Source of the DNA: Gammaproteobacteria bacterium
GTDB lineage: Bacteria; Pseudomonadota; Gammaproteobacteria; Natronospirales; REEB76
Length of the DNA stretch: 26,362 nucleotides
Assembly: GCA_035455665.1 (NCBI GenBank)
Contig: DATIEQ010000126.1
Span: forward strand, 1-26,362
Direction: 5' to 3'
Position numbers and translations under genes: made by a program
The notes under the pieces: model-generated
Databases searched by the model: none
Told to the model about the DNA's origin: nothing
Seen by the model: the letters and a program-made list of their open reading frames with translations, nothing else
Shown here: in pieces, positions 1-26,362 of the stretch
Layout of the letters: every line of letters begins with the position of its first letter
How positions within the stretch are numbered: position 1 is the first letter of the stretch

Positions 1-977
1 GGCCCGACGCCGGGGTAATCGAGCCCAGCGGAGATTGAGTGGGTCTCAGTGATCTGGCCCGCTGCGTCCTCAAGTACATAGGTGCGGTTGCCGTGCAGCA
101 CGCCGGAGCGGCCGCCATTGAGGGACGCGGCATGCTTGCCGCTGGCGAGACCCTGTCCACCCGCCTCCACGCCGTGGAGCTCGACCGGGTCATCCAGGAA
201 AGCATGGAACAGGCCGATGGCGTTGGAGCCGCCGCCCACGCAGGCGACCAGCGCCCGGGGTAACCGGCCTTCGGCCGCGAGTGATTGTTGGCGGGTCTCC
301 TCGCCGATGCAAGCCTGGAAGTCCCGCACCATCATGGGATAAGGATGCGGCCCGGCCACGCTACCGATAACGTAATAGGTGTCGTCCACGCGAGCGACCC
401 AGTCGCGCAAGGCCTCGTTGAGTGCATCCTTGAGCGTGCGCGAACCCGCCGTCACGGGCACCACGGTCGCACCCAGGAGCCGCATGCGGTAGACGTTGCT
501 GGCCTGGCGCTGGATGTCCTCGGAGCCCATGTACACAACGCATTCGAAGCCGAAACGCGCCGCCACCGTGGCGGTCGCGACGCCGTGCTGACCCGCGCCG
601 GTCTCGGCGATGAGACGGGTCTTGCCCATGCGCTTCGCCAGCAGCGCCTGGCCGAGCGCGTTGTTTATCTTGTGAGCGCCGGTGTGGTTCAGGTCCTCGC
701 GCTTGAGGTAGATACGCGCGCCCCCGGCCTGCGCGCTCAGACGCTCGGCGAAATACAGCGGCGTGGGGCGTCCCACGAAGTCCCGCAGGAAATTCTTGAG
801 TTCCGCCTGGAAGTCCGGGTCGCGACGGCTGCGTTCGTAGGCCTGGCGCAAGGCTTCCACCGGTCCCATGAGCGTCTCCGCCACGAAACGCCCGCCGTAG
901 GGTCCGAAATGGCCGCTCGCATCCGGCAGCCGGCGCAACGACTCACGCAGAAAGGGGTGTTCAAGCGGCCGCGGCAT
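1..977 (-). CDS. trpB: Tryptophan synthase beta subunit (3' end runs off the left edge)
   Basis: Manual translation from ATG 977: [37 protein letters not shown]...[18 protein letters not shown] (PLP lysine motif)...[21 protein letters not shown] upstream. Absent from the ORF track because no stop lies in the window. Confidence 0.97.
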
Positions 978-1586
978 TGTTCACCTCGCGTACGAAGGCG
1001 GCAAGCTTGTCGGCGTCCTTGACCCCGGCGCGCTCTCCACGCCGCTCGAGACGTCCACCCCGTAGGGGTGCACGACGCTGATGGCCGTGCCCACGTTCTC
1101 CGAGTTCAACCCACCCGCGAGTATCAGCGGCGGTCCTTCGACCTTCGGCAGCGAGGACCAGGTGAAGCTTTTGCCGGTGCCGCCCTTCTGCCCCTGCACG
1201 TGGCTATCGAGGAGCAGCGCGGCCGCATCATGGTAGCGGCGCGCGTAATCGGCGATGTCCGCCTGGCTACCCATGGGTACGGCCTTGATGTAGGGGCGGC
1301 CGAAGCCGTGGCAGAACTCCGGCGGCTCGTTGCCGTGGAACTGGAGGAGCTCCACGCGGACTCCGTCCAGGACCTTCTGCACGTCCTCCCGTGTCGGGTC
1401 CAGGAACAGCGCGGTCACTGTCACGAAAGCCGGCAGCTTCTTCACCAGCGCCTTCGCCTGCTCGACGCTCACATAACGTGGGCTCTTAGGGTAGAACACG
1501 AGACCCACCGCATCGACCCCCAGGCGTGCCGCCGCCGCGGCGTCCTCCGCCCGGGTCATCCCACAGACCTTGATCCTCACGCGCAC
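961..1586 (-). CDS. trpF: Phosphoribosylanthranilate isomerase, apparently frameshifted near the 3' end (as read it stops at 981)
   Basis: [45 protein letters not shown]. Likely GTG start 1586 after GGAG. The canonical tail [20 protein letters not shown] lies in another frame ending at 961. Confidence 0.93.
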
Positions 1587-1599
1587 AGCAGGCTCCGCT

Positions 1600-2403
1600 T
1601 CACAAAGAGTTCGCAAGACTATCAGAAAATCCGGCGTCGGCCGGCACCGGGACGGCGAATTCGGGCGGATACCTCACCGCCGTGAAACACAGGCCGTGGG
1701 CCGGCGCAGTGACCCCGCCCAGGGTACGGTCGCGCCCCTCGAGCACCTGCCGCGGCCACTCGCGGTCGCGCTTGCCTTCGCCCACCGCCAGCAGCACGCC
1801 CGCGATATTCCGCACCATGTGGTGCAGGAAACCGTCGGCCGCGGCTTCGATGAGGATGCGCTCGCCCTCGCGGCGCACCTCGAGGCGCATGAGTGTGCGC
1901 ACCGGCTGCTTCGCCTGGCACTCCACCGAGCGGAACGCGGAAAAATCATGGCGCCCAAGAAGCGGCTGCGCTGCCTCCTGCATGCGCGCCGCGTCCAGCG
2001 GCCGATGCTCCCAGGTCACGCGCGAACGCTCGAGCGCGGGACGGGTGAGGCGGTTGAGCACCGTATAGCGGTACGAGCGCGCCATGGCGCTGAAGCGGGC
2101 GTGGAATGCCCCGGGCGCTTCCTGTATCCACCGCACCGCGACGTCGGGCGGCAGTTGGGTGTTCACGCCCAACAGCCAGCCGCGCAGATCGCGCCGCGCG
2201 TCGCTGTCAAAATGCGCCACTTGGCCGGTCGCGTGCACGCCGGCGTCGGTGCGTCCCGCACAGGTCACTGCCACGGGGTGATCGGCGATGCGCGCTAGCG
2301 CGTCTTCCACGCAAGCCTGCACGGTCCTGCCAGGATGGGACTGGCGTTGCCAGCCCATGAAGTCGGTGCCGTCGTATTCGATGCCGAGTGCGAAGCGCGT
2401 CAT
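1600..2403 (-). CDS. truA: tRNA pseudouridine(38-40) synthase
   Basis: IEYDGTDFMGWQRQ, CAGRTDAGVHATGQV (catalytic Asp), FHARFSA, FLHHMVRNI. Usual fimV-truA-trpF order. Confidence 0.97.
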   Translation of the reverse strand: MTRFALGIEYDGTDFMGWQRQSHPGRTVQACVEDALARIADHPVAVTCAGRTDAGVHATGQVAHFDSDARRDLRGWLLGVNTQLPPDVAVRWIQEAPGAFHARFSAMARSYRYTVLNRLTRPALERSRVTWEHRPLDAARMQEAAQPLLGRHDFSAFRSVECQAKQPVRTLMRLEVRREGERILIEAAADGFLHHMVRNIAGVLLAVGEGKRDREWPRQVLEGRDRTLGGVTAPAHGLCFTAVRYPPEFAVPVPADAGFSDSLANSL

Positions 2404-2436
2404 GGAACGTCAGTCAGACAGTGCAGACCGGGGACA

Positions 2437-2461
2437 TCCCGGCCGCGAACCGCGGCCGGGA
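2437..2461 (-). other. Perfect 11-bp stem-loop just after the fimV stop
   Basis: TCCCGGCCGCG-AAC-CGCGGCCGGGA. No U-tract, so more likely an mRNA-stabilising or pause hairpin than an intrinsic terminator. Confidence 0.55.
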
Positions 2462-2471
2462 CCGTGGAGTC

Positions 2472-5075
2472 TTACGCAGAGACGTGTTTGAGGAGCTCCT
2501 GGGCTTCCTGCTTCTGCTGCGCGTTGCCTTCCAGCATCACCTCTTCGAGGATGCTCTTCGCGCCATCGGGATCGCCCATGTCGATGTAGGCACGGGCGAG
2601 ATCCAGCTTCGTGCCCACTTCGCTGATGCTGCTGGTGGCGCCGGTCGCTTCGTCACCTGCCGCCGGAGCCGCCGGCGCATCCATGGAGAGACCTTCGATA
2701 CTGGGCGCCGCCGCCTCGGGCTGGGCCGGCACATTGGTGTTCACGAAGGACGCCAGGTCGGTCAGGGCCTTGTCGAATTCCACCTGGGAATCGGTGCCGA
2801 AGTCTGTAGCCACCGTGGGCTCATCCGTGGGAGGGGCGGCTTTCTTGGGCTCATCCTTCTTCTTGATAGCCATGGTCTTGTCGTAGTTCAGGTCGCCCAC
2901 GTTGAACTCGAGCGCGCCGTCCGGAGAGGCGGCAGGCGCGGGAGCCGGGGCGGGAGCCGGAGCCGGGATCGGCTCGGGTTCGAGGTCCGGCAAGGAGAAG
3001 TCCAAGCTGTTGTCCACTGCGGGCGCGGGGGCCGGGGCTGGCGCGGGAGCAGCGGCGGGCGCTGCCGGAGCGTCAAAGGCCTCGCCCAGACCGCCAAGAT
3101 CGCCCACCACGGTACCGGTACCGCCGCCATCGAGGGCGATATCCACCGCCGCCGCACCGGCACCGGAGGCCGAGAACATGGTCTCATCGGGAGCGAGTTG
3201 GCGACCCATGATGGCCACGCTGTCCCATTCCTTCCCGGCGGAGCCGCCCATGCTCTGACGCAGTTTCTTCGCTTCTGCGATGAAATTACCCTTGTCACCG
3301 GCGGTGAAGAACACTTCGAGCAACTTGACGGCCACTTCGCGGCGGTTCGGGTCCTGGCGCAACGCCTTGCGCAATACGTCAGCGGCCTGATCATAGAGAC
3401 CATAGGCCATGTGGAAATCCGCTTCCGCGAGAGGATCCGACACGTCGAGTTTCGCTGATGGTGTCGGTTCCGCGACCGCTGCGCCCACCATGGTGTCCAT
3501 GTGCCCTTTGGGCATGAGCTGTGTCTTGTCGCTCGCCCCTTCGTCGCCCACCTGGGTGGGCGGATCCACCATCACGGTCTTTTCCTCGGCGGCCTTCTTC
3601 GCCTGCTTGCTCTTGGTGCGCGTGGTGGATTCCGATGCCTGGGTCTTGTCGTCGTCGGCACCCACTTGCTCTTGCTTGAGCCAGTCGGCGCCTTTGATCT
3701 TGCCCGCTGCGCCGCCACCGAAGGCGCTCGGCTTCGACTGGCGCCGCTTCTTGATGGCGACGCCGAGGAGCACGATCACGATCACTGCGCCCACGGCGCC
3801 GAGTACGTAGGGACTGAGCAAGATGTCCATGATCCCGCCGCCGGCCGCCGGAGCGGGCGCGGGTTTCACCACCGGAGGCGGCGGTGCCGGGGCTGGAGCC
3901 GGGGCAGGAGGCAGTTGGGCCGCCTGCTGTTGAACCGCCGCGAGCGGATTGCTCTGCACCGAGATCGGTGCCTGGCTCGGGGCGGGCGGAGGCGGCGGCA
4001 ATGTCGTCACGCCCTCATTCGTCTTCTCGGGGGCCGCAGCAGCGGGAGCGGCTGCGGTCTCGCCGCTACCGGTTTTCGCTGCGCCCGGTACCGGCGCGCT
4101 GCTCTCGGCGGCGGAACTCGGCGCGACCAGCGTGAGAGAAGGTTGTGCAGAAGCGACGGCCGCGGCGGTGCCGGCGGACGGTGCGGACACGCCGCGGCTG
4201 CTGCGCCACGCCTCGATCTGGGCGCGCACTTCGGAGTTCGCATCCGCCACGCTCACCGCCTGTACGTCGGACAGGTTCGGCATACGCAGGATGAACCCGG
4301 CCTTCATGCGATTGATGTTGTGCATGAAGACTTCGGGGTTCGCCTGATAGATGGCGATCATCATCTGGTTGAGCGTCACGCCCTGCGGCCGCAGCTGCTT
4401 GGCGATGCCTGAGAGCGTCTCGCCGCGGTGAATTGGGCCGTAATTAGCGCCAAGCGCCCGCTGCTCGGCGGGCGCTGGTGCGGCGGCTTCAGCGGGTACC
4501 GTGGGTGGAGACGTGGCCTGCGCGGGCGCCGCTTCCGGCGCGGCGGCGATCGGCGTGGAAGTCTGGGCGGAAGCTCCGGTCGAAGCGACCGGTGCCGATA
4601 CCTCGGGCGCCGGAGCGGTACTCGCTGCGGCAACCGCTGCTACCGGTGCGGTAGCTTGCGTCGGGGCCTGCGCATTCTGGAAATTCGGCGGATTGAGCAA
4701 TACCGTGTATTCGCGGATCAGCTCGCCGTTGTTCCAGTTCGCATCGATCAGGAAGTCGAGGAACGGTTCACGCACGGCTTGGGGGCTGGTGATATGGATG
4801 TAGGCGGTGCCATCCGAATTGCGCACCACCAGGAACTGCAACTGCCCCAAGACATCCGGCCGGTCGACGCCCGCCTGGGAGAATTGCCTGAGGCTCGCGA
4901 GCTTCACATCCAGGCTGTCCAGCTCGTCGCTGGTCGCGCCCACCACTTGGATATCCGCGCTGAATTTATCGTTAAGCGAGGAGTTGAGCTTGATTTCGCC
5001 GAGGCCCAGGGCTTGTGCTGCCGCAGGCAGCAACGCCAGTGCCAGGGACAAAATTAAGGTCAGCTTTTTGCTCAT
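2472..5075 (-). CDS. fimV: FimV/HubP family polar landmark protein
   Basis: Signal peptide then LGLGEIKLNSSLN; LysM-like YGPIHRGETLSGIA; Pro/Ala linkers; one TM helix followed by KKRR; TPR-like DPLAEADFHMAYGLYDQA; C-terminal TKLDLARAYIDMGDPDGAKSILEEV. Confidence 0.95.
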   Translation of the reverse strand: MSKKLTLILSLALALLPAAAQALGLGEIKLNSSLNDKFSADIQVVGATSDELDSLDVKLASLRQFSQAGVDRPDVLGQLQFLVVRNSDGTAYIHITSPQAVREPFLDFLIDANWNNGELIREYTVLLNPPNFQNAQAPTQATAPVAAVAAASTAPAPEVSAPVASTGASAQTSTPIAAAPEAAPAQATSPPTVPAEAAAPAPAEQRALGANYGPIHRGETLSGIAKQLRPQGVTLNQMMIAIYQANPEVFMHNINRMKAGFILRMPNLSDVQAVSVADANSEVRAQIEAWRSSRGVSAPSAGTAAAVASAQPSLTLVAPSSAAESSAPVPGAAKTGSGETAAAPAAAAPEKTNEGVTTLPPPPPAPSQAPISVQSNPLAAVQQQAAQLPPAPAPAPAPPPPVVKPAPAPAAGGGIMDILLSPYVLGAVGAVIVIVLLGVAIKKRRQSKPSAFGGGAAGKIKGADWLKQEQVGADDDKTQASESTTRTKSKQAKKAAEEKTVMVDPPTQVGDEGASDKTQLMPKGHMDTMVGAAVAEPTPSAKLDVSDPLAEADFHMAYGLYDQAADVLRKALRQDPNRREVAVKLLEVFFTAGDKGNFIAEAKKLRQSMGGSAGKEWDSVAIMGRQLAPDETMFSASGAGAAAVDIALDGGGTGTVVGDLGGLGEAFDAPAAPAAAPAPAPAPAPAVDNSLDFSLPDLEPEPIPAPAPAPAPAPAASPDGALEFNVGDLNYDKTMAIKKKDEPKKAAPPTDEPTVATDFGTDSQVEFDKALTDLASFVNTNVPAQPEAAAPSIEGLSMDAPAAPAAGDEATGATSSISEVGTKLDLARAYIDMGDPDGAKSILEEVMLEGNAQQKQEAQELLKHVSA

Positions 5076-5175
5076 TATTTCTCCCCCACCGGCCCACCCC
5101 CTTTGGGTCTTCGGGGGTCGGGCAATAGCGCTCCCAAGCTGAGAACGCTCTTTACAATGCTGGGCTAACTATAGC

Positions 5176-6198
5176 TTATAAATAGGTTTTCACCAATAAC
5201 TCAGCCAGCTGGATGCTATTCAAGGCTGCCCCCTTACGGACGTTGTCCGAGACCACCCACAGGTTGAGCCCCAGGGGATGGCTGAGATCCTCCCGTATAC
5301 GGCCCACGAAGACGCCATCCCGGCTCGCGGCCTCGGTCACGGGGGTGGGGTAACCCCCAGGCTTGAGGTCATCCAGGACCACAACCCCTGGGGCCTTGGA
5401 CAGCAGAGCCCGGGCTTTGGCGGCGGTCAGCTTGTCACGGGTCTCCAGGTGGATGGCTTCCGAATGGCCGTAGAAGACCGGTACCCGGACGCAGGTGGCA
5501 TTTACCTTAATATGGTCGTCCGCCAGTATCTTCCGGGTCTCCCAGACCATCTTCATCTCCTCCCGGGTATAGCCGTTCTCCTGGAACTCATCCACCTGGG
5601 GCAGGACGTTGAAGGCCATCTGCTTAGGGAAACGGCTCTTCCCGTCCAAGGGTTGGCCGTTGAGCAATTGTGCTGTCTGCCGTGCCAGAGTCTCAATGCC
5701 GCTCCGGCCGGCACCGGAGACCGACTGATAGGTAGCGACGTTGATGCGCTCGATGCCTACCGCGTCATAGATGGGCTTCAAGGCTACCAGCATCTGCATG
5801 GTGGAACAGTTAGGGTTCGCGATGATGCCGCGTTTGCGATGCTCCACGAGCGCGCCCGGGTTCACTTCCGACACCACGAGAGGCACGTCCGCGTCGTAAC
5901 GGAAGCGGGAGGTGTTATCCACGACGATACAGCCCGCCGCCGCCGCCTTCGGCGCGTACTCCTCTGATACCTTGGCGCCCGCCGAGAAGAGCCCGATCCG
6001 GGCGCGGCTGAAGTCGAAGTCCTTGAGGTTCTCGACCTTGAGCTCGCGGCCGTCGAAACTCACCTTCTCGCCCACCGAGCGCTCGCTCGCGAGCGCGTAG
6101 ACCTTGCCCACCGGGAACTTCCGTTCCGATAGTATCTCAAGCAGTGCACTGCCCACGGCGCCGGTCGCGCCTACCACGGCCACATCGAAGGTCTTCAA
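5176..6198 (-). CDS. asd: Aspartate-semialdehyde dehydrogenase
   Basis: VAVVGATGAVG Rossmann motif, NPNCSTMQ catalytic Cys, RVPVFYGHSE, DNVRKGAALN. TTG start after GGAG. Confidence 0.96.
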   Translation of the reverse strand: MKTFDVAVVGATGAVGSALLEILSERKFPVGKVYALASERSVGEKVSFDGRELKVENLKDFDFSRARIGLFSAGAKVSEEYAPKAAAAGCIVVDNTSRFRYDADVPLVVSEVNPGALVEHRKRGIIANPNCSTMQMLVALKPIYDAVGIERINVATYQSVSGAGRSGIETLARQTAQLLNGQPLDGKSRFPKQMAFNVLPQVDEFQENGYTREEMKMVWETRKILADDHIKVNATCVRVPVFYGHSEAIHLETRDKLTAAKARALLSKAPGVVVLDDLKPGGYPTPVTEAASRDGVFVGRIREDLSHPLGLNLWVVSDNVRKGAALNSIQLAELLVKTYL

Positions 6199-6239
6199 AG
6201 GGACTCCGGGGAATGCATTGGAAGAAGCGCCGCCACTCG

Positions 6240-7343
6240 CTATTTTAACTTGCGTGGCGGCAAGGGCGAGAGCGGTGCGCGCACATCGGCGTTCTGTGCC
6301 CGTTGCCGCAGCGCGTGATCCATGAGCGTCAGCGCCAGCATCGCCTCGGCGATGGGTACGGCGCGTATGCCCACGCAGGGATCATGGCGGCCATGCACGC
6401 TCACCTCCGCCTCGGCACCCTGCTCGTCGATGGTGCGCCCGGGCAGACGGATACTGGACGCAGGCTTGAGCGCCAGGCTCACGATGATGTCCTGACCCGT
6501 AGAGATGCCCCCGAGGATGCCGCCCGCATTGTTCGACAAGAAGCCTTTGGGCGTCATCTCATCGCGGTGCTCGCTCCCCTTCTGGTTGATCGCGGCGAAG
6601 CCTGCGCCGATCTCCACGCCCTTGACGGCGTTGATGCCCATCATGGCCGAGGCGATGTCCGCATCCAGCTTATCGAACACCGGCTCGCCCCAGCCGGGCG
6701 GCACGCCTTGCGCCTTCACCGTGACGCGCGCGCCGATGGAATCGCCCGACTTGCGCAAGGCGTCCACGTAGTTCTCCAGCTCCGCGACGCGGCTCGGGTC
6801 GGGACAGAAGAATGGATTCGAATCCGCGGCCTCGAGGTCCTTCGCTTCCAACTCGAGGGGACCGAGTTGGGCGAGCCAGCCCTGGATTACGACCCCGCAG
6901 CGTTCCACGAGCCATTTGCGGGCGATGGCACCCGCCGCGACCCGCATGACCGTCTCCCGCGCCGAGGCGCGCCCGCCGCCGCGGTAGTCGCGGCGTCCGT
7001 ACTTCATCAGATAGGTGTAGTCCGCATGCCCCGGACGTAGCTTGTCGCGGATCGCTTCGTAGTCCTTGGGGCGCTGGTCGGTGTTTTCGATCAGGAGGCC
7101 GATGGGGGTGCCGGTTGTCTTGCCCTCGAATACACCGGAGAGGACGCGCACCGTGTCCGCCTCACGGCGCTGGGAAGTGTGCCGTGAAGTGCCGGAGCGC
7201 CGCCGCTCCACGTCGCGCTGGATGTCTGCTTCCGCGAGGTCGAGTCCCGGCGGGCAGCCGTCCACGATGCAGCCCAAGGCGGGACCGTGGCTCTCGCCGA
7301 ACGTAGTGACGCAGAACAGCCGGCCGAAAGTGTTACCGGACAC
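6240..7343 (-). CDS. aroC: Chorismate synthase
   Basis: [55 protein letters not shown]. Confidence 0.98.
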
Positions 7344-8268
7344 GCTGGGCCCGTTTCTTGGTTTGCACCGCTGCAGCCTGAGCCGCAGTCAGCAGGAACA
7401 CTTCCGCCTGCCCCCGTTCGAATTCGAGCCAGGTGAACGGCAGTTCCGGGTAAGCCCGTTCGAGCGCCCAGCGGCTGTTGCCCACCTCCACCACCAGGAT
7501 GCCGTCCGGCGTGAGCCGCTCGGCGGCCCCCGCCAGGATGCGGCGTACCACATCCAGGCCGTCCTCACCCGCCGCGAGGCCGAGCCGGGGTTCATGCCGG
7601 TGCTCGTCCGGCAGCGTCGCCATGTCTTCCGCGTCCACGTAGGGCGGGTTGCTCACGATGATGTCGTAGCGCGCAGTCGGAAGGCCCTCGAACACGTCCG
7701 CCCGATGCAGCGTGACCCGCTCCTTCACATGCAGTTTTTCCACGTTGATGTGCGCTACCTCGAGGGCATCGGCTGACAGGTCGGTGGCGTCCACCCGCGC
7801 CTCGGGGAAGGCATGGGCGCAGGCGATGGCGATGCAGCCGCTGCCGGTGCAGAGGTCGAGTATCCGCCCTACCGGCTGGTCTGCGAGCCAGGGCTCGAAA
7901 CCCTTTTCGATCAGCTCGCCCAAGGGCGAGCGGGGCACCAGCACACGCTCATCCACGTAGAAATCCAGCCCCGCGAAGCGCGCATGGCGCGTGATATACG
8001 CGTACGGCTTGCGCTCGCTCTCGCGCCGGTAGAGGAGATCGTAGGCGGCGCGCTTCTCCGCCTGCGTGAGCCGCCCGTCCAGTAACCATGGCGGGATGTC
8101 GTGGTCCAGGTTTAGCGCGAACAGCACCAGGTTGAGCGCTTCGTCAACCGCATTCCCGGTGCCGTGGCCGAAATGCAGGCCGGCTCGCTTGAACGCGCTC
8201 GCGCCCCAACGGACGAAGTCCTTCGCCGTGTCAAGTCGCGTCGCGATGTCTTCGAAACCTTCCATCAT
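7333..8268 (-). CDS. prmB: 50S ribosomal protein L3 N5-glutamine methyltransferase
   Basis: [41 protein letters not shown]. Start moved to ATG 8268 (GGAG upstream). Conserved prmB-aroC adjacency. Confidence 0.95.
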
Positions 8269-8314
8269 CCGTCTCCACGTGTACGTGCTTATGATAAAGG
8301 AGTCCACGGGCTAC

Positions 8315-8323
8315 TGTTATAAT
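8315..8323 (+). promoter_or_regulatory. Extended -10 promoter (TG-T-TATAAT) of the SCO operon
   Basis: Perfect TGnTATAAT with 6 nt between it and ATG 8330. Confidence 0.7.
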
Positions 8324-8329
8324 CTGCGC

Positions 8330-8968
8330 ATGAAATTCAAAGTCCTGCTTGCTTACGCGCCACTGCTGGTGCTGGCCCTCGCCGCAGGCAGCTACGTCGG
8401 CTATCTCACCCTGGGTCACAAGCCGGTTGCACCGCCCCGGACTGCCGCCCTGCTCCTCGCCGATCCGAAACCGCTGCCGGATTTCCTGCTCACCGACGCA
8501 GCGGGCACCGCCTTCACGCGACGTGAGCTCATGGGCCATTGGAGCCTGCTCTACTTCGGCTACACCCATTGCCCGGACGCCTGTCCCACCACCCTCATGG
8601 ACTTGGACCATATGCTCGCGGTGCTCGGCAAGGCAAAGGGCCCGGTACTGCCCCGCGTCTATTTCGTGTCGGTGGACCCCAAGCGCGACAACCTTGGGCT
8701 GCTCAGGAACTACACACTGTATTTCAACCCGGCGTTCGTCGGCGTCACGGGCGAACTGGAGCAGTTGCGAGCGCTCACGACGCCGCTGGGCGTGGATTTC
8801 TCTTATCAGCCTGCGAACCAGACGGGCAATTACACGGTAAACCACAGCGTCGCCGTGTTCCTCGTGGACCCGCAGGCGGAGGAGACTGCGGTCTTCACCC
8901 CGCCGCTCGCGCCGGAACGGATGGCCGCGGACTTCCGCGCCATCGTGGATTACCGCGGAGACTTATGA
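8330..8968 (+). CDS. SCO1/SenC family copper chaperone
   Basis: N-terminal hydrophobic anchor, FGYTHCPDACP (CxxxC), FVSVDPKRD, VNHS His ligand. Start is ATG 8330 within track ORF 8066. Confidence 0.93.
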   Translation: MKFKVLLAYAPLLVLALAAGSYVGYLTLGHKPVAPPRTAALLLADPKPLPDFLLTDAAGTAFTRRELMGHWSLLYFGYTHCPDACPTTLMDLDHMLAVLGKAKGPVLPRVYFVSVDPKRDNLGLLRNYTLYFNPAFVGVTGELEQLRALTTPLGVDFSYQPANQTGNYTVNHSVAVFLVDPQAEETAVFTPPLAPERMAADFRAIVDYRGDL

Positions 8969-9402
8969 TGAACCGCCTCGTGTTGCTGCTCGCCGCGATG
9001 TTGGCGCTGGCCAGCGCCTATGCCGACGGACCGAGCGTGCGCGCGAGCCACGTCTGGATCCGCGTCTCGCCCCCAGGCGTCGGCGTGGACGCGGGTTATC
9101 TCACACTCGAGAACCTCACCGGCAAGCCCCTGAGCCTCGACAAAGTCTCGAGCCCGGACTTCGAATCGGTGATGATCCATCAAAGCATAGAGAAGGGTGG
9201 CGTCGAAAGCATGCAGGAGTTCCCCGAGCTCGCGCTGCCCAGCAAAGGTACTGTCGACTTCAAGCCGGGTGGCTACCATCTCATGCTCATGCATCCTCGC
9301 AAGAACCTGTTCCCCGGCGACACCGTCACCCTGATGCTCTCCTTCTCCGACGGTTCCGAGCTCGCGATCTTGGCACCGGTTCGGCGCGACGCGCCGCCTT
9401 GA
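8965..9402 (+). CDS. PCuAC family periplasmic copper chaperone
   Basis: Signal peptide ending AYA; H-x10-M-x21-H-x-M motif (IHQ...ESMQ...GGYHLM). ATGA overlap with the SCO stop. Confidence 0.92.
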   Translation: MMNRLVLLLAAMLALASAYADGPSVRASHVWIRVSPPGVGVDAGYLTLENLTGKPLSLDKVSSPDFESVMIHQSIEKGGVESMQEFPELALPSKGTVDFKPGGYHLMLMHPRKNLFPGDTVTLMLSFSDGSELAILAPVRRDAPP

Positions 9403-10286
9403 GCGCGACCAGAGGGAGCGATACCGCGGCTGTGTTCGCGGACCGCCTCAAGGCTTGGCTGCAGTATCCCCTGCCCCATCACCTGATCTCGCGTCTGACC
9501 GGACGCCTCACGCGCGTACGGCAAACGGCCTTCAAAGACTGGATGATCCGCAGCTTCATCCGCCGATTCGGTGTGGACATGAGCGAGGCGGCTGAATCCG
9601 ATCCCGCCGCCTATCCGACCTTCAATGCCTTCTTCACTCGTGCGCTGCGCGCCGGCGCCCGTCCTGTGGACGCCGCGAAGAATTCGATCGTCTCTCCGGT
9701 GGACGGCGCGGTGAGCCAGGCCGGCGTTATCCATTCCGACCGTATCTTCCAGGCGAAGGGACAGATCTTCAGCGCGCTCGAGCTCCTGGGTGGGAGCGTG
9801 GACGACGCCCGCCTGTTCGACGATGGCAGCTTCGCGACGCTGTATCTCTCGCCCCGGGACTACCACCGCATCCACATGCCCGTGGCGGGAAACCTGCGCC
9901 GCATGCTGCATGTGCCGGGGCGGCTGTTCAGCGTCAACCCGCCCACCACCCGGGCCGTGCCGCGCCTGTTCGCCCGCAACGAGCGAGTGGTATCCCTCTT
10001 CGACACGGACGTGGGACCCCTCGCGCTCGTCATGGTAGGTGCCATGAATGTGGCGAGTATCGAGACCGTCTGGGCCGGGATCGTGACGCCGCCGCCGCGA
10101 GCCAGTATCCGCAGCTGGGATTACAAATCGGGGGAGGTCCGGCTCGCACAAGGGGCGGAAGCGGGCCGCTTCAACATGGGTTCCACTGTGATCCTGCTGT
10201 TCGCCGCCGGCAGGCTCCGCTGGGAAGCGTCCTGCGTGCCCGACGCGCAAGTACGGATGGGGCGGCGTCTCGCGACGCGACTTTAA
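9399..10286 (+). CDS. psd: Phosphatidylserine decarboxylase proenzyme
   Basis: FNAFFTRAL, SPVDG, YLSPRDYHRIHMP, LFARNERV, FNMGSTVILLF (GS self-cleavage site). TTG start overlaps the PCuAC stop. Confidence 0.96.
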   Translation: MSATRGSDTAAVFADRLKAWLQYPLPHHLISRLTGRLTRVRQTAFKDWMIRSFIRRFGVDMSEAAESDPAAYPTFNAFFTRALRAGARPVDAAKNSIVSPVDGAVSQAGVIHSDRIFQAKGQIFSALELLGGSVDDARLFDDGSFATLYLSPRDYHRIHMPVAGNLRRMLHVPGRLFSVNPPTTRAVPRLFARNERVVSLFDTDVGPLALVMVGAMNVASIETVWAGIVTPPPRASIRSWDYKSGEVRLAQGAEAGRFNMGSTVILLFAAGRLRWEASCVPDAQVRMGRRLATRL

Positions 10287-10768
10287 CCCAGGGCTTGCAG
10301 GAAAACCTCTGCCAGGGCCTCGAGCCCCTGCCGGTCCTCTGCATCGAAGCGCGCGAGCCTCGGACTGTCGAGGTCCAGCACACCCATGAGCACCCCACCC
10401 TTGACGAGCGGGACCACGAGTTCAGAGAGGGAGTCGCCGTCGCAGAAGATGTGGCCCGGGAACTTGTTCACGTCGGGTACGAGCTGGGTCTCGCGCTTCG
10501 CCGCCGCGGTGCCGCAGACCCCCTTGCCGAGCGCGATGCGCACGCAGGCAGGCTTGCCCTGGAACGGCCCCACCAGGAGCTCGCCGTCCTTCAGGAAATA
10601 GAATCCCACCCAGTTCAGGTCCGGCAAGCTGTGATAGAGCAGCGCGGAGAAGTTCGCCGCGTTGGCCACGAGATCCCGTTCGCCGTGCAGAAGACCCTTG
10701 GCCTGCGACAGCAGTTCGCCATAGAGCTCCGCCTTGCCGGAAGCCTCGATCTTCTTCATCTCGAACAT
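10283..10768 (-). CDS. msrC: GAF-domain free methionine-R-sulfoxide reductase (fRMsr/YebR)
   Basis: NWVGFY, GPFQGKPAC, GKGVCGTAA, HIFCD, VLDLDSP. All three characteristic Cys present. Confidence 0.88.
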   Translation of the reverse strand: MFEMKKIEASGKAELYGELLSQAKGLLHGERDLVANAANFSALLYHSLPDLNWVGFYFLKDGELLVGPFQGKPACVRIALGKGVCGTAAAKRETQLVPDVNKFPGHIFCDGDSLSELVVPLVKGGVLMGVLDLDSPRLARFDAEDRQGLEALAEVFLQALG

Positions 10769-10780
10769 CGTCGGATTCTC

Positions 10781-11737
10781 CTACGCCCTGTCGGACGGAA
10801 ATGCGATGACCTCGGTAATAGACCGCGCAGCGGCGGCAATCATTACGAGGCGGTCGAACCCCAAGGCCACGCCGGAACAGTCGGGGAGGCCGTGTTCCAG
10901 AGAGGCCAGCAGCCGTTCGTCCATGGGAACGTCCATGAGCCCCTGGCGCCCACGATAGATTCGATCGGCCTCGAAACGCTGCCGTTGCTCGGCGGCCTCC
11001 GCGAGCTCGTGGAAACCATTCGCGAGCTCGACCCCGTGCAGGAAGGCCTCGAAACGTTCCGCCACCGCGGGGTCGCCGGGTCTCACCCGCGCCAGGGCCG
11101 CCTGGCTCGCCGGATAATCATATATAAAGGTGAGACCCCCCTGTCCCAGGGCGGGATAGACGACCTCTCCCGCCAGGAGATCCAGCCAGCCATCGCGGTC
11201 CAGCACGCCCGCGGGCGCTTGGCTGCCTGCCTTCGCGAAAGCGGTGCTGCAGTCCTCTGCGCTCGCGCGGAAAGGGTCGAGCCCTGCGTGACGCACGAAG
11301 GCTTCCCGATACGTGAGATGCTCCGGCGCACGGGCGAGGCTGGGCACCAGCACGGACACGAGCTCCGCCACCTCGGCCATGAGCCGGTGCTGGTCGAACC
11401 CGATCCGGTACCACTCCAGCAGGGTGAACTCGGGATTGTGGTTCCTGCCCGCCTCGCCCCGGCGGAACACCTTGCACAGTTGCCAGATGTCCCCCGTGCC
11501 GGCGGCCAAGAGCCGCTTCATGGGGAACTCGGGAGAGGTATGCAGGTAGAGATAGCCGCCGCGTCCGTCTTCGACGCGGAAGCTCGCGATATGCCGGTCC
11601 GTAGCGCCGGCTGTCGAGAGCGCCGGCGTATCCACTTCAAGGACCGAACGCGCGGCAAAGAACTCTCGAAGCTTCGCCAGCAGCGCAGCGCGCAGCTTGA
11701 GGTTCTCGATCGAAGCGGTAGGTTGCCAGTCAGTCAT
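10781..11737 (-). CDS. epmA: EF-P lysine (R)-beta-lysine ligase (GenX/PoxA/YjeA)
   Basis: LHTSPEFPMKRLLA, FRRGEAGRNHNPEFTLLEWY, ELANGFHEL, GVALGFDRL. Class II LysRS-like without anticodon domain; directly downstream of efp. Confidence 0.96.
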   Translation of the reverse strand: MTDWQPTASIENLKLRAALLAKLREFFAARSVLEVDTPALSTAGATDRHIASFRVEDGRGGYLYLHTSPEFPMKRLLAAGTGDIWQLCKVFRRGEAGRNHNPEFTLLEWYRIGFDQHRLMAEVAELVSVLVPSLARAPEHLTYREAFVRHAGLDPFRASAEDCSTAFAKAGSQAPAGVLDRDGWLDLLAGEVVYPALGQGGLTFIYDYPASQAALARVRPGDPAVAERFEAFLHGVELANGFHELAEAAEQRQRFEADRIYRGRQGLMDVPMDERLLASLEHGLPDCSGVALGFDRLVMIAAAARSITEVIAFPSDRA

Positions 11738-11752
11738 GACTGACGCCGGGAG

Positions 11753-12319
11753 TCATTTCGCCCTAGCGACGTACTCGGCGGAGCGCGTGTCGACCTTGAT
11801 GAGCTCGCCTTCGTTCACGAACAGCGGTACGCGCACCGTGGCGCCGGTCTCGAGCGTGGCGGGCTTGTTGCCGCCGGTGACCGTGTCGCCGCGCACGCCT
11901 GGATCGGTCTTCGTGACCTTGAGGATGGCGAAGATGGGTGCGGTCACCGCCAGCGGCTTGCCGTCCCACAGCATGATCTTGCAGAGTTCCTCGCCCTTGA
12001 GCCAGTTCTTGGCATCGCCCATGGCGATCGCGTCGGCGGCGAGCTGCTCGAAGTTCTCCGGATTCATGAAATGCCAGAACTGGCCATCGTTGTACAGGTA
12101 CTGCACGTCGAGCTCGGCGATGTCGGCGGATTCCACCGTCTCGCCGGACTTCATGTTGCGATCCAGCACCTTGCCGGTCTTGAGGTTGCGGATCTTGACG
12201 CGGTTGAACGCCTGGCCCTTGCCGGGTTTCACGAACTCGTTCTCGAGGATCGTATAGGGGTCGCCGTCCATCATGATCTTGAGGCCGGCCTTGAACTCGT
12301 TGGTGCTGTAACTGCCCAT
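11753..12319 (-). CDS. efp: Translation elongation factor P
   Basis: From ATG 12319: [14 protein letters not shown]...VKPGKGQAF (modified Lys)...[22 protein letters not shown] end. Confidence 0.98.
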
Positions 12320-12338
12320 CGGGATATCCACTGATAAT

Positions 12339-12347
12339 TGGTACAAT
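12339..12347 (+). promoter_or_regulatory. Candidate extended -10 promoter (TG-G-TACAAT) pointing toward epmB
   Basis: TGGTACAAT matches TGnTAnAAT. No clear -35. Would give a leader of about 220 nt. Confidence 0.45.
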
Positions 12348-12422
12348 GAACGGGGCATTGGCAGGGTGATTTATCACCCTGCTAAGCGCCCCAGGGACGG
12401 GACGCATCGAAAATCGAACACG

Positions 12423-12435
12423 TAAGTGTTTGATT
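12423..12435 (-). promoter_or_regulatory. IHF consensus site inside a hairpin
   Basis: Minus strand AATCAA-ACAC-TTA matches WATCAANNNNTTR exactly. It lies within imperfect inverted repeat 12408-12439. Confidence 0.5.
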
Positions 12436-12476
12436 TTCGGAGCGAGCCGCGGGCATGTGCCGCGGCGGAGCGTGAC

Positions 12477-12502
12477 GCAAAACACCATGGATGGTGTTTT
12501 GC
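12477..12502. repeat. Perfect 12-bp inverted repeat with 2-nt spacer (operator-like)
   Basis: GCAAAACACCAT-GG-ATGGTGTTTTGC. Confidence 0.7.
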
Positions 12503-12507
12503 ATCGA

Positions 12508-12576
12508 ATGGCTCCCCCGCAAAAAGCGCGTCATCATACCCTACCGCCCGTCTCCGGGCAGCCCTTGCAAGCATGA
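12508..12576 (+). CDS. Candidate 22-aa leader peptide (MAPPQKARHHTLPPVSGQPLQA) coupled to epmB
   Basis: Open from ATG 12508 to TGA 12574-12576, overlapping the epmB ATG (ATGA). Two Pro-Pro pairs. No SD. Translation unproven. Confidence 0.3.
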   Translation: MAPPQKARHHTLPPVSGQPLQA

Positions 12577-13580
12577 CCACCCGTTGGCAGACCGAGATGG
12601 CGGAGGCGGTGCACGACCCCGCAGAGCTCGTTTCTCTCCTGGAATTGGACGCGCGCTGGCTCGAACCCGCCCGCCGGGCGGCCCGGCTCTTCCCCCTGCG
12701 GGTGCCGCGCGGCTTCCTCGCGCGCATGCGCAAAGGCGACCCCACCGACCCCCTGCTCCGGCAGGTGCTCCCGCTCGACGAGGAGCTGCGCGAAGTCCCG
12801 GGTTTCGGCCGCGACCCCGTGGGCGACATGCCGAGCCGGGCGGCGAAGGGCGTGCTGCACAAGTACCGGGGCCGGGTGCTGCTCATCGCCACCGGCGCCT
12901 GCGGCGTGCACTGCCGCTATTGCTTCCGCCGCCACTTCCCCTATGCCGAGGAGACCGCCCGTGCCGATGAGTGGCGCGAGGCCTTGGACTACCTGCGCGC
13001 CGATCCTTCGATCCGCGAAGTGATCCTGAGCGGCGGCGACCCCTTGACCCTCTCGGACGAGCGCCTGGCCCGGCTGGCGACCGCCCTGGAAGCGATCCCA
13101 CATATAAGGAGGCTGCGGATCCATACCCGCCAGCCCGTGGTCCTGCCCTCGCGCGTGGACGAGGGGCTCCTGCGCTGGCTCACCGCCTGCCGGCTCCAGA
13201 AAGTGGTGGTGCTGCACATGAACCATGCCCGGGAACTGAACGATGAGGTGCGGGAGGCCTGTGCGAGGCTGCGCCGGGCCGGGGTCATGCTCTTCAACCA
13301 GTCCGTGCTGCTGCGCGGCGTGAACGACTCCGCTACGGCCCTGGCCGAGCTCTCCGAGGCGCTGTTCGGGGCCGGCGTCATCCCCTATTACCTCAATGTA
13401 CTGGACCCGGTGGCCGGGGCGGCCCATTTCGACGTCCCCGAGGCTGAAGCCCTCGCCCTGGTGGCGGAACTGCGGGCGCGACTGCCCGGCTACCTCGTGC
13501 CCCGGCTGGTGCGGGAGGTCCCCGGCGCGCCGTCCAAGCAGCCGGTCCGCGACGCGCTCGAATACACGGCAGTCGAATAA
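12573..13580 (+). CDS. epmB: EF-P beta-lysylation protein, lysine 2,3-aminomutase (KamA/YjeK radical SAM)
   Basis: LHKYRGRVLL, CGVHCRYCFRRHFPY (CxxxCxxC), ILSGGDPL, RIHTRQPVVLP, NQSVLLRGVND, GYLVPRLVRE. Start ATG 12573. Divergent from efp. Confidence 0.96.
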   Translation: MTTRWQTEMAEAVHDPAELVSLLELDARWLEPARRAARLFPLRVPRGFLARMRKGDPTDPLLRQVLPLDEELREVPGFGRDPVGDMPSRAAKGVLHKYRGRVLLIATGACGVHCRYCFRRHFPYAEETARADEWREALDYLRADPSIREVILSGGDPLTLSDERLARLATALEAIPHIRRLRIHTRQPVVLPSRVDEGLLRWLTACRLQKVVVLHMNHARELNDEVREACARLRRAGVMLFNQSVLLRGVNDSATALAELSEALFGAGVIPYYLNVLDPVAGAAHFDVPEAEALALVAELRARLPGYLVPRLVREVPGAPSKQPVRDALEYTAVE

Positions 13581-13681
13581 GCTTCGGATTCCGCCGGCGG
13601 ATTACTGGAAAACCCCCAGGGAATGGGATAAGAATACCCATGCTAAAGCAACAACTTACCCGGCCAAGCTAAGGAGCCGCC

Positions 13682-15880
13682 TTGTCGCCACGTAGCGCCC
13701 TGCCGGTCCTGGTCGTCGCGCCCACGCAGAACGACGCCGAGAAGCTGAACAGCACACTGCGCAACGCGGGTCACGCGGTGCGTCCGCTGTGGGTCGCCAG
13801 CATGGACGCGGCCGAGAAGAGCATCAAGCAGCAGAAGCCCGACCTCATCCTCTGCTCCACCAGCGTCGCAGCCGCGCCCTTCCCGGAGGTGGTGCGGCTG
13901 CGCGACATGGCGTTACCCAACGTGCCGATCATCGCCGTCGCCAAGTCCATCAGTCCGCCCATCGTCGCCGAGCTCATCAACACCGGCGCCCGCGACCTGG
14001 TCTCCATGGACCAGATCGAGCACCTGCAGGCGGTGGTGTCGCGCGAGCTGGAGGTGTTGCAGCTCTCCCGCGACCTGGAAGACACGAGTGTCAAGCTCAG
14101 CGAGTACGAGAAACGCATCAACCTGGTAGTGAAGGAATCCAAGGACGCCATCACCTACGTGCACGACGGCATCATCCTGTCGGCGAACCCGGCGTTCCTG
14201 GAGCTCTTCGGCCACAAGGCCAGCGCCGATATCGAAGGCACGCCGGTGCTGGAACTCTTCGACGGTAGCTCCCAGGGCGCACTCAAGGAAGCCCTCAAGC
14301 TCGTCGGCAAGAACCAGTCCGTGGACCCGCTCGCCGTGAAGGGGTTGGAGGGCGGCAAGCCCTTCGAGACCACACTTGAGTTCGCCAACGTGGAGGTGGA
14401 CGGCGAATCCGCCATCGCCATCTCCATCCGTAGCGACGCCGGCGCCAAGGAAGCCATGGCCCAGGCGGACCATGCCCAGGCGAAGGCACAGCAGGCCCAG
14501 CACTTCGCCATGAAGGTCAAGGACAAGGCCCAGGAGCAGATCGAGCTCCTCAACCAGAAGCTCGCGGCGAGCGTGCAGCAGCTCACCACCTACCGCAACC
14601 TGGACCTGTTCACCGGCCTGATGAACCGCAACGCCTTCCTGGAAGTGCTCACCGAGGCGACTAAGCAGCCCGTGAAGGGCGCGTCACGGGCGCTGGTGCT
14701 CATCAAGCCGGACAAGTTCACGGCCGTGGCCGAGAAGGTGGGCGTGCTGGCGAGCGAGGTCATCATCAAGGGCATCGCCGACCTGATCCGCGCCAGCGCC
14801 GCCAAGGAAGACCAGGTGGGCCGCTTCGGCGGCACGGTGTTCATGGTGATCGCGACGCGGCCGAAACTGAAGGAGGTCGCGGACTGGGCGGACCGGCTGC
14901 GTACCGCTGCCGCGAGCCACATCTTCCAGGCCGGAGGCAAGTCCACGAGCCTCACCTGCAGCATCGGTTATCTCGAGCTGGACGACTCCCACACCAACAT
15001 CGAGAAGATCCTGGAAGACGTGGAGGAGGCGCATCGCCAGGCGCGTACCGGCGGCGGCAACCGGGTGGTGGGCTGGACGCCGCCGAAGGTAGACGCGCAG
15101 GGACGCGTCACCGACACCGAATGGCAGCGCCGCTTCACCGACGCGCTCAAGAACAACCGCTTCATCCTCGCCTTCCAGCCGGTGGCGAGCCTCACCGGCG
15201 AGGCCATCGACCTGCACGACGTGCTGGTGCGCATGCGCGGCGACCAGGAGGAGGAGATCCCGCCCAAGGACTTCCTGCCGGCGGCCGAGAAGGTCAACAT
15301 GATGACCGCCATCGACCGCTGGATCCTGGAGCACGCCGTGGGCGTGGTGAGCGACCGGTTGAAGCAGCAGCGCAACAGCAGCCTGTTCCTGCGCATCTCC
15401 GACCAGACGCTCACCGACCCGAACATCCTGCCGTGGATTGAGAAGCTGCTCGCTTCGGCTCCCGGCATCGCACCGGGCAACCTCATCTTCGAGGTGGCGG
15501 AGAAATCGGCGGAGAAATACCTCACCGACGCCCGCAGCTTCGCCACCGGCGTCCGGAAGCTGAAGTGCGGCTTCGCCCTCGAGCATTTCGGCATCGGCCA
15601 CGACCCGATGCATACCCTGGAACTCATCAAGGACGTGGACTATATCAAGGTGGACGGCAGCATCAGCGCCGCCTTGAACAGCGATGCCAAGAAGCAGACT
15701 CTGGTGAAAGGTTATGTCACGCGCGCCCAGGAGCTCGGCATCAAGAGCGTGGCCGAGCGCGTCGAGCGCCCGGAGAGCATGGCCGTCCTCTACACCCTCG
15801 GCGTGGAGTTCATCCAGGGCAACATCGTGCAGGAACCGGAAGTGGTCATGGCGGACGCCCGCTCACCCAAGACGGCCTGA
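13682..15880 (+). CDS. fimX: FimX-like c-di-GMP receptor (pseudo-REC, PAS, degenerate GGDEF, degenerate EAL)
   Basis: TTG start after AAGGAG. NAGHAVR in a REC lacking acidic residues; PAS (ANPAFLELFG); DLFTGLMNR with RFGGTVF in place of GGDEF; FQPV..DVLVR, IDRW, EHFG, YIKVDGS, FIQG. Resembles my recollection of Pseudomonas/Xanthomonas FimX. Confidence 0.8.
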   Translation: MSPRSALPVLVVAPTQNDAEKLNSTLRNAGHAVRPLWVASMDAAEKSIKQQKPDLILCSTSVAAAPFPEVVRLRDMALPNVPIIAVAKSISPPIVAELINTGARDLVSMDQIEHLQAVVSRELEVLQLSRDLEDTSVKLSEYEKRINLVVKESKDAITYVHDGIILSANPAFLELFGHKASADIEGTPVLELFDGSSQGALKEALKLVGKNQSVDPLAVKGLEGGKPFETTLEFANVEVDGESAIAISIRSDAGAKEAMAQADHAQAKAQQAQHFAMKVKDKAQEQIELLNQKLAASVQQLTTYRNLDLFTGLMNRNAFLEVLTEATKQPVKGASRALVLIKPDKFTAVAEKVGVLASEVIIKGIADLIRASAAKEDQVGRFGGTVFMVIATRPKLKEVADWADRLRTAAASHIFQAGGKSTSLTCSIGYLELDDSHTNIEKILEDVEEAHRQARTGGGNRVVGWTPPKVDAQGRVTDTEWQRRFTDALKNNRFILAFQPVASLTGEAIDLHDVLVRMRGDQEEEIPPKDFLPAAEKVNMMTAIDRWILEHAVGVVSDRLKQQRNSSLFLRISDQTLTDPNILPWIEKLLASAPGIAPGNLIFEVAEKSAEKYLTDARSFATGVRKLKCGFALEHFGIGHDPMHTLELIKDVDYIKVDGSISAALNSDAKKQTLVKGYVTRAQELGIKSVAERVERPESMAVLYTLGVEFIQGNIVQEPEVVMADARSPKTA

Positions 15881-15910
15881 GCGCGTCTCGTCGGATCTGA
15901 TCCCGGATCG

Positions 15911-16810
15911 TTAGCTCAGGTTCCCTTGGCCGCGTTGCAACGCGGCGATGCGCTCGGCGATGGGCGGGTGCGACATGAACAGGCGCGTGAACCCCTGACC
16001 GTCCGCGATGGCGAAAGCCTGCAGCTGCTTGGGCAGCGCCGCCGGCTCGTGCAGGGACTCCAGGCGCTGCAGGGCGGAGATCATCTTGCCGCGGCCCGCG
16101 AGCTTCGCCCCGCCCGCGTCGGCGCGGAACTCGCGCCGGCGGGAGAAGGCGAACACGATGAGGCTCGCCACCACGCCGAACAGGACCTGGGCCAGCATCG
16201 AGGTGACGAAGTAGGCGATGTAGCTCATGCCGTCGTCCCGGTCGCCCCGCGCCATGGCGCGTCCGACGACGGTCGCGACGATGCGCGACAGGAAGATCAC
16301 GAAGGTGTTCAAGACCCCCTGTAGCAGGGTCAGGGTCACCATGTCGCCGTTCGAGACGTGGGTGAGCTCGTGGCCCAGCACCGCCTCCACCTGGTCGCGG
16401 TTCATGCCCGAGAGGAGTCCCGTGCTGACGGCGACCAGCGCGTGGTCGCGGCGCATGCCGGTGGCGAAGGCGTTCGGCTGCGGTGAGTCGTAGATGGCTA
16501 CCTGCGGCGTGCCGACGCCAGCCTGCCGCGCCAAGCGCTCCACCGTGCTCTTGAGCCAACGCTCGTCGTCGTTCCGGGGTGTCTCGATGACCTGCCCGCG
16601 GGTGGACATGAGCGCCATCCACTTGGAGAGTGCGAGCGAGATGAACGCGCCGCCCATGCCGAACACCGCGGCGAACACCAGCAGGCCCGCGTAGGTGCCG
16701 GGGTTCGCGTAAGGGCCGAGGACGCCCGAGGCGAGCAGGACGTTGTAGACGATGCTGAGGACGAACAGCACCGCCAGGTTGGTCAGGATGAACAGCACGA
16801 CGCGTTTCAT
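15911..16810 (-). CDS. htpX: Membrane zinc metalloprotease HtpX (M48)
   Basis: PNAFATG, LGHELTHVSNGDMVT (HExxH), FSRRREFRAD, FMSHPPIAERI. Confidence 0.96.
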   Translation of the reverse strand: MKRVVLFILTNLAVLFVLSIVYNVLLASGVLGPYANPGTYAGLLVFAAVFGMGGAFISLALSKWMALMSTRGQVIETPRNDDERWLKSTVERLARQAGVGTPQVAIYDSPQPNAFATGMRRDHALVAVSTGLLSGMNRDQVEAVLGHELTHVSNGDMVTLTLLQGVLNTFVIFLSRIVATVVGRAMARGDRDDGMSYIAYFVTSMLAQVLFGVVASLIVFAFSRRREFRADAGGAKLAGRGKMISALQRLESLHEPAALPKQLQAFAIADGQGFTRLFMSHPPIAERIAALQRGQGNLS

Positions 16811-16845
16811 GGGAACGAGGCCTCCTCACAGGGGCATTGGCTTAG

Positions 16846-16873
16846 ACATAAGGTTAAGCCTTTTGGTTTCAAG
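16846..16873 (-). promoter_or_regulatory. Sigma32 (RpoH)-type promoter of htpX
   Basis: CTTGAAA-N13-CCTTATGT versus consensus CTTGAAA-N13-17-CCCCATNT. htpX is a known sigma32 target. Confidence 0.65.
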
Positions 16874-16876
16874 GGC

Positions 16877-19153
16877 TTATTTCTGCCTTCCGGGCCAACG
16901 GGATTCCGGATACAGGGCGTCCACCGTGCGGTAATTCCGCGGCAGTTTCAGGCCGCGCCGGCCCCGCTCCCCCAGGAACTCCTTGAGCTCCTTGGGTCCC
17001 AGGCTCATGTGGCGCTGGCCGCAGACGATGACCAGCCCCTCCTCCACCGGCACCGAGGTCACCGCCGCCATGTACTGCTCACGTGTCGCATGCTTCTTGC
17101 TGGAGATACCCAGGATCTTGTTGCCCTTGCCCCGTGCCAGCTCCGGCAGGTCTTTGGCCGGGAACACCAAGAGGTGCCCCTCGTTGCTGACCGCGGCGAT
17201 GAGGTCGCTCTTCAAATCCTTCACTGGCGCCGGCACGCAGACCTTCCAGCCGGGCTTCACCCGGAGCGCCGCCTTGCCGGAGCGGTTGCGGGACACGAGC
17301 TCCCCGAGCTTCACGACGAAGCCGTAGCCCGCATCGCTCGCCATGAGCCAGCGGTCCTCCGCCTCGCCGATGAGCGCGCCGGTGAAGGTCGCCCCCTCCG
17401 GCGGCGCGACGCGACCGGTGAGCGGTTCCCCCTGGCTGCGTGCCGAAGGCAGCGTATGCGCCGGCAGCGTATAGGCACGGCCGGTGGAATCCAGGAACAC
17501 CGCCGACTGGTTACTCTTGCCGTAGGCAGCGGTGAGGAAGGAATCGCCGGACTTGTAGCTGAGCGTCGTGGGATCGAGCTCGTGCCCCTTCGCGGCTCGC
17601 ACCCAGCCCGACTTCGAGAGGATGACGGTGGTGGGCTCCGTGGGCAGGAGCTGAGTCTCGTCGATGGCCTGGGCCGCGGCCGCCCGCTCCACGAGCTGGG
17701 AGCGGCGCTTGTCGCCGTAGGTCTCGGCATCCGCCGCGAGTTCGGTGCGGATGAGTTTCTTGAGCCGCGCCTTGGACCCCAAGGTCTCTTCGAGCGCCTT
17801 GCGCTCGGCCGCGAGGTCCTTCTGCTCGCCTTTGATCTTCATCTCCTCGAGCTTGGCCAAGTGCCTCAGTTTCAGCTCGAGGATCGCTTCCGCCTGGATG
17901 TCCGAGAGCTTGAACTTCTTCATCAGCACGGGCTTCGGCTCGTCGTGCTTGCGGATGATGGCGATGACCTCGTCGATGTTGAGGTAGGCGACCAACATCC
18001 CCGCCAGGATGTGCAGGCGCTTCTGGACCTTGTCGAGCCGGAACTCGAGGCGCCGCGTCACCGTGGTGAGGCGGAACTGCAGCCATTCCTCCAGGAGCTC
18101 CTTCAGGTTCTTGACCGCCGGCCGGCCGTCCAGGCCGATCACGTTGACGTTGACCCGATAGCTCCGCTCCAGGTCCGTGGTGGCGAAGAGATGTCCCATG
18201 AGTTCGTCGGAGTCCACGCGGTTCGAGCGCGGCACGATCACGAGGCGCGTCGGGTTCTCGTGGTCGGACTCGTCGCGCAGGTCCTCCACCATCGGGAGCT
18301 TCTTGTTGCGCATCTGCAGCGCGATCTGCTCCAGCACCTTGGCGCCGGACACCTGGTAGGGCAGTGCCGTCACCACGATGTCGCCGCCCTTCTCCCGTGC
18401 CCACTTGGCGCGCATGCGCACGCTGCCGTTGCCGGTCTCGTACATCTGGCGGATCTCGCCCTTGGGCGTGATGATCTCCGCCTCCGTGGGGAAGTCCGGT
18501 CCCTTCACGTGCTCGCAGAGATCCTTCACCGTCGCTTTCGGGTCCTCCAGCAGGCGGATGCAGGCGCTGGCGATCTCCTTCAGGTTGTGAGGTGGGATGT
18601 CCGTGGCCATGCCCACGGCGATGCCGGTGGTGCCGTTGAGCAGGACATTGGGAAGGCGCGCCGGCAGGAGTTTCGGTTCCTCCAACGTGCCGTCGAAGTT
18701 CGGCTGCCAATCCACCGTGCCCTGGCCGAGCTCGGAGAGCAGCACCTCCGCGTACTTGGAGAGCTTCGCCTCCGTGTAGCGCATGGCGGCAAAGGACTTG
18801 GGATCGTCCGTCGAGCCCCAGTTACCCTGCCCCTCGATCAAGGGGTATCGGTAGGAGAAAGGCTGGGCCATGAGCACCATGGCCTCGTAGCAGGCGGAAT
18901 CCCCGTGGGGGTGATACTTGCCGAGCACGTCGCCCACGGTGCGGGCGGATTTCTTGGGTTTGGCCGTGTAGTCGAGGGAGAGCTCCGACATGGCGAAGAC
19001 GATGCGCCGCTGCACGGGCTTGAGTCCGTCGCCGATGTGGGGCAGCGCCCGGTCCAGAATGACGTACATGGAATAGTCCAGATACGCCTTCTCCGTGAAG
19101 GCCTTCAAAGGCTGTTGTTCCGCGCCTTTGACCGTGAATGTCTGTTCCGACAT
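16877..19153 (-). CDS. parC: DNA topoisomerase IV subunit A
   Basis: [43 protein letters not shown] (QRDR Ser/Glu look wild type), AAMRYTE catalytic Tyr, C-terminal pinwheel. Confidence 0.98.
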
Positions 19154-19361
19154 CGCGCTACACCTTTGTGGATGCGTAAATATTGAGAACGCCGATTGCC
19201 CTCAGACAGCCGCGCCACCACACGCCGCAGAAACCGCCCATCACATCTAGCGGTCAGGACGAATTCTACCGGATGAATTGGCATGGATTTCAAATATTTA
19301 GGCGTGCATCTGGCCCTCATTCCCTCCTCTGACACGGCGACCCGCTATCGACCGCGACTGC

Positions 19362-19394
19362 TTGCATAACGAGAAATATCTGACTATAGTCAGA
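19362..19394 (+). promoter_or_regulatory. Sigma70 promoter overlapped by a perfect 16-bp palindrome (likely MarR operator)
   Basis: TTGCAT(19362)-17-TATAGT(19385). TCTGACTATAGTCAGA at 19379-19394 is its own reverse complement. Confidence 0.7.
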
Positions 19395-19487
19395 ATACTG
19401 TGCAAGTCAGATACATGATGTTCGGCGCAGCCTAAGGCGTTTTCACCGTCGTGCCTCGATGATCCTGCCACTGCCACGGGATTCCAG

Positions 19488-20378
19488 ATGTCCAACATCA
19501 GCCAAGTCCGCAGTTTCAACCGCACGGTCACCCGCCAGGTGGGCGCCCTCGAGGCCCACTTCCTGGATACCCCGCGCTCACTCGCCGCGTGCCGTCTGCT
19601 CTTCGAGATCGGCCCCGATGGCCAAGACCTGGTACACCTGCGCGCCAGTCTTGGACTCGATTCCGGTTACCTGAGCCGGCTTCTGCGTGGCCTAGAGAAG
19701 GAGGGGCTCGTCAGGACCAAAGGATCGTCACGGGATTCCCGCATCCGGCGGGCTACTCTCACGAGCAAGGGGCGGGTTGAACTCGACCGGTTGAATCGGA
19801 AGTCTGACACGGCTGCTGAAAATCTATTAAACGCTTTGCGTCCGTCCCAGCGCACCATCCTCACCGAGGCTATGGCGACGGTCGAGCGTCTGATCATAAG
19901 TGCCTCTGTCGAGATCCGGGTCGAGCCTCCGGCTTCTCCTGCTGCTCACTACTGTCTGGACTCATATTTCGCCGAGATTGGAGAACGCTTTGAGTCCGGG
20001 TTCAATCCTGGGCTCAGCCCTACTCACGCACCTGATTTTCAACCACCTCGCGGCTACTTCCTCATCGCGTGGCTTTATGGAGATCCCGTAGGTTGTGCCG
20101 GTCTCCGACTCGGTCCGACCTTTGCCGAGATAAAGCGCATGTGGGTGGCCCCGCAAAGCCGGGGGCTCGGCATCGGTCGACGCTTGCTGGACCGGCTCGA
20201 AGACCTTGCACTACAACACAGACTCTCTGCCATGAGGCTGGAGACCAATCGGGTCTTAATCGAAGCTCAAAACCTCTACCGCTCGCAGGGTTTCCGAGAA
20301 GTGCCAGCATTCAATGACGAGCCCTACGCCCATTTCTGGTTCGAGAAACGACTCAAATCTTCGAAGGGAAAGCTATGA
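19488..20378 (+). CDS. MarR-type wHTH / GNAT acetyltransferase fusion
   Basis: VRSFNRTVT, LDSGYLSRLLRGLEKEGLV...DSRIRRATLTSKG (MarR); EIKRMWVAPQSRGLGIGRRLL and LYRSQGF (GNAT motifs). Confidence 0.9.
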   Translation: MSNISQVRSFNRTVTRQVGALEAHFLDTPRSLAACRLLFEIGPDGQDLVHLRASLGLDSGYLSRLLRGLEKEGLVRTKGSSRDSRIRRATLTSKGRVELDRLNRKSDTAAENLLNALRPSQRTILTEAMATVERLIISASVEIRVEPPASPAAHYCLDSYFAEIGERFESGFNPGLSPTHAPDFQPPRGYFLIAWLYGDPVGCAGLRLGPTFAEIKRMWVAPQSRGLGIGRRLLDRLEDLALQHRLSAMRLETNRVLIEAQNLYRSQGFREVPAFNDEPYAHFWFEKRLKSSKGKL

Positions 20379-20481
20379 CCAAGCAGATCATCCATACTGA
20401 TAAAGCGCCGAAACCTCTCGCGGGCCACAGCCAGGCAGCGATGGCATGAAGGTATCTATCACCGTAATCGCGGCAGCCTAA
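20375..20481 (+). pseudogene. Internally deleted RidA/YjgF (Rid family) remnant
   Basis: ATGA-coupled to MarR-GNAT. MTKQIIHTDKAPKPLAGHSQA resembles a RidA N-terminus and stops at 20449. A different frame gives MKVSITVIAAA* (20446-20481), resembling the Rid C-terminal strand. Confidence 0.7.
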
Positions 20482-20519
20482 GCAAGCTGCTGATGGATCG
20501 ACAAGCTCCATAGAACTCC

Positions 20520-22442
<1,923 letters not shown>

Positions 22443-22456
22443 CTACCCCGAATCTA

Positions 22457-22585
22457 TGCTCAAAGCTGCTGCGCTTGGCATGACTTCGTTGCGCTTCGGC
22501 TCGGGATCCTCACGTGCTATCGGAGTACGCTCCGGTTCCTCGCCTCGCGCGCCTCATCCTGCCTTCGCTCGCGACGCTTTGATCA
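22457..22585. repeat. About 130-bp intergenic palindromic element (REP/MITE-like)
   Basis: Ends TGCTCAAAGC / GCTTTGATCA (9/10 inverted match). Central CGTGCT-ATCGG-AGTACG hairpin inside CTCACGT...GTACGCTCCGG. Single copy in this window. Confidence 0.45.
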
Positions 22586-22598
22586 GCTTGTAGAAAAA

Positions 22599-23201
22599 TC
22601 AGGCCAGATCGGCGAGCAAAGATTTCTTGAGCGCGTCCGGCACCGGCTTGAGTTCGTGCCGATAGTGGACGTGATCCACACCCGCATCGAGGGCCGCACC
22701 CGCTTTCAGGGATTCCACCATCGTCGGCGTCAACTCGAAGCGCAGGAAGTGCACCGACGAGGTCTTCTCCGCCGTCTCCCGTTCCAGGTCCTCGTCGGCG
22801 ATGGGCTGCACCGGCTCGTGGCCTGCGACCTGAAGCCACACCCGCACCTCGATGCCGATGAGCTGGGCGAGTGCTTTTTTCCGCTCCTCCACGTCGTCGA
22901 ACTCGATGAGCAGGGTCGCCTTCCAGTTCGCGCCGTCCGGGATCAAGGGGTTGTAGGCGTCGAGCTCTTCCTGGATGCCCGCTGCCTCGAAGATGCGCTC
23001 CGTACGCAGCATCTCCTGCACCTGGTACTGCATGGTGAGCCGGTCCTCGAAGAGCAGGGTCAGGTTCGGCCCGAGATGCAGGGTGCGGGCCTTCTTGTGC
23101 TGCATCACCTGGCGGCGGAAATCCTCGCGTTTCTGCGCATATTCCTCCAGGCTCCAGAGGTCTTTGCGCTCGAGTTTCTGCAGGGTCCGGAGAGTCGTCA
23201 T
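22599..23201 (-). CDS. DUF3501 family protein (rubrerythrin-associated)
   Basis: LWSLEEYAQKR, LLFEDRLTMQYQVQEMLRTE, EELDAYNPLIP, ATLLIEF, KTSSVHFLRF. Context with rubrerythrin and Fe-S oxidoreductase. Confidence 0.88.
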   Translation of the reverse strand: MTTLRTLQKLERKDLWSLEEYAQKREDFRRQVMQHKKARTLHLGPNLTLLFEDRLTMQYQVQEMLRTERIFEAAGIQEELDAYNPLIPDGANWKATLLIEFDDVEERKKALAQLIGIEVRVWLQVAGHEPVQPIADEDLERETAEKTSSVHFLRFELTPTMVESLKAGAALDAGVDHVHYRHELKPVPDALKKSLLADLA

Positions 23202-23488
23202 TTATGATCCGTGATGGGTCCGTCTTTGAAAAGATAGTCTTTCAATTCGTGATCGAAGCGCGGGTTGTGGCGACGGATCCATTCCAGCACCATGGAGGCG
23301 TGCTCCATCTCCTCGTCCCGGTTGTGGGCGAGGATGGACTTGAGCTCCTTGTCCTTGCAGGCGGCGACCCGCTGGTTGTACCAGTCCACCGCCTCCAGTT
23401 CCTCCATGAGCGACACCACCGCCCGGTGGAAGTCACGCACCTCGTCGTTCAGTTCCTCGATCGGCTCGTGGTAACCAACGCTGGCCAT
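23198..23488 (-). CDS. Encapsulated-ferritin (EncFtn/Flp)-like protein without a C-terminal targeting peptide
   Basis: YHEP, HRAVVSLMEELEAVDWYNQR, LAHNRDEEMEHASMVLEWIRR, YLFKDGPIT. Ferroxidase residues E30, Y37, E60, H63 and entry residues H55, E59, E62 present. Strong GAGGAG RBS. Confidence 0.88.
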   Translation of the reverse strand: MASVGYHEPIEELNDEVRDFHRAVVSLMEELEAVDWYNQRVAACKDKELKSILAHNRDEEMEHASMVLEWIRRHNPRFDHELKDYLFKDGPITDHK

Positions 23489-23521
23489 GGTTCTCTCCTC
23501 GTATCGAATCCGGTTATTAGT

Positions 23522-24868
23522 CTATAGACCGTAGGCCTTGCGGAGCAGCTCCATGGGAAGTTCAGGTTCCTTCCTGCCCGGAAGACCGTTCTGTATCTGC
23601 TCGGCGGCCATGGGACAGTCGCTGATGTAATGGTCGCAGCCGGACTCCGCTACCTTGTTCATCACCGGCCGGCCGATCTTCATGGACACCTCGTGGTATT
23701 CGCTCTTCACCGCGTAGGTGCCGTTGTGGCCGGAGCAGCGTTCGATGGCCTCGACCGTCGTCTCCGGCACCAGTTCCAGCATCTCTTTGGTCTTGAGTCC
23801 CAGGTTCTGCACCCGCTGATGGCAGGGCACGTGATAGGACACCTTGCCGAGCGGCGTCTTGAAATCGGTCTTCAGCTTGCCGGCCTTGTGGCGCAGCATC
23901 AGGTATTCGAAGGGATCGTAGATGGCGTCCCGGACCTTCCGCACCTCGCGATCGTCCGGGAACATGAGCGGCAGCTCCTGCTTGTACATGAGCACGCAGG
24001 AGGGGATGGGCGCCACGATGTCCCACCCTTCGTCCACGAGCTTCGCGAGCATGGGGATGTTCTCGTCCTTGTTCTTCTTGATGGTGTCGAAATCGCCCAG
24101 TTCCAGCTTCGGCATGCCGCAGCATTTCTCCTGGGGTGTGAGCCGCACCGGCACGCCGTTGTGCTCGAACACCTTCACCAGGTCCTCCGCCATCCCGGGT
24201 TTGTTGTGGTTACCGTAGCAGGTGAGGTAGAGCGCCACTTTGCCGCGAGTGCCTTCCACCGGCTCGATCGGCGATTCGAGCGGCGTATGGTTCTTCAATC
24301 GCTTGCGCGCATTGTCGCTGTGGAATTCCGGCACCACCGCGTCCGGATGTATCCCCAGGGCCTTGTCCAAGATCTTGCGGGCGACGCCGTTCTTGTTCAC
24401 GGCGTTCACCACCTGTACCACGATGGGGATGCCGGCGAACTGCCCGAGCTTGTCGGGTGCGGAGAGCAGTGTGTCCCGCAAGCTCGCACCCTGCTTCTTG
24501 AACTTCACCGCCTTCGCCCGGAGCATCAGGTGCGGGAAGTCCACGTTCCAGGGATGGGGTGGGACGTAGGGGCACTTGGTCATGTAGCACATGTCGCAGA
24601 GGTAGCAGTGGTCCACCACCTCCCAATAGACCTTCTTGTCTACCCCATCCAGTTCCATCGTCGTCGACGCGTCGATGGCGTCGAACAGCGTCGGGAAGGA
24701 GTTGCACAGGCTGAAGCAGCGGCGGCAGCCGTGGCAGATGTCGAACACCCGCTCCAGTTCGGTCGTCAGCGCCTGCTCGTCCCAGAATTCAGGCTTCTGC
24801 CAGTCGATGGGATGGCGGGTCGGGGCCTCGAGCCCCCCTTCGCGCCGCTCGCCTCCGCCTTTGGACAT
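23522..24868 (-). CDS. Rubrerythrin-associated Fe-S oxidoreductase (GlpC/HdrD-like, CCG domains)
   Basis: [47 protein letters not shown]. Start ATG 24868. Confidence 0.9.
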
Positions 24869-24900
24869 GGATCCGGATCCCCTGTGTTCGCGGGTAGACA

Positions 24901-24923
24901 CGGGGGGCGTGTCACACCCCCCG
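24901..24923 (-). other. 10-bp GC stem-loop between rubrerythrin and the oxidoreductase
   Basis: Minus strand CGGGGGGTGT-GAC-ACGCCCCCCG with one G-U pair. No U-tract. Confidence 0.55.
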
Positions 24924-24942
24924 ATAGATCAGCTCTGCTGTC

Positions 24943-25365
24943 TTATTTTCCGAGGCCGTCCAGGGCCTTCTGGAAGCGGTTCGCATGGGAACGCTCCGCC
25001 TTGGCGAGCGTCTCGAACCAGTCCGCGATCTCGCCGAAACCCTCTTCCCGGGCCTTCTTCGCCATGCCGGGGTACATGTCCGTGTACTCGTGGGTCTCGC
25101 CGGCGATGGCTGCCTTCAGGTTCTTATCGGTGGCGCCGATGGGCAGGCCGGTGGCGGGGTCGCCCACCTGCTCCAGGTATTCCAGGTGGCCGTGGGCGTG
25201 GCCGGTCTCGCCTTCCGCAGTGGAACGGAACACGGCGGACACGTCGTTATAGCCCTCCACGTCGGCCTTGGCCGCGAAGTAGAGGTAGCGGCGGTTCGCC
25301 TGGGACTCCCCGGCGAACGCGGCTTTGAGGTTTTCCTCGGTCTTGGTGCCTTTGAGCTTGCTCAT
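24943..25365 (-). CDS. rbr: Rubrerythrin, short aerobic/sulerythrin type (no rubredoxin domain)
   Basis: [48 protein letters not shown] di-iron ligands. No C-terminal CxxC pairs. Confidence 0.94.
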
Positions 25366-25424
25366 ACGTCCTCCAGGTCTGAATAGCGGTGACGAATCTC
25401 GCGATCACCGGCCGGGACCGATGA

Positions 25425-25441
25425 TTTAGACTTAGTCTAAA
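25425..25441. promoter_or_regulatory. Perfect 8-1-8 palindrome, Fur-family (Irr/PerR-like) operator candidate
   Basis: TTTAGACT-T-AGTCTAAA, just downstream of the predicted rbr promoter. Confidence 0.7.
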
Positions 25442-25451
25442 CTGTGTGGAG

Positions 25452-25481
25452 ACTTTAGCGCCTAGCCCAAGGCCCTGTCAA
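25452..25481 (-). promoter_or_regulatory. Sigma70 promoter of the rubrerythrin operon
   Basis: TTGACA(25481-25476)-18-TAAAGT(25457-25452). Confidence 0.6.
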
Positions 25482-25499
25482 CAAGGCATAGGGCCCGGT

Positions 25500-25528
25500 T
25501 TGACCCCACCCCGGGCCCCGTGTACCTT
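25500..25528 (+). promoter_or_regulatory. Sigma70 promoter of xseB-ispA
   Basis: TTGACC-17-TACCTT with TG immediately 5' of the -10. Confidence 0.5.
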
Positions 25529-25552
25529 GCCAGCGCTTTCACGGAGACCGCC

Positions 25553-25810
25553 GTGGCCAAGACCCCCAAATCCGAATCTCTTACCCCGCCCGACTTCGAG
25601 GCTGCGCTCAAGGAACTCGAGAACATCGTCTCCACCCTGGAAAAAGGCGAGCTGAGCCTCGAGACCTCCCTCAAGCACTTCGAGCGCGGCATCGCCCTCA
25701 CCCGCCAGTGCCAGGCCGCCCTGAAGCAGGCCGAACTCAAGGTCGAGAAGCTCGTCGAGAAGAACGGCAAGCAGACCCTGGAGCCCTTCGAGCCCGACGA
25801 GGACGAATGA
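25553..25810 (+). CDS. xseB: Exodeoxyribonuclease VII small subunit
   Basis: [56 protein letters not shown] start after GGAG. Confidence 0.95.
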
Positions 25811-26362
25811 GCCACGGATTCAAGGAGCGGGTGCCGGAGTATGGCGCTCGCATCGAGAAGGTGTTGAACCGCTGGCTGCCGCCGGCGGAGAAGCCCCCAC
25901 AGCGACTGCACCAGGCCATGCGTTACGCCGTCCTCGGCGGCGGCAAGCGTCTCCGTCCCCTCCTCATCTACGCCGCCGGCGAGACGCTCGGTGTCCCGCC
26001 GGAACGCCTCGATGGACCGGCAGCGGCGGTGGAATGCATCCACGCCTATTCCTTGATCCACGACGACCTGCCGGCCATGGACGACGACGACCTGCGCCGC
26101 GGCCGCCCGACCTGCCACAAGGCCTTCGACGAGGCGACGGCGATCCTCGCCGGCGATGCGCTGCAAGTGCTCGCCTTCCTGATCCTGGCGGAGGATCCCG
26201 CCATGGCCGCCGCGCCTGCCGCGCGGGTCGAGATGCTGAAGAGTGTCGCCTTGGCGAGCGGCTCCCTCGGCATGGCCGGAGGCCAGGCCATGGACCTCGC
26301 CGCGGCCGGCAGACCCCTCGGGCTCGCCGAGCTCGAACTCATGCACATCCACAAGACCGGCG
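25807..26362 (+). CDS. ispA: Farnesyl diphosphate synthase / geranyltranstransferase (runs off the right edge)
   Basis: Manual translation: [66 protein letters not shown] overlap with xseB. Confidence 0.96.

Follow-up and report, generated by a model that had tools for sequence, protein, structure and literature searches.

The window analysed here is a stretch of 26,362 nt, positions 1-26,362 of the forward strand of contig DATIEQ010000126.1 (assembly GCA_035455665.1; Gammaproteobacteria; Natronospirales; REEB76). The host genome is a MAG of 2.07 Mb in 360 contigs, which is 82.8% complete. Within the window, four genes and two regulatory features were chosen for analysis:

25452-25481, minus strand: sigma-70-like promoter (TTGACA, 18 nt, TAAAGT)
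25425-25441, no strand assigned: perfect 17-bp palindrome TTTAGACTAAGTCTAAA, starting 11 bp after the -10 hexamer and resembling an Irr-type iron control element (ICE)
24943-25365, minus strand: rbr, aerobic-type, rubredoxin-less rubrerythrin, 140 aa (PF02915, E 1.5e-30)
23522-24901, minus strand: RFO, Fe-S oxidoreductase, 459 aa from GTG 24901 (two PF02754 CCG domains, E 3e-13)
23198-23488, minus strand: EncFtn-like gene of the s-FLP class, 96 aa (PF22277, E 2.9e-43; TIGR04535)
22599-23201, minus strand: DUF3501, 200 aa (PF12007, E 1.2e-73)

The first-pass annotation of this DNA had listed the genes in the order rbr, oxidoreductase, EncFtn-like and DUF3501, and all four minus-strand open reading frames were found where it had placed them. 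Its further claim that the EncFtn-like gene is a genuine member of an rbr-RFO-DUF3501 operon is upheld by the tight spacing of the genes (gaps of 41, 33, and -4 bp in operon order) and by the single promoter-like site. With 10 of 12 matches, this site is the only one between positions 22300 and 25700 on either strand (shuffles average 0.5), and neither an internal promoter nor a minus-strand terminator was detected inside the operon. A ribosome-binding site (GAGGAG) is located 6 nt ahead of the ATG of the EncFtn-like gene, and at its junction with DUF3501 (CAT AAA TGA) the ATG of the latter overlaps the stop codon (ATGA). Across 25 related loci, the gap between these two genes has a median of 12 bp, and six of the pairs overlap. 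Such features indicate that the four genes form one predicted transcription unit, in which the s-FLP gene is the third.

The rbr product has PF02915 as its sole domain, and a rubredoxin domain was absent in the profile search. Of the solved structures, those of Burkholderia pseudomallei Rbr (4DI0/9ONM, with E ~1e-75) and of sulerythrin (1J30, with E 1e-53) come closest to it. RFO has an alternative start at ATG 24868, and its homologues align from query residue 7-21 onward. This protein also shows a weak match to a 4Fe-4S dicluster domain (PF13534) and a GlpC-like NCBIfam match of 237 bits, under the 278-bit cut-off; no solved relative was found by sequence. The DUF3501 protein is homologous to PDB 3FJV from B. 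pseudomallei (E 1e-56), and its predicted model (pLDDT 90) agrees well with that structure (TM 0.92, Z 24), the only match of the model in Foldseek. A wider fold search yielded generic beta-sandwiches, some of them metal-binding (CrdA 7.0, Tp34 5.0, HftA 4.8), at Z scores of no more than 7, a range that according to the search tool is common among unrelated beta-sandwiches. Many His, Glu, and Asp residues are invariant in DUF3501, and the modelled fold may provide a weak hint of its function.

The EncFtn-like protein passes the cut-offs of both families to which it was assigned (146 bits for PF22277, cut-off 27; 135.4 bits for TIGR04535, cut-off 125). Alignment with Rhodospirillum rubrum EncFtn, whose functional residues have been described (PMC5012862; 10.1101/785121), revealed that the ferroxidase residues E30, E60, H63, and Y37 correspond to E32, E62, H65, and Y39, and the entry-site residues E29, E32, and W36 to E31, E34, and W38. 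All of them are invariant in the set of 95 homologues used for comparison of length, tail, and residues, and the earlier statement that both sites are intact was thus confirmed by alignment. The protein terminates in GPITDHK, 9 residues past the YLF motif, and because its stop codon overlaps the start of DUF3501, there is no space for a linker or a targeting peptide. A regular-expression scan for LG(I/V)GSL-type motifs, strict or loose, was blank in all six frames of the whole window; together with the overlapping stop, this bears out the description of the protein as tail-less and of the operon's proteins as lacking such a peptide. The 95 homologues are 94-103 aa long and extend 7-16 residues beyond YLF, and the C-terminus of s-FLPs is variable rather than conserved. 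In comparison, YLF is followed by 36 residues, ending in SLGIGSLRGENS, in a shell-linked paralogue taken from another genome. A frameshift concealing a tail was considered and rejected: DUF3501 is encoded in full by the downstream frame (Pfam positions 1-187), the 95 homologues are just as short, and the six-frame scan gave no motif. On the other hand, the suggestion that the tail was lost locally through recruitment does not hold, as the homologues are uniformly short and the class has already been named. Judged by its features (96 aa, the structured domain alone, no targeting peptide, and proximity to NE0167), the protein belongs to the short, non-encapsulated branch of EncFtn-like proteins (s-FLP or "non-encapsulated Flp", prototype NE0167/3K6C).

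To place these observations in context, three genome samples were used: 61 genomes of the host's order (the host and 60 relatives; 32 are at least 90% complete), 250 evenly drawn genomes of its class, and 50 other s-FLP genomes. One close relative, represented by locus L004, is titled Terriglobia, and its operon is 89-91% identical to that of the window; the title probably reflects a binning problem.

A profile search for family 1 encapsulin (PF04454) was blank in the host genome. Considering that the MAG is incomplete and fragmented, this is weak evidence by itself; however, the same search was blank in all 61 genomes of the order, including the 32 of at least 90% completeness, which backs the blank in the host and goes beyond the earlier remark that the window has no encapsulin gene. 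No family 2A shell was detected in the host. For family 2B, the host showed weak matches at profile positions 72-205, at no more than 36 bits (cut-off 400), and similar ones occurred in 10 of 14 control genomes. Shells were found in one of the 50 other s-FLP genomes and in 14 of the class sample, and in all 14 an EncFtn copy adjoins the shell gene. A shell-unlinked copy is present in 58 of the 250 genomes, 52 of which have no shell. Therefore, the premise that EncFtn normally sits beside its encapsulin fails in this class. Six genomes have both paralogues, and in four of them it is the shell-unlinked copy that the rubrerythrin operon contains. The s-FLP could still be cargo, with its short C-terminus directing it to a shell of an unrecognised family or to an encapsulin whose gene the assembly lacks; the incompleteness of the MAG leaves room for such a shell, and a 2024 review (PMC11202242) considers that the 10-residue C-terminus of s-FLPs might bind one. 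Nevertheless, the shell-free order, the predominance of shell-free s-FLP genomes, the adjoining EncFtn copy at every existing shell, the lack of a family 2A or 2B shell in the host, and the poor conservation of the C-terminus together make this explanation extremely improbable.

The arrangement recurs well beyond the window. In the order, 36 genomes have the EncFtn-like gene, and in 31 of them DUF3501 follows it directly; the exact four-gene order was observed in all nine fetched loci that show rbr; a tenth (L088) ends at a contig edge, with RFO-EncFtn-DUF3501 visible. In the class sample, the two genes are adjacent and within the rubrerythrin operon in 15 of the 58 genomes with a shell-unlinked copy, representing at least 13 families. 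The full rbr-RFO-EncFtn-DUF3501 order is present in 10 of 13 fetched loci; an eleventh (L115) ends at a contig edge, with RFO-EncFtn-DUF3501 visible, and in the other two the EncFtn-like gene follows DUF3501, in one case with an AhpC-type peroxiredoxin gene between them. In one genome that lacks both RFO and DUF3501, it comes directly after a rubrerythrin-like gene. DUF3501 was detected in 45 of the 58 class-sample genomes with a shell-unlinked EncFtn (78%) versus 61 of the 192 without it (32%), although these genomes are related and share a common ecology, so that the figures do not represent independent trials. It is also present in 36 of the 50 other s-FLP genomes.

The core of rbr, RFO, and DUF3501, in this order, was seen in about 50 related loci, and all 20 fetched class-sample DUF3501 loci without an adjacent EncFtn contain the plain three genes, with DUF3501 directly after RFO. 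Conversely, s-FLP genes are stand-alone in 75 of the 80 closest loci, where no neighbour is conserved, and in 30 of the 45 class-sample genomes that also have DUF3501. Within a single genus (g2), EncFtn was found in 8 and DUF3501 in 14 of 17 genomes, and the operon occurs both with and without the gene. Since most copies are stand-alone and both forms of the operon coexist in one genus, the s-FLP gene is an accessory rather than an obligate part of the operon, and is dispensable in close relatives. In a 96-column tree, the four-gene copies fall into two supported clades, f1+f7 and f9 (SH-aLRT 96 for each), and the DUF3501-adjacent copies of Thiobacillus and Thiomargarita fall outside both; the backbone of this tree is a comb, and the number of insertions into the operon is therefore not fixed by it. 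A search of 143 longer EncFtn-like proteins found no true fusion with DUF3501, rbr, or RFO; nearly all of these are represented by one to a few sequences each and carry unrelated extra domains. Four apparent EncFtn-DUF3501 fusions (P0163, P0176, P0217, and P0218, with PF12007) were rejected as frameshifted read-throughs of adjacent genes containing out-of-frame stretches.

The palindrome at the operon promoter resembles an ICE. The published ICE consensus is TTTAGAA-N3-TTCTAAA (PMC1698941, Rodionov et al. 2006), which is alpha-proteobacterial; the operator here, TTTAGAC-TAA-GTCTAAA, differs from it by one change per arm, and its host is not an alpha-proteobacterium, whereas in the 2006 survey Irr and ICE were confined to alpha-proteobacteria. 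In some of those organisms, a rubrerythrin-like gene is the minimal Irr target (PMC1698941). The pattern TTTAGA-N5-TCTAAA has a single occurrence in the 2.07-Mb assembly, which is the one at the operon promoter. Of 46 related operons, 34 have a TTAGA-N5-TCTAA box 43-117 bp ahead of rbr. The host has a 141-aa Fur-family protein for which IrrA and Irr are the highest-scoring NCBIfam models, both below their cut-offs (119 vs 150 and 116 vs 170), and homologues of this protein were found in 32 of the 33 genomes that have the box versus 4 of the 12 that lack it. Among 77 stand-alone s-FLP genes, an ICE-like box was absent from the 250 bp upstream in every case, and neither a Fur box nor any 8-mer was enriched there; no shared regulation of the stand-alone genes was thus found.

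Based on gene context, we suggest that the s-FLP, as a free ferroxidase-type protein, is an accessory of the aerobic-type rubrerythrin system for peroxide defence, a reading to which we give slightly better than even credence. By homology, five dimers of the protein would assemble into a ring, each dimer interface housing a di-iron ferroxidase centre; such a ring would be able to oxidise Fe(II) but not to hold a mineral core. One promoter, overlapped by the Irr/ICE-type operator, would drive the whole unit, so that all four proteins would be made together; if the Irr-like regulator behaves as Irr does in alpha-proteobacteria, this would occur when iron is sufficient. The s-FLP may then use O2 or H2O2 to oxidise and so remove free Fe(II) alongside the rubrerythrin peroxidase, which is thought to receive its electrons via RFO, as proposed in the literature (PMC5114695; 10.1101/2025.06.01.657255). 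DUF3501 might be its likeliest direct partner. The contribution of the s-FLP would be optional, with the three-gene core presumably working without it in many close relatives. With respect to the idea that a free EncFtn was recruited to a rubrerythrin module, the recurring four-gene operon and the shell-less lineage speak for it, but most copies stand alone and the loss of the tail was not local.

The data could be read differently. If the s-FLP were simply an independent cytoplasmic Fe(II) oxidase, it might share the operon because the same conditions call for it, with no tie to Rbr, RFO, or DUF3501. The many stand-alone copies with variable neighbours, the presence or absence of the gene within a genus, its shifting position (before or after DUF3501, after a peroxiredoxin gene, or after a lone rubrerythrin-like gene), and the lack of true fusions would all be expected in that case. 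What makes us doubt this explanation, although it deserves some weight, is the constancy of the slot between RFO and DUF3501 across loci of many families, the identical order in the 19 loci that also show rbr, the tight and at times overlapping DUF3501 junction, and the excess of DUF3501 in s-FLP genomes even when the two genes are unlinked.

Two other proposals would bind the protein more closely to its neighbours. The s-FLP ring and DUF3501 might constitute a dedicated, shell-independent iron-handling pair within the rubrerythrin system: the ring would oxidise Fe(II), perhaps with H2O2, and DUF3501, a beta-sandwich protein rich in invariant His, Glu, and Asp residues, would receive the iron product or pass it on, or else would anchor the ring to Rbr/RFO, taking the role that the encapsulin shell has for tailed paralogues. 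This seems unlikely to us; if true, it would give two orphan families their first function together and would account for the translational coupling of the pair. Alternatively, the ring could act as a chaperone rather than a detoxifier, giving iron to the di-iron site of Rbr or the Fe-S clusters of RFO, perhaps via DUF3501. The pre-formed metal site of B. pseudomallei Rbr promiscuously accepts Fe, Mn, and Co (10.1101/2025.06.01.657255), and correct metallation could therefore need help, in line with the invariant His, Glu, and Asp residues of DUF3501 and the metal-binding proteins among its best non-self fold matches. However, Z scores of that size are common for unrelated beta-sandwiches, the three-gene system is without an s-FLP in most genomes, and EncFtn chemistry gives Fe(III), a form in which iron is not normally inserted. 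We regard such a role as quite improbable.

No link between EncFtn and DUF3501 was found in the literature searched, which agrees with the earlier remark that the four-gene form had not been described. What is new is this recurring form; the tail-less s-FLP class and the three-gene rubrerythrin set were already known. It does not amount to a new kind of system, and close relatives can do without the gene; on the other hand, it provides a first clue to the role of the orphan s-FLP. Short EncFtn-like proteins are common, being present in about a quarter of the class-sample genomes, four times the number with shells, and the 2024 review (PMC11202242) asks whether they are encapsulated at all. In addition, the aerobic rubrerythrin system with RFO and DUF3501 reaches from archaea to mitochondria. 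Placement between RFO and DUF3501, co-occurrence with the latter, and the Irr/ICE-type control lead to a concrete hypothesis of a free ferroxidase working beside a peroxidase, and two of the four small soluble proteins already have crystal structures.

Among known proteins, the s-FLP is closely related to NE0167 of Nitrosomonas europaea (PDB 3K6C; 95 aa versus 96 aa here), with 68 of 93 aligned residues identical (73%, E 3e-42). Both have the same ferroxidase residues and no targeting peptide; the C-terminus is GPITDHK here and of the KPIAHE type in NE0167. The 3K6C entry contains ten chains, as a decameric ring would; this and the account in PMC11202242 are the basis for predicting such a ring here. 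The gene in the window is inside the rubrerythrin operon, but that of a Nitrosospira relative (L028) is stand-alone. The class itself was defined in the review PMC11202242, with reference to Giessen and Silver (2017). R. rubrum EncFtn (Rru_A0973, PDB 5DA5) and other tailed EncFtn cargo share the fold family, the di-iron centre, and the entry site; in contrast, the protein here is about 40 residues shorter at its C-terminus, has no SLGIGSL-type peptide, and has no shell gene adjoining it or in its lineage. In genomes with both kinds, the shell-linked paralogue stays by the shell and the short one does not.

The three-component aerobic-type system of RBR, RFO, and DUF3501 (Cardenas, Quatrini and Holmes 2016, PMC5114695) has the same families, the same order, and a rubredoxin-less Rbr, and differs in that the operon here has a fourth gene inserted between RFO and DUF3501. 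That paper mentions no ferritin-like gene, and the legend of its Figure 3 has only 'HYP, hypothetical protein'. A parallel is found in a Blastocatellia genome, where a Dps gene is present in the rbr/Fe-S oxidoreductase/DUF3501 operon (PMC7852563). No Dps was seen in the loci examined here, including the 20 plain class-sample DUF3501 loci, and the analogy thus derives from that report. The s-FLP may do the job apparently filled by Dps in the same operon of other lineages. In the Blastocatellia operon, Dps is a dodecameric cage able to store iron, whereas the EncFtn-type protein here would be an open ring; with regard to control, the related operon of Sideroxydans lithotrophicus ES-1 adjoins OxyR (PMC7852563), in contrast to the Irr/ICE-type operator of the window. 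In both the Blastocatellia operon and the one described here, the rubrerythrin triad is joined by one more small ferroxidase of the ferritin superfamily, and the setting is one of oxidative stress.

The four genes are tandemly arranged on the minus strand as rbr-RFO-EncFtn-DUF3501, where rbr encodes rubrerythrin, RFO is the Fe-S oxidoreductase of its operon and EncFtn denotes the gene of the encapsulated-ferritin-like (EncFtn-like) protein. Intergenic gaps are, in order, 41, 33 and -4 bp, and the stop codon of EncFtn overlaps the start codon of DUF3501 in a shared ATGA.

Features of the rubrerythrin operon and its promoter region
24943-25365, minus strand: rbr, 140 aa (PF02915, E = 1.5e-30), without a rubredoxin domain
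23522-24901, minus strand: RFO, CCG-domain Fe-S oxidoreductase (two PF02754 stretches; GlpC-like, below the NCBIfam cut-off)
23198-23488, minus strand: EncFtn-like protein, 96 aa (PF22277, E = 2.9e-43; TIGR04535, 135 bits, cut-off 125)
22599-23201, minus strand: DUF3501 protein (PF12007, E = 1.2e-73)
25481-25452, minus strand: promoter-like site TTGACA-18-TAAAGT, the sole such site in 22300-25700
25441-25425: perfect palindrome TTTAGACTAAGTCTAAA at the rbr promoter, starting 11 bp past the -10 hexamer

The scan of 22300-25700 found neither a second promoter nor a minus-strand terminator within the four-gene unit, which is organized as an operon. The start of RFO is ambiguous (GTG at 24901 or ATG at 24868). 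An imperfect G/C-rich hairpin, GGGGGGTGTGACACGCCCCCC, with no T-run behind it, lies in the rbr-RFO gap (24905-24930, minus strand) and might control how much Rbr is made relative to the proteins encoded after it. The operon is flanked by a divergent xseB-ispA(-dxs) block (25520-26361) and, downstream, by the topoisomerase IV subunit B gene (20520-22406). Among 49 related loci, 22, spread over many families, have the same neighbors around the operon; this kept chromosomal slot points to vertical inheritance of the operon site.

Among solved structures, the EncFtn-like protein comes closest to PDB 3K6C, that of NE0167 from Nitrosomonas europaea, a 95-aa protein with 68 identical residues among 93 aligned; the entry contains ten chains. 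NE0167 is the prototype of a short, tail-less class that a 2024 review named s-FLP, leaving its function open; according to the same review, Giessen and Silver (2017) were the first to class these proteins as non-encapsulated (PMC11202242). More than 8000 clusters of 52–168 aa match the query, and the best 120 listed are nearly all 94–105 aa long; only 143 longer proteins match, nearly every one represented by one to few sequences. All 95 extracted homologs are 94–103 aa in length, and all 95 keep the ferroxidase and entry-site residues (roles from PMC5012862 and 10.1101/785121), an invariance that is somewhat built in because part of the set was retrieved by peptide patterns containing those residues. 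By homology, the protein would assemble as a decamer and have ferroxidase activity. Four apparent EncFtn-DUF3501 fusions (P0163, P0176, P0217 and P0218; PF22277 plus PF12007) contain out-of-frame stretches and come from error-prone assemblies; they are read-throughs of adjacent genes, and thus further cases of EncFtn-DUF3501 adjacency.

The EncFtn-like protein retains its family membership and catalytic residues and is tail-less: it ends in GPITDHK, nine residues past the conserved YLF motif, and no LG(I/V)GSL-type targeting peptide was found in any frame of the window, in agreement with the first-pass annotation, which had argued that the overlapping DUF3501 start leaves no room for a tail. 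The search for an encapsulin shell that it proposed likewise bore out its shell-less reading. Neither the family 1 profile (PF04454) nor a family 2A shell was found in the window's own genome, and for family 2B this genome gave only weak matches at profile positions 72–205, of the same kind as in 10 of 14 control genomes. As this metagenome-assembled genome is 82.8% complete, the stronger evidence comes from its order, where a family 1 shell was found in none of 61 genomes (32 of them at least 90% complete). One of these, G012, is 100% complete and carries the same four genes with no family 1 shell. The lineage is shell-less by this survey.

How far EncFtn genes are tied to shells was gauged in the same class, from 250 evenly sampled genomes that are each at least 90% complete. 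There, EncFtn-like genes occurred in 66 genomes, DUF3501 in 106 and family 1 shells in 14. All 14 shell genomes were EncFtn-positive, with an EncFtn copy adjoining the shell gene in each. A shell-unlinked copy was present in 58 genomes, 52 of which lack any shell, so the earlier claim that EncFtn normally sits beside its encapsulin does not hold for this class. Both paralogs coexist in six genomes (G228, G231, G272, G276, G348 and G350). Of 50 other s-FLP genomes, a diverse separate set, just one had a shell: a Thiogranum genome (G068), in which a tailed EncFtn ending in SLGIGSLRGENS immediately precedes the family 1 shell gene (L104:3084-4269) and a short copy stands alone (L017). Some genomes in these tallies are unpublished (order: G020, G029 and G031; 50-genome set: G061; class: G147 and G224); dropping them shifts each count by at most three (e.g., EncFtn-DUF3501 adjacency of 29/34 vs. 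31/36), and no claim is based on them alone.

The four-gene form recurs across many families. Of the 36 genomes of the order that bear EncFtn, 31 have it immediately before DUF3501; nine of ten such loci fetched have rbr-RFO-EncFtn-DUF3501, and the tenth (L088) reads RFO-EncFtn-DUF3501 at a contig end. In the class sample the two genes adjoin each other in 15 genomes, which represent at least 13 families; the operon is carried by several complete genomes, such as that of L114. Of the 13 loci fetched, ten have the exact four-gene order, L115, cut at a contig end, reads RFO-EncFtn-DUF3501, and one has EncFtn placed after DUF3501. The gap between EncFtn and DUF3501 has a median of 12 bp, with overlap in 6 of 25 loci. 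DUF3501 is also associated with s-FLPs at the genome level: 45 of the 58 genomes with a shell-unlinked copy encode it (78%), versus 61 of 192 others (32%), which, given that the genomes are related, is a tendency and not a statistical test. It was found in only one of eight class-sample genomes whose sole EncFtn is shell-linked, and in 36 of the 50 genomes of the separate set. Two loci show other arrangements. The remaining one of the 13 class-sample loci, L117 (2273-5913, one strand), reads rbr-RFO-DUF3501-AhpC/TSA peroxiredoxin (PF00578, E = 4e-39)-s-FLP, and is another peroxide-defense setting for the short ferritin. A complete (100%) genome of the order that has neither RFO nor DUF3501 carries, at L102:4499-5241, an s-FLP about 70 bp downstream of a rubrerythrin-like gene with 57% identity; no palindromic box of the kind described below is present upstream.

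The neighborhood survey suggested by the first-pass annotation thus supported a recurrent adjacency, but not an exclusive one: 75 of the 80 closest s-FLP loci lack rbr, RFO and DUF3501 alike within 6 kb and show no further conserved neighbor. Plain rbr-RFO-DUF3501 occurs in six further loci of the order, including the window's own family, and all 20 class-sample DUF3501 loci fetched that lack an adjacent EncFtn are three-gene. These stand-alone and three-gene loci count against an obligate partnership between s-FLP and rubrerythrin.

The palindrome at the rbr promoter resembles the iron control element (ICE, TTTAGAA-N3-TTCTAAA), the operator of the Fur-family regulator Irr; this consensus is alpha-proteobacterial, whereas the host is not. 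Its TTTAGA-N5-TCTAAA pattern occurs once in the 2.07-Mb assembly, and 34 of 46 operons have a TTAGA-N5-TCTAA box before rbr (18/22 with EncFtn, 16/24 three-gene). In some alpha-proteobacteria the minimal target of Irr, which binds the ICE, is a rubrerythrin-like gene, and in a 2006 survey Irr and ICE were confined to alpha-proteobacteria (PMC1698941). The window's genome encodes Fur and a second Fur-family protein (L120:1414-1839, minus strand) with an HHH motif, whose best NCBIfam matches, IrrA and Irr, are both below cut-off. Of 33 genomes whose operon has the box, 32 encode a homolog of this Irr-like protein, versus 4 of 12 box-less ones; the ICE-like operator goes with an Irr-like regulator outside alpha-proteobacteria. 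By analogy with Irr, the four genes would be coexpressed under iron sufficiency. In three box-less operons, a LysR-type regulator (PF00126 plus PF03466) is divergent upstream of rbr (L125:5111-6178, L132:1557-2573 and L134:1082-2005, all minus strand), which suggests alternative, OxyR-like control and recalls the OxyR beside the Sideroxydans operon (PMC7852563). No box was found upstream of 77 stand-alone s-FLP genes; therefore, insertion into the operon would alter control of the gene.

What might a shell-less ferritin do here? That it is still cargo of a hidden shell is highly improbable given the missing tail and an order in which no family 1 shell was found. It may instead be a coregulated passenger in the rubrerythrin operon; the many stand-alone and three-gene loci are compatible with this, the repeated placement beside DUF3501 in many families less so, and we regard it as rather unlikely. 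The rubrerythrin is closest to Rbr of Burkholderia pseudomallei (4DI0/9ONM, E ~1e-75) and sulerythrin. A 2025 preprint describes promiscuous metal binding by the B. pseudomallei protein, with electron supply by operon partners as a hypothesis only. A metallation helper could be pictured beside such an enzyme, yet rbr commonly occurs with no EncFtn, and this role appears improbable.

We lean, somewhat beyond an even balance, toward the s-FLP being an accessory ferroxidase of the rubrerythrin system, in which it would oxidize Fe(II) beside the rubrerythrin peroxidase; such a role would be analogous to that of Dps, whose gene is part of this operon in other organisms (PMC7852563). Its direct partner may be the DUF3501 protein, whose model (pLDDT 90) matches a B. 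pseudomallei counterpart, PDB 3FJV (TM 0.92), and otherwise only generic beta-sandwich proteins (Z of at most 7). No solved relative of RFO was found by sequence.

Among the papers searched, none joins the s-FLP class to the three-gene rubrerythrin system or to Irr/ICE control, and none treats "encapsulated ferritin" together with DUF3501, consistent with the first-pass view that the four-gene form is uncharacterized. DUF3501 is named in only five of these papers, and NE0167 in a single review. Each part is already known: the s-FLP class with its crystal structure, the three-gene system and the regulon. What appears to be new is the four-gene form, which is not a new kind of system.
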